A DNA stretch of 64,000 bases from Escherichia virus TH15. Below the pieces are notes generated by a model, which searched no databases, was not told the DNA's origin, and saw nothing but the letters and a program-made list of their open reading frames with translations. The position numbers and the translations under genes are program-made. Positions 1 through 64,000 of this stretch are shown here, one piece after another; positions within the stretch are counted from its first letter, which is position 1, and each line of letters begins with the position of its first letter. Location of the stretch: sequence record MT446392.1. One strand, written 5' to 3'.

Positions 1-43
1 ATAAAATAGATGAAGTAACCCATATTACAGAGACTGTATATAA

Positions 44-904
44 ATGAAAAATTATCAAGACTTGATTCAAACTGTATTTGACATTGGCTATCAGACTGAC
101 GACCGCACAGGGACTGGTACTATCGCGACATTTGGCACCAAAGTTGAGTGGGACATGTCTGAAGGCTTCCCTGCAACGACCGTTAAACGTTTGGCATACA
201 AATCTGTGGTTGGTGAGCTTCTGTGGTTCCTGGAAGGTTCTACGAACGTTGAACGTCTTCGTGAAATTACTCATGGCCCTGACTCTGATAAAAAGACTAT
301 CTGGGACCAGAACTTTGAAGCCCAAGGTCGTGCATTAGGTTATGTTGATGGCGAACTGGGTCCAGTATATGGTAAACAGTGGCGCGATTTTGGTGGGGTT
401 GACCAGCTGGTTGAGACCATCGAAAAGGTTAAGAAAGTTCCGACCGACCGTCGTCAGATTGTGTCCGCATGGAACCCGGCTGAACTGAAACAAATGGCTT
501 TGCCTCCTTGTCATCTGCTTTACCAGTTTAACGTACACGATGGTGAACTTGACCTGTTATGGTATCAACGTTCGGTTGATGTATTCCTGGGGCTTCCGTT
601 TGACATTGGTTCTTATGGTACGCTTTTACATATCGTTGCTAAAATGACTAGACTTAAGCCTGGTAAGTTGGTATTCATGGGTGGTAACACGCATATCTAT
701 CTTAACCATATCGAGCAATGCAAAGAAGTTCTTCGTCGTGAACCTAAGACTTTACCAACTCTGAAAATCAATTGGCCAGAGCAATTCCAGCAGTGGGACA
801 CGGAAATGCAGTTATATTGGGTGACTCGTCATATGTCTCCGGGTGATTTTGTTCTGGAAAACTATGAGCCACATCCGACAATCCCAGCACCGATGGCGGT
901 ATAA
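44..904 (+). CDS. td: thymidylate synthase, uninterrupted (no group I intron)
   Basis: 286-aa ORF, same length as T4 Td as recalled; ThyA-type sequence (PPCH..QFNV, DLLWYQRS); ATG at 44. Confidence 0.93.
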   Translation: MKNYQDLIQTVFDIGYQTDDRTGTGTIATFGTKVEWDMSEGFPATTVKRLAYKSVVGELLWFLEGSTNVERLREITHGPDSDKKTIWDQNFEAQGRALGYVDGELGPVYGKQWRDFGGVDQLVETIEKVKKVPTDRRQIVSAWNPAELKQMALPPCHLLYQFNVHDGELDLLWYQRSVDVFLGLPFDIGSYGTLLHIVAKMTRLKPGKLVFMGGNTHIYLNHIEQCKEVLRREPKTLPTLKINWPEQFQQWDTEMQLYWVTRHMSPGDFVLENYEPHPTIPAPMAV

Positions 905-1107
905 TGAATATTCGTATAGTAAACAATAGATACGGCACCCGTGAGGTGCTGTTTGAAAAAATGAATATAAGTCTCGATGAACTGCCTAAAGAGAAAACAA
1001 CGATTTTTGTTCAGGGTAAAGAACTTTATGTTATGCGTGTGATTAAATCATATGAATATCACGATTTAACCCAGCACCAGTCTATCTGGTTTATTGTCGA
1101 GGTCTAA
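904..1107 (+). CDS. hypothetical protein, 67 aa
   Basis: ORF whose ATG overlaps the td stop (TAATG), suggesting translational coupling. Confidence 0.45.
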   Translation: MNIRIVNNRYGTREVLFEKMNISLDELPKEKTTIFVQGKELYVMRVIKSYEYHDLTQHQSIWFIVEV

Positions 1108-1172
1108 TGAAAATTCAAATTGCCGGTATTTTATTTCTGGTCGTAATGGTCGGACTTAACTTCCTACTATGA
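1107..1172 (+). CDS. putative 21-aa hydrophobic micropeptide (MKIQIAGILFLVVMVGLNFLL)
   Basis: ATG overlaps the stop of the 904 ORF and its TGA overlaps the ATG of the 1169 ORF; single predicted TM helix; below the ORF-track cutoff. Confidence 0.3.
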   Translation: MKIQIAGILFLVVMVGLNFLL

Positions 1173-1468
1173 AAGCCTGTCGGGTTGTTAACAAATATCA
1201 ATCCGACTTTGATGTGAATATTCAACGGGGTACCATGTGGGGAAACCCATATAAAGATGGTACCCGAGAAGAAAACATAAAGAACTTTAAAGAATATTTC
1301 ATATCAAAGATTAAATCGGGTGAAATCAAAAGAGAACACCTTGAAACCCTACGCGGAATGCGATTGGCCTGTACATGCAAACCAAAAGCATGCCATGGCG
1401 ATGTTATCGCCCTGGTCGTTAACAAACTTTTCAAAGATACCTTTTCGCTCGAGGATTTGGGAGCATAA
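1169..1468 (+). CDS. DUF4326-like protein
   Basis: 99-aa ORF with GNPY...ACTCKPKACHGDVI motif typical of DUF4326. Confidence 0.55.
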   Translation: MKACRVVNKYQSDFDVNIQRGTMWGNPYKDGTREENIKNFKEYFISKIKSGEIKREHLETLRGMRLACTCKPKACHGDVIALVVNKLFKDTFSLEDLGA

Positions 1469-1527
1469 ATACGATTCCGCTTCAGGGCACTGTGATATAA
1501 TTATTTAAAATTTAATGAGAGGAAATT

Positions 1528-1773
1528 ATGAATTTACGATTTAAACGCCAGACTGGCGAAGTCATTTTTGAAATGCTGCAATTTACCGAACAGGATTTAC
1601 CGGCACCAAATTCTTATATCACTATTGACGGAATCAAATTTCTGGCCAAACGTCATGAACGTGTCTACTGTCATGATTCAGCCGGTGACGTCCAGTCATA
1701 TTTTGACATCACCATCCAGTCAGAAGAAGAATATAATGATGAAATGTCTTCGGAACTGCCAGAGTCAATTTAA
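1528..1773 (+). CDS. hypothetical protein, 81 aa
   Basis: ORF with GAGAGGA RBS 6 nt upstream of ATG. Confidence 0.55.
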   Translation: MNLRFKRQTGEVIFEMLQFTEQDLPAPNSYITIDGIKFLAKRHERVYCHDSAGDVQSYFDITIQSEEEYNDEMSSELPESI

Positions 1774-1806
1774 GGTTCCCAACCCTTTTGAACTATAGAG
1801 GAAAAC

Positions 1807-4062
1807 ATGCAAGTACAAAAAAGTAGTGGTGTCTCTCAAGATTTTGATGGCCAGAAAATTATTAAAGTTCTTTCCTGGTCATGTGAAGGAACTAATATCG
1901 ACCCGTATGAATTATACGAAACAATCAAACCACATCTGCGCGATGGTATGACTACCCGCGATATTCAGACGGTTATCATCAAAGTGTCTGCTGGGCTTAT
2001 TTCGGTCGAAGAACCGGATTATCAATATGTTGCAGCGAAGGCTACGATGTTTGCTCTGCGTAAAGATGTTTATGGGCAATTCGAGCCACGTTCTTTTATT
2101 GACCAGATTTCTTATTGTGTTAATGAAGGCAAATATGACCCGGAACTGTTGTCAAGCTACTCCGCCGAAGAGATTACTTATCTGGAATCTCGTATCAAGC
2201 ACGAACGCGATTTTGACCTGACTTATGCAGGCGCGATGCAGTTGAAAGAGAAATACCTGGTTAAAGATAAAACCACTGGTAAAATCTACGAGACTCCACA
2301 ATTCGCTATCATGGCTATCGGCATGGCACTGTACCAGGATGAACCAACGGACCGTCTGAAGCACATTTGCCGTTTTTATGATGCAGTATCCACAAGACAG
2401 GTTTCGTTGCCCACACCTATCATGGCGGGCGCCAGAACACCCACCAGGCAGTTCAGTTCCTGCGTGGTTATCGAAGCTGCAGACTCCCTGAAGTCAATCA
2501 ATAAGACTGCCAATTCAATCATCGAATATATCAGTAAGCGTGCGGGTATCGGCATCAACGTTGGTATGATTCGTGCTGAAGGTTCGAAAATCGGTATGGG
2601 TGAAGTTCGTCATACTGGTGTTATTCCGTTCTGGAAACATTTCCAAACGGCTGTTAAATCCTGTTCACAAGGTGGAATCCGTGGCGGCGCTGCTACTGCT
2701 TATTATCCTTTATGGCATTTGGAAGTTGAAAATTTACTCGTTCTGAAGAACAACAAGGGCGTTGAAGAAAACCGCATCAGACATATGGACTATGGTGTCC
2801 AGTTGAATAACATGATGATGGAACGTCTGGCTAAGAATGATTACATCACTCTGTTTAGTCCACATGAAGCTGGTGGTGAATTGTATTATTCATATTTTGA
2901 TAACCCGGATAAATTCCGCGAGTTATATGAAGCCTTAGAAAAAGACCCGACAGTTCGTAAGAAACGTATCAAAGCAAAAGACCTGTTCGAATTATTCATG
3001 ACCGAACGTTCCGGCACTGCCCGAGTTTATCCACAGTTCGTTGATAACGTGAATGACTATACTCCGTTCATCCGCGATAAGGCTCCGATTCGTCAATCAA
3101 ACCTTTGTTGTGAAATTGCAATCCCGACTACTGATGTAAACAGCGAAGATGCTGAAATCGGATTGTGCACATTGTCTGCATTTGTTCTGGATAGTTTTGA
3201 CTGGCAGGACCAAGATAAGATTAACGAGCTGGCTGAAGTTCAAGTTCGTGCTCTTGATAATCTGTTGGACTACCAAGGTTATCCGGTTAAAGAAGCTCTG
3301 AAAGCCAAAAAACGTCGCAACTTGGGCGTTGGTGTTACCAACTACGCTGCATGGCTGGCAAGCAATTTCGCTTCCTACGCCGATGCAAACGATTTAACCC
3401 ATGAATTATTTGAGAGATTACAATATGGCCTTATCCGAGCATCCATCAAGCTCGCCAAAGAAAAAGGACCTTGCGAATATTATTCAGACACTCGTTGGGC
3501 TCGAGGCGAATTACCTATCGACTGGTACAATAAAAAGATTGACCAAATCGCAGCTCCAAACTACGTTTGTGACTGGGCGCAGCTGCGGGAAGACCTGGTT
3601 GCACATGGCATCCGTAATAGCACCTTATCTGCGCTCATGCCTTGCGAGTCGAGCAGCCAAGTTTCAAATAGTACCAACGGTATCGAACCTCCGCGTGGTC
3701 CAGTAAGTATTAAGGAAAGTAAAGAAGGTTCCTTTAACCAGGTTGTTCCAAATATCGAGCATAATAAAGGATTGTACGATTACGCATGGGTACTGGCTAA
3801 ACAAGGTAATAAACCTTATCTGACTCAAGTCGCGATTATGTTGAAATGGATTTGTCAGTCAGCATCAGCAAACACTTATTATGACCCGCAGAATTATCCG
3901 AAAGGAAAAGTTCCGATGTCAGTTATGCTTGACGACTTGATGTACGGTTGGTATTATGGAATCAAGAATTTTTACTATCACAATACTCGTGATGGCTCGG
4001 GAACTGACGATTACGAATTGGAAATGCCAAAAGCTGATGATTGCTCGGCATGTAAACTGTAA
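1807..4062 (+). CDS. nrdA: ribonucleotide reductase large subunit
   Basis: 751-aa ORF (T4 NrdA is about 754 aa); RBS GAGGAAAA; position after td. Confidence 0.93.
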   Translation: MQVQKSSGVSQDFDGQKIIKVLSWSCEGTNIDPYELYETIKPHLRDGMTTRDIQTVIIKVSAGLISVEEPDYQYVAAKATMFALRKDVYGQFEPRSFIDQISYCVNEGKYDPELLSSYSAEEITYLESRIKHERDFDLTYAGAMQLKEKYLVKDKTTGKIYETPQFAIMAIGMALYQDEPTDRLKHICRFYDAVSTRQVSLPTPIMAGARTPTRQFSSCVVIEAADSLKSINKTANSIIEYISKRAGIGINVGMIRAEGSKIGMGEVRHTGVIPFWKHFQTAVKSCSQGGIRGGAATAYYPLWHLEVENLLVLKNNKGVEENRIRHMDYGVQLNNMMMERLAKNDYITLFSPHEAGGELYYSYFDNPDKFRELYEALEKDPTVRKKRIKAKDLFELFMTERSGTARVYPQFVDNVNDYTPFIRDKAPIRQSNLCCEIAIPTTDVNSEDAEIGLCTLSAFVLDSFDWQDQDKINELAEVQVRALDNLLDYQGYPVKEALKAKKRRNLGVGVTNYAAWLASNFASYADANDLTHELFERLQYGLIRASIKLAKEKGPCEYYSDTRWARGELPIDWYNKKIDQIAAPNYVCDWAQLREDLVAHGIRNSTLSALMPCESSSQVSNSTNGIEPPRGPVSIKESKEGSFNQVVPNIEHNKGLYDYAWVLAKQGNKPYLTQVAIMLKWICQSASANTYYDPQNYPKGKVPMSVMLDDLMYGWYYGIKNFYYHNTRDGSGTDDYELEMPKADDCSACKL

Positions 4063-4790
4063 TGAATTATCAAAACATTTATAATAATTTAATATCCCGG
4101 GGTAAAACCCGGGAACCTTTAGCCGAATATAAAGAGATTCATCATATTATCCCAAGATGTATGGGTGGTACTGATGAAAAGACAAACCTTGTCGAGTTAA
4201 CAGCTCGAGAACATTTTATTGCTCATTTACTTTTATGCAAAATAAATCCCGGTCATTTTGGATTAGTCTCGGCCCTAACTTTAATGGCAACAGATAAAGC
4301 TGGAAATCGTATTAATAATAAATTGTATAGTTTCCATCGAAAGCTATTTGCCAAAGCAAATTCCGAATTCTTTAAGGAACACTGGAAAAATAACCCACAC
4401 CCCCGCGGTATGTTGGGTAAGCATCACAGTGAAGAATCTAAACAAATTGTAAGCGAAAAGAATAAGTTAGCTGTTCCATCTACAGAAATTTATCAATTTA
4501 CTCTCGATGGTGAATTTGTTGAAAAATTTAGGTCATTACAAGAGGCGGCGAGGACTGTAAATGGAAACGCGTCAAACATCAAGTATTGTGCAAGTGGAAA
4601 ATTTCAATATGCGTATGGATTTAGATGGTCATATTCGCTTCAACCCACATTTGATAAAATAACTCCACGACAATATAAAGGTGCCCGTGGTAAAATCTGT
4701 ATTAATGACGGGTTTACAAATAAATTAATTGAATCCTCTGAAATTATCCCCGATGGATGGGTCAGAGGAAGGATAAAGGTTAATAAATGA
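4062..4790 (+). CDS. mobE: freestanding HNH homing endonuclease, MobE-like
   Basis: 242-aa ORF with HHIIPRCMGG...N...H HNH motif; sits between nrdA and nrdB as mobE does in T4; start and stop overlap neighbours (ATGA). Confidence 0.75.
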   Translation: MNYQNIYNNLISRGKTREPLAEYKEIHHIIPRCMGGTDEKTNLVELTAREHFIAHLLLCKINPGHFGLVSALTLMATDKAGNRINNKLYSFHRKLFAKANSEFFKEHWKNNPHPRGMLGKHHSEESKQIVSEKNKLAVPSTEIYQFTLDGEFVEKFRSLQEAARTVNGNASNIKYCASGKFQYAYGFRWSYSLQPTFDKITPRQYKGARGKICINDGFTNKLIESSEIIPDGWVRGRIKVNK

Positions 4791-5965
4791 GTACAGTTTT
4801 TAACACCAAACAAGTCGATGTTTTGGAGGAGCCGATGTTCTTCGGTTCCGGATTGGGCATCGCCCGTTATGATATCCAACGTCATAAGGTATTTGAAGAA
4901 CTTACTGAAAAATCCCTCTCATTTTTCTGGCGGCCAGAGGAAGTCAACCTGATGATGGATGGAGCCCAATTTAATAAGCTTCCTGAACATCAACAAAATA
5001 TTTTTACCAACAACCTGAAATACCAATCACTTCTGGATAGTATCCAGGGTCGTGCTCCAGCTGCAGCATTAGCCGCATTAGTTTCCGACCCAAGTCTTGA
5101 TACATGGATTCAGACCTGGACATTCAGCGAGACAATTCACTCTCGTTCTTATACGCACATAATGCGAAATCTCTATACGGACCCGGCGAAGGTATTCGAC
5201 GAAATCCTGTTAGATGATGCAATTATGAAGCGCGCAGAATCTATCGGTCATTACTATGATGATGTTCTGAATAAAACTCGTCAATGGCAAAACCAGATTG
5301 CTTTTGTTGAACTGGCCAAAGAAACTCCCGAAGCGGACGAACGTTTGGAACGAGCTATCAAACAAGAAGCTATTGCCAAACGAGCATTGATGAAGTCTCT
5401 TTATCTCTGTCTGCACGTTATTAACGCCCTGGAAGCTATTCGTTTTTATGTATCTTTTGCTTGTACTTTCAACTTCCATAAAAACATGGAAATCATGGAA
5501 GGTAATGCGAAGATAATGAAGTTCATCGCCCGTGATGAACAGCTCCACCTTAAGGGGACCCAATATATTCTTCGTCAGTTGCAGACTGGCACCGACGGTG
5601 ACGAATGGGTTAAAATTGCTCAAGAATGTGAAGCAGAAGCCGCAGCTATTTTCATGGAAGTTAATCGCCAGGAAAAAGAATGGGCCGTGCATCTGTTTAA
5701 AGATGGTGGACTCCCTGGGCTGAGCGTCGAGATTCTTAACCGGTTCATCGATTACCTGACAGTTTCTCGTATGAAGCAATGCGGTCTCCCTTGTGAAATC
5801 GTGTTAGAATCTACTAAGCACCCGATTCCATGGATTCGCGAATATCTCAATTCTGATAATGTGCAATCAGCACCACAAGAAGTTGAGTTGTCCGCTTACC
5901 TGGTAGCCCAGATTGACAATGACGTCGATGAGAATGTTCTTGCTGGTTTCCGTAAATATCTATAA
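4787..5965 (+). CDS. nrdB: ribonucleotide reductase small subunit, uninterrupted
   Basis: 392-aa ORF; diiron R2-type sequence; no intron or I-TevIII-like insert. Confidence 0.93.
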   Translation: MSTVFNTKQVDVLEEPMFFGSGLGIARYDIQRHKVFEELTEKSLSFFWRPEEVNLMMDGAQFNKLPEHQQNIFTNNLKYQSLLDSIQGRAPAAALAALVSDPSLDTWIQTWTFSETIHSRSYTHIMRNLYTDPAKVFDEILLDDAIMKRAESIGHYYDDVLNKTRQWQNQIAFVELAKETPEADERLERAIKQEAIAKRALMKSLYLCLHVINALEAIRFYVSFACTFNFHKNMEIMEGNAKIMKFIARDEQLHLKGTQYILRQLQTGTDGDEWVKIAQECEAEAAAIFMEVNRQEKEWAVHLFKDGGLPGLSVEILNRFIDYLTVSRMKQCGLPCEIVLESTKHPIPWIREYLNSDNVQSAPQEVELSAYLVAQIDNDVDENVLAGFRKYL

Positions 5966-5967
5966 GG

Positions 5968-5988
5968 AAAGGGCTTCGGCCCTTTTTG
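5968..5988 (+). terminator. rho-independent terminator (GGGCUUCGGCCC + U-run)
   Basis: GC stem with UUCG tetraloop followed by TTTTT directly after the nrdB stop. Confidence 0.7.
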
Positions 5989-5991
5989 TCT

Positions 5992-6402
5992 ATGAAACAA
6001 ATCGCTGACGAATACAGTTTTATAAAATATGCGGAGTTAGAGTTAGTCGATGGTAAAATCCCTATCCTTACTCTCGCAAACAAGAAAAATGTTATCTACG
6101 CTATTTCAGTTGACGACGAACTAGTGTATATTGGTAAGACGAACAACCTGAAGAAGCGAATCAATTATTACCGGACTGCAATCAATCGTATAGAACAAAC
6201 GAGTGATTCAAACAAATCCCGGATGATACATGAAGCTTTACAAGAAGGCAAAAAGGTGGTATTCTATGCACGACAATGTTTCAATCTGTCAATGACCAAT
6301 GAACTTGGTACGATGTCAGTCGAAACGATGTCTCTGGAAGAGCCGATGTTCATCAAGCTTTTTAATCCCCCGTGGAATTACCAACATAAGGTGAAGAAAT
6401 GA
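5992..6402 (+). CDS. denA: endonuclease II (GIY-YIG family)
   Basis: 136 aa from ATG at 5992 (track start 5986 is TTG inside the terminator); VIYAISVDDELVYIGKT GIY-YIG motif; T4 EndoII is 136 aa. Confidence 0.85.
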   Translation: MKQIADEYSFIKYAELELVDGKIPILTLANKKNVIYAISVDDELVYIGKTNNLKKRINYYRTAINRIEQTSDSNKSRMIHEALQEGKKVVFYARQCFNLSMTNELGTMSVETMSLEEPMFIKLFNPPWNYQHKVKK

Positions 6403-7535
6403 TTGAATTATATGATAACTTAATGAAGCTTTGCGCTGAATCCGATAAAGGTAAGTTTTTCTATACGGATTTTGTTTCTCCATTTGAAACTAAGTTCCGC
6501 ATCTTTAGCTATAACTATGCTTCCTATAGCGATTGGCTCCTTGATGATGCATTAGAGTGCCGCGGCATTATGTTTGAAATGGATGCAGATGGCCCAGTTC
6601 GTATTGCAGCTCGTCCTATGGAAAAGTTCTTTAACTTGGGCGAAAATCCGTTGACCATGGATATCAATATGGATGAAGTTGCGCTGGTCATGACCAAGGC
6701 TGATGGCTCTCTTGTCTCCACTTATATGGACCAGACCAACATTGCCTTTAAATCAAAGGGGTCAATCAAAAGCTCCCAGGCAGCAGAAGCACTACAGGTA
6801 TTCAAACAAGAACACCGTATAGCTTTCCGTGAGCGCGTAACTGAAATTACTGAAGCTGGTTATACATGCAATATGGAATATGTTGCACCAACCAACCGCA
6901 TTGTTTTGCCTTACCAGGAACGTGACCTGATTTTACTGAACGTTCGCCATAATGAAACTGGTGAATATATCCCTTATCAGGATTTGTTTAAAGATGCCGC
7001 GCTTCGCCCATTCCTGGTTGAAGCATATGACCCGGCTACAATTGAAAACGTCCGTGATATGAAAGAGATTGAAGGCTTTGTCTATGAGCTGGCTGACGGT
7101 CGCAAATTTAAAGTTAAGACAGAATGGTATTGTGCTTTACACCATACCAAGGATTCTGTTAACAATAACCAGCGTCTTTTTGAAGTTGTTGTTGCAGGCG
7201 GTGCAGATGATGTTATTGCCATGTTTACTGGCGATGATTATGCTCGTGAAAAAGTTAATGCCTTTACCATTGCACATCTGGATTATCTGTCCAATACCCT
7301 GGGACTGTTGCTTGATGCCCAGAAACAGTTGGCGGGAAAAGACCGACGCGAGTTTGCGATTAAAGGTCAAGAGTTGTGTAAACCATATCCGGGTTTGTTC
7401 TCCGTATTAATGAACACCTATCAACGTCCCCAGGAAACAGAGCAAACCATCGCTCAAATCAATAATGTTTTCCTTAAAAATCATAAACTTTACATCCCGG
7501 TGGACTACCAAGCGGATGTAATCCTGCCTGAATAA
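6399..7535 (+). CDS. rnlA: RNA ligase 1
   Basis: 378-aa ORF; nucleotidyltransferase KxDG motif (MTKADGSL); T4 gp63 is 374 aa. Confidence 0.9.
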   Translation: MIELYDNLMKLCAESDKGKFFYTDFVSPFETKFRIFSYNYASYSDWLLDDALECRGIMFEMDADGPVRIAARPMEKFFNLGENPLTMDINMDEVALVMTKADGSLVSTYMDQTNIAFKSKGSIKSSQAAEALQVFKQEHRIAFRERVTEITEAGYTCNMEYVAPTNRIVLPYQERDLILLNVRHNETGEYIPYQDLFKDAALRPFLVEAYDPATIENVRDMKEIEGFVYELADGRKFKVKTEWYCALHHTKDSVNNNQRLFEVVVAGGADDVIAMFTGDDYAREKVNAFTIAHLDYLSNTLGLLLDAQKQLAGKDRREFAIKGQELCKPYPGLFSVLMNTYQRPQETEQTIAQINNVFLKNHKLYIPVDYQADVILPE

Positions 7536-7539
7536 TAAA

Positions 7540-7562
7540 AAGGGGTGTACAAGCCCCTTCTT
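7540..7562 (+). terminator. putative terminator hairpin
   Basis: GGGG-TGTACAAG-CCCC hairpin then T-rich tract after rnlA stop. Confidence 0.5.
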
Positions 7563-7605
7563 TCTATACATAATGGTTCCATCAACTACTGATGAGGACC
7601 AAACC

Positions 7606-7839
7606 ATGTTAAACTTAATTACAAATGACAGAGTTACAAAGGCATATGGTGACAGAAATGATGGAATCTATGTCTACAAGGGAGACCGCCGGATTGGTTT
7701 CATTACTGACCTGAAGGCCAAATTGTTAAAAGAACTGAAAGACCAAACAGGTGATTCTGGGTTTAGAGCAAGAGCTAAAAAGAAAGATGAGCGCCTGGGT
7801 GCAAACTCTTTTGGTCCTAGAGGTTATAACCGCTATTGA
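7606..7839 (+). CDS. Alc N-terminal-domain paralog, 77 aa
   Basis: About 65% identity over 37 aa with the N-terminus of the downstream alc ORF (YGDR.DGIYVYKG...GF.TDL); GAGGAC RBS before ATG 7606 (alternative ATG at 7573). Confidence 0.5.
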   Translation: MLNLITNDRVTKAYGDRNDGIYVYKGDRRIGFITDLKAKLLKELKDQTGDSGFRARAKKKDERLGANSFGPRGYNRY

Positions 7840-7849
7840 GGAAAATATT

Positions 7850-8353
7850 ATGAATATGCAACTGATTTCAAATGATATGATTGTTGATGTATATGGTGAC
7901 CGCCATGACGGAATCTATGTTTATAAGGGTTCCAAAAATGTTGGGTTCCTTACTGACTTAAGAAAGAAACTGGCGTCTGATAATAAGTTGAAGACCAAAC
8001 AGAAGGAATATCGCAATAAGAAATCAGAAGAGCGGAAAGAAGCCCTTCATGAATCTGTTCCAGAAATGGTTGACTTCTTAAAGAACCATTTGGTTAAATA
8101 TGATGCAGAAGTGTTCATCAATCAGACCCAACCTAATGTGCATATCAATGGATGTGTTTGTTATGTTGTGGTTGAACCCCTGACACTTCAACACCGCCTG
8201 GGAATTAAACACCCAGTGTTAACCCAGGATGATATGGCGGATGAAGTTGGTAATCAGTTCCGCATTTCAGCATCTGACAGTACAAATCACATCCTCCTGA
8301 ATGGTTTATCCCAGGATGATATTGTTGAGGTAATCATCAAGTTATGCAAATAA
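7850..8353 (+). CDS. alc: Alc-like host transcription shut-off protein
   Basis: 167 aa from ATG 7850 with GAGG RBS (track start 7751 lies in the upstream gene); T4 Alc is 167 aa and lies between rnlA and pseT.3. Confidence 0.6.
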   Translation: MNMQLISNDMIVDVYGDRHDGIYVYKGSKNVGFLTDLRKKLASDNKLKTKQKEYRNKKSEERKEALHESVPEMVDFLKNHLVKYDAEVFINQTQPNVHINGCVCYVVVEPLTLQHRLGIKHPVLTQDDMADEVGNQFRISASDSTNHILLNGLSQDDIVEVIIKLCK

Positions 8354-8697
8354 GTAATCTAACTGCAGGGCTTATGCTCGCCCTGGTAGTAACTGCTGGT
8401 AGTGGTTTCTATCTAAAAGCAAAAGTGGATAATCTCAAGACAGAGGTGGCTGCGGTCACCAAAGTTGCAGAAGATAACGCGAAAAATCTACAATCAATAA
8501 AAGACCAGGTTAATCAAATTAATCTCCTTGACCAGGAGCGCCAGGAATATGTTGAACTTCTGCAAAAGGAAAATGATAAACTTCGTGCAGACGCAAAACG
8601 TGCTAAGGTTGTGGCGGCTAAGCCTAAATTAGTTGAAAAACAGATTAATCAGTCCTTTGATAAGTTTGCCCAGGACTTCCAGGAGCTCACCAAATGA
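8344..8697 (+). CDS. pseT.3: i-spanin (inner-membrane spanin, Rz-like)
   Basis: N-terminal TM helix (LTAGLMLALVVTAGSGFYL) followed by a charged coiled-coil domain; position matches T4 pseT.3. Confidence 0.65.
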   Translation: MQISNLTAGLMLALVVTAGSGFYLKAKVDNLKTEVAAVTKVAEDNAKNLQSIKDQVNQINLLDQERQEYVELLQKENDKLRADAKRAKVVAAKPKLVEKQINQSFDKFAQDFQELTK

Positions 8698-8984
8698 TGA
8701 AATCTATCATGGCAGTATGTTTGGCTATTGGACTTGTTTCATGCGCCCAGAAGCCTGTTGTGGAGCCCACAATTCAAGTTCATCCTAATTGGCCACAGAC
8801 ATTAATGGAATACCGTCAGCAATGGGAAGTGAAGGTAATTGACGGTCAACCATGGGTTGGTATGCCTTTTGAAGCATCGCAAGAATTCCGGATTTGGATG
8901 AATGATGTAAAAAGGTATGTACATGACCAAAAAGGTATGTTATGTTATTATCGTTCTGAACTAAAAGAGGAGCGTTGCAAATGA
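8694..8984 (+). CDS. pseT.2: o-spanin (outer-membrane lipoprotein, Rz1-like)
   Basis: Signal peptide with lipobox LVSC; small Pro-rich periplasmic protein with C-terminal Cys; position matches T4 pseT.2. Confidence 0.65.
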   Translation: MMKSIMAVCLAIGLVSCAQKPVVEPTIQVHPNWPQTLMEYRQQWEVKVIDGQPWVGMPFEASQEFRIWMNDVKRYVHDQKGMLCYYRSELKEERCK

Positions 8985-9148
8985 TAGAGACCTGTAGCCT
9001 TGGTTGGGATATTGTTAGATTTGGTGCATTCTGTTTTTGTTTTGGGATTGCGGCCACTTTATGTGTTCAAGGTCTTTTTGGAAAGTAGTGTACAAACTCA
9101 TGGGAGCAGAGTATAATGCTCCTACGGATAATAATTGAGGAAATAATT

Positions 9149-10364
<1,216 letters not shown>

Positions 10365-10365
<1 letters not shown>

Positions 10366-10565
10366 TGAACAATATCGAAAAGATTTTTCGCAAGATTGAA
10401 GAAATTGAAAAAGGTTATGAATACTTTTTCAGCGTATGGCCGCTAACTGATGGACGTATCGGTCTGGATGTGATGGACTATCAAGATGAAGACAAGGTTG
10501 ATGGCGGTATCTTTACCTCCGCCACGGCCCTCCTGGACTTCCTGGAAGAGCATTATGTACGATAA
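10365..10565 (+). CDS. hypothetical protein, 66 aa
   Basis: ORF with ATG overlapping pseT stop. Confidence 0.45.
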
Positions 10566-10770
10566 ACACGATGAAATTAAAGAGGAAGCATACGGCTTCC
10601 TTAACAAACTAGCTGGGCAAGGAATGTCACCTGCCCTGATTAATGAACTGGTAAAAATTCGTAATGATATGAACACAAGATATAAAGGTGAATATCATGT
10701 AGAGTTTGCACCGCTGGTCGAAATCACCGACCGATTCGTTGTTGATGTTCGGGTTCACACCGTTCATTAA
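10555..10770 (+). CDS. hypothetical protein, 71 aa
   Basis: ORF from ATG 10555 overlapping the previous stop by 11 nt. Confidence 0.45.
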   Translation: MYDKHDEIKEEAYGFLNKLAGQGMSPALINELVKIRNDMNTRYKGEYHVEFAPLVEITDRFVVDVRVHTVH

Positions 10771-10795
10771 CGCTTTAAAAATTTTATGTTATAAT
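10771..10795 (+). promoter_or_regulatory. putative middle-type promoter (GCTTTA box, 12-nt spacer, TATAAT)
   Basis: cGCTTTA at 10771-10777 and TATAAT at 10790-10795, followed by GGGTCTAGGTCC cassette. Confidence 0.4.
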
Positions 10796-10841
10796 GGGTC
10801 TAGGTCCTTTGGATAACCCCAATAACTAAGCGAGAAAAGAA

Positions 10842-11120
10842 ATGTTTCCTACATATTCTGAAATTGTTAAAGTAGTTTTTAGTCAGATTGTATCTGACTA
10901 TCTATACGAAAGCGTCGACGTGTCGACTGAACTAAAAGTGCACGGTCGTTTGTCTGCTATTCTGGAAATCATGTTCCCGGATGCAGTTGATGCAATCACT
11001 GTTCAACTCACGCCTGGTGCGGCATTTGCAATTGTTCCATTTAAAATCGATAACCACATTTTGGCTATTTCATGCAAAATGGACTTCCAGAAACAAACGG
11101 TAGTTGTCGAAGCAATTTAA
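10842..11120 (+). CDS. hypothetical protein, 92 aa
   Basis: ORF downstream of the promoter-like cassette. Confidence 0.5.
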   Translation: MFPTYSEIVKVVFSQIVSDYLYESVDVSTELKVHGRLSAILEIMFPDAVDAITVQLTPGAAFAIVPFKIDNHILAISCKMDFQKQTVVVEAI

Positions 11121-11122
11121 GT

Positions 11123-11151
11123 GTTTACTTTCACCATGGATGGTGTATAAT
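11123..11151 (+). promoter_or_regulatory. putative early promoter (GTTTAC -35, 17 nt, TATAAT -10)
   Basis: GTTTAC 11123-11128 and TATAAT 11146-11151; T4 early promoter -35 is GTTTAC-like. Confidence 0.5.
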
Positions 11152-11180
11152 GAATTTCATCAACACATGAGGAAAACAAA

Positions 11181-11723
11181 ATGAGTAATTTCTTTGAAGA
11201 AGGTAAGTTTTACAAATTTGTATCTGAAAATGCCAAAAAACAGTTTGTCGCTGGTGGATGGGCAGCTAATTACCAAATTGCTAGATACATCGGTATGACT
11301 CCGTTTGAAGTTAAGATTGTCCCTGATAATATTAGCGGCGGAAGAAAGGTTTGTGAGATTCGTTTGATTGATGAAAATAATTTTGTGGATTTGGCAAAAA
11401 TATCTGATGCACAAAACAGACATCATGGAGCAATATTTGTTTCCAATGGTCCTTTGTCAGATGAATTTGAATATTTCATCCAGGTAGAAGTTGGTATTAA
11501 GCCAGAAGTTGAGCCTGTACCAGCGAAACTTGCATCAGTTTGGAAATTGCTTGTGGTTAAAAATGGCAAGATTGAGATTAACTCTCGTCATACGTCAAAA
11601 GAATACGCGGAAGACGAAGCAGAGCGGCTGTTAAACCGTGGTACTGCAGAAGATTGCTATATTATCAAGGGCGATATCACAAAAGCTTCTATCGTTAAAC
11701 AAGTAAAACAGGAGACAATCTGA
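11181..11723 (+). CDS. hypothetical protein, 180 aa
   Basis: ORF with strong RBS GAGGAAAACAAA-ATG. Confidence 0.6.
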   Translation: MSNFFEEGKFYKFVSENAKKQFVAGGWAANYQIARYIGMTPFEVKIVPDNISGGRKVCEIRLIDENNFVDLAKISDAQNRHHGAIFVSNGPLSDEFEYFIQVEVGIKPEVEPVPAKLASVWKLLVVKNGKIEINSRHTSKEYAEDEAERLLNRGTAEDCYIIKGDITKASIVKQVKQETI

Positions 11724-11956
11724 TGCTTAGCGAAACCCCAATTACTGTTGAAGAGTTTCACGAAAAAGTGAAGGCATTTGCTCAAGCGATGATTAACCAC
11801 GTATCACAGCGATTTCCTGATGCGACTCTGAAAGTTATTCAGGAATCTGCACGCAGTTTTATGATTGTCATTAATCCAAAAGATGGTGACCAGTTTACTC
11901 AATTGAAATTGGGTTCTGACGGTCTGGTTGAAGCACAGCGAGTGTACATTCAATGA
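11723..11956 (+). CDS. hypothetical protein, 77 aa
   Basis: ORF translationally coupled (ATGA overlap). Confidence 0.5.
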   Translation: MLSETPITVEEFHEKVKAFAQAMINHVSQRFPDATLKVIQESARSFMIVINPKDGDQFTQLKLGSDGLVEAQRVYIQ

Positions 11957-12288
11957 TGAATTTGATGGATATTTTCCAGGAAGCACTTAAAAATGATTTA
12001 GGTGACCATCGTAAGTTGGACCCGGAGACAACTGCATTTATCAAAGTAACGCTTGCAAATGATGCTCTGTTTAAAAGTATTCACCCAAGTAATTATGATG
12101 CGGTTGTTATTACAGAAGCTCCTGTAGAAATTGGTGAGCGAATGTTTGGGGTGATTTTTGATGATAAGAAAAAACGCTTCAGTGATGGTGATAGTATAAT
12201 TACAACACATGTTAAGAGCATTACTAAATTGCGACATGAATTATATCGTGTTGAAACTATTAAAACCAATTATCTCGTGGTGATGTAA
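11953..12288 (+). CDS. hypothetical protein, 111 aa
   Basis: ORF translationally coupled to neighbours. Confidence 0.5.
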   Translation: MMNLMDIFQEALKNDLGDHRKLDPETTAFIKVTLANDALFKSIHPSNYDAVVITEAPVEIGERMFGVIFDDKKKRFSDGDSIITTHVKSITKLRHELYRVETIKTNYLVVM

Positions 12289-12870
12289 ATGAAACCAACT
12301 ACTGTTCTGCAAATCGCGTACCTTGTATCTCAAGAATCAAAATGCTGCTCCTGGAAAGTGGGAGCTGTTATTGAAAAGAATGGACGCATTATTTCTACAG
12401 GGTATAATGGTTCCCCTGCGGGTGGGGTCAACTGTTGCGAGCATGCGGAAGAGCAAGGTTGGTTACTGAATAAACCTAAACCTGTTCTCGTCCCCGGCCA
12501 CAAGCCAGAATGTGTGAGATTCAGTAAGGTTGACCGTTTTGTATTGGCGAAAGCCCATCGCGAAGAACATTCTGCATGGTCAAAGAACAATGAAATCCAC
12601 GCAGAACTTAATGCAATTTTGTTTGCGGCAAGGATGGGGTCGTCAATTGAGGGAGCGACTATGTACGTGACGCTTTCTCCTTGTCCTGATTGCGCAAAGG
12701 CAATTTCGCAATCAGGAATCAAGAAATTGGTTTACTGTGAAACGTATGACAAGAATATTCCTGGTTGGGATGATATCCTGAAGAATGCAGGAATTGAGGT
12801 GTTCAATGTGCCTAAGCGTAGTCTAGACAAATTGAACTGGGAAAACATTAACGAATTTTGTGGTGAATAA
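12289..12870 (+). CDS. cd: dCMP deaminase
   Basis: 193-aa ORF; cytidine/dCMP deaminase zinc motifs (HAE...SPCPDC); T4 Cd is 193 aa. Confidence 0.9.
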   Translation: MKPTTVLQIAYLVSQESKCCSWKVGAVIEKNGRIISTGYNGSPAGGVNCCEHAEEQGWLLNKPKPVLVPGHKPECVRFSKVDRFVLAKAHREEHSAWSKNNEIHAELNAILFAARMGSSIEGATMYVTLSPCPDCAKAISQSGIKKLVYCETYDKNIPGWDDILKNAGIEVFNVPKRSLDKLNWENINEFCGE

Positions 12871-13103
12871 TGAAATTTCGATTAGTTAAGTTTTCAGGTC
12901 TGAACTCAAAAGGCGAAAGCTTAGTAGCCTATTCAGTAGAATACAAAAAGTACTTTTTCTCTCGCTGGAAATCGTACTATAAATCCGAGTGGGTTCGCCC
13001 CGAAATGAACTATAAAACGGTGCCTATTCTTGAAAATTGTCATAGCCTATTAAGAGCTCTAAAAGAGCGTAATGCAACAACCATTAAAACTGTTTTGGAA
13101 TAA
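12870..13103 (+). CDS. hypothetical protein, 77 aa
   Basis: ORF, ATG overlapping cd stop. Confidence 0.45.
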   Translation: MKFRLVKFSGLNSKGESLVAYSVEYKKYFFSRWKSYYKSEWVRPEMNYKTVPILENCHSLLRALKERNATTIKTVLE

Positions 13104-13105
13104 TT

Positions 13106-13405
13106 ATGATTTTAACTGAACAAGAAACAATTCGTCTCCGTGAAAAAGTCAAGACTATCTTGTCTGTTGGCTTTCACGAAGTTCTGTTTGAAAAAGCAGA
13201 TGGCAGCATCCGTCGTATGACTTGTACTCGCGACCTGGACCTGCTGCCGTATAAAGAAATCCAGGCCCCTGGGCCAGAAGCTAGTAAAGAACCGGTTAGC
13301 TATATCCGGGTATTTGATACCAAGCTTAATGAGTGGCGTTCATTTTGTTTCAATAAATTGGTTTCTGTGAATGGATTACAGACCGAGACTCTGCTCGTCC
13401 TTTAA
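13106..13405 (+). CDS. hypothetical protein, 99 aa
   Basis: ORF between cd and gene 31. Confidence 0.5.
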   Translation: MILTEQETIRLREKVKTILSVGFHEVLFEKADGSIRRMTCTRDLDLLPYKEIQAPGPEASKEPVSYIRVFDTKLNEWRSFCFNKLVSVNGLQTETLLVL

Positions 13406-13430
13406 TGCTTCAAACAACGCGTGTTATTAT
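13404..13430 (+). promoter_or_regulatory. putative MotA-type middle promoter for gene 31
   Basis: aaTGCTTcA box 13404-13412, 12-nt spacer, TATTAT 13425-13430. Confidence 0.45.
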
Positions 13431-13460
13431 TAATACATGACCAAACAACATGGATTAAAT

Positions 13461-13784
13461 ATGGAATTACCAATTAAAGCAGTAGGTGAATATATTATTT
13501 TGGTTTCTGAGCCAAAGCAAGCTGGCGATGAAGAAACTACGGCATCAGGTATCGTTATCGGAAAACTCCATCAGGGTGAAATCCCAGAGATGTGTGAAGT
13601 ATTTTCGATTGGTCAAGATGTTCCTGAAGGCTTCTGTGAAGTAGGCGATTTGACTCCTCTTCCGGTTGGCAAGATTGCAAACGTTCCACATCCTCTGGTT
13701 GCTCTGGGGCTTAAGCAGGCTAAAGAAGTTAAGCAGAAATTTGTGACCTGCCATTATAAAGCTGTTCCTTGTCTTTATAAGTAA
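13461..13784 (+). CDS. 31: head assembly co-chaperonin (GroES-like)
   Basis: 107 aa from ATG 13461 (track ATG 13437 lies at the predicted transcript start); [13 protein letters not shown]...[13 protein letters not shown] resembles T4 gp31 (111 aa). Confidence 0.8.
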
Positions 13785-13941
13785 AATTAGCGTTATAAAT
13801 AATAATATGGATTGGCTGCCGGACCAGTTAGTTAACCGGAGAATCCTAAACGGTGGACTACAACTGAGAGACTTGCCGAAAGGAAGTGAAATTCAGAAGA
13901 ACGTGTCCACCAAATATTCACCTCATATTGAGGCTTCTAAA

Positions 13942-14196
13942 ATGTCTTTAAACAAACAATTACAACACGCTCTTGAACTGCAACGCACTGCATGGAATAA
14001 CGGTCACGAAAACTATGGCGCATCTATTGATGTTGAAGCCGAAGCACTGGAAATTCTGCAGTATTTCAAACATCTTAACCCGGTACAAACCGACCTTCGC
14101 GCTGTACTCGAAGCTAAAGATGAATTGAAATATGCTAAGCCGCTGGCATCTGCTGCGCGTAAAGCTGTTCGACATTTTGTCGTTACTCTGAAGTAA
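13942..14196 (+). CDS. rIII: lysis inhibition accessory protein rIII
   Basis: 84 aa from ATG 13942 with GAGG RBS; T4 rIII is 82 aa; the track's N-terminal extension from 13807 has no RBS and begins at a TATAAATA box. Confidence 0.7.
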   Translation: MSLNKQLQHALELQRTAWNNGHENYGASIDVEAEALEILQYFKHLNPVQTDLRAVLEAKDELKYAKPLASAARKAVRHFVVTLK

Positions 14197-14594
14197 GTTT
14201 TAGGTGATTCGCTACCTTAAGTGCGGCTAGAAAATCGAGGAGCCGTCGAACTGTCTGATTAATGATTTGCGAATCATTATAGTTTTAAGACCCCGGCAGT
14301 TTTACGGTGTACCTCTTGAATGTTATTTTATAGCGGCAAGTGCATGCTACCCCGAGGTGATGGCCAATCGGGAGTACGCCTCAAGGCCTATATATCCATC
14401 AGTATATATCTTATCCTCGAGTAATCGGACCCGGAACCTTTAAGCTAACGGTGTGCAACAGATAAGAGCTATAAAGTATGATGGCGAGGTTTATGGTTAT
14501 CCTGCCGTTAAATATCCGAAACCTAATGTTCCCTTCGAGGGCTTGCGCAGGCAATGTCAATAAGTCCTGCATTCTATTTTAAAGAGAATTTAAT
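14197..14594. other. ORF-free intergenic region with several hairpins (candidate structured RNA or leader)
   Basis: About 400 bp with no ORF of 60 aa or more on either strand; contains an 8-bp inverted repeat TAATGATT-tgcg-AATCATTA (14258-14277) and other GC-rich short stems. Confidence 0.35.
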
Positions 14595-14756
14595 ATGGCT
14601 AAGAAAGAAGTTAAAGTTGTTGATGGCTCCTCCAAACGCGCTGGTTACAAGCGTGCGTCCAACAAGCGAATCAATCAGGTGGCTGATAAACTTCAGGCTC
14701 GTGCTCGTGCGGTATTGCGTGCCGATGCAGCTTGCTTTGGTAAGCCGAAAGCGTAA
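14595..14756 (+). CDS. small basic protein, 53 aa (MAKKEVKVVDGSSKRAGYKRASNKRINQ...)
   Basis: ATG 14595 with AAAGAGA RBS; Lys/Arg-rich; immediately followed by a strong terminator; below the ORF-track cutoff. Confidence 0.45.
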   Translation: MAKKEVKVVDGSSKRAGYKRASNKRINQVADKLQARARAVLRADAACFGKPKA

Positions 14757-14760
14757 GTTC

Positions 14761-14788
14761 AGGGACTCTTCGGAGTCCCTTTTTTTTA
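14761..14788 (+). terminator. rho-independent terminator (GGGACUCUUCGGAGUCCC + U8)
   Basis: 18-nt perfect hairpin with UUCG loop followed by eight T. Confidence 0.8.
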
Positions 14789-14872
14789 TTTTCATAAAAG
14801 AGTGTACAACAGGATTTGCCCAGTGCATAATGATTCCATACTGAGTTACACAATAAAACACTGGAGAATAAA

Positions 14873-15241
14873 ATGAAAATCAATCTTAACTCATACATCA
14901 AAGGCAAAGACCACGACGGTTACAAAGCCATTGAAACTAAAGAGATGCAATGGCACTTGTATAAAGAACAGTTTGAATTTGTTGGTTGCATGACTCCTGA
15001 AGGTCCTTCTGATGACTTCTCTTGGAAAATTATGGTAACAAACTTTTTTACTGGTGATACCTACGAACTGAAAACTTTGATTTTGGGTAAGATTCGTTGT
15101 AAGACCTATGAAGATGAAGAAACTGGTTATTCTGAAGATGTTACATGGTATCAAAATGGTCGCACTACTGCTGATGATTTGATTGAAAAAATGAAAGCTA
15201 ATGGTGAATTAAATTTAGATAATTGGATTAAAGTCGCATAA
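14873..15241 (+). CDS. hypothetical protein, 122 aa
   Basis: ORF with RBS cassette CTGGAGAATAAA-ATG. Confidence 0.55.
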   Translation: MKINLNSYIKGKDHDGYKAIETKEMQWHLYKEQFEFVGCMTPEGPSDDFSWKIMVTNFFTGDTYELKTLILGKIRCKTYEDEETGYSEDVTWYQNGRTTADDLIEKMKANGELNLDNWIKVA

Positions 15242-15245
15242 AACA

Positions 15246-15287
15246 GTTTACTTTGGTACAGGTTATGATATTATAGACCTGTACCAA
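15246..15287 (+). promoter_or_regulatory. putative early promoter overlapped by an 11-bp perfect inverted repeat
   Basis: GTTTAC 15246-15251, TATTAT about 17 nt downstream; IR TTGGTACAGGT (15254-15264) / ACCTGTACCAA (15277-15287). Confidence 0.45.
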
Positions 15288-15312
15288 CAAATGAAAACAA
15301 CTGGAGAATAAA

Positions 15313-15678
15313 ATGAACTACATCAACTTTGAACGCAAATATGTTTCCAACTGCATCCCAGGTTCTTCTGAAGTTATTTGCTTGTGGAAACATCAAAACG
15401 GTTCAGTGTGTGAAATTGAACAATATATGACTCCTAACTACGTTTATATGCGATTTGAAAATGGTATCACTCTTTCAATTACTAAGGAAGGTTCCAACTT
15501 TAAAATCGCATTAGATGATGATTTCCGTGAACGTGATTTAGGGACTCATCCTTGCTGGAATGGTGTTAATCGCAAGCTCCTGGTTAAAACTTGGATTCGT
15601 CACATCCTGAGCAGCAAAGTAAAACCTGAACACCTGGAAGCAATCTTTGATGTAGTTCTTAATGAATTTGATATCTAA
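15313..15678 (+). CDS. hypothetical protein, 121 aa
   Basis: ORF with the same RBS cassette as the 14873 ORF. Confidence 0.55.
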   Translation: MNYINFERKYVSNCIPGSSEVICLWKHQNGSVCEIEQYMTPNYVYMRFENGITLSITKEGSNFKIALDDDFRERDLGTHPCWNGVNRKLLVKTWIRHILSSKVKPEHLEAIFDVVLNEFDI

Positions 15679-15715
15679 TCTTAAATGGGGCGAAAGCCCC
15701 CTTGAGGAAAATACT

Positions 15716-16003
15716 ATGTTTATGACTACTTACTTTGATACACGTAAAAATTTCTGTGAAGTTGTTTTCTCTAAAGCTGGTCCAGGTGTACCTGCTGATA
15801 AGCAACCAACTAAAGAATCTATTAAAAACTATGTGGATATAGTTTGCCCGGTAGAATTTCGTACTGTTAATGGACGTGATACCCTGGCAATCACCAAGCT
15901 CAACCATGATATCAATATCGACTCAAGTGTTGCCCGTGAAGTCAATACCTCTGATATTAATGGCGGTAATGTTAAATCACACGGTTTCCAGATGAGGTTT
16001 TAA
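15716..16003 (+). CDS. hypothetical protein, 95 aa
   Basis: ORF from ATG 15716 with GAGGA RBS (track start 15662 overlaps the upstream gene); preceded by hairpin GGGGCGAAAGCCCC. Confidence 0.5.
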   Translation: MFMTTYFDTRKNFCEVVFSKAGPGVPADKQPTKESIKNYVDIVCPVEFRTVNGRDTLAITKLNHDINIDSSVAREVNTSDINGGNVKSHGFQMRF

Positions 16004-16197
16004 TGCAACTATTCTTATCACAAACAGTTCAGTTAAAAGGTGTGGGTATTCCTGGAATGATTTCAAAGGTCCTGCCTGCGTTTAAATTAGACAATACCCA
16101 AATTAAAGAAGCATATGCAGTCTTGTGGGTTGACGGAACTGAAGACGTTCGCATGGGTGGTGAGTTGTCTGTAATCAAATGTTTAAAGCGAGGATAA
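16003..16197 (+). CDS. hypothetical protein, 64 aa
   Basis: ORF with ATGA overlap. Confidence 0.45.
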   Translation: MQLFLSQTVQLKGVGIPGMISKVLPAFKLDNTQIKEAYAVLWVDGTEDVRMGGELSVIKCLKRG

Positions 16198-16198
16198 T

Positions 16199-16411
16199 AT
16201 GTTTAAGAAACTGATTCAGAAAATTTTGGGAACAGAAATGGTTGAAGTGACTTATCGCGTGACTGACGTAAGTCCATGGGCCCGAAATACTGAACCATAT
16301 ACTAAAACAATTAAAATGCTGAAATCTGACGGCGGATTATCTATTAAAGACCGTCTACCTGGTTATGGTCATTGGGCTGATGTAGATATTATCAGTGTCA
16401 AAGATGTCTGA
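16199..16411 (+). CDS. hypothetical protein, 70 aa
   Basis: ORF. Confidence 0.45.
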   Translation: MFKKLIQKILGTEMVEVTYRVTDVSPWARNTEPYTKTIKMLKSDGGLSIKDRLPGYGHWADVDIISVKDV

Positions 16412-16862
16412 GTTAGAAATCAGAAGTAATTTTCCGTGGCCATCATGTGCATTAAGCAACTTTGCTAAATGGCCTTTTGTTATGGAGGGTATCCAGTTTG
16501 GAGGTCTTGAAGGCTTCTTACAAGGGTGCAAGGTGAGAAATCATGAACAACAAAAACGTATATTTGGGATGTCCGGATTGGCCGCCCAGCAAAGTGGAAG
16601 AGCTTATGCAAGAGCTGCGGACCGTGGGACGCTTTTCTGGCTTGGAATTCCCTTTTCAAGATACTCTGCAGCATGGAAAGAGTTGTATACAAATGCATAT
16701 TTTGAAGCAGCGCTCCAGAACCAAGGATTCCGCGATGCGTTACAATCCACAAAAGGCAAAGTTTTAAAGCATTCGATGGCGAGTCACCTTACTGTTCATG
16801 ATACAATATTGACTGAACAAGAATTTATTGACATACTTAACCAATTGAGAGATGCATTATGA
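16395..16862 (+). CDS. NADAR (YbiA/DUF1768)-family protein
   Basis: 155-aa ORF with LSNF...PF..EG..F...E.FLQ..K pattern typical of NADAR/YbiA domains. Confidence 0.6.
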   Translation: MSKMSELEIRSNFPWPSCALSNFAKWPFVMEGIQFGGLEGFLQGCKVRNHEQQKRIFGMSGLAAQQSGRAYARAADRGTLFWLGIPFSRYSAAWKELYTNAYFEAALQNQGFRDALQSTKGKVLKHSMASHLTVHDTILTEQEFIDILNQLRDAL

Positions 16863-17683
16863 AACCCGTTATTTTAACAGATATTGATGGCGTATGTTTG
16901 TCATGGCAGTCTGGCTTGCCTTATTTCGCTCAAAAATATAATTTACCCCTGGAACACATCCTTAAGATGATTCAGGATGAAAAATTTGTGACCCCTGGTA
17001 AACTCTTCAATTGTGATGAAGAGTTGGGCGCGCAGTTGATTGAAAAATATAACTGTTCGGACTTTATTCGCTATTTGTCTCCTTATGCGGATGCATTAAG
17101 GGTTATTAATAACATCAAAGAGCAATATGATTTTGTGGCTGTAACAGCCCTGGGTGATTCTATTGATGCTCGCCTGAATCGTCAATTCAACCTGAATGCT
17201 TTGTTCCCTGGGGCATTTAAAGAAGTGATGATGTGTGGTCATACAGCCTCTAAAGAGGAGTTATTTCAGAAGGCAAAAGACAAATATAATGTCATTTGTT
17301 ATATTGATGACCTTGCGCACCATTGCGACCATGCGAGTGAAATTCTTGAGGTTCCGGTTTATTGGATGGCCCGCGGTGAACGTGATGCTATTCCTAAAAC
17401 AGCTTCCAAAGTTTTTAATTGGGACGATGTTGCCGGACAGCTTAAACTGAAACACAAAGATGAACCGGTCAAACCAGAATTCACCCCAGATGAACTCCGT
17501 AAACTGGAAGAGCTGTTTCGTGAAACTCGCCGTCTTCAACAACAAATGCAACAAGGCTGGCAGCCAGGTCAACAATGGACTCCTGGATATAATCCAGCAT
17601 ATCCATATCAATATGGTCAGCGCGTAGGTACTGGCATTGAATACTGGTACAATCAACCAACTGGTGGACAAGGGGGTAATTGA
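16859..17683 (+). CDS. HAD-like hydrolase / nucleotidase-like protein with Q/P/G/Y-rich C-terminal tail
   Basis: 274-aa ORF; N-terminal ILTDIDGV (HAD motif I); C-terminus QQQMQQGWQPGQQWTPGYNPAYPYQYGQ low complexity. Confidence 0.55.
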   Translation: MKPVILTDIDGVCLSWQSGLPYFAQKYNLPLEHILKMIQDEKFVTPGKLFNCDEELGAQLIEKYNCSDFIRYLSPYADALRVINNIKEQYDFVAVTALGDSIDARLNRQFNLNALFPGAFKEVMMCGHTASKEELFQKAKDKYNVICYIDDLAHHCDHASEILEVPVYWMARGERDAIPKTASKVFNWDDVAGQLKLKHKDEPVKPEFTPDELRKLEELFRETRRLQQQMQQGWQPGQQWTPGYNPAYPYQYGQRVGTGIEYWYNQPTGGQGGN

Positions 17684-17961
17684 TGTTTGTCGTTCATACT
17701 ATTTCAGACCGTGGTCCTGTCACCACAATGGATTACGGTCATGTTAACCAGTTTATTCGTCATGTGAATCATAATTACTCGTTTGATATTAATCCGGCAA
17801 AAGATAATCCCGTTTGGCGTGAATGTGTTGAGCAAGGATTTATCTATGTTCACTTCATGACTAAAATGAAACCAGATGGTGCCACGAAATTTGTGTTCAC
17901 TTATCATAAGCGTCTGGATTTGCTTTTGGAAGACGTGGCATATAATAGAGCCAACGACTAA
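17680..17961 (+). CDS. hypothetical protein, 93 aa
   Basis: ORF, ATGA overlap with upstream gene. Confidence 0.5.
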   Translation: MMFVVHTISDRGPVTTMDYGHVNQFIRHVNHNYSFDINPAKDNPVWRECVEQGFIYVHFMTKMKPDGATKFVFTYHKRLDLLLEDVAYNRAND

Positions 17962-17971
17962 GAGGTGATTA

Positions 17972-19504
17972 ATGATTTTAGATATTTTAAATGAAATTGC
18001 TGCAACCGATTCTACGAAAGAGAAACAAGCTATCCTGGAATCGTATTCTGAAAATGAAACGCTTAAACGTGTGTATCGTTTGACATATTCCAAAGGTATT
18101 CAGTTTTATATCAAGAAATGGCCAAAACCTGGGACAACGACTCAAAGCTTTGGCATGTTGAATATAAGTGATATGCTTGACTTTATCGAATTCACATTAG
18201 CACCTCGTAAATTAACAGGTAATGCTGCAATCGAGGAATTATCGGGTTATATTGCTGATGGTAAAAAAGCAGATGTTGAAGTCCTGCGCCGTGTGATGAT
18301 GCGTGACCTGGAATGTGGTGCATCCGTATCGATTGCGAATAAAGTTTGGAAAGGCTTAATTCCTGAACAACCGCAGATGCTCGCTTCTTCCTATGATGAA
18401 GCTGGTATTGCCAAGAACATTAAGTTCCCGGCCTTTGCGCAATTGAAAGCCGACGGCGCTCGGTGCTTTGCAGAAGTTCGTGGCGATGAGTTGGATGATG
18501 TTCGATTGTTATCCCGAGCCGGTAACGAATACCTCAAGCTTGACCTTCTTAAAAAGGAATTGATTGAAGCCACCCGTGAAGCGCGTGAGAGACATCCTGA
18601 GGGCGTTTTGATTGATGGCGAGTTAGTATATCATGAACAGAAAACAGTTGCCCAGGATGATGGTTTGGCCTTTCTTTTTGACGATACAGAGCAAGCCGAG
18701 ACTCAAATTGAATCTGCGGAATCTCGTACTAAGTCAAACGGTCTAGCGAACAAATCATTAAAAGGAACTATCACTGCGGTTGAAGCAGCTGGCATGAAAT
18801 TCCAGGTCTGGGATTATGTTCCGTTGATTGAAGTGTATTCAGATGTTAAAATTCTTAACCCTCTGAAATATGATGTGCGGTTCGCGGTATTAGAGAAGAT
18901 GATTGCAGATAACGTGGTGCTTCATGGCTACGACCGTATGATTCTGATTGAAAACCACGTGGTTAATAACCTCGAAGAAGCCAAAGCCATCTATAAGAAA
19001 TATATTGCTTTAAAGCTCGAAGGTATTATTCTTAAAAACACTGCAGCTCCTTGGGAAAACAAGCGCTCTAAGAATATGTACAAGTTCAAAGAAGTTATTG
19101 ACATCGCTTTGGAAATTATCGGATTCTATGAGCACGAGAAAGACCCAAATAAAATTGGTGGTGTTGTGCTTCAATCTTCTTGCGGTAAAATTGTTACCAA
19201 TTGTGGGTCAGGCTTCAAAGATACAACACAAGTCAAAGACCCGAAGACTAAGAAATGGACTATTATCCCAATTGATGAGCGTCATGAAATGGACCGCGAA
19301 GCTCTTATGATTAAGGCTTGCAAAGGTGAATTAGTTGGAATGATTGCTGATTGTGAATGTAATGGTTGGTTAACTTCTGAAACTCGTAAAGATAATACTG
19401 TTAAACTGTTTCTTCCGATTATCAAAGGGTTCAGATTCGATAAAGATAAGGCAGATACTTTCGAAGAAGTATTTGGCGACTGGTCACAGACGGGGTTAAA
19501 ATAA
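17972..19504 (+). CDS. 30: ATP-dependent DNA ligase
   Basis: 510-aa ORF; MILDILNEIA...KADGAR (KxDG adenylation motif); closely resembles T4 gp30 (487 aa) as recalled. Confidence 0.93.
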   Translation: MILDILNEIAATDSTKEKQAILESYSENETLKRVYRLTYSKGIQFYIKKWPKPGTTTQSFGMLNISDMLDFIEFTLAPRKLTGNAAIEELSGYIADGKKADVEVLRRVMMRDLECGASVSIANKVWKGLIPEQPQMLASSYDEAGIAKNIKFPAFAQLKADGARCFAEVRGDELDDVRLLSRAGNEYLKLDLLKKELIEATREARERHPEGVLIDGELVYHEQKTVAQDDGLAFLFDDTEQAETQIESAESRTKSNGLANKSLKGTITAVEAAGMKFQVWDYVPLIEVYSDVKILNPLKYDVRFAVLEKMIADNVVLHGYDRMILIENHVVNNLEEAKAIYKKYIALKLEGIILKNTAAPWENKRSKNMYKFKEVIDIALEIIGFYEHEKDPNKIGGVVLQSSCGKIVTNCGSGFKDTTQVKDPKTKKWTIIPIDERHEMDREALMIKACKGELVGMIADCECNGWLTSETRKDNTVKLFLPIIKGFRFDKDKADTFEEVFGDWSQTGLK

Positions 19505-19505
19505 C

Positions 19506-19528
19506 AAAAGGGCTTCGGCCCTTTTTTA
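19506..19528 (+). terminator. rho-independent terminator (GGGCUUCGGCCC + U6)
   Basis: Same hairpin sequence as at 5971-5982. Confidence 0.8.
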
Positions 19529-19529
19529 G

Positions 19530-19537
19530 TATAAATA
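19530..19537 (+). promoter_or_regulatory. late promoter TATAAATA upstream of alt
   Basis: Exact TATAAATA 26 nt upstream of the alt ATG. Confidence 0.5.
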
Positions 19538-19562
19538 CATCATATTTTATAAGGAACCTATT

Positions 19563-21614
19563 ATGTCTGAACAATTAAATGAACTCTTTGACAAATATAT
19601 CGAAACCTTCGGTTATCCTGTCATTAATATGAATCCAAAATACAAGGTCCCACAGGTTTGGCAATTCGGTGTTCCTGGGACCAATTCTCTTATGGCCCGT
19701 TTGATGCAATTCACGGGCAAAGAAACAGTTAAACAATATAAACGTGGTGATGCAATTGCCGAGGTATTCCTGCTCTCCGGGACTTCACACGGTCATGCTG
19801 TTCCTCTGAAGGGTGGCCTAGGTGAAAAACCTCTTGATGCGATTAACCTGATTTTTACCACAGTCTGGGAAAGTATCAAACTAGGCAAACCTGATGTAGT
19901 CTTGTTCCGTTTCCCCTCCAAAAAGATGAAAGGTCAAGAGCAAGCTGTTATTCGTATTATGAATCGACTGATTCAAATGAAAACTTCCGGGCGTTATCAT
20001 GTTCTTCCGAATGCATCTGGTCTCGGTAAAAAGAACGCTTATGTAATTATGTACAAAAAGGGTGTTGACCTACTGTCGGTTGATGGTATGCCTCCAGTCC
20101 CTGAGAAATATCAAAAAGTCACAACAAAAGTTGGCGACGTATTCACCAATAAAGATAACGGTGCACAAGTCTCCAAACAAGAAATCGCAGCCGAAGTTCT
20201 GATTGATGCCGCAAACAAAAAGACCGATGCTTCTGTTGCACAGAAAACTAAAATCAGTCGCCGAGCTATTGCACAAGCCCAGTATGCACCAAATGAGAAT
20301 GTCCCAGAAGGTTGGGATGAAATTGATGCAGAAGCTGCTAAATTTAGTCGACCTGCGACTGCTGAATTAATTGATGATGCCGAAGAACTGGAAATTTTTG
20401 TTCGACCTTCTGAAACGAATACTATGGCACGTATGCGCGCAGCAGATATGGCTATGCGAGCAAATGGTGTTTGGAAAGAAGAAATTCGTGTTGAAGACAC
20501 TGACCCAATTTTTAACCGTATGCACCGTGAACTTAAACGTGCTCCAGTCGGCAGTATGAAGCAGATGCAGATTTTTGCCGAATCATGTGCAGAAATTCTT
20601 AACCTTCGTAAAGCTGCATTTATCGAAAGAAAAATGAATGATGCTCCCCCTAACCTGGATGCAGCCACTTATGCAGCCACGCTCTGGGAAGAAGAATACA
20701 CAAGCGCCATTCGTGTTGCAGTTAAAGACTTTGCCGAAGAAGCATCAGAAAATACTCTTAATTTCACAGCAGGGTATACTGACAACCGTTTCCATTATGG
20801 CCAGCGAGAAGCAATTGCAGATTATTGTGGAGCAAACTATGTCGATATTAATAATTATTTGATGGGTAATTATTATGAAGAAGATGCTGAATTCCTAAAT
20901 CTGGACAGAGTTGTCGAAACAATTAAGGAATTGGATTCGGCCTTTGAAATTGGACATAAGTTGCCACCCGATACAACTCTTTGGCGTGGTCAATATTTAA
21001 ATGTTCCTACATTTAATAAAATTAAGCAATCGAAATTATTTTATTTCAGGAACTATGTATCAACGTCGTTTAAACCGATTATCTTTGGTGGCTGGGTGGC
21101 GAACGTTGCTATGGCCGCAGTTCATCAGGACTATCGTGATGGGACATCTTTCCAGGCTGATGACGAAATTGTTTTACCAAATATTCCGGGTGCAAACCCA
21201 GATAACGCAATGATTCATGTTGGTTGGAAAATTTCTGGGGCGGACTTAATTAACGTAATTGTTCCCGGCGAATTGTCAGGAAACCCGACCGAGCAAGAAG
21301 TTATTCTTCCTCGTGGAACTATAGTTAAGATTACAAAGATTACGGATGCGTCGTATCAAGGAAATGCGAACGTCAAAATGCTGGAAGCGGATATCCAGAC
21401 CACTGACCAACTGGATGAAAATGCAGTTATCTATGATGGTGATGTGTTGATGGAAACTGGCGAGCTTGTCGTTTATAAAGGCGAGGAACCAGAAGAATCT
21501 GTTGACTTCGCATCGTTTGCATCCTCCAGGGTGACGAAGAAAGTCAACCAAGGCCTTGGTATTCTTGCTAGTTGTATTAATTTGGAAAGTATTCCTCCTA
21601 AATTCCTTTCATAG
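19563..21614 (+). CDS. alt: ADP-ribosyltransferase Alt (virion-packaged)
   Basis: 683-aa ORF (T4 Alt 682 aa); position next to gene 30; N-terminal sequence resembles T4 Alt as recalled. Confidence 0.85.
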   Translation: MSEQLNELFDKYIETFGYPVINMNPKYKVPQVWQFGVPGTNSLMARLMQFTGKETVKQYKRGDAIAEVFLLSGTSHGHAVPLKGGLGEKPLDAINLIFTTVWESIKLGKPDVVLFRFPSKKMKGQEQAVIRIMNRLIQMKTSGRYHVLPNASGLGKKNAYVIMYKKGVDLLSVDGMPPVPEKYQKVTTKVGDVFTNKDNGAQVSKQEIAAEVLIDAANKKTDASVAQKTKISRRAIAQAQYAPNENVPEGWDEIDAEAAKFSRPATAELIDDAEELEIFVRPSETNTMARMRAADMAMRANGVWKEEIRVEDTDPIFNRMHRELKRAPVGSMKQMQIFAESCAEILNLRKAAFIERKMNDAPPNLDAATYAATLWEEEYTSAIRVAVKDFAEEASENTLNFTAGYTDNRFHYGQREAIADYCGANYVDINNYLMGNYYEEDAEFLNLDRVVETIKELDSAFEIGHKLPPDTTLWRGQYLNVPTFNKIKQSKLFYFRNYVSTSFKPIIFGGWVANVAMAAVHQDYRDGTSFQADDEIVLPNIPGANPDNAMIHVGWKISGADLINVIVPGELSGNPTEQEVILPRGTIVKITKITDASYQGNANVKMLEADIQTTDQLDENAVIYDGDVLMETGELVVYKGEEPEESVDFASFASSRVTKKVNQGLGILASCINLESIPPKFLS

Positions 21615-21616
21615 GG

Positions 21617-21646
21617 GTTTACAAGCACAAGGAAGTGCGATACAAT
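21617..21646 (+). promoter_or_regulatory. putative early promoter (GTTTAC, 18 nt, TACAAT)
   Basis: GTTTAC 21617-21622, TACAAT 21641-21646. Confidence 0.45.
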
Positions 21647-21677
21647 GTTCATATCAATTGTACATGAGGAAAACAAA

Positions 21678-21968
21678 ATGAAATCATCTTTTCGCTTTAA
21701 TGGTCAGGAACTGGTAGTTGAGAATGTTATCCCAGCTTCAGAAGAGTTTGACAGCGCAGTGGGTAATGAATTACGCCGCGTGTTTGGTGAAGATAAGAAG
21801 TTTGACCTTCGCCCTGTTGAAAACTTTGTAAATTCTGAACAAACAGAAAATATTTTTAATGGTATAGTAACTGGGCAGCTTGAATCTGAAACGCCAATTG
21901 CGATTACAGTCTTTGTTAAGAAAGAAGCTGTAATGACTGTAGCAGGTTTCATTTCATTCCGCAAATAA
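21678..21968 (+). CDS. hypothetical protein, 96 aa (alt-adjacent)
   Basis: ATG 21678 with RBS cassette ACATGAGGAAAACAAA-ATG identical to that at 11165-11183. Confidence 0.55.
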   Translation: MKSSFRFNGQELVVENVIPASEEFDSAVGNELRRVFGEDKKFDLRPVENFVNSEQTENIFNGIVTGQLESETPIAITVFVKKEAVMTVAGFISFRK

Positions 21969-21997
21969 AAAAGGGACCTTCGGGTCCCTTTCTTTTT
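21967..21997. terminator. bidirectional terminator (GGGACCUUCGGGUCCC)
   Basis: Hairpin flanked by A-run and T-run between convergent + ORF and gene 54. Confidence 0.75.
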
Positions 21998-22955
21998 ATA
22001 ATATACGTTGACTTCCACCAGAGACTGCTCTCCCAGAACCAGTGAACGTATTGTACAGACTTGTTAATCCAGATTGGGCACCAGACAGGCGACTCAATTT
22101 GGCAACTTCTGCGTTCAAGTTGTTATCTGAACTAATACCAGATACACCCTTAATAACCTTATCTTCCAACCATTCTAATGCAGCATTTCTTCCCACCGCC
22201 CCAGTTGACATAACGCGATAAGCAAAAGTCACATCAAATGTAGCTATCTGATTATCCCCTTCATAGCTCAATTCAGGCGCAGATACACTTACAGGAACAC
22301 AACCAGTTAACATAACAACCGTGTGTGGCAATCCATTACGTGAGTGAAGGTTGACCTGAATATCTGCTTCAACATCTTCAGGCAAAGCTCTTAGCTGGGT
22401 AACTGGGTCCTGTACAGAGTTAACCCAATCGTTAAATGCTCTGAAGTTCCCTGCCTCTGAATCCATTCTAAAGCTTAATACCAACGGAGAATATTCTCTC
22501 CCTGTTATCTTGATATTTGGTGCGTTATGGTTAAGGTCCATTTCGTAGTTCAATGTGTTGTCCGGAAGCTTAACGGAGTGAACTAATAGCCCGGCCGTTG
22601 GATAAGCCATATTAAAGAAATCAAGCAGGTAAGTACCAACCTCAAATTCCCCTAATAATGATTGCACAACACGGTTACTCATTGCCCCAATAAGATATTT
22701 GCTTATACCGGATTTACGAATAAGCTTTTGAGTTCCTGCAGTAACAAGAGTTGTTATTCCCTGGGTTAAGTCGCCTTGTGTTAAACCAAACCAATCCGAG
22801 TTAACAGGAAGGTTGCTGAATAATGCACCACCGAACTGGTCCAGAAGATTCTGGGATTTAGAGGAAGGCGCGGTCGCGAAGACCACGCTAAAAAGGTTAT
22901 TCCTCTGCAAGTCGATATTAATCGCTTGTGTTTGAAATTCTTGTAAAGTAAACAT
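21996..22955 (-). CDS. 54: baseplate tail-tube initiator
   Basis: 319-aa ORF (T4 gp54 320 aa); tail-tube fold family; synteny. Confidence 0.88.
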   Translation of the reverse strand: MFTLQEFQTQAINIDLQRNNLFSVVFATAPSSKSQNLLDQFGGALFSNLPVNSDWFGLTQGDLTQGITTLVTAGTQKLIRKSGISKYLIGAMSNRVVQSLLGEFEVGTYLLDFFNMAYPTAGLLVHSVKLPDNTLNYEMDLNHNAPNIKITGREYSPLVLSFRMDSEAGNFRAFNDWVNSVQDPVTQLRALPEDVEADIQVNLHSRNGLPHTVVMLTGCVPVSVSAPELSYEGDNQIATFDVTFAYRVMSTGAVGRNAALEWLEDKVIKGVSGISSDNNLNAEVAKLSRLSGAQSGLTSLYNTFTGSGRAVSGGSQRIL

Positions 22956-24049
22956 TAGAAACCTTCCGCATATAATGAGCCACGGTTAAGCGTAATGATT
23001 TCACGGAAAGTGATTTCAAGTACAAAAGTCGATGGCAGGTTAGGAGCAATAGCTAATCCACCGAAATGACCATCCGGAGATTTATCGAATCTTATGCTCT
23101 GAATCTGACATGGCCCAAATAGCTCACCACGGCCATCGTATGAGCTTGTATCACCAAAGTTACGGATATACCAGATAGTAGGGTTAGAGACCACCAGAAC
23201 GTTCGTTAAGAAGCTTGTTATCTCTTCACCGAGCAACTTACCGTCAAAGTTATCGATTGCTTCCTTTTTGAAGGTGGATTTATACCACGTATCGATTTTA
23301 TCTTTCAGCTCGGAAGCAAACGAACTTTTACCGGTTTCCCCATATGAGTAATAGTTAAAAATCTCGTATATCTTCACTATCTGGATTAAGTCTTGCGCGC
23401 TACGTGGAGTCATTTCCCATGTGTAAACTTTTGTCCTGTTATCCGGACCAGCATACATGCTTCTTGCCGTTGTGTAAATCTGTTCGCCATGGTCGGCCAT
23501 TACACCGTTTGTAACTGATTCGAGTGCGCCAAAAACTGCAGTCGATGCGATGTTACTAAGAATACCAGTAGCTGAGCCGCCGCCTTTCGTAATAAGAGAT
23601 TCGCCAACATCATTGAATCGATGCGATACGGATTCTACATCAGACTTCGAACGAGGCAACAGGATATTTGCAACAGCGTTCGAATCAAAACTTTTACCTG
23701 TTGAACCGGAACCGGTTAATTTTGATTTAGCAAAAGATGTTAAACTTTTAACCGGGTTAAATGAAGCACCATTGGAAACTTTCTTTAATGAAGTCAATTG
23801 GCTTGACCGGTCTGAGCGTAATTCCGGAGATGTTCTTGAACTGAAATTGTATGCCGTGAATAACAGACCATTTTTATAAAGGTCATTAACTCGCATATCA
23901 TCTGAAGAATCATTACCGGAAGCTCGTTCTGCTGGATATTGTGCCACAATAGTAGCTTGAGTCTGGGCAGCTTTTGACTGCCCAGCGGAGGTCTTAGAAC
24001 CTCCGTTAAATAAACCCGCAATATCTAAATCGAGTTCTTTTACTTTCAT
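22955..24049 (-). CDS. 48: baseplate tail-tube cap / junction protein
   Basis: 364-aa ORF, same length as T4 gp48; synteny. Confidence 0.88.
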   Translation of the reverse strand: MKVKELDLDIAGLFNGGSKTSAGQSKAAQTQATIVAQYPAERASGNDSSDDMRVNDLYKNGLLFTAYNFSSRTSPELRSDRSSQLTSLKKVSNGASFNPVKSLTSFAKSKLTGSGSTGKSFDSNAVANILLPRSKSDVESVSHRFNDVGESLITKGGGSATGILSNIASTAVFGALESVTNGVMADHGEQIYTTARSMYAGPDNRTKVYTWEMTPRSAQDLIQIVKIYEIFNYYSYGETGKSSFASELKDKIDTWYKSTFKKEAIDNFDGKLLGEEITSFLTNVLVVSNPTIWYIRNFGDTSSYDGRGELFGPCQIQSIRFDKSPDGHFGGLAIAPNLPSTFVLEITFREIITLNRGSLYAEGF

Positions 24050-24057
24050 GTTATTCC

Positions 24058-25803
24058 TTAGTTAATTCTCGTGGCCTGTCTCATGCCAGGGGCAGGGGTT
24101 GAACTTTGAGGAGGCATATTGTATTGCGTCCTGGAAGTCTTCTGAATATTATTGACTGTGTTAATTTGGGCCTGAGCCGGTGCATCCTTGTATTTATTTT
24201 CTTTGGCCTTCATACCTTCGTCAACCTTCGCAGCTTGTTGTGCGTCCGGAGAAGTCTTAACATCTGGCGGTTTAACTTTCGGTTCGTCTTTGAACTTCTC
24301 AAGAGACTTATCGAGTTTTTCCAACAGGGCGCGCATATTCAGGTCTTTCGGAGCTCCACCTTTTGCCATAGCAGGGTCAGCTAATTGTTTTTCAATGTTA
24401 GCTCTCATTTCCAGCGCATTCTTTTTATCGGTTGCGTCTGGCTTCATTAGGTTGTCGGCAGTTTGGGTCAAACGAATAATATCAGCCTGCGCTTTGTCAC
24501 GCTTCTTGAAATAGTCCAGACGTTCTTCTTCCGGAAGGTCTCTGAAGCTTGTGTCAATACCACCCGCGCGAAGCTGGTCAGCTTGTTCCTTGGTAAGGTT
24601 ACCATATTTTTCGGCTTGATTAATTAGTTCAGGTTTATCCTTATACTTCTTATTCATCTTCTCTGCAGCTTCCATTGCTTCGGCCGAACGTTTGTCATGA
24701 TATTTTGCTATCTTGGTTTGGTCTTCATCATCCAGAGTTGCCCCTGTATTTTGCTGATAAGACATCAAAGCTGAGGCCTCCACATTATCTGCTAAATCGC
24801 CCATCCCAGGGATTTTACTTAAGATAGCCGAGATTAATTTTGAAATACCAAGCATAAGAAGTTGAGCCATATTCTTCGTTAAGTTAACCATCCCACGGAT
24901 AATAGCTTCTGCCAGCCCAAGCCAATTTCTTTCACTAAACATTGCTTCAGCATTCTTAGCCCAAGTCATTAATCCTTCGAGTAATGGCCCCCATTCTTTG
25001 AACTTATCATTAAATTCTTTCCAACCAGCTTCAAATTGCTTCATGAAATACTGGAAGTAAACTCGTATTGCATCGATGCCGAATACCAACAACAATAATC
25101 CGCCTATTAATTTAGCTGCTTCAGCTGCCGCAGTTATTGTGTATTTGAACAACATCCCTGAGATTCGGTCGGCTACAGAAACCGATGCCTTAAATCCTTT
25201 TTCGGTTATCTTCGAAAGAGTGTCAAGCTTATCGCCGAGAGACCAAGTATTAGTCTCTTTACCTTCTGCATCATTCTTTGGCTGCTCCGGTTCCGGTATG
25301 AAGTCTGCATCTGGCTTTTGTTCTTCGGGTGGTATAAGCGCTGGAACGCTCGCTGTGGGCTTATTCTCTTCAGGCTCTGGTAATGCATCCTCAACGGGTT
25401 TAAGGCTTTCAGAACCAGCCATAGGAGACGTGACGCCTATTTTACCGCTTATCATTGCGCTGAGTTTGTCGAGCTTATCCGAGAGAATATCCGTGAGGTT
25501 TTTAATCCCTTGTTGAGTCTTCTCGGTGGCTTCAGCCGTCAGTTCGACCCCAGCACTGATATCCTGGAGGACTCCATTATTGGTTTGGATATTCTCGATA
25601 ATCTGATTACCCTTATCCTCAATAGCTTCCGATACAAGTTCGGTCGCAGCCTGAGTATTTGTAAGAGTCGTATTCAGATTCGATAGTTCATCATTCTGTT
25701 CAGCAGAGAGGGCTTCCGCCCTCCTTTGTGGTGCTAATTCTTCGATAAGCTTTTTATTCGGTCCACCGCGTCTGAAGCTCGTTTGTTCGGAGTTCTTATT
25801 CAT
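24058..25803 (-). CDS. 29: tail tape-measure / baseplate hub protein
   Basis: 581-aa ORF (T4 gp29 590 aa); alpha-helical, Ala/Lys-rich; synteny. Confidence 0.88.
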   Translation of the reverse strand: MNKNSEQTSFRRGGPNKKLIEELAPQRRAEALSAEQNDELSNLNTTLTNTQAATELVSEAIEDKGNQIIENIQTNNGVLQDISAGVELTAEATEKTQQGIKNLTDILSDKLDKLSAMISGKIGVTSPMAGSESLKPVEDALPEPEENKPTASVPALIPPEEQKPDADFIPEPEQPKNDAEGKETNTWSLGDKLDTLSKITEKGFKASVSVADRISGMLFKYTITAAAEAAKLIGGLLLLVFGIDAIRVYFQYFMKQFEAGWKEFNDKFKEWGPLLEGLMTWAKNAEAMFSERNWLGLAEAIIRGMVNLTKNMAQLLMLGISKLISAILSKIPGMGDLADNVEASALMSYQQNTGATLDDEDQTKIAKYHDKRSAEAMEAAEKMNKKYKDKPELINQAEKYGNLTKEQADQLRAGGIDTSFRDLPEEERLDYFKKRDKAQADIIRLTQTADNLMKPDATDKKNALEMRANIEKQLADPAMAKGGAPKDLNMRALLEKLDKSLEKFKDEPKVKPPDVKTSPDAQQAAKVDEGMKAKENKYKDAPAQAQINTVNNIQKTSRTQYNMPPQSSTPAPGMRQATRIN

Positions 25804-26314
25804 TTAGGAGTTCCATTATTTTCAGTAACCCCTTAACAGGACCATTCGGGCCCGGGATTGCTAATGTGCTTGTGATATCGTCTGCCCACTTAGCAACAAA
25901 AGCAGGCATATCCAGAAAGTCTGGAACATCTTCCCCGAGATAAAGAGTCTCCAGAAGATTGTCAACTGGTCCGAATTCTTCATACGGTTTATTCGAGCGG
26001 AATTTAAATGTCTTTCCTTGATAAGAGAATTCAAGACGCTGGCAGATATAAACATCATCCAGCTTATATGTAAATCCATTAATCTCGCGTTTGTCTTTTA
26101 GCTTACCATTGAATTCCAGAAGATGTAAGGATACAAAGTCGGATTCGGCTGCTGTAAGATTAGGGAATATCGATTGCATAACCTTTCTTAATGCAGCGTA
26201 AGGGTTGGCCTCGTTTTTAATCAGATTGTGATGCTTGAGTCCAAGCTTAGGAACGTGAATCTCTTTATCACCCAGCTGTATTTTCTTCGTCGGCAGAATC
26301 AGTTTTAAGTTCAT
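25796..26314 (-). CDS. 28: baseplate distal hub subunit
   Basis: 172 aa from ATG at 26314 with GAAGG RBS (track start 26356 has no RBS); T4 gp28 177 aa. Confidence 0.75.
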
Positions 26315-27437
26315 TTTTAACCTTCGGTGGTTCTTCAACTTCGATAGGCTTACCATTGGTAAACATATAGAGGTTTGTAATTGATGTATTGTTACTCACT
26401 TCATGAATAACTTCGTCTACGTAAAAATCATATTTGAATTGGTTCTTAGGGTCAAAGAAATTTATCTTATCACCCGGGGTTAATTCAAAGTTCCCGTACG
26501 TTTTGCAATGTGCGTAACCGTCATACTGAGACATGGTTATTAATCGTTGTGCTTCCTCGAAACCATTTCGGTACGTGTAATCCGAATAGCCTCCGGAACG
26601 AGATACCAGAATACTGTTTTGACCTTCCCCAAAAGTTATTCTGGTTGCATTCTTGTCAAGGAATGAATGTGCATACACGGTTGCGTTTTCGTATGGTTTT
26701 CTTGTGTGTTGGTTTGCCTTTGTTAACCATTCAAAATCGAAGGCTAACGGAGCATCGAGGTTTTGCACGAATTGGCCAATCAATCGAGGTTCACCCACCA
26801 CAAAATTAATTGGCTCTTGGGCGGTTAACCATTCATAATCCTGGATACTTATGCCATCGATATCTTCCCATACAAAAACAAATTTATCGGTTTCTACGGC
26901 CAGGCCAACTTCCCTTATGAATTCCATATATTGGTTCATCGAATCACACCATGGAACATTAGGAGCATAAACGTTTATGCCGTTTATCGGAGGAGCAAGT
27001 AATGGTCGGTCCTGATAAATTACCCCGGTCATTTCGACTAATGTTTCTTGTACACTCGGGTAAAACATACGACTAAATTTCAGGTCTTCAATTTCGTGAA
27101 TCGGCGCCAGTTGAATTGTAATTATGTTATCACCCTTTGAATCCACAGAAACCGCAAAGTGCTTGCTTCCGTATATCCTGGATTGGGTTCGGTCAGAGTT
27201 GGCATTCTTAACAGAAATCTGAATAATTTGTTCACCATTCATTTTTGTATGTAAATTCTTTGTGTCGTAGAATTGCAACAGCCCTTCGTTTCTTCCATAA
27301 AGGGAATCACGCATGGTTAACGTTGTAAATGTTGCAGCCAGTTCTACAAAACGGTGTTCAAGCCAGGCATCATAATCTTCATAAAGGCGTATGCTGATAT
27401 TAGGAAAGCCTTCGCGCTGCATAGATTTAGCTGTCAT
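26268..27437 (-). CDS. 27: baseplate hub subunit
   Basis: 389-aa ORF (T4 gp27 391 aa); synteny. Confidence 0.88.
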
Positions 27438-28186
27438 TTCTTCAAGTCCTTCTCAACTAACGATAAAGCGATACCTCGCTCGATAGGAATCATGTGCATG
27501 ATGCTATCCAGTGAATATTGATTCTTTACCAGCAAGTGGTTAATTTGATAAAATACAAAGACTTCATCCGGGTTAAGGATAAGCTTAAAGACATCAATCA
27601 AGTCTGTATATTCGGTTTTGTGCTTTTCGCAACAACCATATGTAAATGGAAGATAAATCGAGTGCATTTTCTTAAGGAGCTCTTCGAGACTCTCTATATC
27701 AATTGCATCGATAACTTGCATCTTCGTTTCTTCAGGAAGGTCTTCCCAATTGTACTTTTGTTCTGAGTCTTCGACAGTCTGGATGGTGTTTAGAACAAGC
27801 TCCGACTTATCTTTATATTCCACTTCAGGGAACTTAAATTGTATTTTTATCCCTGCGGTTTCCATCGTTGGATTTATCAATGGACCTTGACTCATGTTAA
27901 ACAAAGTCTGCTTTGTCTTTTTACATTTTTGACATTCGAACGCTACCGGGACTTTTGTCTTGCCGATAGAGGAAGTGAATACCTTCAGGAATATGTAAGG
28001 TCTCCATGCTTTCGGATACTCTCCAAAATAATCTTCTAACAGTTCGTCTAATAATTGTTTTTGTTCTTCGACGGGTTTGTTGTTCATGTCGTTTCGCACA
28101 AGCAGTAAATCACGGTAATCAGCGACTGTAAACGGTTTGAAACGATGAACTCCGTCTGGCATTTCACATCTTACGATATTGGCCAT
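27434..28186 (-). CDS. 51: baseplate hub assembly protein
   Basis: 250-aa ORF (T4 gp51 249 aa); Cys-rich; synteny. Confidence 0.85.
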
Positions 28187-28210
28187 AGAATCCCCTTTTA
28201 TCTTTATTGA

Positions 28211-28222
28211 TATTTATAAATA
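28211..28222. promoter_or_regulatory. palindromic late-promoter element TATTTATAAATA (TATAAATA on both strands)
   Basis: Perfect 12-bp palindrome between divergent genes 51 and 26. Confidence 0.45.
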
Positions 28223-28239
28223 CAGTAAAGGAGCAAATT

Positions 28240-28863
28240 ATGACTTATGAATTTATTGTCCAAATTAAAAATAAAACTATAAATTGTAGGGCTTTTACCT
28301 TGCGCGAATATAAAGATTTGCTTCAGGCAAAATTAGAAAAGCGTATGGAACCTGCAATAATTGAACTGCTTAATAAATGCACTGATGCTAAAGGGTTAAA
28401 CAAACAGGAAGCCGAGCTGCTTCTTATTAATCTCTGGGCAAATAGTCTCGGAGCTGTCAACGTCGAGCATACATGGGTATGTGAGTGTGGAAAGGAACAA
28501 GATATTCCGGTAACGATTAGCCGTGCGAGCATCGTGGACGAGTCTGAAGTTATTCGTGATTTTGGGTCGTTTAAAATTAAATTCCGTTATCCTGGACTGT
28601 TTGAAGACGGTGATAAAGGAAAAATGATTGCTTGTTGCATTGAATATATTATCACGGAAGGTGGCGAGCGCATCGTGGTTGATGACTTAAATGAAGCCGA
28701 AATCGAGGACCTGTACAACGCAATTACCCTCGATGATATCAATGCACTAACGGAAGAACTTCTCAAGCCACAGGTCCAAATGGCTATTCCTATCTCTTGT
28801 GAGTGTGGAGCGCATTCTGTCCATGTAATTAAGGGGCTTAAAGAATTCTTTAAGTTTATGTAA
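28240..28863 (+). CDS. 26: baseplate hub subunit
   Basis: 207 aa from ATG 28240 with AAGGAG RBS (T4 gp26 208 aa). Confidence 0.82.
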   Translation: MTYEFIVQIKNKTINCRAFTLREYKDLLQAKLEKRMEPAIIELLNKCTDAKGLNKQEAELLLINLWANSLGAVNVEHTWVCECGKEQDIPVTISRASIVDESEVIRDFGSFKIKFRYPGLFEDGDKGKMIACCIEYIITEGGERIVVDDLNEAEIEDLYNAITLDDINALTEELLKPQVQMAIPISCECGAHSVHVIKGLKEFFKFM

Positions 28864-29253
28864 ATGAATATAAACAAAATGTATAGCGATGTGTCTCCTG
28901 ACTTGTCAATGAGTTGGGATAAAGACGTTGCTAAAGTAACTGGTGCAAGGTCTGTTAAGAACAGTCTTCTGGGAATAATCACCACAAGAAAAGGGTCAAG
29001 GCCTTTTATGCCTGAATTTGGATGTGATATAAGTAATCAGCTTTTTGAGAATATCACTCCATTAATCACAGATACCATTAAACGCAACATCGTCTCCGCT
29101 GTGCGGAACTTCGAACCAAGGATAAGCAATTTGCAGGTTGCAGTTGTCCCTATGTATGATGATAACTCCATCATCGTAACGGTTCAGTTCAGCATTGTTG
29201 ATGACCCTGACACCCTCGAACAAATCAGGATTCAGTTAAGTCAAAACGGTTAA
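28864..29253 (+). CDS. 25: baseplate wedge subunit
   Basis: 129-aa ORF (T4 gp25 132 aa); synteny. Confidence 0.88.
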   Translation: MNINKMYSDVSPDLSMSWDKDVAKVTGARSVKNSLLGIITTRKGSRPFMPEFGCDISNQLFENITPLITDTIKRNIVSAVRNFEPRISNLQVAVVPMYDDNSIIVTVQFSIVDDPDTLEQIRIQLSQNG

Positions 29254-29278
29254 TGCTTTAATTTTATGGCTGTATAAT
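29252..29278 (+). promoter_or_regulatory. MotA-type middle promoter for uvsY
   Basis: aaTGCTTTA 29252-29260, 12-nt spacer, TATAAT 29273-29278, then GGTTCTAGACCC cassette. Confidence 0.55.
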
Positions 29279-29306
29279 GGTTCTAGACCCTTACATTGGA
29301 TACATT

Positions 29307-29741
29307 ATGAAAACAGAGATTGAATATAAGTTGGAAGTATTTCAGGATGAGTTGGATGCAGATTTAAAAATTGATGGTACACAAATTCAATATGAAACAC
29401 AAAACAACGTTTTGTTGCATAGCAAATGGTTGAGATTGTATACCAACTGCAAGAAAGAAATAATGCGTCTTGAGATTCAGAAGAAAACTGCACTGAAAAA
29501 ACGACTAGACCATTATACAGGAAGGGGTGACCCAGGGGAAGAAGTATGCATGGATGTGTACGAGAAGTCAGAATTGAAAACAGTCATGGCCGCAGATTCA
29601 AGCGTGCTTAAGATTGATACTTCAATTCAATATTGGGCACTGCTCCAGGACTTCTGTAGCGCTGCATTAGATGGTGTTAAGTCGCGAAGTTTCGCACTTA
29701 AACATATGTTAGAAATAAGACAATTCGAGGCAGGTAAATGA
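29307..29741 (+). CDS. uvsY: recombination mediator UvsY
   Basis: 144 aa from ATG 29307 (track ATG 29277 lies inside the -10 box); resembles T4 UvsY (137 aa) as recalled. Confidence 0.85.
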   Translation: MKTEIEYKLEVFQDELDADLKIDGTQIQYETQNNVLLHSKWLRLYTNCKKEIMRLEIQKKTALKKRLDHYTGRGDPGEEVCMDVYEKSELKTVMAADSSVLKIDTSIQYWALLQDFCSAALDGVKSRSFALKHMLEIRQFEAGK

Positions 29742-29842
29742 TTGGTTGTCGTAAAGCAAATATTAGAAAACCATTAAAACCTTCTGAAGAGAAGATGCGT
29801 AAATTTCAACAGTTTATTAATGCCGCATTAAAGAAGCACTAA
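29738..29842 (+). CDS. small basic ORF, 34 aa (uvsY.-1 position)
   Basis: ATG overlapping uvsY stop; below track cutoff. Confidence 0.3.
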   Translation: MIGCRKANIRKPLKPSEEKMRKFQQFINAALKKH

Positions 29843-29874
29843 ATAGATATGTAAGTTTAACTGAGGAGACAATC

Positions 29875-30042
29875 ATGTCAGATAAGATTTGTGTTGTCTG
29901 TAAAACTCCAATCGATTCTGCATTGGTTGTGGATACAGACCAAGGTCCGGTGCATCCGGGCGCCTGTTATAATTATGTTCAGAGTTTGCCAGTTACGGAA
30001 AATACAGAAGAGCAACTGAACGAGACCCAACTTTTAATTTAG
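29875..30042 (+). CDS. small Cys-containing ORF, 55 aa (uvsY.-2 position)
   Basis: GAGGAG RBS; CVVC...PGAC motif suggests a mini zinc-binding fold. Confidence 0.4.
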   Translation: MSDKICVVCKTPIDSALVVDTDQGPVHPGACYNYVQSLPVTENTEEQLNETQLLI

Positions 30043-30099
30043 CTAGTGTTGTTAACCATTTTGGTTTTGCCCCTTCCTTTTTGGTTGGGGCCTTTTTAT

Positions 30100-30327
30100 T
30101 TAGAAATCTTCGTCTTCTTCGTCGTCCATATCCTCAAGCTCGGCACGTTTACCTGCTAGAGCATCGCGAACACTGATATCATCGGAATCTTTCAATTCAG
30201 CTTCTTTGCTGCGCTTTTTATAATAACTTTCCAGCTCCTTCAGACCGTCCATAGTCTGACAAGAACCTATCTTAGACATGAAGCTTTCAATTGTCGCTTC
30301 ATACATAATTTCTTCAAATGACTTCAT
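30100..30327 (-). CDS. uvsW.1: hypothetical acidic protein, 75 aa (uvsW.1 position)
   Basis: ORF with AGGTGGA RBS; ATG overlaps uvsW stop. Confidence 0.6.
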   Translation of the reverse strand: MKSFEEIMYEATIESFMSKIGSCQTMDGLKELESYYKKRSKEAELKDSDDISVRDALAGKRAELEDMDDEEDEDF

Positions 30328-31826
30328 TATATTTCCACCTGTTTAATGATATAATTGAATTTTTCGTCTGCATACCGCTGAATACGTTCTAATGCATGTT
30401 TCAGTGCAAAGTTCAAGTGAACATATTTCTTTTTAGCGTTTGCTGTTTTAGGTTTGACCCCCATGTCGTCCACGATGTCCCACACGTTTGCGGTCGATTT
30501 GGATTCATGTTTTCGAAGTACACGACCAATTGTCTGGAGTACAATTACCTTTGACTTGACCGGGTGAGCGAAAATAATATGATGGAGGTTTTTAACGGAA
30601 ATCCCCGTCGAGAATACACCATATGAAGCTACAACGATAATTCCCTTTCCATTCTCTGCCATGACCTTTAATGCGTTACGTGTTTCTGTATCAACTTCCC
30701 CGGAAACATAATACACTTTCTCATGACCTGCTTCCTTAAGCATTTCAAACATCGATTTACCGTGCTCGATATTCTTAAACATCAAAAAGACGTTTTCATC
30801 TTTTTTAGCAAGCTTGAGCGCAAGGTTTGTTACCCATTTATTTCGGCGTGTAGCTTTTGTAATTACCTTGATTTCATCTTGGTAAGATTTGCCTTTCATT
30901 TTAACGGTGAATTCATCAGGGTAACGAAGGAAAATACTATTTATCTTAAGGTCAGTAACTTGGCCTTCATCCATTAATTGGGATGTGGATACTGGTTTAA
31001 AGATATCACCAAACAGACCCATATATTGCATAAGGTTTGCTTTGCCGTCACGGAGAGAACCAGAGAGACCAAATTTAAACATACAATTAGTCAGGCCTTC
31101 GATAACAGTCGAAATGGATTTACCAGTAGCCATATGGCATTCATCATTCATAAACTGACCGAACTGTGAAAACCATTCTTTAGGTTGTTTTACTGCCGTC
31201 TGATAAGTAGACACATAAATCATTGCATCCGAATCACGTTTAGTTCCGGAACGGATACCGAGACAAGCTTCTCGAGGGAACAATCTATAATCAACAAAGT
31301 CATTAATCATCTGGTCAACGAGCGCAGTTGTAGGTACAAGGATAAGAACCTTGCCTTCATAGTTCTCAAGATAATATCGCGCCAGAAGCGCCTGGATGAG
31401 GCTTTTACCTGCAGACGTAGGTAAGTTCAATATTTTTCTTCTGTTGACCAGACCGTCGTATACGGCGTCTGTTTGGTACCAATGGGGAGTAATCTTGGTA
31501 TGGCCTGAATAGATTTCTTTTGACTCGACCCATTTATCAAAATCCGCACGAGAGATTTCCTCTTTCTCGGTGATTTGAGGGTCAATCCAAAATGAATAAC
31601 CAAACTGGTCAGCGAATTTTTTAATCTGGTTAACTAAGCCGTACGGTAATTTACGGTTATAATCCAGGAGACGGATACGTCCGTCCCAAACTCCCGCTTT
31701 GAATTTAGGGTTAAACCGATAGTTTTCGGCTTCAAAACTGAAATAGTCACGGAGTTCATAGAAGATACTATCTTCACATTCAACATGTACATGACTAAAA
31801 TTTAAAAAGTTGATTTTGATATCCAT
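30327..31826 (-). CDS. uvsW: DNA/RNA helicase UvsW (SF2)
   Basis: 499 aa from ATG at 31826 (track start 31865 is a TTG); Walker A LPTSAGKS, DECH box; resembles T4 UvsW as recalled. Confidence 0.88.
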   Translation of the reverse strand: MDIKINFLNFSHVHVECEDSIFYELRDYFSFEAENYRFNPKFKAGVWDGRIRLLDYNRKLPYGLVNQIKKFADQFGYSFWIDPQITEKEEISRADFDKWVESKEIYSGHTKITPHWYQTDAVYDGLVNRRKILNLPTSAGKSLIQALLARYYLENYEGKVLILVPTTALVDQMINDFVDYRLFPREACLGIRSGTKRDSDAMIYVSTYQTAVKQPKEWFSQFGQFMNDECHMATGKSISTVIEGLTNCMFKFGLSGSLRDGKANLMQYMGLFGDIFKPVSTSQLMDEGQVTDLKINSIFLRYPDEFTVKMKGKSYQDEIKVITKATRRNKWVTNLALKLAKKDENVFLMFKNIEHGKSMFEMLKEAGHEKVYYVSGEVDTETRNALKVMAENGKGIIVVASYGVFSTGISVKNLHHIIFAHPVKSKVIVLQTIGRVLRKHESKSTANVWDIVDDMGVKPKTANAKKKYVHLNFALKHALERIQRYADEKFNYIIKQVEI

Positions 31827-31880
31827 GATGATTCCAAGGTAATAAATATATCTATATTTATACAATAACCGAGGTTCATT

Positions 31881-32561
31881 ATGATTGATAAGAACTATAT
31901 TGAGGAAATTCGTGTCCTCGAGAAAAAAGAAGCCAAAGAAAAATTAGCTGAATATGCATCATCGCTTGGTGTTGATGTTAAGAAAACAAAAACTTTCGAT
32001 AATATGTTGATTGACCTGGAAGCAGGCCTTAAGGCGTTTGCTGACATGCCTATGCCAGATGATAATGAAGGCCTGAGCATTACAGACCTTATCGATGCCG
32101 ATGATGAATTGTCTGGTGCTAAATTTGATGGTGATGATTCAGCCAAAGAAGAAGCCAAGCTCTTATTTGATGCTCCAGAAGCACCGGTTGAAGTAGTCGA
32201 AGTTACCCAGGAAGTTGTTCCTGAACCAGAAGTTAAACTCGTTGAAATTGAAGTACCATTTGTCTCCAAAGACTTTGAAGAAGCTGTTGCTCAAATCATC
32301 GAAGCTGAAACTCTTAAATTTACACTACCTAAAAACTTTAGCCCTAACCTGCTTATGTTGGGCAAAGCTCCTGGATACTGCACTCTCCCTTGGTGGATTT
32401 ACCAGTGGATTAAAGAGACTCCAGATTGGAAAGAACGTCCTACCTCTTTTGCTCATGCAAGCGCGCATCAAACTCTGTTTAGTCTGATTTATTATATCAA
32501 TCGCGATGGTTCGATTCTTATTCGCGAAACTCGCAACTCTTCTTTTGTTCGTTTAAATTAA
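31881..32561 (+). CDS. inh: Inh-like protein (inhibitor of prohead protease), acidic
   Basis: 226-aa ORF located between uvsW and hoc as inh is in T4; no motif verification. Confidence 0.55.
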   Translation: MIDKNYIEEIRVLEKKEAKEKLAEYASSLGVDVKKTKTFDNMLIDLEAGLKAFADMPMPDDNEGLSITDLIDADDELSGAKFDGDDSAKEEAKLLFDAPEAPVEVVEVTQEVVPEPEVKLVEIEVPFVSKDFEEAVAQIIEAETLKFTLPKNFSPNLLMLGKAPGYCTLPWWIYQWIKETPDWKERPTSFAHASAHQTLFSLIYYINRDGSILIRETRNSSFVRLN

Positions 32562-32563
32562 TA

Positions 32564-32586
32564 AGGGACCCTTCTGGTCCTTTTTA
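32564..32586 (+). terminator. putative terminator hairpin + U5
   Basis: GGGACC-cttct-GGTCCT followed by TTTTT. Confidence 0.5.
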
Positions 32587-32595
32587 GGAGATAAT

Positions 32596-33723
32596 ATGGC
32601 TTTTATTGTATCTATTGCAGGTTCAGCCTCAATGAAAATTGGCGATAGCGCCAACTATACCGCTACTGCATCAGGAGCAGCGGTGGAAGGAACTGTCACA
32701 TATGTATGGACTATTGATGGCGCCTCAAATCCAGAATCAACTAACGTTCTTCGTTATACGGGTACTGCTCCCGCGGGAAAGAAAATTTTAAAAGTAGTCG
32801 CGACTTCCACACCGGCTGAAGGTGAGCCTGAAGTAGCCGAAAATACTTTTGAAGTAAATGTATCTAATAAAACTATGAGTATTTCTTTAGCTTTGGACCC
32901 AGTTTCTGTATCTAAAGAAATTGGCCAATCTCAAGTTGTTACTGCTAACGTAACAGGTGCTCCTTCTGGAGCCACGATTGCTTATGTTTGGAAACGCAAT
33001 TCTAATGTAATCGCAGGTCAAACTGGTAAAACTATTACCGTAACCGAAGCAGCAGAAGCAAATTATACTTTGAACTGTGAAGTTACGGTTACTGCTCCTG
33101 AATATGATTCAGCTACTGCTACTAAAGGCGCGACGGTAACTTTTGCCAAGAAAACAATGTCAGGTGTTTCTGTTGTTTTAACACCGGAATCAATTAATGT
33201 TCCTAAAGATACACCAGCATCATTTAAGGCCGATGTAGTCGGTGCACCGAGTGAAGCATCCGGTGTTTATACATGGAAAAAAGATGGTTCTCCTGTTGAA
33301 GGTTCAACTTCCACTTTGACAATTGATACAAGTACCGAAGGTTCTCAAGTCATTGAAGTTTCGGTTGTTGTTTCTGCGCCCGATTATAAATCAGTAACAG
33401 TGACAACAACAGGTAATGTTACTATAACAGCTAAAGTTGCGCCGGAACCAGAAGGGGAACTTCCATATATTCATCCATTACCAGTTCGCAATTCAGCATA
33501 TATTTGGGCCGGTTGGTGGGTTATGGATGAGATTCAGAAGATGACTCTTGCTGGTAAAGACTGGAAAACCGATGAACCTGATAGTAATTATTATCTTCAT
33601 CGATACACTCTTGCCAAAATGCTTAATGATTATCCAGAGGTTGATGTACAAGAATCTCGCAATGGTCGAATTATTCATCGCACCGCGCTTGACGCTGGTA
33701 TTATCTACGACTACGTATATTAA
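32596..33723 (+). CDS. hoc: highly immunogenic outer capsid protein Hoc
   Basis: 375-aa ORF (T4 Hoc 376 aa); Ig-like repeats and conserved C-terminal capsid-binding region (GWWVMDEIQK...EVDVQESRNG). Confidence 0.85.
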   Translation: MAFIVSIAGSASMKIGDSANYTATASGAAVEGTVTYVWTIDGASNPESTNVLRYTGTAPAGKKILKVVATSTPAEGEPEVAENTFEVNVSNKTMSISLALDPVSVSKEIGQSQVVTANVTGAPSGATIAYVWKRNSNVIAGQTGKTITVTEAAEANYTLNCEVTVTAPEYDSATATKGATVTFAKKTMSGVSVVLTPESINVPKDTPASFKADVVGAPSEASGVYTWKKDGSPVEGSTSTLTIDTSTEGSQVIEVSVVVSAPDYKSVTVTTTGNVTITAKVAPEPEGELPYIHPLPVRNSAYIWAGWWVMDEIQKMTLAGKDWKTDEPDSNYYLHRYTLAKMLNDYPEVDVQESRNGRIIHRTALDAGIIYDYVY

Positions 33724-33752
33724 AAAAGAAAGGGCCTTGCGGCCCTTTTTTA
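33724..33752. terminator. bidirectional terminator (GGGCCUUGCGGCCC)
   Basis: Hairpin flanked by A6 and T6 between convergent hoc and hoc-like gene. Confidence 0.8.
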
Positions 33753-33753
33753 T

Positions 33754-34620
33754 TTACCAAACTAAATCCTTTTTACCTAAAATATATCCGTTTCTTGATT
33801 CCTGTACTTCAATATCAGGATATTTCTCAAGCATTTCTGCTATCTTAGCAAGCTCACATTTGTATTTAAATCTATCGTGCATAGGATTCTTATGCCATTC
33901 AAAGCCTTCTATCAAAGCCTCTAAAATCTCATCATGAACCCACCAGCCAATCCACATATAAACTTTATTTCGACCACCACTTAAATGACTAAGATGCTCA
34001 TACTGATTAAGGTCATGAACATAGATATCTTTACATTCTATAGTAGTAGAAGGAGGAACTAATTGAATGTCAATTAGAGCTGTTGTTTCTTTATATCCAC
34101 CATGACTAAATGCTGTAGTAGATAATGTATAAGTTCCGTAATAAGAATCATCTTCAACAGTAAGACTAAATTGTTCATCAGTTCCTATTTGAATGCCATT
34201 ACGAAGCCAAACACACTTTCTATGAACCCATGTTGGCTCTACTATACACTGAGGAGCAAAATGGACCTGGCCGCCTATAGGAACTTCTATATAAAGTCTA
34301 GTTTTAAACTGTATTGTCGGTTCTCTAAGTTCTTCGCCTATTTCTAATTGAATTCTATTAGTTCTATACATCTCCCCTGTTGACTTAACGCCTAAAAGAG
34401 CGTAATATTCTCCTTCGGCTGGATAACCGACATCCCATAAATTTAGAGTCCATGGGTTTTCAGAATCCAACTTAGGTATAAGAACTACATCTTTATACCA
34501 TGCTACGTGAATATCATCAGGATGTATATTTACAGGCAAAGAAATCTCGGATAAATCAAATGTAATATCTTGACCTATCTGAGCATAATGAGGACCATGC
34601 ATAACGGCATATAATTTCAT
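33754..34620 (-). CDS. Hoc paralog: novel N-terminal region fused to Hoc-type C-terminal capsid-binding domain
   Basis: 288-aa ORF; C-terminal ~65 aa share YMWIGWWVHDEI...YPDIEVQESRNGYI with Hoc; RBS GGAGA overlaps stop of upstream collagen-like gene. Confidence 0.7.
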   Translation of the reverse strand: MKLYAVMHGPHYAQIGQDITFDLSEISLPVNIHPDDIHVAWYKDVVLIPKLDSENPWTLNLWDVGYPAEGEYYALLGVKSTGEMYRTNRIQLEIGEELREPTIQFKTRLYIEVPIGGQVHFAPQCIVEPTWVHRKCVWLRNGIQIGTDEQFSLTVEDDSYYGTYTLSTTAFSHGGYKETTALIDIQLVPPSTTIECKDIYVHDLNQYEHLSHLSGGRNKVYMWIGWWVHDEILEALIEGFEWHKNPMHDRFKYKCELAKIAEMLEKYPDIEVQESRNGYILGKKDLVW

Positions 34621-34629
34621 GGGTTCTCC

Positions 34630-35949
34630 TTAAGATGCAAATATTATAGGTATACGCCCATGATTATTATTTTTAATAACCTGAATATAGATGTCAGAAT
34701 CAACATAATCATTTAAAGACCCGGTTGGAAGCATTTTTAAAGTATACCAAAAACCTGTGGCTTTATCTATAATTTCTGCAGTTGAACCTTCTCGACACTT
34801 ATCAAAAGAAATGTTATCCCATGTTACCCATGAGCTAGTCAGGTTTAAATTATTATCTGACTTGTTTTCTAAGCCAACCGCGTCATAGTTTGTGGTTCTA
34901 CGATAAGAATATGAAGCTGGCAAAGAGTCATTAAATCTTTTGACACTGATATCAAATGTGTTTTTAGTTGTGACTTTATATTTCATAGAAATATTAGTAT
35001 CAGCTAGTTTGACCGTGGCTTCAGCATTAGGAGAAGACATTGAATTAAAGCTTAAAATAATTTCCCAATATTTCTTAGGTTCAAATGGTTTAAGCTTGTC
35101 ATATAATTCCTCTAATTGAGATTCTGTCAAGCTGCCAATATCAAGAGCAGGGCCTTGAGGGCCTTGTGCACCGTCTATACCATTTTTACCAGGGTCGCCT
35201 TTTAATCCTTGCAGGCCTTGTGGTCCTTGAGGGCCATCTGTTCCAGCAGGACCTTGGTCACCTTTATCTCCTTTATCACCCTTGTCTCCTTTTGCGCCAG
35301 CCGATGCCATTATGGCCCAATCGTCATTTGACGGCAACGGCGGAATACCGGTATGAGTCGTAAGACTAAAATAGGTAGCTCCTTGGTACGCTACGGCGTC
35401 ATTTGGTACATACTCAATAGATATATCATATTCACCTTTCCATATTAATCCTGTTGCTCCTGCGGGGCCCGGGTCGCCTTTAGGACCATCTAGACCATTT
35501 TTACCCGGGTCGCCTTTAGGACCTTGAATACCTTGAATACCTTGAGGGCCGGTAGCCCCATCAATGCCGTTAGTTCCATCAGCCCCTTTAGGACCTTGAA
35601 TACCAGGTGCACCATCCATCCCGTGTACACCTGCCAGGCCTTGGGGACCTTGTAGACCATCTATTCCAGCAGGACCTTGTGGTCCTGGGTCACCTTTTAA
35701 TCCTTGTGGGCCTTGAATGCCCTGGATACCTTGGTCGCCTTTTGGGCCTACTGCGCCATCAGAAATTCCTATAAATGTCTTTGCTTCTTCTGAAGTAGCT
35801 TTAGTTAAAAATTCTAAACTCCAATCGGTAGTTGAACTTGTCGTAATAAGGTCTTCTACTTGTTTTGTATTACCTGCCTCTGGATTTCTAATGGTTTTGC
35901 CAGAAAAGTTACCTCTACCATCATGCCCAAACAATCTTTCGTCAGCCAT
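34630..35949 (-). CDS. collagen-like repeat protein with C-terminal globular domain
   Basis: 439-aa ORF; two uninterrupted Gly-X-Y runs (33 and 16 triplets); late promoter and RBS upstream. Confidence 0.75.
35149..35298 (-). repeat. collagen Gly-X-Y coding repeat, block 2 (16 triplets incl. GDKGDKGDK)
   Basis: Same periodicity; encodes [19 protein letters not shown]... Confidence 0.8.
35449..35748 (-). repeat. collagen Gly-X-Y coding repeat, block 1 (33 triplets)
   Basis: Periodic GGN-NNN-NNN codons visible as CCNNNNNNN periodicity on + strand. Confidence 0.8.
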
Positions 35950-35984
35950 TGTATCTTCTCCAATTTATTTGAATAACACAATTG

Positions 35985-35992
35985 TATTTATA
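35985..35992 (-). promoter_or_regulatory. late promoter TATAAATA for collagen-like/Hoc-like operon
   Basis: Exact TATAAATA on - strand about 35 nt upstream of the collagen-like ATG. Confidence 0.5.
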
Positions 35993-36041
35993 CTGTTTAC
36001 AAGTTAAAAATTCTATGTTAGGATAGCTTCACTAACTCAAC

Positions 36042-36245
36042 ATGAGAATCATTATGGATAAGGTTAAAGTACATTTTTTACATGAATCGGGTATGACATT
36101 TATTGAAATCGCCAAGGTATTGGGCGGGACTGCTAAAGAAATGGCAAAGGCATGGGTTGATGTAGAACACGCCAAAACCAAATTTAAAGCCAAAGAGAAA
36201 GTTGTGTATCGTAAACGTTTGAATAACAAAAAGGTGAAGAAATGA
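36042..36245 (+). CDS. hypothetical basic protein, 67 aa (24.3 position)
   Basis: ORF; possible helix-turn-helix segment (MTFIEIAKVLGGTAKEMAK). Confidence 0.45.
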   Translation: MRIIMDKVKVHFLHESGMTFIEIAKVLGGTAKEMAKAWVDVEHAKTKFKAKEKVVYRKRLNNKKVKK

Positions 36246-36505
36246 CATTCGCAGAAGAACTACGCCAAATGGCCAAAGAGTCACAAGATAAAGTTGCAAA
36301 TGACTTTATTGCTATATTTCGCAAAGTGGCTATTGCCGCCGCCGAGAATGGCAAAGATGCTGTTAATATGGCAGTTTCTGAAAAAGAGTATGAAGAAGGA
36401 AACCGCGCAAAGATATCTGAATTTCTGCGAGCAGAAAAATTTACATCTTTTACCTGGAATTATGACTGGCAAGATAACAAACCAATGCTGTATGTAAAAT
36501 TCTGA
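36242..36505 (+). CDS. hypothetical protein, 87 aa (24.2 position)
   Basis: ORF with ATGA overlap. Confidence 0.5.
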   Translation: MTFAEELRQMAKESQDKVANDFIAIFRKVAIAAAENGKDAVNMAVSEKEYEEGNRAKISEFLRAEKFTSFTWNYDWQDNKPMLYVKF

Positions 36506-36508
36506 CCT

Positions 36509-36537
36509 TTTTGCTTCAAATAAAATTGTGGTATAAT
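36509..36537 (+). promoter_or_regulatory. MotA-type middle promoter for rnlB
   Basis: tTTGCTTcA 36509-36517, 14-nt spacer, TATAAT 36532-36537, then GGTTCTAGACCC cassette. Confidence 0.5.
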
Positions 36538-36634
36538 GGTTCTAGACCCTTTGAGACTATTAATTCCTTTCAGAGAAAGAAAGTATAGTGGGTCTAATTT
36601 ATAATGATATTTATAACATCAAAAGTGAGAGAAT

Positions 36635-37639
36635 ATGTTTAAGAAATATAACAGCCTTGAAAATCACTATAACAACAAGTTCATTGAAAAGATTCGCCTG
36701 CAAGGCTTCACCAGCGGTGAATGGGTAGCTCGTGAGAAAATTCATGGTACCAACTTTTCATTAATTATTGAACAAAATAATGTGACATGTGCGAAACGCA
36801 CTGGACCTATCCTACCTGCAGAAGATTTCTATGGCTACGAAATTGTACTCAAGAACTATGCAGATTCCATTAAAACTGTGCAGAGACTTTTACAGGATAT
36901 TAATTACCAATCATACCAAATTTATGGTGAGTTTGCTGGTACAGGTATCCAGAAGAATGTGGATTATGGCGACAAAGATTTCTATGTGTTTGATATCCGC
37001 GTTACTAAGGAAGATGGCTCTGAATCTGTTTTGACTGATTCATTGATGGAAGCCTTCTGTATTATCCATAAATTTAAGGTTGCCCCACGCCTGGCTACGG
37101 GTAGTTTTGAAGACTTGATTAAGCTCCCTAACGACCTGGATTCTGTGGTTCCTGATTACAATTTTACAGTAGATAATGCGGGTTTGACTACCGCGAATAC
37201 CACCGATTTTGACGCAAAGGTTGAAGGTAAAGTATTCACTGCAGAAGGGTATGTTCTTAAACCTGATACTCCTGCCTGGTTACCTAATGGTGAGCGCGTA
37301 GCGATTAAATGTAAGAACTCTAAATTCAGCGAAAAGAAAAAGTCTGATAAGCCTATCAAGGCTGCTGTTGTGTTGTCCCAGGAAGACCTGGACATTTTAT
37401 GGAAGTTTACCGATTATGTGACTGTTAACCGTATCAATAATGTTATCAGTAAAATTGGGGAAGTAACGCCAAAGGATTTTGGAAAGGTAATGGGTTTGAC
37501 TGTTCAAGATATTTTGGAAGAAGCGGGTCGGGAAGGCCTTGAATTAACCCAAACGGAAAATCCTGTTGAAGTTAAAAAGCAACTCATTGCAAATGTAAGA
37601 GATACATTAAGACATGTTTGGATTGCATTAATTAGTTAA
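36635..37639 (+). CDS. rnlB: RNA ligase 2
   Basis: 334-aa ORF, same length as T4 Rnl2; KIHGTN adenylation motif; near-identical N-terminus to T4 Rnl2 as recalled. Confidence 0.9.
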
Positions 37640-37640
37640 T

Positions 37641-37668
37641 AAAAAAGGGCCGCAAGGCCCTTATTCTT
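37641..37668. terminator. bidirectional terminator (GGGCCGCAAGGCCC)
   Basis: Hairpin flanked by A-run and T-run between convergent rnlB and the gene 24 paralog. Confidence 0.7.
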
Positions 37669-38944
37669 TTTCCAGTGGTGGAAGTTTAACACCAAGATAA
37701 GAACTCAATTGGCTTTGGTTAGCCATCTTATCCATATCAGCCCCATCAATAATGCGAGCTTCTTTATCGTCTTTAGCAACGGTATAAGGGTTCGCAGTCA
37801 GTGCATAACGAGCTAACAGTGCAACTGTAGGCTGTAAACTTTCAGGGTCAACGATAACCTTGAATTCCCCAACCGAGGTGTCACCCTCATCATCAACTTC
37901 ACTAAGACCTTCCGTATAAGGCGCATAATACAAAGATGCGACCGTCTGACCTTCACCCATATCGGCATTTACGCCAACAATAACATAATCGCATGGGCTA
38001 TTCATATCTGCATAAAGCGGCAAACCGTTCTTCAGAACGCCATAGGCCAATTCATCCTGGTCGTCCTTTTTCTCAACCCAACCAGAAGCTGCTAAAATAG
38101 CTGCACACCGGGAAGAGGCAACTGCATATGTACCAGCGAACGAAGTCTGACGTTGAACTGCGGAATTCATTTCGCACATATAATAATACAGGGTTCGAGC
38201 CCGGTCTTGCGCATTATCATATCTCGGGTCGGTAAGATTCAATACACCTTTTTCAGAAACACCTTGTACCTTGAAGCGGGAACTAACAGTAATAAGGGAT
38301 TGCAGTACGTCCTTATTAATTTCCTCTGCCATTTGAATGCCAAGGATATTATCAATAAAATCTGTTGCGTCGAAACCATTTGCTTCCAGGTCCTGAGCAA
38401 GCTCAACAGTTAAAGAGGTTTTCAGTTTTCTGGATTTGACTTCGGTCTGCCATTTATCGATACGGAAACCGGCTTCAGCAATTTCAGGATGACCCTGTTC
38501 AAATTTATTAGTGAAAGCTGCATCCGACATCATTCTTATATGGCCAGCAGCAATGGCTTCAGAAATAACTTCACCCAAATCAGTTTCAAGGGTCCCAGCA
38601 AAAGGAGAAGCTTCCAAAACTTTGAATACAACGCTTTCGAACTGGAACATATCGCCGACTGCATAAGCTTCGTCTTTATTTGTAAATTCTGGGATATTCT
38701 TACGCTCGAACATGCCAATCTGGCCTGCAAATGTTGCTCCACCAAGATATGTCATTTTATCATCTGGGTTCAGAACACGAACACCATACAACGCTGCAAC
38801 AGGCTGGGTAGTTTTCTGTTCGGCAACGAGTGCTTTAAAAATTCGTTTATTCGTAGCCTGGGTATAAGAAAGCAAATTAGGACGGGCGACCTGGTTGGCC
38901 GCCGTTAATGTTGATTCGTGAATTAGTGCGTTAATCTTTTGCAT
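37661..38944 (-). CDS. capsid vertex protein paralog (gp24-like, divergent copy)
   Basis: 427-aa ORF, roughly 55% identical by eye to the adjacent gp24; starts immediately after gp24 stop (TAAATG) with GAGG RBS inside the upstream gene. Confidence 0.8.
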   Translation of the reverse strand: MQKINALIHESTLTAANQVARPNLLSYTQATNKRIFKALVAEQKTTQPVAALYGVRVLNPDDKMTYLGGATFAGQIGMFERKNIPEFTNKDEAYAVGDMFQFESVVFKVLEASPFAGTLETDLGEVISEAIAAGHIRMMSDAAFTNKFEQGHPEIAEAGFRIDKWQTEVKSRKLKTSLTVELAQDLEANGFDATDFIDNILGIQMAEEINKDVLQSLITVSSRFKVQGVSEKGVLNLTDPRYDNAQDRARTLYYYMCEMNSAVQRQTSFAGTYAVASSRCAAILAASGWVEKKDDQDELAYGVLKNGLPLYADMNSPCDYVIVGVNADMGEGQTVASLYYAPYTEGLSEVDDEGDTSVGEFKVIVDPESLQPTVALLARYALTANPYTVAKDDKEARIIDGADMDKMANQSQLSSYLGVKLPPLEKE

Positions 38945-40225
38945 TTACGCCTCATAAATGATTGGCGGAAGTTTAACACCGAGCAGATAAGACATATTGC
39001 TCTGGCCGGCCATTAAATCCATATTAGTTGCATCGATAATACGAGCTTCTTTGTCGTCTTTAGCAACGGTGTAAGGGTTAGCTGAAAGTGCATATCGAAC
39101 CATCAGGGAGATAGATGGCTGCAAGCTGTCTGGGTCCACAATGACCTTAAATGCACCTACGTGTTCTTCATCATCTAAGTCCAGGCCTTCGGTATAAGGA
39201 GCATAGAAGATTGAGCCTACGACTTCGTTTCCGCCATAATTTTCTTTAACGCCAACGGTTACATAATCTAATGGACTGTTAACATCACAGAATACAGGAA
39301 GACCATTAATCAAATAACCATACGCGGTTTCCGGGAGCCATTGTTCATCTTCAGGTTTATGTTTCAACCAACCGGAACCGGCGAGCATCGCGGCCACACG
39401 ACTTGAGGCAACAACGAATGTACCAGAGTAAGATGTAGTTTTCTGAATTTCAGAGTTCATTTCGCACACCAGTTCGTACAGTTTACGTGCGCCTTCTGGA
39501 GCTGAATCATATGTCAAATCGATGAAACCTTTATCAGAAACGCCAGTGACTTTATAACGCTTGGAAACGGTAATCAGAGACTGAAGAACATCTTTGTTAA
39601 TTTCATCTGCCATAGTAGTTGCAAGCAGGTCTTCCAGGAAAGCAGGAGCATTAAAACCGTTTGCTTCCATATCCTGTGCAAGTTCAACAGTCAGTGCAGT
39701 TTTCAATTTACGGGATTTAACAGGAGCATTCCATTTATTAACCTGGAATACAGCGTTACTAATTTCAACATCACCAGCTTCAAATTTCTCGGTGTGTGCA
39801 GCATCAGGAACTAAACGAATAGTCGATGCAATAAGACCTTCTTGCAGAACATCAGATAATACTGTTTCTGTAGTCGTTGCAAATGGATTATCCACCAGAG
39901 CTTTGTAAACGATATTTTGATATTTTACATATTCGCCTTTAGCAACAGGTTGAGTAGCTGTAGCTAATTCTGGAATAGTTGTACGGTCTTTAGAACCGAC
40001 TTCACCACCATAAGTAGCACCAGTCTGGAAACTGAATTCATTATCAGGAGTAAGATATTTAACACCGTACAGCGCAGCAACAGGCTGGTTAGTACGTTGT
40101 TCAGCGATGATATCGCGGTAAATCAATTTAGTTGTAGCGCGGGTCAAAGCAACAAGATTCGGGCGGCCTAATGAGTTGCTGGATGTAGTAGTTGACTCGC
40201 GCAGCAGTTCGTTAATCTTTGCCAT
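38945..40225 (-). CDS. 24: capsid vertex protein gp24
   Basis: 426-aa ORF (T4 gp24 427 aa); N-terminus MAKINELLRESTTT matches T4 gp24 as recalled. Confidence 0.9.
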   Translation of the reverse strand: MAKINELLRESTTTSSNSLGRPNLVALTRATTKLIYRDIIAEQRTNQPVAALYGVKYLTPDNEFSFQTGATYGGEVGSKDRTTIPELATATQPVAKGEYVKYQNIVYKALVDNPFATTTETVLSDVLQEGLIASTIRLVPDAAHTEKFEAGDVEISNAVFQVNKWNAPVKSRKLKTALTVELAQDMEANGFNAPAFLEDLLATTMADEINKDVLQSLITVSKRYKVTGVSDKGFIDLTYDSAPEGARKLYELVCEMNSEIQKTTSYSGTFVVASSRVAAMLAGSGWLKHKPEDEQWLPETAYGYLINGLPVFCDVNSPLDYVTVGVKENYGGNEVVGSIFYAPYTEGLDLDDEEHVGAFKVIVDPDSLQPSISLMVRYALSANPYTVAKDDKEARIIDATNMDLMAGQSNMSYLLGVKLPPIIYEA

Positions 40226-40250
40226 TGCGCTTTCCTTTTGTGATATACTT

Positions 40251-40258
40251 TATTTATA
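40251..40258 (-). promoter_or_regulatory. late promoter TATAAATA for gene 24
   Basis: Exact TATAAATA on - strand 26 nt upstream of ATG. Confidence 0.5.
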
Positions 40259-40264
40259 AAAGTT

Positions 40265-40294
40265 GTTTACACTCTAGTTGAACTGAGTTATAAT
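40265..40294 (+). promoter_or_regulatory. putative early promoter for segD-like gene
   Basis: GTTTAC 40265-40270, 18-nt spacer, TATAAT 40289-40294, then GAGGAG RBS. Confidence 0.45.
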
Positions 40295-40318
40295 TTTGAT
40301 ATTAGAGGAGACTAAATT

Positions 40319-40978
40319 ATGCATTATTTAATTTACAAAATAACTAACTTGATAAATCATAAAATTTATATTGGGGCGCACGCCACAGAAAACGTGTATG
40401 ACTCCTATATGGGGTCGGGAGTCAACATTGTCAAATCCATCAAAAAACATGGTATTAAGAACTTTAAAAAAGAAATTTTGTTTGTTTTTGATACTTCATA
40501 TGAAATGTATGAGAAAGAAGCTGAACTTGTTAATGAACAATTTGTGCTTAGAGCTGATACATACAATGCAGCTATTGGCGGCAAGGGAAATCCAATTATT
40601 GTTAAACTACAAGACCCTTCATACAGAAAAATGATTTCAGAAAAGACAAAAGCAGGTATGACCGTAGAAGTAAAGCGGAAAATATCAATAGCAAAAACAG
40701 GAGTCAAACAGTCACAAGAGCTTATTGATAAACGTACGGCGGGTGTCAAAAAATATTTAGAAACACACCAGCATCACAACAAAAATAAACCAATAAGCGA
40801 TAGCCACCGCAAAGCAATTTCAGAAAAATTAAAAGGGATTAAAAAACTTATTAAGATTTCAATCAAAGGTAAGACTTTTGATAACCCAGATTTTGCTGCT
40901 GAACATTTTGGCGTTTCTCCAAAAACAATACGCAATTGGATAAATTCAGATAAACACCCAGACTGCTTCAAACAATAA
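40319..40978 (+). CDS. segD: GIY-YIG homing endonuclease, SegD-like
   Basis: 219-aa ORF; [25 protein letters not shown] motif, repeated K..G...S.E linker modules, C-terminal HTH-like; between genes 23 and 24 like T4 segD. Confidence 0.78.
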
Positions 40979-41000
40979 AAAAGGGACTCCGAAGAGTCCC
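40977..41000 (-). terminator. rho-independent terminator for gene 23 (GGGACUCUUCGGAGUCCC + U6)
   Basis: Reverse complement of the 14762-14779 hairpin; U-run on - strand overlaps the segD-like stop codon. Confidence 0.75.
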
Positions 41001-41016
41001 TGAAATTTATTAAGGA

Positions 41017-42576
41017 TTAAATTCCCTTAACATATACACGTCTAAAGTAACCGTTCAAGCCGAGGCTGTTAACGATGTCCGGCATACCGTTTTGAATACG
41101 CTTGGTCGGAGCCTGAGCTGCCGGGTCAGCGAACGGGTTAATACCGATACCGTAACGGGTTTTGAAGCCCATAACCGGCTGGAAGTTTTTCGGGTCAGAG
41201 CCACGCAGCGGTGTCAGTGCAACATATGGTGCGTAGTAGATACCAGCATCCATTTCGTTAGCACCTTTGTAACCGATGGTGAAGTAATCTGCGCGAGCAT
41301 ACTGGTCGATATAGACACGGTATTTGCCACCCAGAACACCAGCGAACACAGCTTTAGTGGTGTCAACGTTGAAACCTTTACCCAGACCCTGAGCAGCATA
41401 AGATACGGAGGTATCAACTGCAGCCAGTACGTTAACTACGTTACGGGAAGCGATGATGAAGTTACCTGCACCACGACCGGTCTGACGAGCGATTTCAGCA
41501 GCTTCTTTGTCAATCTGGAACAGTAAAGCTTTGAAGCTTTCACCAGCCCAACGAGCGCCACGGATATCAATCGGGTCCTGGAAGTCAAACACACCAGCTT
41601 TAGCGCCAACGGTGTTGGTCATACCAGATTTACCAACCTGTGCGGAGTAGTTAATCCAATCGATAACTTCGCGGTTGATTTCCAGCATAATTTCAGTAGC
41701 CAGAATACCACTCAATTCAGCATCAGCGTCCATACCGTGAACAGCGCGCAGGTCCTGTGCCAGTTCGATAGAGTAGCTTGCTTTCAGCTGACGGGATTTA
41801 GCTTCGATAACTTGTTTATCGATGCGGAAGCCCATTTCGTTCCACGGGTTATCCTGAGAACCGTTGAAACCTTCCTGCAGTTCGGCGATAGAGGTAGCCA
41901 TACCTTCAGCGATTTCTGCCAGTTTACCAGCTTCGAGCAGTTTGGTAACTTCAGCGTCAAGTTTAGCAGCATCAGTAGCGGCGGCATCAACGGTTACAGC
42001 TTCAACAGCCTGGTAGTGTGCGGAACCGGTTGCTTCGAAGAAGTGAGAATAAATTTTACCAACGGTAAGAACTTTGCTTGCAGCCAGAGCTTCGAAAGCT
42101 TCAGCAGCGCCCTGACCGGAGAACATAGCGTTCGGAGCATACATCGGGTGGAAAGCTTCTTTAGCACCAGCAGCTACAGGGTCTTTACCGTAAACTGCAC
42201 GCAGGGCAAATACCTGGCCAGTCGGGTTGTTCAGAGGCTGGACGCCACAAATATCAAACGCAATCAGATGCGGGATAGCACGACGAACCATACCCATAAC
42301 TGCCGGCCCAATCTGAGTTACTGCACCAGAGGTCTGGCCAGCAGCGATATTGGTAGCATCATAACCATGGTCACCACCGATTTCAGCTTCGGTCAGGAAA
42401 GAACCAAATGCTTCGGAGATTTTTTCGTCACGGTATTCTGGAGCGGTCAGGATATCTTGTTCCTGGTTTTCAAAGATTTTAGCGATGATAGCTTGTTTAG
42501 AAGCACCAACGATTTCAGGAAGAGCTTCATTTTCCAGCAGAGCGGACCATTTTTGTACTAATGCATTCTTTTTCAT
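41017..42576 (-). CDS. 23: major capsid protein
   Basis: 519-aa ORF (T4 gp23 521 aa); synteny and sequence resemblance as recalled. Confidence 0.92.
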   Translation of the reverse strand: MKKNALVQKWSALLENEALPEIVGASKQAIIAKIFENQEQDILTAPEYRDEKISEAFGSFLTEAEIGGDHGYDATNIAAGQTSGAVTQIGPAVMGMVRRAIPHLIAFDICGVQPLNNPTGQVFALRAVYGKDPVAAGAKEAFHPMYAPNAMFSGQGAAEAFEALAASKVLTVGKIYSHFFEATGSAHYQAVEAVTVDAAATDAAKLDAEVTKLLEAGKLAEIAEGMATSIAELQEGFNGSQDNPWNEMGFRIDKQVIEAKSRQLKASYSIELAQDLRAVHGMDADAELSGILATEIMLEINREVIDWINYSAQVGKSGMTNTVGAKAGVFDFQDPIDIRGARWAGESFKALLFQIDKEAAEIARQTGRGAGNFIIASRNVVNVLAAVDTSVSYAAQGLGKGFNVDTTKAVFAGVLGGKYRVYIDQYARADYFTIGYKGANEMDAGIYYAPYVALTPLRGSDPKNFQPVMGFKTRYGIGINPFADPAAQAPTKRIQNGMPDIVNSLGLNGYFRRVYVKGI

Positions 42577-42597
42577 GTGTTGTATAACCTTATTAAA

Positions 42598-43416
42598 TTA
42601 AGAAATTCGTGATGCTGCGAGAGCAGACAAGTCCGCGAAGGACAGGGTAGGCTTGGCGCCTTTTTCTTCAACTGCTTCTGAAATGTAATTCAGTGCCGCA
42701 GCATCGTCTACATTTTTATTTATAGCGGCTTCGGTGATTGGTTTTTCGGTGGGTTCTACCTGACCTTTAACCATTTCAACAATAGCGCCAATTTTGGTAC
42801 CGAATGCATCAGAGTAATCCATGCCTTCTACCAGAGAACCAACTTTTTCTTTCTGAGATTCAGTCAGGTCTTTGGTTGCTTCAGTCAACGCAACTTCACG
42901 TTGGACATAATTGATATAAGCATCACGCTTAGAAACTTCTTCGAACAGACTAGCGGTTTCTTCTTTCTGTTCAGCCAGTTCTTCCTGCATTTCTGCAACA
43001 ACATCAACAGATTCTTCTGGAACAACAACGTTGTGCTCAACGAACAGTTCTTTCATGCCGGTAAACATGGATTCGAACAGGTCAGCTTTAATGCCACGGT
43101 CGACAGCCAGTTTGTTTTCAGCAAGCCATTCTTTAGCAACGTGGTCCAGGAATTTAGCTGCAGATTCTTTCAGTTTTTTCTCTGCTTTTTCGTCGGATTC
43201 TTCTTTATTCTTTTCGACTTCTTCTTCAGCTTTTTCAGCGATGGCGTGAATGTGAGATTCTGCCAGTTTGATGGCGTGTTGCTTGACGGTAGCTTCGAAT
43301 ACAGTGCCGAAGGTAGCTTTCGCTTCCGGGGACAAATTAACTGATTCGAAAATACTATCAAGAGCAACGGAAGCATCGATATTCTGAGCTTCAGAAATGA
43401 GTTGTTCTTTAAGCAT
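42598..43416 (-). CDS. 22: prohead core scaffold protein
   Basis: 272-aa acidic alpha-helical ORF (T4 gp22 269 aa). Confidence 0.88.
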   Translation of the reverse strand: MLKEQLISEAQNIDASVALDSIFESVNLSPEAKATFGTVFEATVKQHAIKLAESHIHAIAEKAEEEVEKNKEESDEKAEKKLKESAAKFLDHVAKEWLAENKLAVDRGIKADLFESMFTGMKELFVEHNVVVPEESVDVVAEMQEELAEQKEETASLFEEVSKRDAYINYVQREVALTEATKDLTESQKEKVGSLVEGMDYSDAFGTKIGAIVEMVKGQVEPTEKPITEAAINKNVDDAAALNYISEAVEEKGAKPTLSFADLSALAASRIS

Positions 43417-43448
43417 TTTGTAGTCCTGTTGTTAAGATATACATTTAT

Positions 43449-44087
43449 TTATAACGTCTTTAAAGCCTCTGCGAGAGCCATAAAGGCGTCATCGGCACTG
43501 GTATCGGCTTCCGCCGTTTGTGATTCTGTAATCTGCTTCGGTTTGACCCAAGCGTCCGGAGCACTCGGCCCCCATACTGCATCCACTCCAACCGTCAATT
43601 TAAAACCTTCGTTGACGATACTATAACCTTTGGCTGATTTAGTCAAGGAACCAAGTCCACGACTAGATACACCCGGAATCCAACCTGCTCTTATATTTGC
43701 GGCAAGTTTATCACCTGGGCCATGGTCGCCTTCAATAATTCGTGCACGTCCATATACATCATTTCCTTTCCACCACATTTCTTCAATAATAATTGCGGCT
43801 TGCATAGGGTCGACGTTCGCACGGGGTGGATGGTTTAATTCTCCAAGTGACTGCTTGGTTTCAACCTGTTCGGCGATATAATCCGCAACGGCTTTTTCCA
43901 AAATATGTTTAGGATAAAGTCGTTTATTACGGTTGACAACTTCAGCTTGTAGGAAAATCCCTTCAATATAAAGTCCAGGTTTTAAACCGCTGCCAGAACC
44001 ATCATGTGATTCCAGCATCGGTACACCATCTTTAATTTCGCCCGGTTGACCCCAGTGTTCGATTAGTAACTCTGGTTTCTGTTCCAT
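43449..44087 (-). CDS. 21: prohead protease
   Basis: 212-aa ORF, same length as T4 gp21. Confidence 0.9.
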   Translation of the reverse strand: MEQKPELLIEHWGQPGEIKDGVPMLESHDGSGSGLKPGLYIEGIFLQAEVVNRNKRLYPKHILEKAVADYIAEQVETKQSLGELNHPPRANVDPMQAAIIIEEMWWKGNDVYGRARIIEGDHGPGDKLAANIRAGWIPGVSSRGLGSLTKSAKGYSIVNEGFKLTVGVDAVWGPSAPDAWVKPKQITESQTAEADTSADDAFMALAEALKTL

Positions 44088-44515
44088 TAATTCAGTCCGA
44101 ATGCTTTACGCTTAGCTCGAGCTTTTTTGCGCTTGCGCTCTGCTCTGATTTGCGTTGATGGGTTTGCACGTTTGGTTTTAGTAGCTTTACGGGCAATTTG
44201 ACGACGTTTTGCTTTAGAAAGACCGGTTGTCTGGAAAGCGTTACGGCTACGAGTAGCACGGTCTTTTGTGCGGGTTAATTCACCGCGGGACGATACATGT
44301 TTAACGATAAATTCGTCAAGCTGAATATCTTCATTCAGTGCACCGATAACGATTGCTTTTTCAATCTCACCGTTGGCAAACATGTTTTCTACAATAATAT
44401 TTATATCGTCCGTTTCTAAGGCTTCGGATAATGAGTCAAATTGTCCCTGAGCTGCTTCTGAAATACTTTCGATATTTTCAAGAGTTAATTCGTAACCTTC
44501 AGGGAGAATAAGCAT
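44087..44515 (-). CDS. 68: prohead core protein
   Basis: 142-aa ORF (T4 gp68 141 aa); basic C-terminus. Confidence 0.8.
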
Positions 44516-44778
44516 TATTCGTCGTCCTCATCGTCTTCATCATCGTCGTCGCCTTCATCGGCATCGTCAGAATCTTTTTTATCTTTCTTCTCGTCCTTGG
44601 TATCTTTATCGTCTTCATCATCTTCTTTAGGCTCTTCGCCTTCAATCATGATGGAACGTGCAATTTCAATCTTACGTTCTTGAATCAAACTACCGCATAC
44701 TGGGCCAATGTTTTCAGCAAAATATTTGCGAACGGCTACGAGGTCGTTTGATTTAATGGCTTCAAATAAATCATCCAT
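44515..44778 (-). CDS. 67: prohead core protein
   Basis: 87-aa ORF with poly-acidic C-terminus (T4 gp67 80 aa). Confidence 0.8.
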
Positions 44779-46352
44779 TAGAAATCCTCTTCTTCTTCTT
44801 CAGGGTTTTGGAAACGAGCCTCTTTGGACTCCAACTCAATTTGCTTAGCTTCTTGGTTGATTTCTTCATCAGACATTTGGAGGAAATCCTTCATTGCAGT
44901 TTGATGCGAAATATATTTACCGATAAACGGTTCAGCCATTGTTAGCATATTGATTCTGCGTTCCATGATTTCTGCGTCTTTCATTTCGGTGAAATAGCTA
45001 TCACGGTTGAACGTAACTTTAATATTATTTAGTTCCTTGTCCCACTCATCCTCTGTGATAACTTTCTTAAGGATAAGGTTTGTTTTCAATGGGTCAAGGA
45101 AAACTTCTTCAAATTTATTCTGGAGCTGACGAATCCACTTAGCAAAATTCAACTCATCACGAGTAATTGTTGCCCCGGCATCAAACATAACACCACTGTT
45201 TTGGTCGTTAGGGATACGAGATAATGGAATTCTCAAGGCTTGATATAGGTTGTTCTTAAACCAGCGAACATCGTCCATATCCGACATACCTTGCGCACCT
45301 GGCAATGTATCAACTTCGGTGACTGCTTTACCATCACGACGTTGTAACCAATAGTCTTCTGTCATAGACATGTTATGTTGTTGGTTTTTGATTTTACCTG
45401 TGGTTGCATCATATACGACACGGTTTTTCATCGTGTTCATAATATGTTGCATGTGTGCTGCTGCCTTACGAGACGGCATGTTTCCTGTGTCGATATAAAA
45501 TACACGACGGTCTGGAGCACGAGTAATACGGTAGATAACTAATGCATCTTCTAATAGTTTTAATTGGTTTGCAGGTTTGATTGCTCGTTGCAGGTATCCG
45601 ATGATATTCTTACCGCAACGATCAAGTAATCCGGAATGCGCATATACAATTGCCGCACGAGGAATTTTTATTTTTGTACCTGCTTCATATATACGACCAT
45701 CGGCACAATAACTTTCATGACCTGTATCGTATACAAAATATTCTCTGTAACCGTCAACAATTTTCGTACCATTTTCCATGCGTGTAACGATTTCACGGAT
45801 GAACTGGATTTGTCTTGGGTCAAGGCGACGAAGTTCTTGAACGCCTTCTTTAATTTTTGAAGGGTTGATAATTTTGTGGAAGAAAATTCGAGAATCCACA
45901 TACCAACGTTTAAAATGGTCAGAGCCTTTACGTTCGAAATTAAGGAGGTTATTCACTTCCAAAAATTCTTCAAGGATTCTATCTTTAATATTCTGACTAA
46001 ATTCAGTAGCATCAAGGTTAAGAGCTACAACATCTTTACCGTCTTCAAATACGATGGCATCAGACACAATCTCTTGAACCGCGTTATCAACTTCATAATT
46101 ATTTAGTAGGTTGCGGTATGTGTCAATTAATTCCCTGGTGTTTTTTACTTCCGGTTCGTTGCTCCCGAACATCTGTTGCATCAATGCATTATACGGGACG
46201 TTTTGTTCTTGTGACTCAATTTCGCGAGCCCCATCATCAAACTTCGGCCCGGTCATTGACTCTAAATTATTTTTTTCTTGTTGCTTATATTCTTGTTCAT
46301 CTTCTTTAGCCCAAGGCTTAAGAAAATTTAGTATTGTATTAAAACCTGCCAT
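44778..46352 (-). CDS. 20: portal vertex protein
   Basis: 524-aa ORF, same length as T4 gp20. Confidence 0.92.
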
Positions 46353-46409
46353 TAGAGTCTCCGAAGTTTGGGAAATGAGGCCGAAGCCTCATAATAACTT
46401 TATTTATAC

Positions 46410-46901
46410 TTATTCCCACCAGTCAATTGCAAACGTAGTTTCGAATGTCTCAATCTCATTATTCGAATCCCAATCCATCTGAACTTCCCCAACGTTAGTT
46501 GGCCACATGCCGGTGATAACAACTTCTTTAGTAACGGTCTTGCCATCACGATGGAACTGGCGAACAGTAGCGGTTTTCTTATAATCAGCAGGAGCTGCAC
46601 CGGTAATTTCGTTGGTCATACCGTGACACATATTTTGCCAATCAACAATTGCTTGACGAACTTTATGAGCATCGTCGTTATAAATCGTAATAGTCCAGTC
46701 ATCAAATGTACGGTCTCCCGCAACGTTGATTTTACGGTTCATGTAACCAACTGGTACTTTTTCTACAATGCCTGCTGGCATCGGGGCTGCTTTACAATGG
46801 AAAGCAAAGTTTTTACCCAGGAATGGGATTTCGACTTCGAACAGGTTAGGGCGAGCAAAGTCACCGGATTCGAAAGCGCGTGTGATATCGGTCAACTCCA
46901 T
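46410..46901 (-). CDS. 19: tail tube protein
   Basis: 163 aa from ATG at 46901 with GAGGA RBS (same length as T4 gp19); track start 46952 lies beyond the late promoter. Confidence 0.85.
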   Translation of the reverse strand: MELTDITRAFESGDFARPNLFEVEIPFLGKNFAFHCKAAPMPAGIVEKVPVGYMNRKINVAGDRTFDDWTITIYNDDAHKVRQAIVDWQNMCHGMTNEITGAAPADYKKTATVRQFHRDGKTVTKEVVITGMWPTNVGEVQMDWDSNNEIETFETTFAIDWWE

Positions 46902-47019
46902 TAAGGAATCCTCTTTATAGACACAGGTCGCGCGTACGCGTCCCTGATGCATGTATTTATACTAGGTAATATGATTCATCATCTCAAGATAATGGCTTCC
47001 CAGAATCAACCACAGGAGC

Positions 47020-47070
47020 CCGTAGAACCGATTATGCTTTTATTTATAACACTGTATAATGGTTCTACGG
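47020..47070 (+). promoter_or_regulatory. promoter-like cassette flanked by 10-bp perfect inverted repeat
   Basis: CCGTAGAACC (47020-47029) ... atGCTTTt ... TATAAT (47055-47060) ... GGTTCTACGG (47061-47070); TATAAATA on - strand at 47041-47048. Confidence 0.4.
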
Positions 47071-47106
47071 TTTTACTGCTAATTAATTCTTTCTAAGCGA
47101 TGATAA

Positions 47107-49086
47107 TTATTGTGGCCCAATCAGCTCATCAAAATCAGCACCAGTGCTTGTGGCTACGAAATTAAGCGTGATGTAGTTGATGCTGCGCGCAGGTTTAAAA
47201 TAAATGCTAGCAACAAACTCATTTCGGTCTATGACCGACGGGGTGTTGTTAGTAGTATCACAAACCACACGACCTTCATAAATGCCACCAAGCGCGCGAA
47301 TACCATCCAAGTATTGAGAAGTTTCCATACGGAATGATGCACGAGTGAAGTTATCGTTAAGCTCAAACAGTTTATATTTGGATGCGTCACCGATATTTTT
47401 CTTCAGCATATTCGTAAGACGGCGAACGTTAATATGGTCCATCGGAGATGGAACTTTAGTTGCAGTCTTATCACCATACAGAACAAAACCATCACCACCT
47501 GCGAAACCAACAACCGGGTTGATAGCTTCTTGATACATGCGGTCACGCTGGGTCTGACGAGGTTCAACAGCCAATTTCAGAACGTTCAAAATCTGACCAC
47601 GGTTATAACCAGCCGGAGACATCCAAGGCTGAGAAACATCATCAGTACGAGCACACAGACCAGCCATATCAGCTGCCAGAGGAACCCAACGGTTAACGTC
47701 GTTATATTTATCATACTGATATTTATAGTTGCCATCAATCGCTGCATAAGTCGTGCTGATATTCATGTTATCAGTATCGAATGTACCACCGCCTGTACGC
47801 CAGTCAATCAGGTTATCCACTGCACGGGTCAGAGGAACATTAACCAACAGCCCTTTCGGAGGAGAAATGAATGCCAGACAATCCTGACGTTCGTCAGCAA
47901 TAGAAACTACGTGCTTCTGAACAGTGGAAGCAGTTGCATCACCTTCACCAGCTACTGCACCAGCAATAAGCAGGTTAATATGCAGAGCTTCACGGTCAGC
48001 GAACAGGTCCCAACCTTGCATCAAATCACCAGCAGTAATCTTATCGTTTGCAGAAATACCACCCGACAGATTGATAATACCGCTGAAGCCTACAGGCCAG
48101 TTACGAGATGTTGCATAGATGTAGTTGGAAGTACCTTTTGCAAAGTAGTCATCCAGGTAAATATTATTACCGTAAACATCTTTTTCGCCCTGCTTAGTAG
48201 ATAGAACAACGTTTTCGACGATTGCACCATCACGGCGAACGATAATTGCATATTGGTTTTCGGACTGGGGTCCATAGTTAAACAATGCACGAGCTACAGA
48301 AGCACGCGTACCACCACCAGGGAAAATATCCAGATTTGTAGTTGCACCTTTTTCGAATTCAGCTTTAGATACGATTTCAACTTCCAGAGTCGAACCAATT
48401 TCACCAGGATAAAGAGCAACAACACCTGGCATTGCATATTTGGCTAAAGATGCCTGGAATTCCAGAGAAGTAATTACTTCTTCACTGTTTTCTGCTTCGG
48501 TCAACAGAATACCTGAATCGGTAACAATTTTACCTACAGTGATTGTACCGGATACACCAGAAGAAGTGGTCGTAACTTCTGCAGTCCACGCACTACCCAA
48601 ATTAGGATACTGATTAATAGTTTTAGCAAATGCAATAATCTTATTGGTAGGAATAAAGATTGCCAGAATTTTACCATCAACATCAACCTTGGTCACACGG
48701 CCAGCTGGTTCAACGACCGTCTGGTTATGCTTAACCTGGATAACATCACCAACGGCATAGTTTGTACCCGCAGTAACGATGGTAGTTTCAATATTGCCGG
48801 CAACAGGGGATGCGTTTTTAGCTTCGTCGCGGTTAACAACACGTACAGTACGAAGGTCGTTACCATATTGCAGGAAGTTCATCCCACTCATAAAGTAATC
48901 TGCTGTTTCATTATTCGGACCACCAAACAAATCAACAAGTTCAACTTCGTTTGTAATCTGAGTTACCTGGAAAGCTGGGCCCCACTGGAATTTACCAACC
49001 AGCGCCGCACGACCCGTCGCGTTACGAACAACAGTGCTTTGGACCGTTGTTTCTTTGAGCTCAATGCCCGGGGATAATAAAGCCAT
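47107..49086 (-). CDS. 18: tail sheath protein
   Basis: 659-aa ORF, same length as T4 gp18; N-terminus ALLSPGIELKETTVQSTVV matches as recalled. Confidence 0.93.
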   Translation of the reverse strand: MALLSPGIELKETTVQSTVVRNATGRAALVGKFQWGPAFQVTQITNEVELVDLFGGPNNETADYFMSGMNFLQYGNDLRTVRVVNRDEAKNASPVAGNIETTIVTAGTNYAVGDVIQVKHNQTVVEPAGRVTKVDVDGKILAIFIPTNKIIAFAKTINQYPNLGSAWTAEVTTTSSGVSGTITVGKIVTDSGILLTEAENSEEVITSLEFQASLAKYAMPGVVALYPGEIGSTLEVEIVSKAEFEKGATTNLDIFPGGGTRASVARALFNYGPQSENQYAIIVRRDGAIVENVVLSTKQGEKDVYGNNIYLDDYFAKGTSNYIYATSRNWPVGFSGIINLSGGISANDKITAGDLMQGWDLFADREALHINLLIAGAVAGEGDATASTVQKHVVSIADERQDCLAFISPPKGLLVNVPLTRAVDNLIDWRTGGGTFDTDNMNISTTYAAIDGNYKYQYDKYNDVNRWVPLAADMAGLCARTDDVSQPWMSPAGYNRGQILNVLKLAVEPRQTQRDRMYQEAINPVVGFAGGDGFVLYGDKTATKVPSPMDHINVRRLTNMLKKNIGDASKYKLFELNDNFTRASFRMETSQYLDGIRALGGIYEGRVVCDTTNNTPSVIDRNEFVASIYFKPARSINYITLNFVATSTGADFDELIGPQ

Positions 49087-49118
49087 TTTGAGTCCTCTAA
49101 TAGTTTGCTTTACTTTAT

Positions 49119-51422
<2,304 letters not shown>

Positions 51423-51426
<4 letters not shown>

Positions 51427-52298
51427 AATGGTACCTTATTTTGTCGCGGTGCTGGGGGTGCCGGGTCAACCGGTACAGGAATATCCTGCGAATATGTTTG
51501 AATGGATTCACCTTGCCAGTCTTCTTGGTCAACGCCTCGTGGAACGGCTTCCGAGTCAACAGATTCGAAATTACCTTCCGGAGCAAGCTCTCTGGAATTT
51601 GCAAAGAAGTCAAGATAGATAGTACGGATTTCTCCGGCCACTTCTTTAACCGGTGGATATAACCAGCCGTTAACTTCGAACATAATAGACCATTCGAGTC
51701 TACGACGAGTCATTGCATCACCTTCAATTTGCTCATCCATAGCAATGGACTGAAGCACGATTCTTATATCACGTTCGAATGTAATTTCATTCGTGTAAAG
51801 TTCGGTGATAGTTGTATTAAAATGTGGCTGGAAGTATGGCATGATTTGTTCGATAATCTGGAACATATCATCTTGGTGCCTTGTATATATCCCAAGCTCA
51901 AAAATCATTTTGACCGGTACAGGAGAATATTGAGATATCTGCTTGCGAGGGTCGTTATTAGCAAATCGCGCCTGTGTGTGATTCTGGAGAGCCGTTTTAT
52001 ATTGCCCGTTATACATCAAGTCAACAAGATGTAAGTTCATACGGGGCAATACGGTCTCGATTTTAGCCTTCTGAGCAGCACGTTCTTGTGGTGACATGTC
52101 AGGAGTCGGTGTATTCTGAATTGCGGTCCATTTTCCAAGCTGCATCATGAATTTTTCTTTTGATGCATAGGAAATAGGGACCTTAATATATTTAAGTCCA
52201 GTGTCTTCTCTGGTTCTGGCCACTTGTACATGGGAAAATAAATCGCCCATTAAAACGATATAGCGACGCAGAGACGAATTATAAAAATGCCCAAACAA
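51423..52298 (-). CDS. 15: tail sheath stabiliser / tail terminator
   Basis: 291-aa ORF; N-terminus [13 protein letters not shown] resembles T4 gp15. Confidence 0.85.
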
Positions 52299-52341
52299 AG
52301 TAACCTCCAGGCGCCCAGTTCGGGCGCATTAATAAATGTAT

Positions 52342-53127
52342 TTATTCATCAAAGAAACTATCGTCAAAGCTATCCTGTTTTGCCTTAGGCGGTGACTCGA
52401 GCCCTCGTCCATTCTGCACAAAATATGGTTTAACATATTCAGCTGCTTCTGCATTAATCTCATCAGATTCTGCATAAGGGATATCACTGATATCTGTAAG
52501 GCCATCGATATTGTGGATTGGTTGCAAATCGAGCTCACTGAATTCTGGAATATTAATACCTTCATTTCGTTGCAATTCAGGTTTAAGCTCTTCTCCGGAG
52601 TAAATGTATTTGCTCGCGGTGATTTTACGGATGGCGTTTTGACCTACCTGATAGAACGGGTCATAAGGCTGTACCCAGGTTATTTCGAACAGACTGTTAT
52701 CGAGAGGGAAATAAATCAAATCCCCTGCAATAGGTTCGGTGCCGTTGCATTGATGTTTAAACAGATTAGGGTTAATCGACACTGTGATTTCATCATTCAC
52801 AGTCATACCAAATTTACTGAAGATGGAACCATCACCCTGATAAGCATCGAACGTATCCAGATAACCAGCAAATTTCCATGCTTTATCAAATTTGCTCTGG
52901 AGGTCTTCGCCGAATAACAAATCTGGTTTAACGAATTGTCTTGGGATGTAATAGAGAGACATTCCGCGCATCTGAATACTTTCAGCAACAATAGCATCGG
53001 CTAAAGTCTGGGTATTTTCATGATGCATAAAGTTTACATAAGGGTTCAATATCTCTGTGGCATTGGTATTGTCATACCCGGTCCCGTCTTCGAGCCGGGC
53101 GAATAAGTTCGCGTCATATGTAGCCAT
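52342..53127 (-). CDS. 14: neck protein
   Basis: 261-aa ORF (T4 gp14 256 aa); synteny. Confidence 0.85.
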
Positions 53128-54065
53128 TAGCCCACCAATATAGGAGTCGGTGCATCCAGCAGGTCAAGTTCTTCGCGGAGACGTTCTTTTTCCATACGAG
53201 CTTCTTCGATTAAACGAACACCATCGACCGTAACTCCACCTGGCATCATCATCCCTTGGTGTTTAGCCAATACGTTGCCGTTAACTTCCTTAACAAGCGC
53301 CGTGGCATAGTCTTTCACCCAACGGTTGTTATATGCACCATCTTGAAGCCCAAGGTCCTCGCCAGCTCTCATACCGCTTATTCTGCGTGCCGGGTTATCC
53401 CACTGTGCACCGGCATTCCACGGATTATCACAATCAGCCGAGGTAAAACCATAACCAGCTGTATTGCCAACCATTGAATCCACACCGTTATATGATTTGG
53501 TATAAACTTCAATTACAATCACATCCCCTTGACGGAAGTTGCCCATAATTTTAAGTTGTTCGGTATCATCGTTATACCAGTAATCCGGAAGCGGAACCAT
53601 CAGGTCTTGCATCATCGAACGATATTGCATAAGCTGTGTAAAATAACCAAGGTCTGCACCAAAGGCATTTGGACCAAAGCTATTACATGAGCTACCCATC
53701 CCACCGTTAATCCCGGCAAGTCCCAGAACGAAATCTGTAAACCATGGATATGTGGCTTGCCCGTCCATTGAAGTTAATGAACCGACGTTAGTACGAATAA
53801 TCTGCGTTACTGCAAAAATATTACGTCCTTTTAAATCGAAAACACCATCGCGGAATTTCTGTTGTGAAACTTCATCATGACCGATATAAAAAGCCTGATA
53901 ACCTTTGTTATATCCATTATAATGATATTCACCGTATAATTCTAATGCACGCTGGATGCAATCATAGACTTGGTCGGTCGTAACTTCGATATTCGTGATT
54001 GGAGCACCAAGACGACGAAGGATTGCATCTTTTAATTGTTTCGGGTTGTATGATTCAGTTGCCAT
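53127..54065 (-). CDS. 13: neck protein
   Basis: 312-aa ORF (T4 gp13 309 aa); late promoter TATAAATA on - strand at 54085-54092. Confidence 0.85.
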
Positions 54066-54093
54066 ATGTTTTCCTCTTTACTGTATTTATACG

Positions 54094-54116
54094 AAAAAAG
54101 GGCCGAAGCCCTTTTG
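54094..54116 (-). terminator. rho-independent terminator after wac (GGGCUUCGGCCC on - strand)
   Basis: Same hairpin as at 5971-5982 and 19510-19521, here in reverse orientation with U-run on - strand. Confidence 0.7.
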
Positions 54117-56141
54117 TTATGGTCCAACAGTCACGAATGTAGACAAAAGAACCCATGCATTATCAACAAGCACGTAAGGGAGACCATCAGCCGCAGGAGC
54201 GACAGGAGGCCTTTTGGTGAGCTCTGTTTCCAAGGCTGATACTTTACCTTCCAAAGTAGTTATCTTCGTCTCGGCTGCATCCAGGCGACCAGGGAGCGGA
54301 GTTACTGTACCTTCAAGAGTTGTCACACGATCAGTTAACGGTGTAATTTTTGCAGTATCGAGTTTAATTGCAGTGATTTCCCCTTCCGCCGAAGTCATTC
54401 GACCGGTCAAGGTTACCAAACCGCCTTTGTTTGTTTCGATATTTGCTTTAATGGTAACCAGCTCACCTTCAACATTGCTAACGTCTAAAGCTAAAGCAGT
54501 GACATCATCATCGGTCGTAGATGTTTTAGTTTCCAATGCGGTTATTTTACCATCAACAGTCGTATCCTTCGTTTCTAATGCAGTAATTCGACCATCTTGT
54601 TCCGTATCTTTATTTTGCAGAGCGAGAACATCTGCCTTAATATTCGTAACGGAAGTGTTCAATGCACCATAACGAGTATCTAACGAACTGATTGCCGTAT
54701 CATTATCATCGACACGACCAGTTAATGTTGTTACGCGTCCATCAGTTGTTACCAATGAAGCTTTAACTGCATCAACTTCGGTTGTGGAATCGATAATTTC
54801 AGACCAGGCACCTTGCTTGCGACCGTATAACTTGTTGTCCAATGGCGCATCGTTCAACTTGGATGCCATCAACATATCCAAGTTAATTACGACTGGAAGA
54901 ACACCACGTTCAGCCACAGTAGCACCGTTAGGGTTAGTCCCGTTCATCTGGCTAGTTAAAGTCAAAATAGAACCTTTCATACCAGTGCTATTTGTACCAA
55001 TTTCAGCCTGCACATCCTGAAGACCTGATGCAGTTTCATTAGCCAGCGTAGTGGTTGCATTCAACTTATACGTGATGGTGTTTGGCTCCGGAGATTGCTC
55101 TGTACCGATTCTCTGAGAAAGCCATGCAGTGGTCCCGCGTAAACCGGAGCTTGAATCCTGACCAACAACAGCCTGCAATCCATTAACATCCGAGCGCAAA
55201 GCACTGATTCGACCATTAATTGTTAATGGTTCCAGAGCGGTGCCGATATCAGCTTCGACCTTAGTAAGTCTTGGTTTGATATTCGCAATATCTGTTTCAT
55301 TGACCGAAACACGCCCACCAAGATTTTCAACGCGAGTTGTAATTGCAAGCCCGGTACCAAAACCGATAGCTTCTTGAATATTGGTAATATCTTCGTCAAT
55401 TTCGACTACTTTGTCATCAAGAGTATTCAGTCGAACAAATACAGCCGGTTTACCTACTGCTAAAGTCGACTCACCCAATTCTTCGCGAATTTTAATTACT
55501 TTTACGTTAAGAGAACCAACATCAGAATCATGGTAATTATCCTCAAGAGTCTTAATACGAACTCCATGGGCAACAATAGCCGAACTGTTATCGAGGATAC
55601 GACGTTTCATGCCTTTTGACGGATTACCAATAACCTGTAGACCATTTATATCCTGGTCAACATACTGACCCAATTCATTTTTAATCCATACAAGGTCATT
55701 ACGAACTGTGCGATAATACGAATCGGTTAACGGGTCATAAACACCAACATCTTCTTTTAACTTTGTAAGACCTTCGGATGTTTCGCTTGACAGCAATTCG
55801 GTATTAAATTGACGTTCATCAAGGTCAAGAATATCCGTACGGTTTTTTTCAATTTGCTTAACAACTTCCGTGTTAGTTGTTATATCCAAAGCTTCCTGGA
55901 TATTATTGACGTTATCAATAATTTCATTGATTTTTTCTTTAGATGTATTTGAGTTGTCGTCGAGTGTATCTACGTTTATTTGAACGCCAACCGCGGCGGC
56001 GTTCAAATTACCATCATGACCATATTTGGTACTGGCCGCAGTCATACAATCGCCGTTTTGTATCCAACGAATTCTCTGTTGACCTTCGTCTGGAATACCG
56101 ATGCTATACGGCAGTTCTTTGAGACTGAGTTTATTAATCAT
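54117..56141 (-). CDS. wac: fibritin (whisker / neck fibre), extended coiled coil
   Basis: 674-aa ORF; heptad-repeat-rich; C-terminal foldon-like ...PYVLVDNAWVLLSTFV; T4 fibritin is 487 aa. Confidence 0.85.
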   Translation of the reverse strand: MINKLSLKELPYSIGIPDEGQQRIRWIQNGDCMTAASTKYGHDGNLNAAAVGVQINVDTLDDNSNTSKEKINEIIDNVNNIQEALDITTNTEVVKQIEKNRTDILDLDERQFNTELLSSETSEGLTKLKEDVGVYDPLTDSYYRTVRNDLVWIKNELGQYVDQDINGLQVIGNPSKGMKRRILDNSSAIVAHGVRIKTLEDNYHDSDVGSLNVKVIKIREELGESTLAVGKPAVFVRLNTLDDKVVEIDEDITNIQEAIGFGTGLAITTRVENLGGRVSVNETDIANIKPRLTKVEADIGTALEPLTINGRISALRSDVNGLQAVVGQDSSSGLRGTTAWLSQRIGTEQSPEPNTITYKLNATTTLANETASGLQDVQAEIGTNSTGMKGSILTLTSQMNGTNPNGATVAERGVLPVVINLDMLMASKLNDAPLDNKLYGRKQGAWSEIIDSTTEVDAVKASLVTTDGRVTTLTGRVDDNDTAISSLDTRYGALNTSVTNIKADVLALQNKDTEQDGRITALETKDTTVDGKITALETKTSTTDDDVTALALDVSNVEGELVTIKANIETNKGGLVTLTGRMTSAEGEITAIKLDTAKITPLTDRVTTLEGTVTPLPGRLDAAETKITTLEGKVSALETELTKRPPVAPAADGLPYVLVDNAWVLLSTFVTVGP

Positions 56142-56149
56142 TTTGGTCC

Positions 56150-57700
56150 TTAATAGTGAACTTTAATAATATAGTTTAAAGACATATTCCAAGGTCTTGT
56201 TTCATATCCGATAAGGCCTTCACGGTTTAACGTTCCGAGAGAATCACGACCACCACCTAATTCAAATCCATCATTTGTGAAATACGAAGCATTATCCCAG
56301 TCTGAATATTTTCTGGTACCAAGATAACCTTGATAAACTGACGCACCAAATGGAGCTTCATTGCGTTGATATTCGCCCCAACCTCCGGCGTGTTTGTGAT
56401 AAGACATCTGCTGAGCTTGTACACCACCGACCCAAGAACCATCACAACCAACACCCAAGCGGTCTTTACCATAACCATCTTGACCCCGGTTATTCAGAAT
56501 ATGACCGCCTGTACCTGCGCCACGAACGAATAAGCCGCGCATATCAGGAACGCCAGGGTTATTCCAGTCACCACCAAAACGAGCCCCAACAGTATTTCGA
56601 TAGTCAGGGAATTGGTCGCCATTAACAGTACCACCATGACACATAATCCAACCAGGAGGAGCGCTATCACCTGCAAACATCATCACGGTTCCGACAGGAA
56701 CACGTTCGGAAGCATAACGCTGTGTAGAAAGTAATTGACCGCCCATATGAGCCGTAGTGGAGTCAAAATTGCCAGTGGAAATATAATCTAAAGAAAGACT
56801 TCCATTAATTCGTTGACCACCTCGAGTGTTAATTACATCTGCGTTCCAAGCCAGGGCTCCAGCTCCATCACCACCAGGAGCAATCCCAGCCTGAGTAGTT
56901 AATCTAACGACGCCACGAATATCGGTTGTAGCACCACGACCATTAAGAGTTGCACCAGTTACCGCAACACCATCAGCACTGTTATTGATTTCTGACTGAT
57001 TACCCAGACGAATAATCCCTGCGCGGTCTTGTGTTGCTGTACGAGCATTTAAACCAGCCGGAGAAATCGCCACGCCGTCACCCAGAGTTCCTGCTTGTAC
57101 TTCAGCATTTGTAGCAATTCGCACTAAACCGGAAACAGTTTGTGTAGCAGTTGAATAAGTCGGAAGAGCGGCGGTTGCTTTACCAATTGCCAGAGCAACT
57201 TTCAACGGAGACATGGCGGTTGTGTCGTCTGTACCAGCTAAAGCTGCATCTTCGGTGCTAATACGAAGAACACCCAGATTATTTTCGGTACCGACACGAA
57301 CAGTAAAAACATCATCAATTGTTGCTTTTAATGAAGATGGAACAATAGCTGCATCGGTTACTGTCCCTGCTATTGCTTCGGCATTAGTTGCATAACGGGT
57401 AATACCTACATAAGTTTCGGTAGCTTGTGTAGGGATGTCTAAACGAGCTTTTAAGGTCGCCGGAGTAACAGCAGAGTCTGGACTAATACCATCAATAACT
57501 TCTTGTGTGGTGGCTAGTCTGATGAGTCCTGCGGTCGTTTCGGAAGAGGCTGGGATATATCCATCTAACGCAATTTTATTAAGAGACCCCAAAGCCTCTT
57601 GTACGTTGGTAACAGTCGACGGGAAAGCTGTTCCCGTCGGGTCGAATGTTTTATATTCGGATTTATCGCTAATGTGTTTTAGCGTGTTAGTCGTTGTCAT
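56150..57700 (-). CDS. 12: short tail fibre
   Basis: 516-aa ORF (T4 gp12 527 aa); C-terminal receptor-binding region resembles gp12. Confidence 0.88.
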   Translation of the reverse strand: MTTTNTLKHISDKSEYKTFDPTGTAFPSTVTNVQEALGSLNKIALDGYIPASSETTAGLIRLATTQEVIDGISPDSAVTPATLKARLDIPTQATETYVGITRYATNAEAIAGTVTDAAIVPSSLKATIDDVFTVRVGTENNLGVLRISTEDAALAGTDDTTAMSPLKVALAIGKATAALPTYSTATQTVSGLVRIATNAEVQAGTLGDGVAISPAGLNARTATQDRAGIIRLGNQSEINNSADGVAVTGATLNGRGATTDIRGVVRLTTQAGIAPGGDGAGALAWNADVINTRGGQRINGSLSLDYISTGNFDSTTAHMGGQLLSTQRYASERVPVGTVMMFAGDSAPPGWIMCHGGTVNGDQFPDYRNTVGARFGGDWNNPGVPDMRGLFVRGAGTGGHILNNRGQDGYGKDRLGVGCDGSWVGGVQAQQMSYHKHAGGWGEYQRNEAPFGASVYQGYLGTRKYSDWDNASYFTNDGFELGGGRDSLGTLNREGLIGYETRPWNMSLNYIIKVHY

Positions 57701-58365
57701 TACGATACTCGCTTATAATGGTAAAGTGAAATTGCGCCATTTGCTGTGCCACCGGATAATGTCTGGGTTGAAGTTCCAAGATATTCCCAGGAACCATAAC
57801 CACCACGCGGTTGCTGTGTAATAGTCTGGCTAAGCGTACAACCATATTGAGCGAAAGGCGCAAAATTATGGTTTTGATAGTCGTTATATGTAATATTTAA
57901 TATAGACTGGTCCACACTATCAATTGCAGAGCTTGACACGATTAAACTATCAGCAACAGCCGTCAACAAAGCATCGTTAACCTTGGAAGCGACCAATACA
58001 GCTGAATCCCCAACAATAACCTCAACAGGAATACCAAAAATGAAAAATAAAACAGTATCACCGACCCCGGCACCAGAAATAGACCCGGTGAATTTAATTT
58101 TATCCGACTGGCTGATTGCTGCCGGAGAAAGGTTATTTGTATTAGTAATTACACTACCAACCGGAAGCTCATATCGAAACGCAATATCATCTATTGCGCT
58201 CTGAACTGTTGGGTAAAAAATACCTTCGGTTGTCTGTGTTGCGGATGGCCCACCGATTGCTCGTTGGCCCATCACAGCCGTAATATTTTTTGATGTATTT
58301 TGAAATTCTAAGTAACTAGCATGGCGGGAAATTACTCCAGCCTTTTTATTCGTTAATGTTTTCAT
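57700..58365 (-). CDS. 11: baseplate wedge / short-fibre attachment protein
   Basis: 221-aa ORF (T4 gp11 219 aa); synteny. Confidence 0.85.
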   Translation of the reverse strand: MKTLTNKKAGVISRHASYLEFQNTSKNITAVMGQRAIGGPSATQTTEGIFYPTVQSAIDDIAFRYELPVGSVITNTNNLSPAAISQSDKIKFTGSISGAGVGDTVLFFIFGIPVEVIVGDSAVLVASKVNDALLTAVADSLIVSSSAIDSVDQSILNITYNDYQNHNFAPFAQYGCTLSQTITQQPRGGYGSWEYLGTSTQTLSGGTANGAISLYHYKRVS

Positions 58366-60176
58366 TAAGCAATCCTTACCCAGCGATGAGCAATCAAATA
58401 TGGAGGCATTGTATAAACCGGTTGAGCTTGAGGGTCTTGTGCCTGATTAATGGTGGCTTTATCTTCTCTGTATTTGGTATAAGCTGGACCTTGTGCATCT
58501 GGGTCTACCTGACAACCACCGACGACAATTGGACCATTATCATCAACAACCAAAACTTTCTCATCAGTTTCAAGTTTAGGTACATTTATATCTTTAATAT
58601 GAACTTCAACGCTACCGCCTGTGCCACCTGCCGTCGCTTGTGGGTTACCACCAGAATCCAGGTCGTTATTGTTTGTATGGAAGTTTGAGGCAGGGTCATC
58701 CGACCAGGCAACAATTACGCGTTCTTTAAGACGTTTCCATGAACCAAACCCCATATAAGTAACCGGGTTATTTGGGTTAACCGTATTTTCGTAAATTGTA
58801 CCAACAGGGTAGAATAATTCAAAGATAGCACCAACAGAAGATGGAACAACTTCTTGAAGACCAACTGGCTCAACGTTCGGTGCAAATGGATTATCAAAAT
58901 CTGTAATACGTACACGACCGGTTAGGCTCAATGTATTTCCCTGAGAAACATAAAGAGTATCAGTCTCATCACGGATTTCATCCATGGTCATAGTTGTGCC
59001 GATATCGTTATTGTACCAAATGACCGACAGAATATCACCGTCTTCAAATTCACGATAAATGCTAATACCTTCAATACGGTTGTCATCATCAAATTGTAGC
59101 AAATAATCCTGGGTTGATTCGGACCAACTACCACCATTCGCACTACATTCCGCAGCAGTAGAACCTTGTGCACCTTCACAATAAAATACTGGAGTTCCTG
59201 CAGTACCGGCTTGATGTTGTAAAATACTGTTAATGAATACCTGACATGCGTTTGGGTTAATTGGACTACCTGGAGAAATACCAAGTTCTTCAATTGTAAA
59301 TGTGTGTTTGGATGTCAAATCTGTAACAATCAAAGAACCATTAATTGTTGTTTCTTTAGTCCTGTCCTGGCTACGAACAAGTACATCACGGCGGTTATAT
59401 GAACTACGCCATTGAGCAATACCATCATTAAATGTTCGGATGATAACCGTATCACCTTCAGCACATGGCATTTTTAGACGGATACTTTTACCGTCAAGCG
59501 CAACAATTTCACCGGGGTTTGCACCCGGGGAACCGAATTCAGCATTCGCCGGGTCAAAAATATCGTCTTTACCATAAAACAAGTCGTTACCACGATGTTT
59601 GACTTCTAAGTTCGATACACTATACGGAATAGCACCAAAAACGTTGATAAAGTCAGTTTGACCTTCAGTTGCAATAAACTGTTGGGATGCAACTGTGGCA
59701 ACGTCGTTATTTGAAATTTTATCGACTTGTTTATTATCAATATATTCCCAGCGACCTGGTGAACAATATACAAGTTCGAGGTCAGCCAAGTTGCGTTTAA
59801 TTTCTACTGGGTTTGGTGAGCCTTTAATTGTATCCCCGACTGCAGGAACAATTGTCACTGGGTTGATTTGCCATGTAGCAAACACATCACGCAAACGAAT
59901 TACATAATTGTATTCTTGAGTTGTCCCTTTCGGAAGGACAACTCGAACTGCGCCAGCTGATGTATCGATGGTATAGCTTCGACCCATAACAGCAGACAAC
60001 TCGGTGCCTTCTTGCGTAGTCCAGGTTTTCCATGCCCCGGCCGCGTGAGGATTTTCACCGTCACCCAGCTGATAATAAAGGTCATCAAAGTTATTGTTTA
60101 TTTTTTGACCACCGAGACGAAGGTAATCACCAGTACCATCATCAACCATATTGCCAATTTTTAAATTCTGTTTCAT
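58365..60176 (-). CDS. 10: baseplate wedge protein
   Basis: 603-aa ORF (T4 gp10 602 aa); synteny. Confidence 0.88.
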   Translation of the reverse strand: MKQNLKIGNMVDDGTGDYLRLGGQKINNNFDDLYYQLGDGENPHAAGAWKTWTTQEGTELSAVMGRSYTIDTSAGAVRVVLPKGTTQEYNYVIRLRDVFATWQINPVTIVPAVGDTIKGSPNPVEIKRNLADLELVYCSPGRWEYIDNKQVDKISNNDVATVASQQFIATEGQTDFINVFGAIPYSVSNLEVKHRGNDLFYGKDDIFDPANAEFGSPGANPGEIVALDGKSIRLKMPCAEGDTVIIRTFNDGIAQWRSSYNRRDVLVRSQDRTKETTINGSLIVTDLTSKHTFTIEELGISPGSPINPNACQVFINSILQHQAGTAGTPVFYCEGAQGSTAAECSANGGSWSESTQDYLLQFDDDNRIEGISIYREFEDGDILSVIWYNNDIGTTMTMDEIRDETDTLYVSQGNTLSLTGRVRITDFDNPFAPNVEPVGLQEVVPSSVGAIFELFYPVGTIYENTVNPNNPVTYMGFGSWKRLKERVIVAWSDDPASNFHTNNNDLDSGGNPQATAGGTGGSVEVHIKDINVPKLETDEKVLVVDDNGPIVVGGCQVDPDAQGPAYTKYREDKATINQAQDPQAQPVYTMPPYLIAHRWVRIA

Positions 60177-61045
60177 TATACCGGTACTCCGATTGTTTGG
60201 GCGGAAATTACTTTAATAGCGAGCTTCATGGCAGTGGGTGAGCTTATAGCCGCCTGGATGATGTCCTGATTATCAATTCTAAAATCGATGGCGTATATCT
60301 CATCTTCTTCACTAGCTTGTCCACGTCTGATTACAGCGTATTCTGTGCTATATACCTTGCGGTCTTTAAGGTCGATATAAAGTAATATTTCTGATGCTTT
60401 GTATTTAGTTTCGTCTGTTGAAATAGCTGTCAGCATCAATTTTATAGTTTTATAATCTGCACGGAAAGCGATTGGAATATCACGAACAACCGAGCTCATA
60501 TTATATGTTTTGTCGAGCAATACAGATTGGTTGCCAAACATACTTTCGATTTTGTAGTCCCAGGTCCCTACGCCGTTGGCATCGTCAATACACCACAATG
60601 TAATTTTTGTATAAGGTTGGGTAAATTTCATTTTGTTTGTTGCAGCGGTCAGGAACGAATCTGTGCCTTGCAGTTCAACTTCCAGTGGCATCGAGGTAGA
60701 TAATGAACCGTTGGAGTTAATAAAGATAATGCCTTCACCCGCTTTACCTTTTGCAATTCTTGCAGTAACAACTCCTTCTGCAGTATTGACATCACGCATA
60801 GAGCCGAGAGCAACAGTTGAGTTCCATTCGATGATATTTGTAGCTTTTTGATAGTAGCCAGTCGCATGAAGTACCTGGGAGTTTTCTCCATTGTTCACAG
60901 AGTACAGACGCTGGTCACCGAATGTATTATACAAACTGTCTAAATCCACGTTCAGTTTACGACCGCCTTCATATAGAATATCACCGGTGCTGGCGTTACC
61001 AATCTCGCCGATGTCTACTAATAATTTTGGGGTTTGATTAATCAT
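60176..61045 (-). CDS. 9: baseplate wedge / long tail fibre socket
   Basis: 289-aa ORF (T4 gp9 288 aa); late promoter TATAAATA on - strand at 61073-61080. Confidence 0.88.
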   Translation of the reverse strand: MINQTPKLLVDIGEIGNASTGDILYEGGRKLNVDLDSLYNTFGDQRLYSVNNGENSQVLHATGYYQKATNIIEWNSTVALGSMRDVNTAEGVVTARIAKGKAGEGIIFINSNGSLSTSMPLEVELQGTDSFLTAATNKMKFTQPYTKITLWCIDDANGVGTWDYKIESMFGNQSVLLDKTYNMSSVVRDIPIAFRADYKTIKLMLTAISTDETKYKASEILLYIDLKDRKVYSTEYAVIRRGQASEEDEIYAIDFRIDNQDIIQAAISSPTAMKLAIKVISAQTIGVPV

Positions 61046-61083
61046 AGGTAAGCCTCGTTATTGATATAGCTATATTTATAAAA

Positions 61084-61108
61084 TAAAAAAGGGACCCGAA
61101 GGTCCCTT
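61084..61108 (-). terminator. rho-independent terminator after gene 8 (GGGACCUUCGGGUCCC on - strand)
   Basis: Reverse complement of the 21973-21988 hairpin, U-run on - strand. Confidence 0.7.
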
Positions 61109-61109
61109 G

Positions 61110-62114
61110 TTAGAATTCAAAAATAATATTAACTTCTTCTGTCTGGTCCATTGCACGGATAATCGGCGGACGGTTTTCCATGTAAATCATTTCCCCAGAA
61201 TGACGGTCCAAATCAATCGCATCATAGTATTCTTTGATTGCTTTGATATTTGGGTCATTAGGGTGAACTTTTACTTCCAATGGGTTAGCAATAATCGACA
61301 GCTGACGGAAACCTTTGTTACCTGGTAAACTAAATTCCGGGAAGTAAATGGAATCCATGAATGCTTTAAATCGAATCGTATAACCTTTAATTCGATAAAT
61401 CAATCCATAATCATTTTGCTGCCAGCTGATATTGTCTGCATATCCCCAACGAACAGGGTCTTCCTCAATTTCTTCCGGCCATGGAACAACGATATATTCG
61501 TTTGTGCATCGGTTGATAGACACATCCGGTGGAATCTCATACAAATATTCCCACAGATAACCATCGCCCATATCAACTCTTCCTTCGGTATCACCTGTAC
61601 CTGCGGGGGCACGGGTTGAGTTAAATTCTGCAGTCCAGCGACCACCGAGTTTTAAGCATTCTTCTTTATTGATAATTGAATAAATGGAGCAAGTACCAAC
61701 ATCCGGAACATCAACACAACGATAAACCATCCAACCTTTACCAACATCTGTTCGGTTATATGGTGCGCTGTTAGCTACAACAATTTCACCGACTTGGAAG
61801 TTCAACGGATTAGGATATCTTATATCACCCCAGTCTTTGCGAGGGACAACACAGTCAAGCATTGATTTGTAAACCTTAACGGCGCCCATCATATTTGTCC
61901 ATGTATCTTCAACACCTTGCGCTGTATCAACAGGATAAGGAGGGGCGAACCCCGGGTCATTCTCATTCGATGCCCAGGGTTCAGCGCGACCGAACGTCAC
62001 ATACATAGTGTTTTCGTCCGGTTCGTTGCCAATCATTTTATAGAAATTATACATTTTTTCCGTTCGAAATTTGGAGGTAATTATCGAACGGTAAACTACA
62101 GTTGAATTATTCAT
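61110..62114 (-). CDS. 8: baseplate wedge protein
   Basis: 334-aa ORF, same length as T4 gp8. Confidence 0.88.
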   Translation of the reverse strand: MNNSTVVYRSIITSKFRTEKMYNFYKMIGNEPDENTMYVTFGRAEPWASNENDPGFAPPYPVDTAQGVEDTWTNMMGAVKVYKSMLDCVVPRKDWGDIRYPNPLNFQVGEIVVANSAPYNRTDVGKGWMVYRCVDVPDVGTCSIYSIINKEECLKLGGRWTAEFNSTRAPAGTGDTEGRVDMGDGYLWEYLYEIPPDVSINRCTNEYIVVPWPEEIEEDPVRWGYADNISWQQNDYGLIYRIKGYTIRFKAFMDSIYFPEFSLPGNKGFRQLSIIANPLEVKVHPNDPNIKAIKEYYDAIDLDRHSGEMIYMENRPPIIRAMDQTEEVNIIFEF

Positions 62115-64000
62115 TTACTTTTACCTGTGTCGGGTCTCTAGGGTCACGTGGATTTCCAATATCATCCTTAAGACGTTGATTAACCAAATTGCGCCAGTTA
62201 GAAAATGTAACCGCAGACTGGTCAAACAATGGACTGTACTTTTTACGACGTTCAGAAGGAAGAGTTCCATGGAAATCCGAGAAATCGTTTTCTGCATCGT
62301 AATCGGCCGGTAATGGGAACGGCAATCCAGCATTAGGAGCAATATTATATACTGCTTCACCAGTGACTGGGTTTTTCTCAATATTACCATCAACACCGAT
62401 AACTGCGATACGGTCGCACCATTCAGACGGAATACCAGACGACCAACGATAGTTGTTCAATTTGTTGATGATTGTCTCAGTGTGTTTTAATGACAAACCC
62501 GCGTTAACAAACATCGTCAATAATGTAATTCCAACAAATCCAAATCCAACCGGATGCACAAAACGCAAAACGTCATTGCGATAACGGGAGGTAGGCAGAC
62601 TTGATTTAATAGTCATCACATAATAAGAACGATTTCGGTTGATATAGTCAATATTGTTGCTTAACAATTCTTTACCGCGAACACCCTGAACAATCATACC
62701 TTCGAAAGAAGTTCGTTCGGATTTAATTTCTTGACCGACAATAAAGCGTCCAAGCAAGTTATGGATTGTTATACGCCATCTCAATTTACCCTGTTTATAG
62801 TCACGCTCCATATAAGTTACGTTACTACGGCCAGTTGGGGTGTAAATGGTTTGCCCTACGATATCTTCACTGATATTATCAGATTCAACAATTATGTCGT
62901 ATTCGGTTCCATTCTTGGATTCGATATCAATTTCAACGTCTTCATTGTACAACAATTTAAACAAGAATTTGTAAGACGCTTCAGTCCCCTTGGTTGCCCA
63001 GAAATCTGATTGACGGGCTTCGAAAAACCTTACAACTTCATCACGCTTGGTTTTTGACAAATAAATGTTTCTTTTGTACATCTCACTCCACAAGTATTCC
63101 CATGCATCTTCTTCACGAGGATATTGGTTGCGGATAAGATTTAAAAGGTTGTTGTAATACGTACCAGAGCCATCACTGATAAACTGCAAATAGTATTCAC
63201 AGAATTTTTCAAAGTTGGAATCTTGTAGCAAGTAACTATCCGGTACCATTTTAGTTAACAACGGGCGCAAGTCCGGGTCTTTTTCCTGATTATCATTATC
63301 AGGAGTCCATGGAATATCGTGTTCCTGGTTTTGTAATTCAGCAGTGAACATAATTTCTTTTGGTTTCCAGATAAGGCGAACTTCATCACGCATACGATAG
63401 TCGAATTCAAAATAACCAATAAGTTCCCCTGTATTTTTATGTAACATAATACCGGAAGCATATTTTTTAAAGCCATTAAATTCGATGTTAGGCGCTGTTA
63501 CTGTTACTTGACCTTTGTTCCAATATTCATGCACAATACGTTCCGGGGATGAACCGCCGAATGTATCGATAATTTTTTGATACAACATATCGTTGTACAC
63601 AACCAGAGCTCGGTCAGAAGTCGTAATCCAACAACGAGTATCATCGCGTCTTGACCAGTTGAAAAATGGTTCAGCGTAATAAGTCATTCGACCTGGTTTA
63701 AATTCTTCCCAGCCTGAATCTTTATTTGACCTAAAACTCATCATCAAATAATGCTTGTCATGTATCCATTGTTCGTCGTACACATATTTGACTGCGCTAT
63801 TAACTTCATCAGGGTATTTTTCAGGTAATGCAGTATCTGGTTCCACGGAATAATGGAAGTTACTTGAACTGATAAAAAGTTCAATTCCATCAGTTGACAT
63901 GCTTGTGTAACCATGTTCAATACGGCGACGTTCGTCTTCTGTGTTACCAAAAACTCGTGTCCATGTATCGGTATCAGTATTTAATTTATAAACGCCCTTC
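62107..64000 (-). CDS. 7: baseplate wedge initiator, partial (N-terminus beyond window end)
   Basis: Reading frame stays open from 63900 to the window edge (no stop in frame); T4 gp7 is 1032 aa; synteny. Confidence 0.85.
   Translation of the reverse strand, partial: KGVYKLNTDTDTWTRVFGNTEDERRRIEHGYTSMSTDGIELFISSSNFHYSVEPDTALPEKYPDEVNSAVKYVYDEQWIHDKHYLMMSFRSNKDSGWEEFKPGRMTYYAEPFFNWSRRDDTRCWITTSDRALVVYNDMLYQKIIDTFGGSSPERIVHEYWNKGQVTVTAPNIEFNGFKKYASGIMLHKNTGELIGYFEFDYRMRDEVRLIWKPKEIMFTAELQNQEHDIPWTPDNDNQEKDPDLRPLLTKMVPDSYLLQDSNFEKFCEYYLQFISDGSGTYYNNLLNLIRNQYPREEDAWEYLWSEMYKRNIYLSKTKRDEVVRFFEARQSDFWATKGTEASYKFLFKLLYNEDVEIDIESKNGTEYDIIVESDNISEDIVGQTIYTPTGRSNVTYMERDYKQGKLRWRITIHNLLGRFIVGQEIKSERTSFEGMIVQGVRGKELLSNNIDYINRNRSYYVMTIKSSLPTSRYRNDVLRFVHPVGFGFVGITLLTMFVNAGLSLKHTETIINKLNNYRWSSGIPSEWCDRIAVIGVDGNIEKNPVTGEAVYNIAPNAGLPFPLPADYDAENDFSDFHGTLPSERRKKYSPLFDQSAVTFSNWRNLVNQRLKDDIGNPRDPRDPTQVKVNE

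Follow-up and report, generated by a model that had tools for sequence, protein, structure and literature searches.

The gap between genes 24 and 23 of phage T4 has been known for decades to hold segD, antisense to both of its neighbours, and homologues in the same slot are already annotated in Dhakavirus (IME08, under the name 'SegD homing endonuclease') and in Gelderlandvirus (CGG4-1). Since the gene, its location and its orientation are all familiar from T4, a further segD at this place carries only limited weight by itself. The accessible part of the literature calls T4 SegD an endonuclease, site-specific double-strand cleavage is reported for it, and a 2010 review of the mobile elements of T4 stated that no segD-specific promoter was identifiable in that phage and that a very low transcript level was to be expected (PMC2988022). 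Two other described systems resemble parts of such a locus. I-TevI, the endonuclease of the T4 td intron, combines an N-terminal GIY-YIG fold with a C-terminal DNA-binding domain that includes a helix-turn-helix. In the promoter-early stem-loop (PeSL) cassettes of T4-type phages (Arbiol et al. 2010; Comeau et al. 2014), a variable ORF is bracketed by an early promoter and a GC-rich stem-loop, and by definition the motif is repeated at many sites of hyperplastic regions, with mini-circles arising by recombination. What the locus described here adds is a conserved early promoter in front of the slot in five genera, and the observation that segD always ends in the tail of the gene 23 terminator, so that termination of gene 23 is never disturbed.

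The window, by which we mean the whole stretch of 64,000 nucleotides of Escherichia virus TH15 that was analysed, has a Gaprivervirus-like backbone with 96% identity to VR26, 95% to VR25 and 93% to VR7 over 22 kb. The head gene block on its minus strand, at 36.6-44.1 kb, is of the T4 type, with the order rnlB, two copies of gene 24, gene 23, gene 22 and gene 21 (coordinates in Table 1). At the nucleotide level, gene 24 copy 1 is 98-100% identical to 24(1) of VR7, and gene 23 reaches the same 98-100% with VR7, VR25 and VR26 past position 41092. The 791 nt between these two genes contain one plus-strand ORF of 219 codons with an ATG start, and it is most likely that this ORF is a functional orthologue of segD and the current cargo of a slot for small, antisense, early-transcribed cassettes in the gene 24/23 gap of Tevenvirinae. 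Two minus-strand ORFs within segD (114 aa and 65 aa) found no support and were set aside. In a collection of 50,697 phage genomes, no record covered the region 40100-41150 to at least 80%, and relatives matched its flanks only. The tandem gene 24 paralogues, with segD adjoining copy 1, abut without a spacer and share 55% protein identity; such a tandem is known for the lineage, with 24(1)/24(2) annotated in VR7 and 24a in JS98.

Table 1. Features of the gene 24/23 slot and its surroundings in the window
Feature	Position	Strand	Basis or remark
rnlB	36635-37639	+	
Gene 24, second tandem copy	37661-38944	-	
Gene 24 copy 1, coding for the head vertex protein, to the left of the slot	38945-40225	-	Pfam Gp23, E 3.4e-99
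Gene 24 late promoter TATAAATA	40251-40258	-	exact match; reads TATTTATA on the plus strand
Predicted early promoter (sigma-70 / T4-early type), TTTACA-17-TATAAT	40266-40294	+	11/12 consensus matches
RBS GAGGAG	40305-40310	+	8 nt 5' of the ATG, read from the sequence
segD orthologue, putative GIY-YIG endonuclease	40319-40978	+	Pfam, PHROG, family alignment, AlphaFold/Foldseek, dN/dS
T-tract in the terminator of gene 23 (minus strand: UUUUUUAUUG)	40972-40981	-	holds the complement of the segD stop
Imported patch: terminator, spacer and last 28-75 nt of gene 23	40979-41091		identical to TH57 through 41085, unlike the VR7-type backbone
Terminator hairpin AGGGACTC-CGAA-GAGTCCCT	40982-41001	both	8-bp stem; the loop reads UUCG for gene 23 (minus strand) and CGAA for segD
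Gene 23, coding for the major capsid protein, to the right of the slot	41017-42576	-	Pfam Gp23, E 1.7e-122

The preliminary description had taken the ORF for a segD-like GIY-YIG gene, and this is borne out. By its sequence, the ORF is the orthologue of T4 segD, in the same slot and orientation, and 158 of 218 residues (72.5%) are identical to T4 SegD in an ungapped alignment over the full length, the C-terminal DNA-binding domain included. A T4-type SegD is also the best match found by tblastn in the 50,697 genomes, at only 72.5% identity, and in comparison with T4 the window carries a divergent allele, while its Gaprivervirus-like backbone has gene 24 in two copies. An identical protein is encoded on one NCBI contig (171.6 kb) and in one Logan assembly, and alleles of the window type, with 94-95% nucleotide identity and identical junctions, occur in three further metagenome lineages. 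Homologues at E <= 1e-20 number 718 and are conserved over the full length. PHROG 314 ('homing endonuclease') matches the protein with E 8.7e-50, and the Pfam family SegE_GIY-YIG (PF19835) does so with E 1.5e-5 and 25.7 bits, the cut-off being 25. The motifs LIY (residues 4-6) and YIG (17-19) lie within the first ~20 residues, where GIY and YIG belong, and Y6, Y17, G19, E67 and N83 are invariant among 32 homologues. Judged by the order of the motifs and the fold match rather than by a residue-level superposition, E67 and N83 may be the counterparts of E75 and N90 of I-TevI. Between G19 and G45, the 32-sequence alignment has no invariant Arg that could correspond to R27 of I-TevI; invariant in this stretch are H21, T23, D28, Y30 and G32-S33-G34, K43 is nearly so, and T4 SegD has the same Arg-less pattern.

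An AlphaFold model built on the 32-sequence alignment has a mean pLDDT of 84.9, with 88-96 across residues 1-80, and the two best PDB matches of this model in Foldseek are both halves of I-TevI, namely the catalytic domain (1mk0/1ln0; target-normalised TM 0.65-0.68) and the DNA-binding domain (1i3j), with a probability of 1.00. The model suggests that the catalytic domain extends over about residues 1-90 and that a helical linker connects it to a DNA-binding domain at the C-terminus. The latter contains a helix-turn-helix and has 36% identity to its I-TevI counterpart over 69 columns; T4 SegD has the same two-domain, I-TevI-like architecture. Unlike I-TevI, the window SegD is free-standing and not intron-encoded, a zinc-finger linker was not detected in it, and R27 has no evident counterpart in the alignment. 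All this points to a free-standing, I-TevI-like, site-specific DNA endonuclease of the GIY-YIG type, the nuclease activity itself being predicted from alignment and model.

A decaying remnant of a once mobile gene, or a chance ORF without present function, would be compatible with a Pfam score that is barely over the threshold and with the absence of an invariant Arg at the position expected for GIY-YIG enzymes. Such a reading is nevertheless highly improbable, as it is contradicted by the full-length conservation in 718 homologues, by the invariance of the catalytic Tyr, Glu and Asn positions, by the confident two-domain model that matches I-TevI, by a near-consensus promoter with a good RBS, and by the selection that acts on the gene. 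Among three diverged copies of the window-type allele, the dN/dS of segD is 0.05-0.11, with gene 23 at 0.07 and gene 24 at 0.06, and the dS of 0.27 lies between the 0.155 and 0.32 of the flanking genes. The low dN/dS indicates that the protein is functional and not decaying, and segD has, as these rates tell, co-diverged with its neighbours under strong purifying selection.

The start codon of the window segD is supported by M1, which is invariant in the family alignment of 32 sequences. In the annotated T4 SegD (MFKM...; T4 locus 2992-3001), this family-invariant Met is residue 4, and the T4 annotation is probably three codons too long. The remark in the review that the RBS of T4 segD lies 2 nt from the AUG (PMC2988022) concerns the upstream ATG. 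One representative of a SegD cluster (P0002) is 13 residues too long.

On its left side, the slot begins with the early promoter, which is divergent from and back to back with the late promoter of gene 24. The latter has its counterpart at this position in 16 of 17 loci, and in the fPS-90 record the corresponding site is annotated as a predicted late promoter. The two hexamers of the early promoter and their 17-nt spacing (TTTACA-N17-TAnnAT) are conserved in 16 of the 17 loci as well, with a variable spacer sequence, and they are present whatever the cargo is: segD, an unrelated 93-aa ORF (orf93), both of these, or none, as in the empty slot of dhaeg. The preliminary description had credited segD with an early promoter and an RBS of its own. 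A strong promoter of the early type and an RBS are indeed there, but as the promoter is kept regardless of the cargo, it is a property of the slot and not of segD. Its conservation across loci is comparative evidence for a genuine early promoter with a predicted transcription start, and its occurrence in front of the slot in five genera contradicts the statement that segD has no identifiable promoter (PMC2988022). T4 segD, too, has a promoter-like TTTACA-N17 site upstream; compared with T4, the window has the better -10 hexamer (TATAAT, in T4 TATTAT) and the better RBS and spacing (GAGGAG, 8 nt). A pattern scan of 40259-40978 revealed no late or middle promoters that would tie segD to the expression of gene 24 in the way known from segG. 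The early promoter also fits the PeSL promoter consensus of T4 and PST, TTTACW-N17-TAYWAT (PMC4122927), and this pattern has four matches on the plus strand and none on the minus strand of the 64-kb window.

On its right side, the slot is bounded by the terminator of gene 23. The hairpin begins 15 nt past the stop codon of gene 23 and reads GGGACUC(UUCG)GAGUCCC on the minus strand, followed by UUUUUUAUUGUUUG, and thus has a stem with a C(UUCG)G tetraloop. An energy of -16.3 kcal/mol is predicted for the hairpin (z = -3.4 versus shuffles), which should be stable on both strands, with a weak T-run past it on the segD strand (UGAAAUUUAUU). The hairpin probably ends both convergent transcripts, in a predicted bidirectional termination. 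An Rfam scan gave only sub-threshold chance matches that were rejected, one of them TarB on the hairpin, with 33 bits against a gathering score of 80, another a snoRNA model.

It had been noted before that the stop codon of segD lies in the U-tract of this terminator, and this is correct. Only AAA separates the TAA at 40976-40978 from the hairpin, the complement of this stop (UUA) forms positions 4-6 of the U-tract of gene 23, and these 3 nt are all that the coding sequence of segD shares with the terminator. In all nine segD loci compared (from T4, IME08, OM632671 and metagenome contigs), the stop codon is 1-12 nt away from the hairpin and within the terminator tail, so that the overlap is a trait of the whole family and no peculiarity of TH15; in T4, the stop is directly followed by the run of A that leads into a C(UUCG)G terminator hairpin. 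The hairpin is kept at the right edge of the slot in every locus, with stems that differ in a compensating manner (GGGACTC, GGGAACC, GGGACC, GGGAGAC), and since the segD frame simply extends as far as the run of A that precedes the hairpin, the terminator stays intact despite the insertion. The further proposal that the shared terminator favours the retention of segD finds no support, as only the stop codon overlaps the T-tract, and as T-tract and hairpin are kept in working-looking form by alleles without segD, namely by TH57, which retains CAATAAAAAAGGG, by dhaeg, by ~25 Gapriverviruses with orf93, and by ~90% of Tequatroviruses.

Between these two edges, the slot occurs in five states: segD, orf93, orf93 together with segD, promoter only, and minimal. 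SegD alone is found in T4, in CGG4-1 and in two metagenome lineages. The 93-aa ORF, which is unrelated to segD (VR7ORF190c, PHROG 6003; VR7 locus 3232-3513), is the only cargo in VR7, VR25, VR26, phage 212, SP18 and ~20 other Gapriverviruses (~25 in all), and ORFs of PHROG 6003 with 88-93 aa are an alternative or an additional cargo of the slot. They are additional in IME08, in mobillu (Mosigvirus) and in OM632671, where orf93 is followed by a segD of a second lineage. In slot, strand and terminator-tail stop, the segD of IME08 and mobillu agrees with that of the window, but their SegD is only ~60% identical to it, and the gene is co-transcribed behind the 88-93-aa ORF without a separate promoter, starting 3 nt after this ORF in IME08-type phages. 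IME08 is at the same time the closest relative of the window backbone that carries a segD (gp23 97%), and this separate SegD lineage has itself moved between genera. Altogether, segD occupies the slot across five Tevenvirinae genera, and it does so on the same strand in eight other loci.

Two kinds of empty slots exist. In dhaeg, only promoter and hairpin are left as a scar, ~25 nt apart, whereas the late-promoter region and the hairpin are all that TH57 has. The minimal state of TH57 is shared by about 90% of Tequatroviruses, RB14, RB32, AR1 and fPS-90 among them, and the T4 segD region is covered to at least 80% in only 53 of the ~500 records that match at 95% or more. The alternative to segD is an empty minimal spacer in T4-like phages and the 93-aa ORF among the relatives of the window. 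In TH57 (MT446422, a record marked UNVERIFIED), ~715 nt with early promoter and segD are replaced by TCC (TH57 locus 3126-3200, corresponding to window 40258-40972), with the terminator of the window kept exactly, and it is the only record with this type of empty junction among the 50,697. Neither the window-type nor the TH57-type junction had an exact match in a scan of viral contigs. The idea that TH57 is a plain deletion derivative of the window allele was not retained, as the direction is ambiguous and fPS-90 has the same minimal layout of late promoter and terminator; a secondary deletion is favoured by the late promoter of gene 24 (TATAAATA), which in TH57 has lost its initial T. The window phage with segD, phage 212 with orf93 and TH57 with an empty slot have one terminator in common, and with these natural cognate alleles a clean genetic test is possible.

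An insert that is common to all relatives and shows no sign of mobility is not what the comparison of relatives, as it had been proposed, brings to light, because close relatives lack segD and there is evidence for exchange. Sporadic presence among close relatives and a phylogeny at odds with the host genes are both seen for segD: the SegD identities pair the window with T4 (72%) and IME08 with OM632671 (91%), whereas those of gp23/gp24 pair the window with IME08 (97%/90%) and T4 with OM632671 (97%/95%). IME08 and mobillu share a patch inside the cassette with 98-100% nucleotide identity, and their flanks are 65-75% identical. In the window, the left flank of the slot is of the VR7 type up to the -35 hexamer, and to the right of the cassette the informative sites are of the TH57 type to 41044 and of the VR7 type from 41092, which places a crossover between 41045 and 41091. 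The patch from 40979 to ~41044-41091 is of other ancestry than the rest of gene 23, and the cassette, the terminator and 28-75 nt of gene 23 accordingly differ in origin from the remaining backbone; ordinary recombination would explain the patch as well as co-conversion would. The conflict between SegD and capsid-gene phylogenies and the patch at the end of gene 23 together indicate that the cassette moves, and this evidence is equally compatible with homing driven by the endonuclease and with ordinary recombination in flanks that are conserved.

In classical homing, SegD would cut in or beside genes 23 and 24 of co-infecting phages without segD, and repair would copy the cassette with short flanks. 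This would account for a patchy spread into one and the same slot, and it agrees with the presence/absence polymorphism among close relatives, with the constant insertion slot in five genera, with the conflict between SegD phylogeny and backbone, with the short patch next to segD that looks co-converted, and with a nuclease kept intact by purifying selection. Tequatroviruses with segD (5/5) and without it (6/6) furthermore have two distinct haplotypes of the whole intergenic region, which differ, among other things, in the leader of gene 24, in the stem of the hairpin and in the spacer. Linked to these haplotypes, the final codons of gene 23 show three synonymous changes, with TTTAGACGT in the genomes with segD and TTCCGCCGT in five of the six without it; the window is of the T4 type here. 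It is also in favour of homing that the other Seg enzymes of T4 have their cleavage sites inside or next to the adjoining gene (table in PMC2988022). Yet the sole experimental study, in its accessible part, reports that T4 SegD does not initiate homing (Sokolov et al. 2018), and several observations at the sequence level point in the same direction. The gene 23 haplotype that is linked to segD occurs as well in TH57, phage 212, VR25 and ESH35, all of them without segD, and is absent from segD carriers of the IME08 type, and the synonymous cluster was therefore rejected as a mark of a SegD target or of immunity. A selective sweep of segD is unconvincing, since its nucleotide diversity in five Tequatroviruses (0.011) is only about half of that of the flanks (0.020-0.023). 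It also counts against homing that the cleavage site of SegD is reportedly identical in phages with and without segD. The cassette of the window, finally, seems to have replaced another ORF instead of entering an empty site. On balance, we regard homing as rather unlikely.

Alternatively, the cassette could be passive cargo that is shuffled in a PeSL-like manner by ordinary homologous recombination between the conserved promoter on one side and the terminator and gene 23 on the other, with SegD being kept for a benefit other than homing, such as the cutting of competitor or host DNA or a role as a DNA-binding regulator. This is plausible, if somewhat short of an even chance. Like in the PeSL cassettes, an early promoter that fits the consensus (PMC4122927) and a GC-rich stem-loop bracket a variable ORF, and indels and replacements among relatives are found exactly there. 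Promoter and hairpin flank the slot whatever its cargo is, including the dhaeg scar, the left breakpoint coincides with the shared -35 region, and the slot has five states. A dN/dS as low as that of the capsid genes and a dS within the range of the flanks fit a long residence and not a repeated re-invasion, and no homing has been reported for T4 in the accessible part of the experimental work. On the other hand, a benefit of SegD is not known, purifying selection would be expected for an actively homing element too, and the right-hand breakpoints are inside gene 23 or inside the cassette and not at the hairpin. Also, PeSLs are by definition repeated motifs in hyperplastic regions, and the promoter pattern has only four matches in the window; unlike a PeSL, the slot lies within a conserved block of structural genes, antisense to its neighbours, and its stem-loop is the terminator of a gene on the opposite strand.

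The selection on segD, being as strong as on the capsid genes, makes the reported lack of homing more puzzling. A tentative and, in our view, doubtful way out is that SegD has ceased to be a selfish homing gene and has been domesticated, as an endonuclease or as a DNA-binding protein, because it is of use to the Tevenvirinae themselves. It would then be expressed from the conserved early promoter, which work on T4 had overlooked, and exchanged between genera as a promoter-to-terminator cassette. Its role might for instance be the cutting of competing phages or a regulation of the 23/24 region. If true, this would reconcile a purifying selection like that of capsid genes with the published failure of T4 SegD to home.

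For a functional segD as current cargo of an antisense cassette slot, the events can be envisaged as follows. The left edge of the slot would be the conserved early promoter, which points away from the adjoining late promoter of gene 24, and the right edge the hairpin of the gene 23 terminator. Early in infection, as far as the timing can be judged from the promoter type, the host RNA polymerase would initiate at ~40301, and the mRNA would be translated from the GAGGAG RBS. Transcription of segD would end at the hairpin, so that little antisense RNA is expected to enter gene 23, and late in infection the transcripts of gene 23 would halt at the same hairpin from the opposite side. Recombination has probably brought the cassette into a VR7-like backbone, along with the terminator and a few dozen bases from the end of gene 23, and the incoming cassette would then have replaced the 93-aa ORF of the relatives; alternatively, orf93 may have displaced segD in the relatives.

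Some further observations concern the surroundings of the slot. In a comparison of 11 Tequatroviruses, gene 24 is invariant (100% identity) over its first ~165 nt, while the rest of the sampled gene has ~2% diversity; this invariance of the 5' end could reflect selection, homogenisation by conversion, or a SegD site. Farther to the left, a middle promoter-like sequence with a MotA box (TGCTTCA ... TATAAT) lies upstream of rnlB at 36512-36537 on the plus strand, and immediately ahead of the rnlB start stands TATTTATA at 36608-36615, a late-promoter match on the minus strand. Between the metagenome contig L019 and the window, identity is 92-98% from gene 24 to gene 21 and only 72% in rnlB (L019 1-814, window 36829-37639), and the boundary of this mosaic falls between rnlB and gene 24 copy 2.

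What the first reader, a model, noticed from the sequence alone, without database searches (positions are those of the whole stretch)
47020..47070. Antisense-oriented promoter cassette enclosed by a 10-bp perfect inverted repeat between genes 18 and 19
CCGTAGAACC (47020-47029) and GGTTCTACGG (47061-47070) are exact reverse complements. They bracket a GCTTTT box, a + strand TATAAT and a - strand TATAAATA. The + strand promoter points into the antisense strand of gene 19, where no + strand gene follows. This could drive an antisense RNA over a late structural gene, be a regulatory hairpin for the gene 19 late promoter, or be the scar of a lost module.
Basis: seen in the sequence. Interest (0 to 1): 0.5.

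Follow-up and report, generated by a model that had tools for sequence, protein, structure and literature searches.

The report
Back-to-back promoter cassette inside a hairpin
Between the tail-sheath and tail-tube genes of this T4-like phage sits a strongly conserved 51-bp hairpin holding two overlapping promoters that face opposite ways; one resembles the promoter that primes DNA replication at a known T4 origin, which makes it a testable candidate origin or antisense regulator but not a new kind of element.

Summary
A perfect 10-bp inverted repeat is not by itself beyond chance in 64 kb. But it extends to a 17-bp stem, folds far better than shuffles, and is invariant in 15 related Gaprivervirus genomes whose flanking intergenic DNA varies or is replaced.

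The + strand has a textbook T4-type MotA-dependent middle promoter: TTATGCTTTT, a 13-bp spacer, then TATAAT. Its -10 region is 14/14 identical to this phage's own uvsY and rnlB promoters and close to T4's oriG promoter P34i. A late promoter (TATAAATA, - strand) lies inside its spacer.

The + strand promoter fires into the antisense of gene 18 (tail sheath), not gene 19. No ORF follows it.

It is not a scar. HNH homing-endonuclease genes ("19.1") insert on either side of it in relatives, and the cassette persists.

My best reading is a nested divergent promoter pair. The non-coding anti-late transcript most likely primes replication as at T4 oriG. Antisense control of gene 18 is the close rival. 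The repeat supplies the stem-loop that nearly all T4-like phages carry after gene 18. All function is inferred from sequence. I rate it a new variant of known kinds, of moderate interest.

The parts
47020..47029 (.). Left arm of the inverted repeat (CCGTAGAACC)
   Evidence: Exact complement of 47061-47070. Invariant in 15 relatives. Removed by an 11-nt deletion in VR26.
47061..47070 (.). Right arm of the inverted repeat (GGTTCTACGG). It is also the discriminator and start region of the + strand promoter.
   Evidence: GGTTCTA directly follows TATAAT in the uvsY and rnlB promoters of the same phage as well.
47020..47070 (.). Whole hairpin-forming cassette: 10 bp, bulged G47030, then 7 bp, with a 16-nt loop at 47038-47053
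   Evidence: Fold -22.7 kcal/mol (+ RNA) and -18.2 (- RNA), z -5.3 and -4.5. The hairpin is kept in every sequence variant. Only 4 of 53 columns vary.
47032..47041 (+). MotA box TTATGCTTTT, 9 of 10 matches to (a/t)(a/t)(a/t)TGCTTtA
   Evidence: Consensus and 12 +/- 1 bp spacing rule from PMC2988021. Observed spacing to the -10 is 13 bp. Invariant in 15 relatives and in VR26.
47055..47060 (+). Sigma-70 type -10 hexamer TATAAT of the anti-late middle promoter. The inferred start is near 47067.
   Evidence: GTATAATGGTTCTA (47054-47067) is identical to the sites at 29272 and 36531, which precede uvsY and rnlB. All 7 matches with up to 2 mismatches are on the + strand, against 0.52 expected.
47041..47048 (-). 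Distal late promoter TATAAATA, lying in the spacer of the middle promoter and in the hairpin loop
   Evidence: Invariant, while the neighbouring positions 47049, 47052 and 47053 vary. - strand TATAAATA occurs 16 times against 3 on the + strand.
46954..46961 (-). Proximal late promoter TATAAATA of gene 19, 53 nt upstream of the ATG
   Evidence: Invariant in relatives. T4 also has two TATAAATA in its 18-19 spacer.
47071..47106 (+). A+T-rich tract just downstream of the + strand promoter. It is a candidate DNA unwinding element and also the 3' untranslated tail of gene 18.
   Evidence: 47070-47109 is 75% A+T, the 96th percentile of 40-bp windows. The sequence varies among relatives, 20 of 36 columns.
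47107..49086 (-). Gene 18 (tail sheath, 659 aa), the gene opposed by the + strand transcript
46410..46901 (-). Gene 19 (tail tube, 163 aa), downstream of both late promoters

Best explanation
The window comes from a Gaprivervirus, a T4-type coliphage of the VR7/VR20/SP18 group. The 51-bp element is a conserved, compact pair of overlapping promoters that face opposite ways, wrapped in a hairpin-forming inverted repeat.

Shown by sequence and comparison:
1. The + strand (the early/middle direction) carries a MotA/AsiA-type middle promoter: MotA box, 13-bp spacer, TATAAT. It belongs to the same promoter family as this phage's gene 30, uvsY and rnlB promoters.
2. A late promoter TATAAATA on the - strand sits inside that promoter's spacer and points towards gene 19.
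3. The + strand promoter has no gene to serve. It fires into the antisense of tail-sheath gene 18.

Inferred:
- About 3-10 min after infection, MotA/AsiA-modified RNA polymerase starts near 47067 and makes a non-coding anti-late RNA.
- By analogy with T4 oriG (ori34), the RNA forms an R-loop in the A+T-rich tract at 47071-47106 and primes leading-strand replication into the late-gene block. T4 oriG is a MotA-dependent promoter inside late gene 34 whose primer RNA runs opposite to that gene.
- After the switch to late transcription the promoter falls silent.
- The inverted repeat then acts in the late-sense RNA. It serves as the stem-loop that almost all T4-like phages place right after gene 18, for 3'-end protection or attenuation.
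- The two TATAAATA elements drive gene 19.

Likelihoods: the + strand promoter is active, about 0.7-0.75. Its RNA primes replication, about 0.35 overall.
For: Promoter class:
- TGCTT-N13-15-TATAAT occurs 4 times on the + strand and 0 times on the - strand, against 0.19 expected.
- The other three sites lie directly upstream of DNA ligase gene 30, uvsY and rnlB.
- The T4 counterparts P30, PuvsY and PrnlB are mapped MotA-dependent middle promoters (PMC2988021 Table 1).
- The 14-mer GTATAATGGTTCTA is exact at the uvsY, rnlB and cassette sites.
- T4 P34i, the oriG promoter, reads TTTGCTTCAagaatattaagTGTATAATGGTCCCA.
- The T4 record annotates oriG with 'primer RNA is opposite direction of adjacent gene 34'.

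The transcription factors are present in the lineage:
- VR7 encodes asiA and motA.
- Gaprivervirus P8 has a MotA homologue.
- VR7 keeps an oriG-promoter homologue inside gene 34.

Selection:
- Only 4 of 53 cassette columns vary, against 46 of 94 in the flanks.
- The variable positions (47049, 47052, 47053) fall between the promoter elements.
- The promoter core survives in VR26 in a different context.

Origin architecture:
- R-loop formation there does not depend on a specific sequence.
- Most early T4 DNA synthesis starts in late-gene regions (PMC3016281).
- The tract downstream of the cassette is 75% A+T.

Hairpin acts in late RNA:
- A hairpin right after gene 18, followed by a late promoter, is the rule across 79 T4-like loci.
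- VR26 has a separate GC hairpin after gene 18 and has lost the left arm.
- The Marfavirus hairpin at the same position is annotated as a terminator.
- In Dhakavirus locus L036 the only arm substitution keeps a U-G pair in late-sense RNA only.
Against: - There are no transcript or replication data for this phage group, so all function is inferred from sequence.
- T4 itself has no anti-late promoter between genes 18 and 19.
- The A+T-rich tract is short (about 36 bp) and no richer than many intergenic spacers.
- There is no GC-skew inflection at 47 kb. That is uninformative, because skew here follows gene orientation.
- The 14-mer shared with PuvsY is also shared with PrnlB, which is not an origin in T4. 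It therefore marks a strong middle promoter, not an origin.
- The arms never vary within Gaprivervirus, so there is no covariation proof of pairing.
- The + strand RNA hairpin is slightly more stable than the late-sense one.
Confidence: 0.35

Rival explanations
1. Same active + strand middle promoter, but its RNA works as an antisense regulator or by transcriptional interference. It pairs with, or collides with, leaky transcripts of gene 18 before the late period and keeps them silent. In VR7-type genomes it would do the same to the HNH endonuclease gene 19.1a that lies immediately downstream on that strand. This need not exclude the origin role.
For: - All the promoter evidence given for the best explanation applies.
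- In VR7, RZ, DCP80 and Dhakavirus L031 the first thing the + strand transcript crosses is the antisense of the HNH gene.
- The review of T4 mobile elements notes that promoters placed opposite to surrounding genes create antisense transcripts (PMC2988022).
Against: - There is no evidence that gene 18 needs early silencing. Late genes already depend on gp55/gp33/gp45.
- HNH-less genomes keep the cassette unchanged.
- In VR26 and L032 the HNH gene lies on the other side of the cassette and would not be covered.
- The only characterised orphan anti-late MotA promoter in T4 is an origin.
Confidence: 0.25
2. Only the late-strand functions are real. The repeat is simply this lineage's version of the stem-loop after gene 18, with a late promoter in its loop. 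The + strand promoter look-alike is silent or irrelevant, perhaps a copied promoter fragment that persists because it overlaps constrained late-strand signals.
For: - A hairpin plus TATAAATA after gene 18 is nearly universal.
- Tegunavirus (phiR1-RT, TG1, fHe-Yen9-01) also has TATAAATA embedded in a 10-bp perfect hairpin at this position.
- T4 manages without an anti-late promoter here.
Against: - A late promoter needs only 8 bp and a stem needs only complementarity. Neither explains invariance of the MotA box, of TATAAT and of the TG before it. Neither explains the 14/14 identity to two bona fide promoters on the same strand.
- In VR26 the stem is lost but the whole 30-bp promoter core is kept at 29 of 30 positions.
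Confidence: 0.15
3. The cassette is a protein-binding site linked to the homing endonucleases that use this junction. It could be a recognition or cleavage site, or an operator, for the 19.1 HNH enzymes. The two arms, 41 bp apart centre to centre (about four helical turns), would bind a dimer.
For: - The 18/19 junction is an insertion hot spot for two HNH gene families in at least four lineages.
- Genomes carrying HNH genes differ from empty ones inside or next to the cassette. VR7-type has a GA insertion and two loop substitutions. VR26 has arm loss.
- I-TevI binds an operator overlapping its own late promoter (PMC2988022).
Against: - The arms are identical in HNH-containing VR7-type genomes and HNH-free genomes. 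A cleavage site is normally altered in the immune, endonuclease-carrying allele.
- The insertion points lie about 20 nt or more outside the repeat.
- This does not explain the promoter-family match.
Confidence: 0.08
4. The cassette is a relic or agent of modular shuffling. It would be a promoter-plus-stem-loop cassette of the PeSL kind, left when a + strand gene module was exchanged or lost, with no present function of its own.
For: - The architecture of a promoter wrapped by a stem-loop resembles PeSLs (PMC2839356).
- The junction is mosaic. The left flank is replaced in VR7-type genomes and HNH genes come and go.
Against: - It is single-copy in every genome searched.
- It has no -35 element and no downstream ribosome-binding site or ORF.
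- No relative among 79 T4-like loci carries a + strand gene at this junction. All inserts are in late orientation.
- Strong purifying selection argues against a relic.
Confidence: 0.07

Closest known systems
T4 replication origin oriG / ori(34), with its MotA-dependent promoter P34i
   Same: - It is a MotA-type middle promoter on the anti-late strand that fires into the antisense of a late structural gene.
- No ORF follows it.
- The -10 regions are nearly identical: TGTATAATGGTCCCA in T4 and TGTATAATGGTTCTA here.
- An A+T-rich stretch lies downstream (PMC3016281).
   Different: - oriG lies inside the coding sequence of gene 34. This element is intergenic.
- This element is enclosed by an inverted repeat and shares its spacer with a late promoter.
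- The Gaprivervirus lineage already has an oriG homologue in gene 34, so this would be an additional site.
- Origin activity is untested.
T4 oriF / ori(uvsY), promoter PuvsY
   Same: It is a middle-mode promoter plus a downstream unwinding element. This phage's own uvsY promoter shares 14/14 bases around the -10 with the cassette.
   Different: PuvsY also expresses a gene (uvsY). The cassette promoter has none.
PeSL (promoter-early stem-loop) cassettes of RB49 and phi1
   Same: They are small intergenic cassettes that combine a promoter with a stem-loop, which may overlap or surround the promoter elements. They are associated with variable gene content (PMC2839356).
   Different: - PeSLs are sigma-70 early promoters with -35 and UP elements. 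They occur in about 50 copies per genome and lie in hyperplastic early regions.
- Each is followed by a ribosome-binding site and an ORFan, and their stems are often G/C tracts.
- This element is single-copy and MotA-type. It lies in the core late module and has no ORF.
Hairpin plus late-promoter module after gene 18 in T4-like phages
   Same: It occupies the same position and has the same order of elements: gene 18 stop, then a stem-loop, then TATAAATA, then gene 19. T4 has two hairpins and two TATAAATA. Tegunavirus has TATAAATA inside the hairpin.
   Different: Here the stem is long and A+T-rich in its upper part, and it encloses a complete promoter on the opposite strand. Dhakavirus and Marfavirus show a similar anti-late TATAAT in the loop of unrelated repeats.
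Late-promoter-in-hairpin translational control (T4 e, soc, I-TevI, segB, mobE)
   Same: A late promoter lies inside a hairpin, so late transcripts lack the 5' arm while read-through transcripts contain the whole stem (PMC2988022).
   Different: In those cases the 3' arm hides the ribosome-binding site. Here the 3' arm is 119 nt from the gene 19 ATG and covers no start signal.

Membership tests
T4-type MotA/AsiA-dependent middle promoter | MotA box (a/t)(a/t)(a/t)TGCTTtA centred near -30 | tested here: met
   TTATGCTTTT at 47032-47041, 9 of 10 matches. Consensus taken from PMC2988021.
T4-type MotA/AsiA-dependent middle promoter | [quoted passage not shown] | tested here: met
   A 13-bp spacer, then TATAAT (6 of 6) at 47055-47060.
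T4-type MotA/AsiA-dependent middle promoter | The phage encodes MotA and AsiA | tested here: met
   The genes lie outside the window. The close relative VR7 has asiA and motA, and Gaprivervirus P8 has a MotA homologue (33% identity, E 3e-23).
T4-type MotA/AsiA-dependent middle promoter | MotA-dependent transcript start in infected cells | not testable with these tools
   Needs primer extension or differential RNA-seq.
T4 oriF/oriG-type R-loop replication origin | A middle-mode promoter is part of the minimal origin | tested here: met
   See the promoter rows above. The -10 region resembles T4 P34i.
T4 oriF/oriG-type R-loop replication origin | [quoted passage not shown] | tested here: inconclusive
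   47070-47109 is 75% A+T, the 96th percentile. It is only about 36 bp long before gene 18 begins and is typical of spacers.
T4 oriF/oriG-type R-loop replication origin | Persistent R-loop, autonomous plasmid replication after infection, early nascent-DNA peak | not testable with these tools
   These are experimental criteria (PMC3016281).
PeSL regulatory cassette | Sigma-70-like early promoter with -35 and -10 boxes and an A+T-rich upstream region | tested here: not met
   No -35 match at 16-18 bp. The consensus scan did not call a + strand promoter here. A MotA box takes its place.
PeSL regulatory cassette | Stem-loop adjacent to or overlapping the promoter | tested here: met
   A 17-bp stem encloses the promoter.
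PeSL regulatory cassette | Many related copies per genome, each followed by a ribosome-binding site and an ORF | tested here: not met
   One copy in the window and one place per relative genome. No conserved + strand ORF.
Intrinsic (Rho-independent) terminator | G+C-rich stem with a short loop, followed by a U tract | tested here: not met
   The loop is 16 nt. On the + strand the run is UUUU in only 4 of 15 genomes and UUU in the rest. The late strand has no U tract. The scan does not call the cassette hairpin as a terminator; its only nearby call is a separate 6-bp stem at 47025-47010 on the - strand that overlaps the left arm.
T4 late promoter | TATAAATA on the strand of, and upstream of, a late gene | tested here: met
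   47048->47041 and 46961->46954, both invariant. Activity was not tested.
Hairpin/late-promoter translational switch (e, soc, I-TevI type) | [quoted passage not shown] | tested here: not met
   The 3' arm (47029->47020 on the - strand) lies 119 nt upstream of the gene 19 ATG, with no start signal in or next to it.
Invertible promoter switch (inverted repeats flanking a promoter) | Both orientations of the enclosed segment occur among genomes or reads | tested here: not met
   All 15 aligned relatives, VR26 and Dhakavirus carry the same orientation. A 31-bp insert between 10-bp arms is far shorter than known invertible segments; that size comparison rests on my own knowledge.

The most novel reading that the evidence does not exclude
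The cassette is a previously unrecognised R-loop replication origin of the Gaprivervirus and Dhakavirus lineages. It would be a second oriG-type origin, planted between the two most abundant tail genes. Its firing would also make the 18/19 junction a recombination hot spot, which would explain why two families of HNH homing-endonuclease genes and mosaic flanks accumulate exactly there. The overlapping late promoter and hairpin would then couple origin shut-off to late transcription.
Probability: 0.2. Interest if true: 0.6.

Novelty: new variant of a known kind. Interest (0 to 1): 0.4.

Why it matters
T4 has long been known to start replication from R-loops at MotA-dependent promoters. Only two such origins (oriF and oriG) are defined at sequence level, and the rules that make a middle promoter an origin remain an open question, listed in PMC3016281.

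A conserved orphan anti-late middle promoter, in a lineage that also keeps oriF- and oriG-type promoters, is a clean natural test case. It is about 110 bp long, easy to clone, has an A+T-rich tail, and comes with natural variants: VR26 lacks the stem and VR7 has an altered loop.

It also shows how tightly three signals can be packed into 51 bp: a middle promoter, a late promoter on the other strand, and an RNA stem-loop.

It flags the 18/19 junction as a homing-endonuclease hot spot.

If the promoter proves silent, the finding reduces to an ordinary hairpin after gene 18 with a late promoter.

Tried and rejected
1. Small + strand protein gene.
- The 49-aa ORF at 46947-47096 is annotated as a hypothetical protein in UPEC07.
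- It is broken by stop codons in UPEC01 and VR25 and frameshifted in VR7-type genomes.
- The short ORF from ATG 47034 shows only first-position and non-synonymous variation, with invariant third positions. The constraint is therefore on the DNA, not on a protein.

2. Known RNA family. The Rfam scan of 46300-47800 gave only sub-threshold chance hits.

3. Dispersed repeat.
- The 30-bp core occurs once in the window.
- There is one place per relative genome.
- IMG/VR returned only VR20, VR25 and VR26.
- The metagenome scan found nothing.

4. Other arm-pattern hits.
- A hit in L105 lies inside a coding region of an unrelated contig and is chance.
- Five 17-mer hits (L106-L110) are about as many as I would expect by chance. 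I did not open them.

5. Canonical terminator. The scan does not call the cassette hairpin as a terminator, and the T tract is not conserved.

6. Ribosome-binding-site-sequestering switch. The distance is far too large.

7. Invertible switch. Only one orientation is seen in any genome.

8. GC-skew signature of an origin. None was found, but this is uninformative because all genes here share one strand.

9. Scar of a lost + strand module. All eight long 18-19 spacers among 79 T4-like loci were checked. Seven carry HNH genes in the late orientation. One (L093) is a duplicated tube-like gene.

10. Literature. I found no paper on promoters of VR7/JS98-type phages or on 'anti-late RNA' in the searchable library. 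The library lacks most subscription journals.

Full report
Identity of the region. The window matches Gaprivervirus genomes, which are T4-type coliphages. The best hit is UPEC01 at 99.3%, followed by VR20, VR25, SP18 and others at 94-97%. The late structural genes lie on the - strand:
- gene 20 (portal), 44778-46352
- gene 19 (tail tube, 163 aa), 46410-46901
- gene 18 (tail sheath, 659 aa), 47107-49086
- then genes 17, 16, 15 and onward to gene 7, all on the - strand to the end of the window

The finding lies in the 205-nt spacer between genes 18 and 19.

Observation. A perfect 10-bp inverted repeat with a loop of up to 60 nt is not remarkable in itself: shuffles give 4.8 +/- 3.0 hits, and the window has 8 hits at 5 sites. 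The repeat continues, however. After one bulged G (47030), 47031-47037 pairs with 47054-47060, giving a 17-bp stem and a 16-nt loop. Folding energy is -22.7 kcal/mol (+ RNA) and -18.2 (- RNA), with z-scores from -4.5 to -6.0 depending on the strand and fragment folded, and no shuffle does as well.

One statement is wrong. A + strand promoter with its -10 at 47055-47060 reads towards higher coordinates. That is the antisense of gene 18, not of gene 19.

Conservation. I aligned the spacer from 15 Gapriverviruses.
- Both arms are invariant.
- Only 4 of 53 cassette columns vary: two loop positions and a 2-nt insertion in the VR7 type.
- In the flanking intergenic DNA 46 of 94 columns vary, and the left flank is replaced wholesale in the VR7 type.
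- The variable positions (47049, 47052, and 47053 in VR26) fall exactly between the promoter elements described below.
- All sequence variants still fold into the hairpin.
- There is no covariation, because the arms never change.

The + strand promoter. TTATGCTTTT (47032-47041) matches the T4 MotA box (a/t)(a/t)(a/t)TGCTTtA at 9 of 10 positions. It lies 13 bp from a perfect TATAAT, and the rule is 12 +/- 1 bp (PMC2988021). In the window:
- TGCTT-N13-15-TATAAT occurs four times, all on the + strand. Shuffles give 0.19, and none of 200 reaches 4.
- The other three sites lie directly upstream of DNA ligase gene 30, uvsY and RNA ligase 2 (rnlB).
- The T4 counterparts P30, PuvsY and PrnlB are mapped MotA-dependent middle promoters.
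- GTATAATGGTTCTA is identical at the uvsY, rnlB and cassette sites. All seven matches with up to 2 mismatches are on the + strand, against 0.52 expected.

The right arm of the repeat is therefore part of a promoter-family motif. The left arm is its added complement. Relatives encode the required factors: VR7 has asiA and motA, and P8 has a MotA homologue. There is no -35 element, so this is a middle promoter, not an early one.

The - strand promoters. TATAAATA, the only sequence a T4 late promoter needs, lies at 47048->47041. That is inside the spacer of the middle promoter and inside the hairpin loop. A second copy lies at 46961->46954, 53 nt before the gene 19 ATG. Both are invariant. - strand TATAAATA outnumber + strand ones 16 to 3 in the window. 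T4 also has two TATAAATA in its 18-19 spacer, each preceded by a small hairpin.

What follows the + strand promoter. Nothing coding follows it.
- The 49-aa ORF that some annotators call is broken or frameshifted in UPEC01, VR25 and the VR7 type.
- The short ORF from 47034 shows DNA-level constraint, not protein-level constraint.
- The transcript would cross a 36-bp A+T-rich tract (75% A+T) and then run antisense through gene 18 and at least 17 kb of late genes.

The neighbourhood in relatives.
- VR7, RZ, DK-13, TH57 and DCP80 carry an extra 201-216-aa gene, '19.1', between gene 18 and the cassette.
- VR26 carries a different 227-aa '19.1' between the cassette and gene 19.
- Both proteins belong to phrog_5104. 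By eye, both carry an HNH-like motif (QLDHKVSI...N...W..N) in the translations. No HNH family matched in Pfam.
- The same two families sit at the same two positions in Dhakavirus. Related genes are inserted at this junction in other T4-like lineages, always in the late orientation.

The junction is thus a hot spot for apparent homing-endonuclease genes, and the cassette persists whichever side is occupied. It is not a scar.

VR26 is a useful natural variant. An 11-nt deletion (AGGAGCC|CGTAGAACCGA|TTATGC) removes the left arm, while the 30-bp promoter core is kept at 29 of 30 positions. VR26 also has a separate GC-rich hairpin right after gene 18. This suggests two things. The promoter core is the primary unit. 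The stem supplies a function after gene 18 that another hairpin can replace.

Wider comparison. I compared 79 T4-like loci fetched with gp19.
- The rule is: gene 18 stop, then a stem-loop, then a late promoter, then gene 19.
- Tegunavirus (phiR1-RT, TG1, fHe-Yen9-01) has TATAAATA inside a 10-bp perfect hairpin.
- Dhakavirus has CCCAGGC/GCCTGGG arms around 69 nt that include TGgTATAATGG on the anti-late strand.
- Marfavirus (Klebsiella phage F48 group) has ACCTGAAG/CTTCAGGT arms around an anti-late TATAAT preceded by TGCTAAA at 13 bp. That hairpin is annotated as a terminator.

So an anti-late -10 in the loop of the hairpin after gene 18 recurs with unrelated arm sequences in three genera. It is absent from T4. 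In Dhakavirus L036 the only arm substitution keeps a U-G pair in the late-sense RNA but would be a C-A mismatch in the anti-late sense. This is a single weak hint that the stem works in late RNA.

Mechanism. The one characterised precedent for an orphan MotA-dependent promoter pointing against a late gene is T4 oriG (ori34).
- The T4 record states that its primer RNA runs opposite to gene 34.
- Its promoter, TTTGCTTCA-N11-TGTATAATGGTCCCA, closely resembles the cassette.
- Minimal oriF and oriG consist of a middle-mode promoter plus an A+T-rich unwinding element.
- The transcript forms a persistent R-loop that primes leading-strand synthesis, and the unwinding element can be replaced by heterologous ones.
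- Most early T4 synthesis starts in late-gene regions (PMC3016281).
- VR7 retains an oriG-promoter homologue inside gene 34, and the window retains the uvsY promoter. The lineage uses this kind of element.

I therefore favour an oriG-like priming role for the anti-late RNA, at about 0.35. Antisense or interference control of gene 18 (and of 19.1a where present) is the close rival, at about 0.25. The two are not exclusive. The chance that the + strand promoter is active at all I put at 0.7-0.75. The stem most plausibly acts in late-sense RNA as the 3' stem-loop of gene 18. It is not a canonical terminator on either strand, and it cannot sequester the gene 19 ribosome-binding site, which is 119 nt away.

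Comparison with known kinds. The cassette meets every sequence-level criterion of a T4 middle promoter and of a late promoter. It has the architecture of oriG, but origin activity is untested. It resembles a PeSL in wrapping a promoter in a stem-loop (PMC2839356) but fails membership: it is single-copy, has no -35, has no downstream ORF, and lies in the core late module. Nothing in Rfam matches. I rate it a new variant of known kinds: two overlapping promoters of different temporal classes and opposite direction, packed inside one conserved hairpin. It is of moderate interest, mainly as a clean and easily tested candidate for a third sequence-defined T4-type R-loop origin.

Noticed in passing
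Relatives L001/L002 (RZ, VR7) 1898-2503 / 2898-3503; L003 (VR26) 2706-3389; L004 (DCP80) 1727-2377; also L026, L031, L032, L045, L053, L056: Two families of apparent HNH endonuclease genes ('19.1', phrog_5104) insert at two fixed points in the 18-19 spacer. One point is just after gene 18 and the other just before gene 19. They occur in Gaprivervirus, Dhakavirus and other T4-like lineages, always in the late orientation. The window is the empty-site allele.
   Followed up: partly
window 47014-47020 (+ strand AGGAGCC): AGGAG(C/T)C immediately left of the cassette is kept in all 15 relatives, in the VR7 type whose flank is otherwise replaced, and in VR26, where it abuts the promoter core after the 11-nt deletion. 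No explanation was found. It is too far from ATG 47034 to serve it in most genomes.
   Followed up: partly
window 46947-47096 (+): A 49-aa ORF spans the cassette and is annotated as a hypothetical protein in UPEC07, with hypothetical proteins also listed at this spot in P8 and pEC-M719-6WT.2. It is broken by stops or frameshifts in UPEC01, VR25 and VR7-type genomes, so it is probably a spurious gene call.
   Followed up: yes
L111 (VR7) about 6943-6970, - strand, inside gene 34: TTTGCTTCAAGAATATTCAGCGTATAATGG is a homologue of the T4 oriG promoter P34i. It sits at the equivalent position of gene 34, antisense to it.
   Followed up: partly
window 40319-40978 (+): A GIY-YIG (SegE-like) endonuclease ORF lies on the anti-late strand among head genes, like segD of T4.
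   Followed up: no
window 46931-46940: A perfect 10-bp palindrome CGCGTACGCG lies in the gene 19 leader, between the proximal late promoter and the ribosome-binding site. Most relatives have CGCGAACGCG, a change at the centre.
   Followed up: no
window 46377-46408: The 19-20 spacer has the reverse order of elements on the - strand. TATAAATA (46408->46401) comes directly after the gene 19 stop, then a GC hairpin GAGGCTTCGGCCTC (46390->46377), then gene 20.
   Followed up: no
window 9100-9124 (+): Another + strand promoter-like site has its -10 in the loop of a short inverted repeat (GGAGCA gagTATAAT GCTCC). This is a PeSL-like arrangement in the early region.
   Followed up: no
L002 (VR7) 3520-3560: The 19.1a gene of VR7 is preceded by its own hairpin, GCGCGTAT...ATACGCGC, with TATAAATA overlapping the loop and 3' arm. 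The Dhakavirus copy (L031) has the same stem without TATAAATA.
   Followed up: no
window 47434-48204 (+): A 256-aa ORF lies antisense inside gene 18, downstream of the + strand promoter. Its conservation and coding potential were not examined. It is probably a by-product of gene 18 codon usage.
   Followed up: no
L093 (IMG/VR contig 3300007508_000137): In a distant T4-like contig the long '18-19 spacer' contains a second tube-like ORF (173 aa) rather than an endonuclease.
   Followed up: no

What the first reader, a model, noticed from the sequence alone, without database searches (positions are those of the whole stretch)
54117..56141. Fibritin about 190 residues longer than in T4
The wac ORF is 674 aa against 487 aa for T4 fibritin as I recall it. 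The extra length is in the central heptad-repeat region, while the N-terminal anchor and the C-terminal foldon-like end are retained. A longer coiled coil implies longer whiskers and possibly altered environmental sensing of tail-fibre deployment.
Basis: partly seen in the sequence, partly recalled or inferred. Interest (0 to 1): 0.3.

Follow-up and report, generated by a model that had tools for sequence, protein, structure and literature searches.

The report
Known two-foldon (JS98-type) long fibritin
This is the neck-whisker (fibritin) gene of a T4-like coliphage, in an already described long form: a T4-like fibritin ending in a foldon-like motif, then about 190 more residues of coiled coil capped by a second foldon. 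It is an ordinary member of a known variant.

Summary
The ORF is real: 54117..56141, minus strand, 674 aa, between genes 12 and 13. It is fibritin (PHROG 1056, E 2e-182).

The extra length is not in the central shaft. Residues 5-416 align colinearly with T4 residues 4-421. All the surplus lies in one C-proximal block. That block starts after an internal foldon-like beta-hairpin (432-449) and ends before the terminal foldon (646-671).

The block is coiled coil, not a globular insert. Residues 456-644 form 27 heptads in one unbroken register (0 of 5000 shuffles match), and AlphaFold2 predicts helix.

Letarov & Krisch 2013 (PMC3797505) already describe this architecture as the "JS98-type" fibritin: two T4-like foldon motifs separated by a coiled-coil spacer of variable length.

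In 36 two-foldon fibritins sampled here the spacer runs from 35 to 319 aa; the window's is 199. Relatives 92-96% identical in DNA have fibritins of 541-789 aa. The differences are a 133-aa block and 1-6 copies of a 24-aa unit.

The exact 674-aa sequence is already public. A longer whisker is a reasonable inference. Altered sensing is untested, and the gp34-36 tail-fibre region stays 5811 nt in relatives while the spacer varies.

Low interest; already known.

The parts
54117..56141 (-). wac gene: JS98-type fibritin, 674 aa plus stop codon (54117-54119)
   Evidence: ORF; PHROG 1056 fibritin, E 2e-182; T4 fibritin 2bsg_A, E 1.3e-87; lies between the gp12-like and gp13-like ORFs
55992..56141 (-). 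Residues 1-50: conserved N-terminal neck/collar-binding domain
   Evidence: Residues 6-84 align to mini-fibritin 1ox3/2ibl, E 2e-14. Foldseek to 9mkb_A gives TMt 0.80, rmsd 1.9 A. Many invariant columns in alignments A1 and A2
54849..55991 (-). Residues 51-431: segmented coiled-coil shaft, colinear with the T4 shaft (5 residues shorter than in T4 up to residue 416)
   Evidence: Query 5-416 aligns to T4 4-421. AlphaFold2 gives 12 helices separated by loops. No single heptad register (best score 0.38)
54795..54848 (-). Residues 432-449 (APLDNKLYGRKQGAWSEI): internal foldon-like beta-hairpin ('foldon 1')
   Evidence: Pfam Fibritin_C profile positions 3-90 of 93 align to residues 369-449. 9/21 identical to the T4 foldon, E 7e-6. 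Predicted strands 439-442 and 445-448. Same position as the terminal foldon of the 455-459-aa fibritins. Described as one of two T4-like foldon motifs in PMC3797505
54207..54794 (-). Residues 450-645: inter-foldon coiled-coil spacer, the extra length relative to T4. Residues 456-644 are 27 heptads in one register
   Evidence: Position a is 63% and position d 78% hydrophobic, other positions 8%; 0 of 5000 shuffles reach this. Predicted helices 453-591, 596-612 and 618-642. Resembles trimeric viral fibre coiled coils (4lin_A, E 1.4e-8; reovirus sigma-1)
54369..54767 (-). Residues about 459-591: 133-aa (399-nt, 19-heptad) block present here, in VR26, TH44 and MN01 but absent from DK-13 and RZ
   Evidence: Alignment A1. 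The junction lies in the microhomology GATGCA(G/A)TTAAA
54300..54371 (-). Residues 591-614: the single copy of a 24-aa unit (AIKLDTAKIxPLTxRV...) that is repeated in relatives
   Evidence: IKLDTAKI occurs once in the window and DK-13, 3 times in VR26, 4 in TH44 and 6 in MN01
54120..54206 (-). Residues 646-674: terminal foldon (PVAPAADGLPYVLVDNAWVLLSTFV) plus a 3-residue tail
   Evidence: 14/26 identical to the T4 foldon, E 4e-8. phmmer aligns query 603-671 to T4 420-485. Predicted strands 656-659 and 662-665 plus a short helix
54084..54115 (-). Terminator-like hairpin (AAAAGGGC-TTCG-GCCCTTTT plus a T-run, 54094-54115), followed by the late-promoter box TATAAATA (54084-54091) ahead of gene 13
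   Evidence: Read directly from the sequence; TATAAATA match

Best explanation
The ORF is the wac gene of a Gaprivervirus-like T4-type coliphage and encodes a JS98-type fibritin.

Shown by the evidence here:
- Residues 1-431 are a complete T4-like fibritin body: the N-terminal neck-binding domain plus a segmented coiled-coil shaft.
- This body ends in a foldon-like beta-hairpin (432-449), at the position where the shortest fibritins (455-459 aa) terminate.
- The chain then continues as about 190 residues of heptad-repeat sequence (27 heptads in one register, mostly one long predicted helix).
- A second foldon (646-671) closes the chain.
- The 187-aa excess over T4 is this inter-foldon module. 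T4's arrangement differs from it by a single deletion or duplication.
- Among close relatives the spacer length changes in blocks: a 19-heptad block bounded by 10-12 nt of microhomology, and 1-6 copies of a 24-aa unit. This points to recombination between repeated coiled-coil coding units.

Inferred, not shown:
- The spacer forms a parallel trimeric coiled coil.
- The terminal foldon nucleates trimerisation, as in T4 and JS98.
- The whisker is about 22-28 nm longer than T4's (about 0.148 nm rise per residue).
- It keeps the T4 roles of helping long-tail-fibre attachment and holding the fibres retracted.
For: - ORF and gene order.
- Fibritin family.
- Colinearity with T4 up to residue 416, and of residues 603-671 with the T4 C-end.
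- Ten-sequence alignment placing all length differences between the two foldon motifs.
- Internal motif versus T4 foldon, E 7e-6; terminal motif versus T4 foldon, E 4e-8.
- The internal motif sits at residues 433-438 in 36 two-foldon fibritins, the same place as the terminal foldon of the 455-459-aa forms.
- Heptad register test, 0 of 5000 shuffles.
- AlphaFold2 secondary structure (hairpin, long helix, hairpin).
- Indel junction and repeat copy numbers.
- Published description of the JS98-type two-foldon fibritin with a variable coiled-coil spacer and self-trimerisation: PMC3797505.
- Exact sequence present in public data, in a cluster with members of 541-789 aa.
Against: - The structure model is a monomer with a low global score (pTM 0.23, mean pLDDT 73). 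Trimeric parallel packing of the spacer is therefore inferred from the heptad pattern and from similarity to trimeric fibre coiled coils, not shown.
- Three heptads (512, 526, 540) have polar a positions. Prolines at 601, 615 and 617 probably break the coil near its C-end, so the physical extension may be shorter or more flexible than a rigid-rod estimate.
- No experiment bears on whisker length or function for this phage or its genus.
- The internal motif gives no BLASTP alignment to the protein's own terminal foldon. A recent internal duplication is therefore not supported; the two motifs are old and diverged.
Confidence: 0.9

Rival explanations
1. One reading: a T4-type fibritin whose central heptad-repeat shaft has been expanded by about 190 residues.
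For: Total length is 674 versus 487 aa. The surplus does have heptad character.
Against: Residues 5-416 are colinear with T4 4-421, with no net gain. All length differences in A1 lie after the internal foldon.
Confidence: 0.02
2. The distal module (spacer plus second foldon) was acquired horizontally from another phage fibre gene, such as a tail-needle gp26-like coiled coil. On this reading it did not arise inside wac by duplication, and T4 did not lose it by deletion.
For: The spacer alone matches tail needle gp26 4lin_A at E 1.4e-8, with weaker matches to other gp26 chains and to reovirus sigma-1. It also matches PHROG 1219 tail needle, E 7e-11. The internal and terminal foldons are too diverged for BLASTP to align.
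Against: The matches are between low-complexity trimeric coiled coils sharing motifs such as L-x-G-R-V-T-x-x-E, with high bias scores, so they may be convergent. The window's last coil segment and foldon align with T4's own last segment and foldon. This fits the published view that the T4 and JS98 types differ by a single deletion or duplication.
Confidence: 0.12
3. The internal foldon is the functional end of the whisker, serving as trimerisation nucleus and docking site for the long-tail-fibre knee at a fixed distance from the neck. The distal extension is then a free appendage with a different or additional role.
For: Foldon 1 sits at a nearly constant position (433-438), equal to the terminus of the shortest fibritins. 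The spacer varies from 66 to 312 aa among phages whose gp34-gp36 region is exactly 5811 nt.
Against: There are no functional data. [quoted passage not shown] That motif is very strongly conserved (ADGLPYVLVDNAWVLL in nearly all two-foldon forms), which suggests it is itself under functional constraint.
Confidence: 0.12
4. Artefact: a frameshift, misassembly or gene fusion creates an over-long ORF.
For: None found.
Against: The same architecture occurs in many independently sequenced genomes (VR26, TH44, MN01, JS98, dhaeg). The identical 674-aa protein is on record from a 171,591-bp contig, and another 674-aa cluster member was seen on 7 contigs.
Confidence: 0.01

Closest known systems
JS98-type fibritin (Escherichia phage JS98 Wac, AAU29287.1, 751 aa; Letarov & Krisch 2013, PMC3797505)
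   Same: The architecture matches: N-terminal domain, T4-like shaft, internal foldon at about residue 435, coiled-coil spacer, and terminal foldon ADGLPYVLVDNAWVLLS. The genome position between genes 12 and 13 is also the same.
   Different: Only about 49-52% identical overall. JS98's spacer is 271 aa against 199 here. JS98 belongs to a different genus (Dhakavirus).
Escherichia phage vB_EcoM_VR26 fibritin (AIZ02808.1, 722 aa; Gaprivervirus)
   Same: 91% (tblastn) to 97% (alignment A1) identical, with the same C-terminal tail TVGP and the same 133-aa block. It belongs to the same 90%-identity cluster.
   Different: VR26 has three copies of the 24-aa IKLDTAKI unit against one here, which makes it 48 aa longer.
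T4 fibritin (gpwac, NP_049771.1, 487 aa; PDB 2bsg, 3j2o, 1aa0, 1avy, 1ox3)
   Same: The N-terminal domain, the shaft (T4 4-421 aligns to window 5-416), the last coil segment and the foldon all correspond.
   Different: T4 has a single foldon at residue 461 and no inter-foldon module. It is 38% identical overall.
Short single-foldon fibritins (e.g. Pectobacterium phage PM2, 457 aa; Shewanella phage Thanatos-1, 466 aa)
   Same: They are colinear up to the foldon at about residue 435, which is where the window's internal foldon sits.
   Different: They stop there; the window protein continues for another 225 residues.
Trimeric viral fibre coiled coils (P22-like tail needle gp26, PDB 4lin, 2poh, 3c9i; reovirus sigma-1, 6gaj)
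   Same: They share a heptad pattern rich in beta-branched residues, and motifs like L-x-G-R-V-T-x-x-E-G-x-I-x-A-L.
   Different: There is no shared terminal domain, the genome context differs, and the similarity may be convergent. Not treated here as homology.

Membership tests
Fibritin (gpwac) of T4-type phages | Conserved N-terminal domain of about 50 aa that attaches the fibre to the neck | tested here: met
   Residues 6-84 align to 1ox3/2ibl, E 2e-14. Foldseek to 9mkb_A gives TMt 0.80, rmsd 1.9 A. Invariant columns in A1 and A2.
Fibritin (gpwac) of T4-type phages | Gene lies between gene 12 (short tail fibre) and gene 13 (neck protein) | tested here: met
   ORF order. The same order is annotated in T4, VR26, RZ, JS98 and VR7.
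Fibritin (gpwac) of T4-type phages | Long shaft of coiled-coil segments interrupted by short loops | tested here: met
   Colinear with the T4 shaft. AlphaFold2 gives 12 helices with loops over residues 45-429. The coiled-coil state itself is inferred from a monomer model.
Fibritin (gpwac) of T4-type phages | Trimeric fibre present on the virion as collar and whiskers | not testable with these tools
   Needs electron microscopy, mass spectrometry or biochemistry.
JS98-type fibritin (Letarov & Krisch 2013) | Two T4-like foldon motifs in one chain | tested here: met
   Internal motif at 432-449 (E 7e-6 versus the T4 foldon; Pfam Fibritin_C aligns through it). Terminal motif at 646-671 (E 4e-8). 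Both are predicted as beta-hairpins.
JS98-type fibritin (Letarov & Krisch 2013) | Spacer between the foldons has a coiled-coil pattern and varies in length | tested here: met
   27 heptads in one register, 0 of 5000 shuffles. Helix 453-591. Spacer of 35-319 aa across 36 proteins.
JS98-type fibritin (Letarov & Krisch 2013) | Folds into trimers on its own, without a dedicated chaperone gene downstream | tested here: inconclusive
   No extra ORF lies between wac and gene 13; the gap is 51 nt and holds a hairpin and a late promoter, which is consistent with this feature. Self-trimerisation itself is not testable here.
P22-like tail needle gp26 | N-terminal portal-plug domain and gp26-type C-terminal domain flanking the coiled coil | tested here: not met
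   Only the coiled-coil part matches (query 441-605 to 4lin 59-216). The termini are those of fibritin.

The most novel reading that the evidence does not exclude
The inter-foldon spacer may be a rapidly evolving length cassette. Among phages 92-96% identical in flanking DNA, with gp34-gp36 regions of identical length, it changes from 66 to 312 aa by in-frame, repeat-mediated indels. Foldon 1 meanwhile stays at a fixed distance from the neck. This could mean whisker reach is actively tuned, for example to set how readily tail fibres are released. It could also mean the part beyond foldon 1 has a separate role, such as transient surface contact or sensing, distinct from fibre docking.
Probability: 0.1. 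Interest if true: 0.4.

Novelty: already known. Interest (0 to 1): 0.12.

Why it matters
It matters little for discovery. The architecture was published in 2013, homologues of 515-799 aa are annotated as fibritin in GenBank, and the exact sequence is already public.

There are two minor points of value.
- It documents how the length varies within one genus: a 19-heptad block and 1-6 copies of a 24-aa unit, while the proximal long-tail-fibre genes keep a constant length.

That natural series (fibritins of 541-543, 674, 722, 748 and 789 aa) would suit an experiment on whether whisker length affects tail-fibre retraction.

Tried and rejected
- A sliding-window Fourier analysis of hydrophobic periodicity did not discriminate. 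I replaced it with an explicit register test.
- Tandem Repeats Finder found no DNA tandem repeat in the gene.
- The repeat finder gave only short, weak direct repeats, the clearest being a 42-nt spacing that corresponds to the 14-aa DGRITALETK/DGKITALETK pair. The window's own spacer therefore shows no recent DNA-level duplication. The 24-aa unit repeated in relatives is single-copy here.
- BLASTP of the internal foldon against the protein's own terminal foldon gave nothing, so I dropped the idea of a recent internal duplication.
- I asked whether indels generally preserve the heptad frame. Only the 133-aa block does (19 x 7). The 24-aa unit does not, and the other spacer differences are not multiples of 7, so I make no such claim.
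- Literature searches for fibritin with VR26 or Gaprivervirus found nothing.
- The gp26 tail-needle similarity was considered as evidence of homology and set aside as probably compositional or convergent.
- Foldseek on the whole model mainly recovered T4 fibritin. The foldon hits were weak (E above 1), as expected for a peptide of about 25 residues.

Full report
**Observation.** An ATG-to-stop ORF of 674 aa lies at window 54117..56141 on the minus strand.
- It is flanked upstream by gp10-, gp11- and gp12-like ORFs, and downstream by gp13-, gp14-, gp15-, gp16- and gp17-like ORFs. This is the T4 order (T4 annotation).
- It matches the PHROG fibritin family at E 2e-182 and T4 fibritin chains 2bsg_A and 3j2o_A at about E 1e-87.
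- T4 wac is 1464 nt, or 487 aa (the PDB chain is also 487 aa).

**Where the extra length is.**
- phmmer aligns window residues 5-416 colinearly with T4 residues 4-421, and window 603-671 with T4 420-485. The T4-equivalent shaft is in fact 5 residues shorter here.
- All surplus therefore lies in one block near the C-terminus.
- I aligned the window protein with VR26 (722 aa), TH44 (748), MN01 (789), DK-13 and RZ (543), VR7 (528), dhaeg (689), JS98 (751) and T4 (487). Every length difference falls in that same interval.
The statement that the N-terminal anchor and the C-terminal foldon are retained is right.

**Anatomy of the surplus.**
- It begins with APLDNKLYGRKQGAWSEI (residues 432-449). Pfam's Fibritin_C profile aligns its positions 3-90 of 93 to residues 369-449, in the interior of the protein.
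- BLASTP of this motif against the T4 foldon gives 9/21 identities, E 7e-6. The true C-terminus (PVAPAADGLPYVLVDNAWVLLSTFV) gives 14/26, E 4e-8.
- In fibritins of 455-459 aa, the single terminal foldon starts at residue 433-439. That is where the window's internal motif sits.
- Residues 456-644 form exactly 27 heptads in one unbroken register. Position a is 63% and position d 78% hydrophobic, against 8% elsewhere. The score is 0.70 versus 0.33 +/- 0.03 in shuffles, and none of 5000 shuffles reaches it. The T4-colinear shaft has no single register (0.38), as expected for a segmented coiled coil.
- AlphaFold2 with a 45-sequence alignment gives mean pLDDT 73 (monomer, pTM 0.23). It predicts helix 415-429, a beta-hairpin at 439-442/445-448, and one helix from 453 to 591 (block-mean pLDDT up to 96). 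Short breaks follow at 592-595 and 613-617, near prolines 601, 615 and 617. Then come helix 618-642 and a terminal hairpin at 656-659/662-665.
- The spacer alone resembles other trimeric viral fibre coiled coils (tail needle gp26 4lin_A at E 1.4e-8; reovirus sigma-1). I treat this as a shared coiled-coil pattern, not as demonstrated homology.

**What is known.** Letarov & Krisch 2013 (PMC3797505) describe exactly this arrangement as the JS98-type fibritin.
[quoted passage not shown] - They report that the T4 and JS98 fibritins trimerise on their own using the foldon motifs.
- They also say it is unclear whether all variants keep T4's dual role in fibre attachment and environmental sensing.

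**How ordinary it is.**
- The 120 best homologues listed, from a 5.8-billion-protein collection, range from 455 to 799 aa.
- Of 130 fibritins examined (those 120, nine phage records and the window), 36 have two foldon motifs. Their spacers range from 35 to 319 aa, and the window's 199 is mid-range.
- The exact 674-aa sequence is already in public data, on a 171,591-bp contig. Its 90%-identity cluster has 45 members, and the 15 listed span 541 to 789 aa.
- The closest phages are Gaprivervirus, with 92-96% nucleotide identity over the 5-kb neighbourhood.

**How the length varies.**
- DK-13 and RZ lack a 399-nt block (133 aa, 19 heptads). Its junction lies in the microhomology GATGCA(G/A)TTAAA, between two related coil-coding stretches.
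- A 24-aa unit (AIKLDTAKIAPLTxRVxxxExEIT) is present once here and in DK-13, three times in VR26, four times in TH44 and six times in MN01.
- The window gene itself has no DNA tandem repeat and only weak short direct repeats.
- This points to unequal or illegitimate recombination between repeated coiled-coil modules. That is an inference.

**Function.**
- Inferred from T4 knowledge (summarised): the protein trimerises from the C-terminal foldon, anchors to the neck through its N-terminal domain, assists long-tail-fibre attachment and holds the fibres retracted.
- At about 0.148 nm per residue (textbook value), the added helices of 139, 17 and 25 residues amount to roughly 27 nm. T4's equivalent last segments give about 5 nm, so the whisker would be some 22-25 nm longer than T4's if the coil is rigid.
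- Whether this alters sensing is untested.
- The gp34-gp36 region is exactly 5811 nt in RZ, DK-13 and UPEC01 (fibritin 541-543 aa), in TH44 (748) and in MN01 (789). It is 5868 nt in VR26. The length of the proximal fibre and hinge therefore does not track whisker length.
- This argues against tight geometric matching. It leaves open a flexible whisker, docking through the fixed-position internal foldon, or a separate role for the distal part.

**Verdict.** The feature is real and correctly identified as fibritin. The architecture is published and common among Dhakavirus and Gaprivervirus phages, and it occurs in other genera too (for example Enterobacter phage CIP9 and Serratia phage CHI14). 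Interest is low and the novelty class is 'already known'.

Noticed in passing
window 54084-54115 (-): Right after the wac stop codon there is a GC-rich hairpin (AAAAGGGC-TTCG-GCCCTTTT) with a T-run. A T4 late-promoter box, TATAAATA, follows 19 nt before the gene-13 ATG. wac therefore looks like the last gene of a 10-11-12-wac late transcription unit.
   Followed up: partly
whole window: TATAAATA occurs 19 times against 4.6 expected, and no shuffle out of 100 reaches 19. Sixteen of the matches are on the minus strand, the coding strand of the late structural genes.
   Followed up: no
relatives: RZ (MW598459), DK-13, UPEC01, TH44, MN01, VR26 gp34-gp36 regions (L010:5326-11193 as query): The gp34-gp36 long-tail-fibre region is exactly 5811 nt in phages whose fibritins are 541-543, 748 and 789 aa, and 5868 nt in VR26. 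Fibre proximal and hinge length does not covary with whisker spacer length.
   Followed up: partly
relatives RZ, TH40, vB_YenM_P8, pEC-M719-6WT.2 (hits H53-H57): These relatives carry a homing endonuclease gene somewhere within the stretch matching window 53000-58000 (about 640 nt extra). The window has no such insertion.
   Followed up: no
L003 (DK-13) 250-1932; cluster members P0001, P0123, P0127, P0129: Several close homologues are annotated 15-17 aa longer (558-560 aa), from an upstream start inside gene 12. Alignment with T4 and VR26 supports the MINKL start used in the window ORF.
   Followed up: partly
window 54120-54131 (-), C-terminal tail of fibritin: After LSTFVT, the window and VR26 end with VGP, whereas the other aligned two-foldon fibritins end in LNPAP, LNPVP or LNSAP. 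VR26's megablast match over 53000-58000 covers only query positions 1326-5000 (window about 54325-57999) at 96.7% identity, with gene 13 and the 3' end of wac not matched in that place. This hints at local mosaicism at the 3' end of wac.
   Followed up: no
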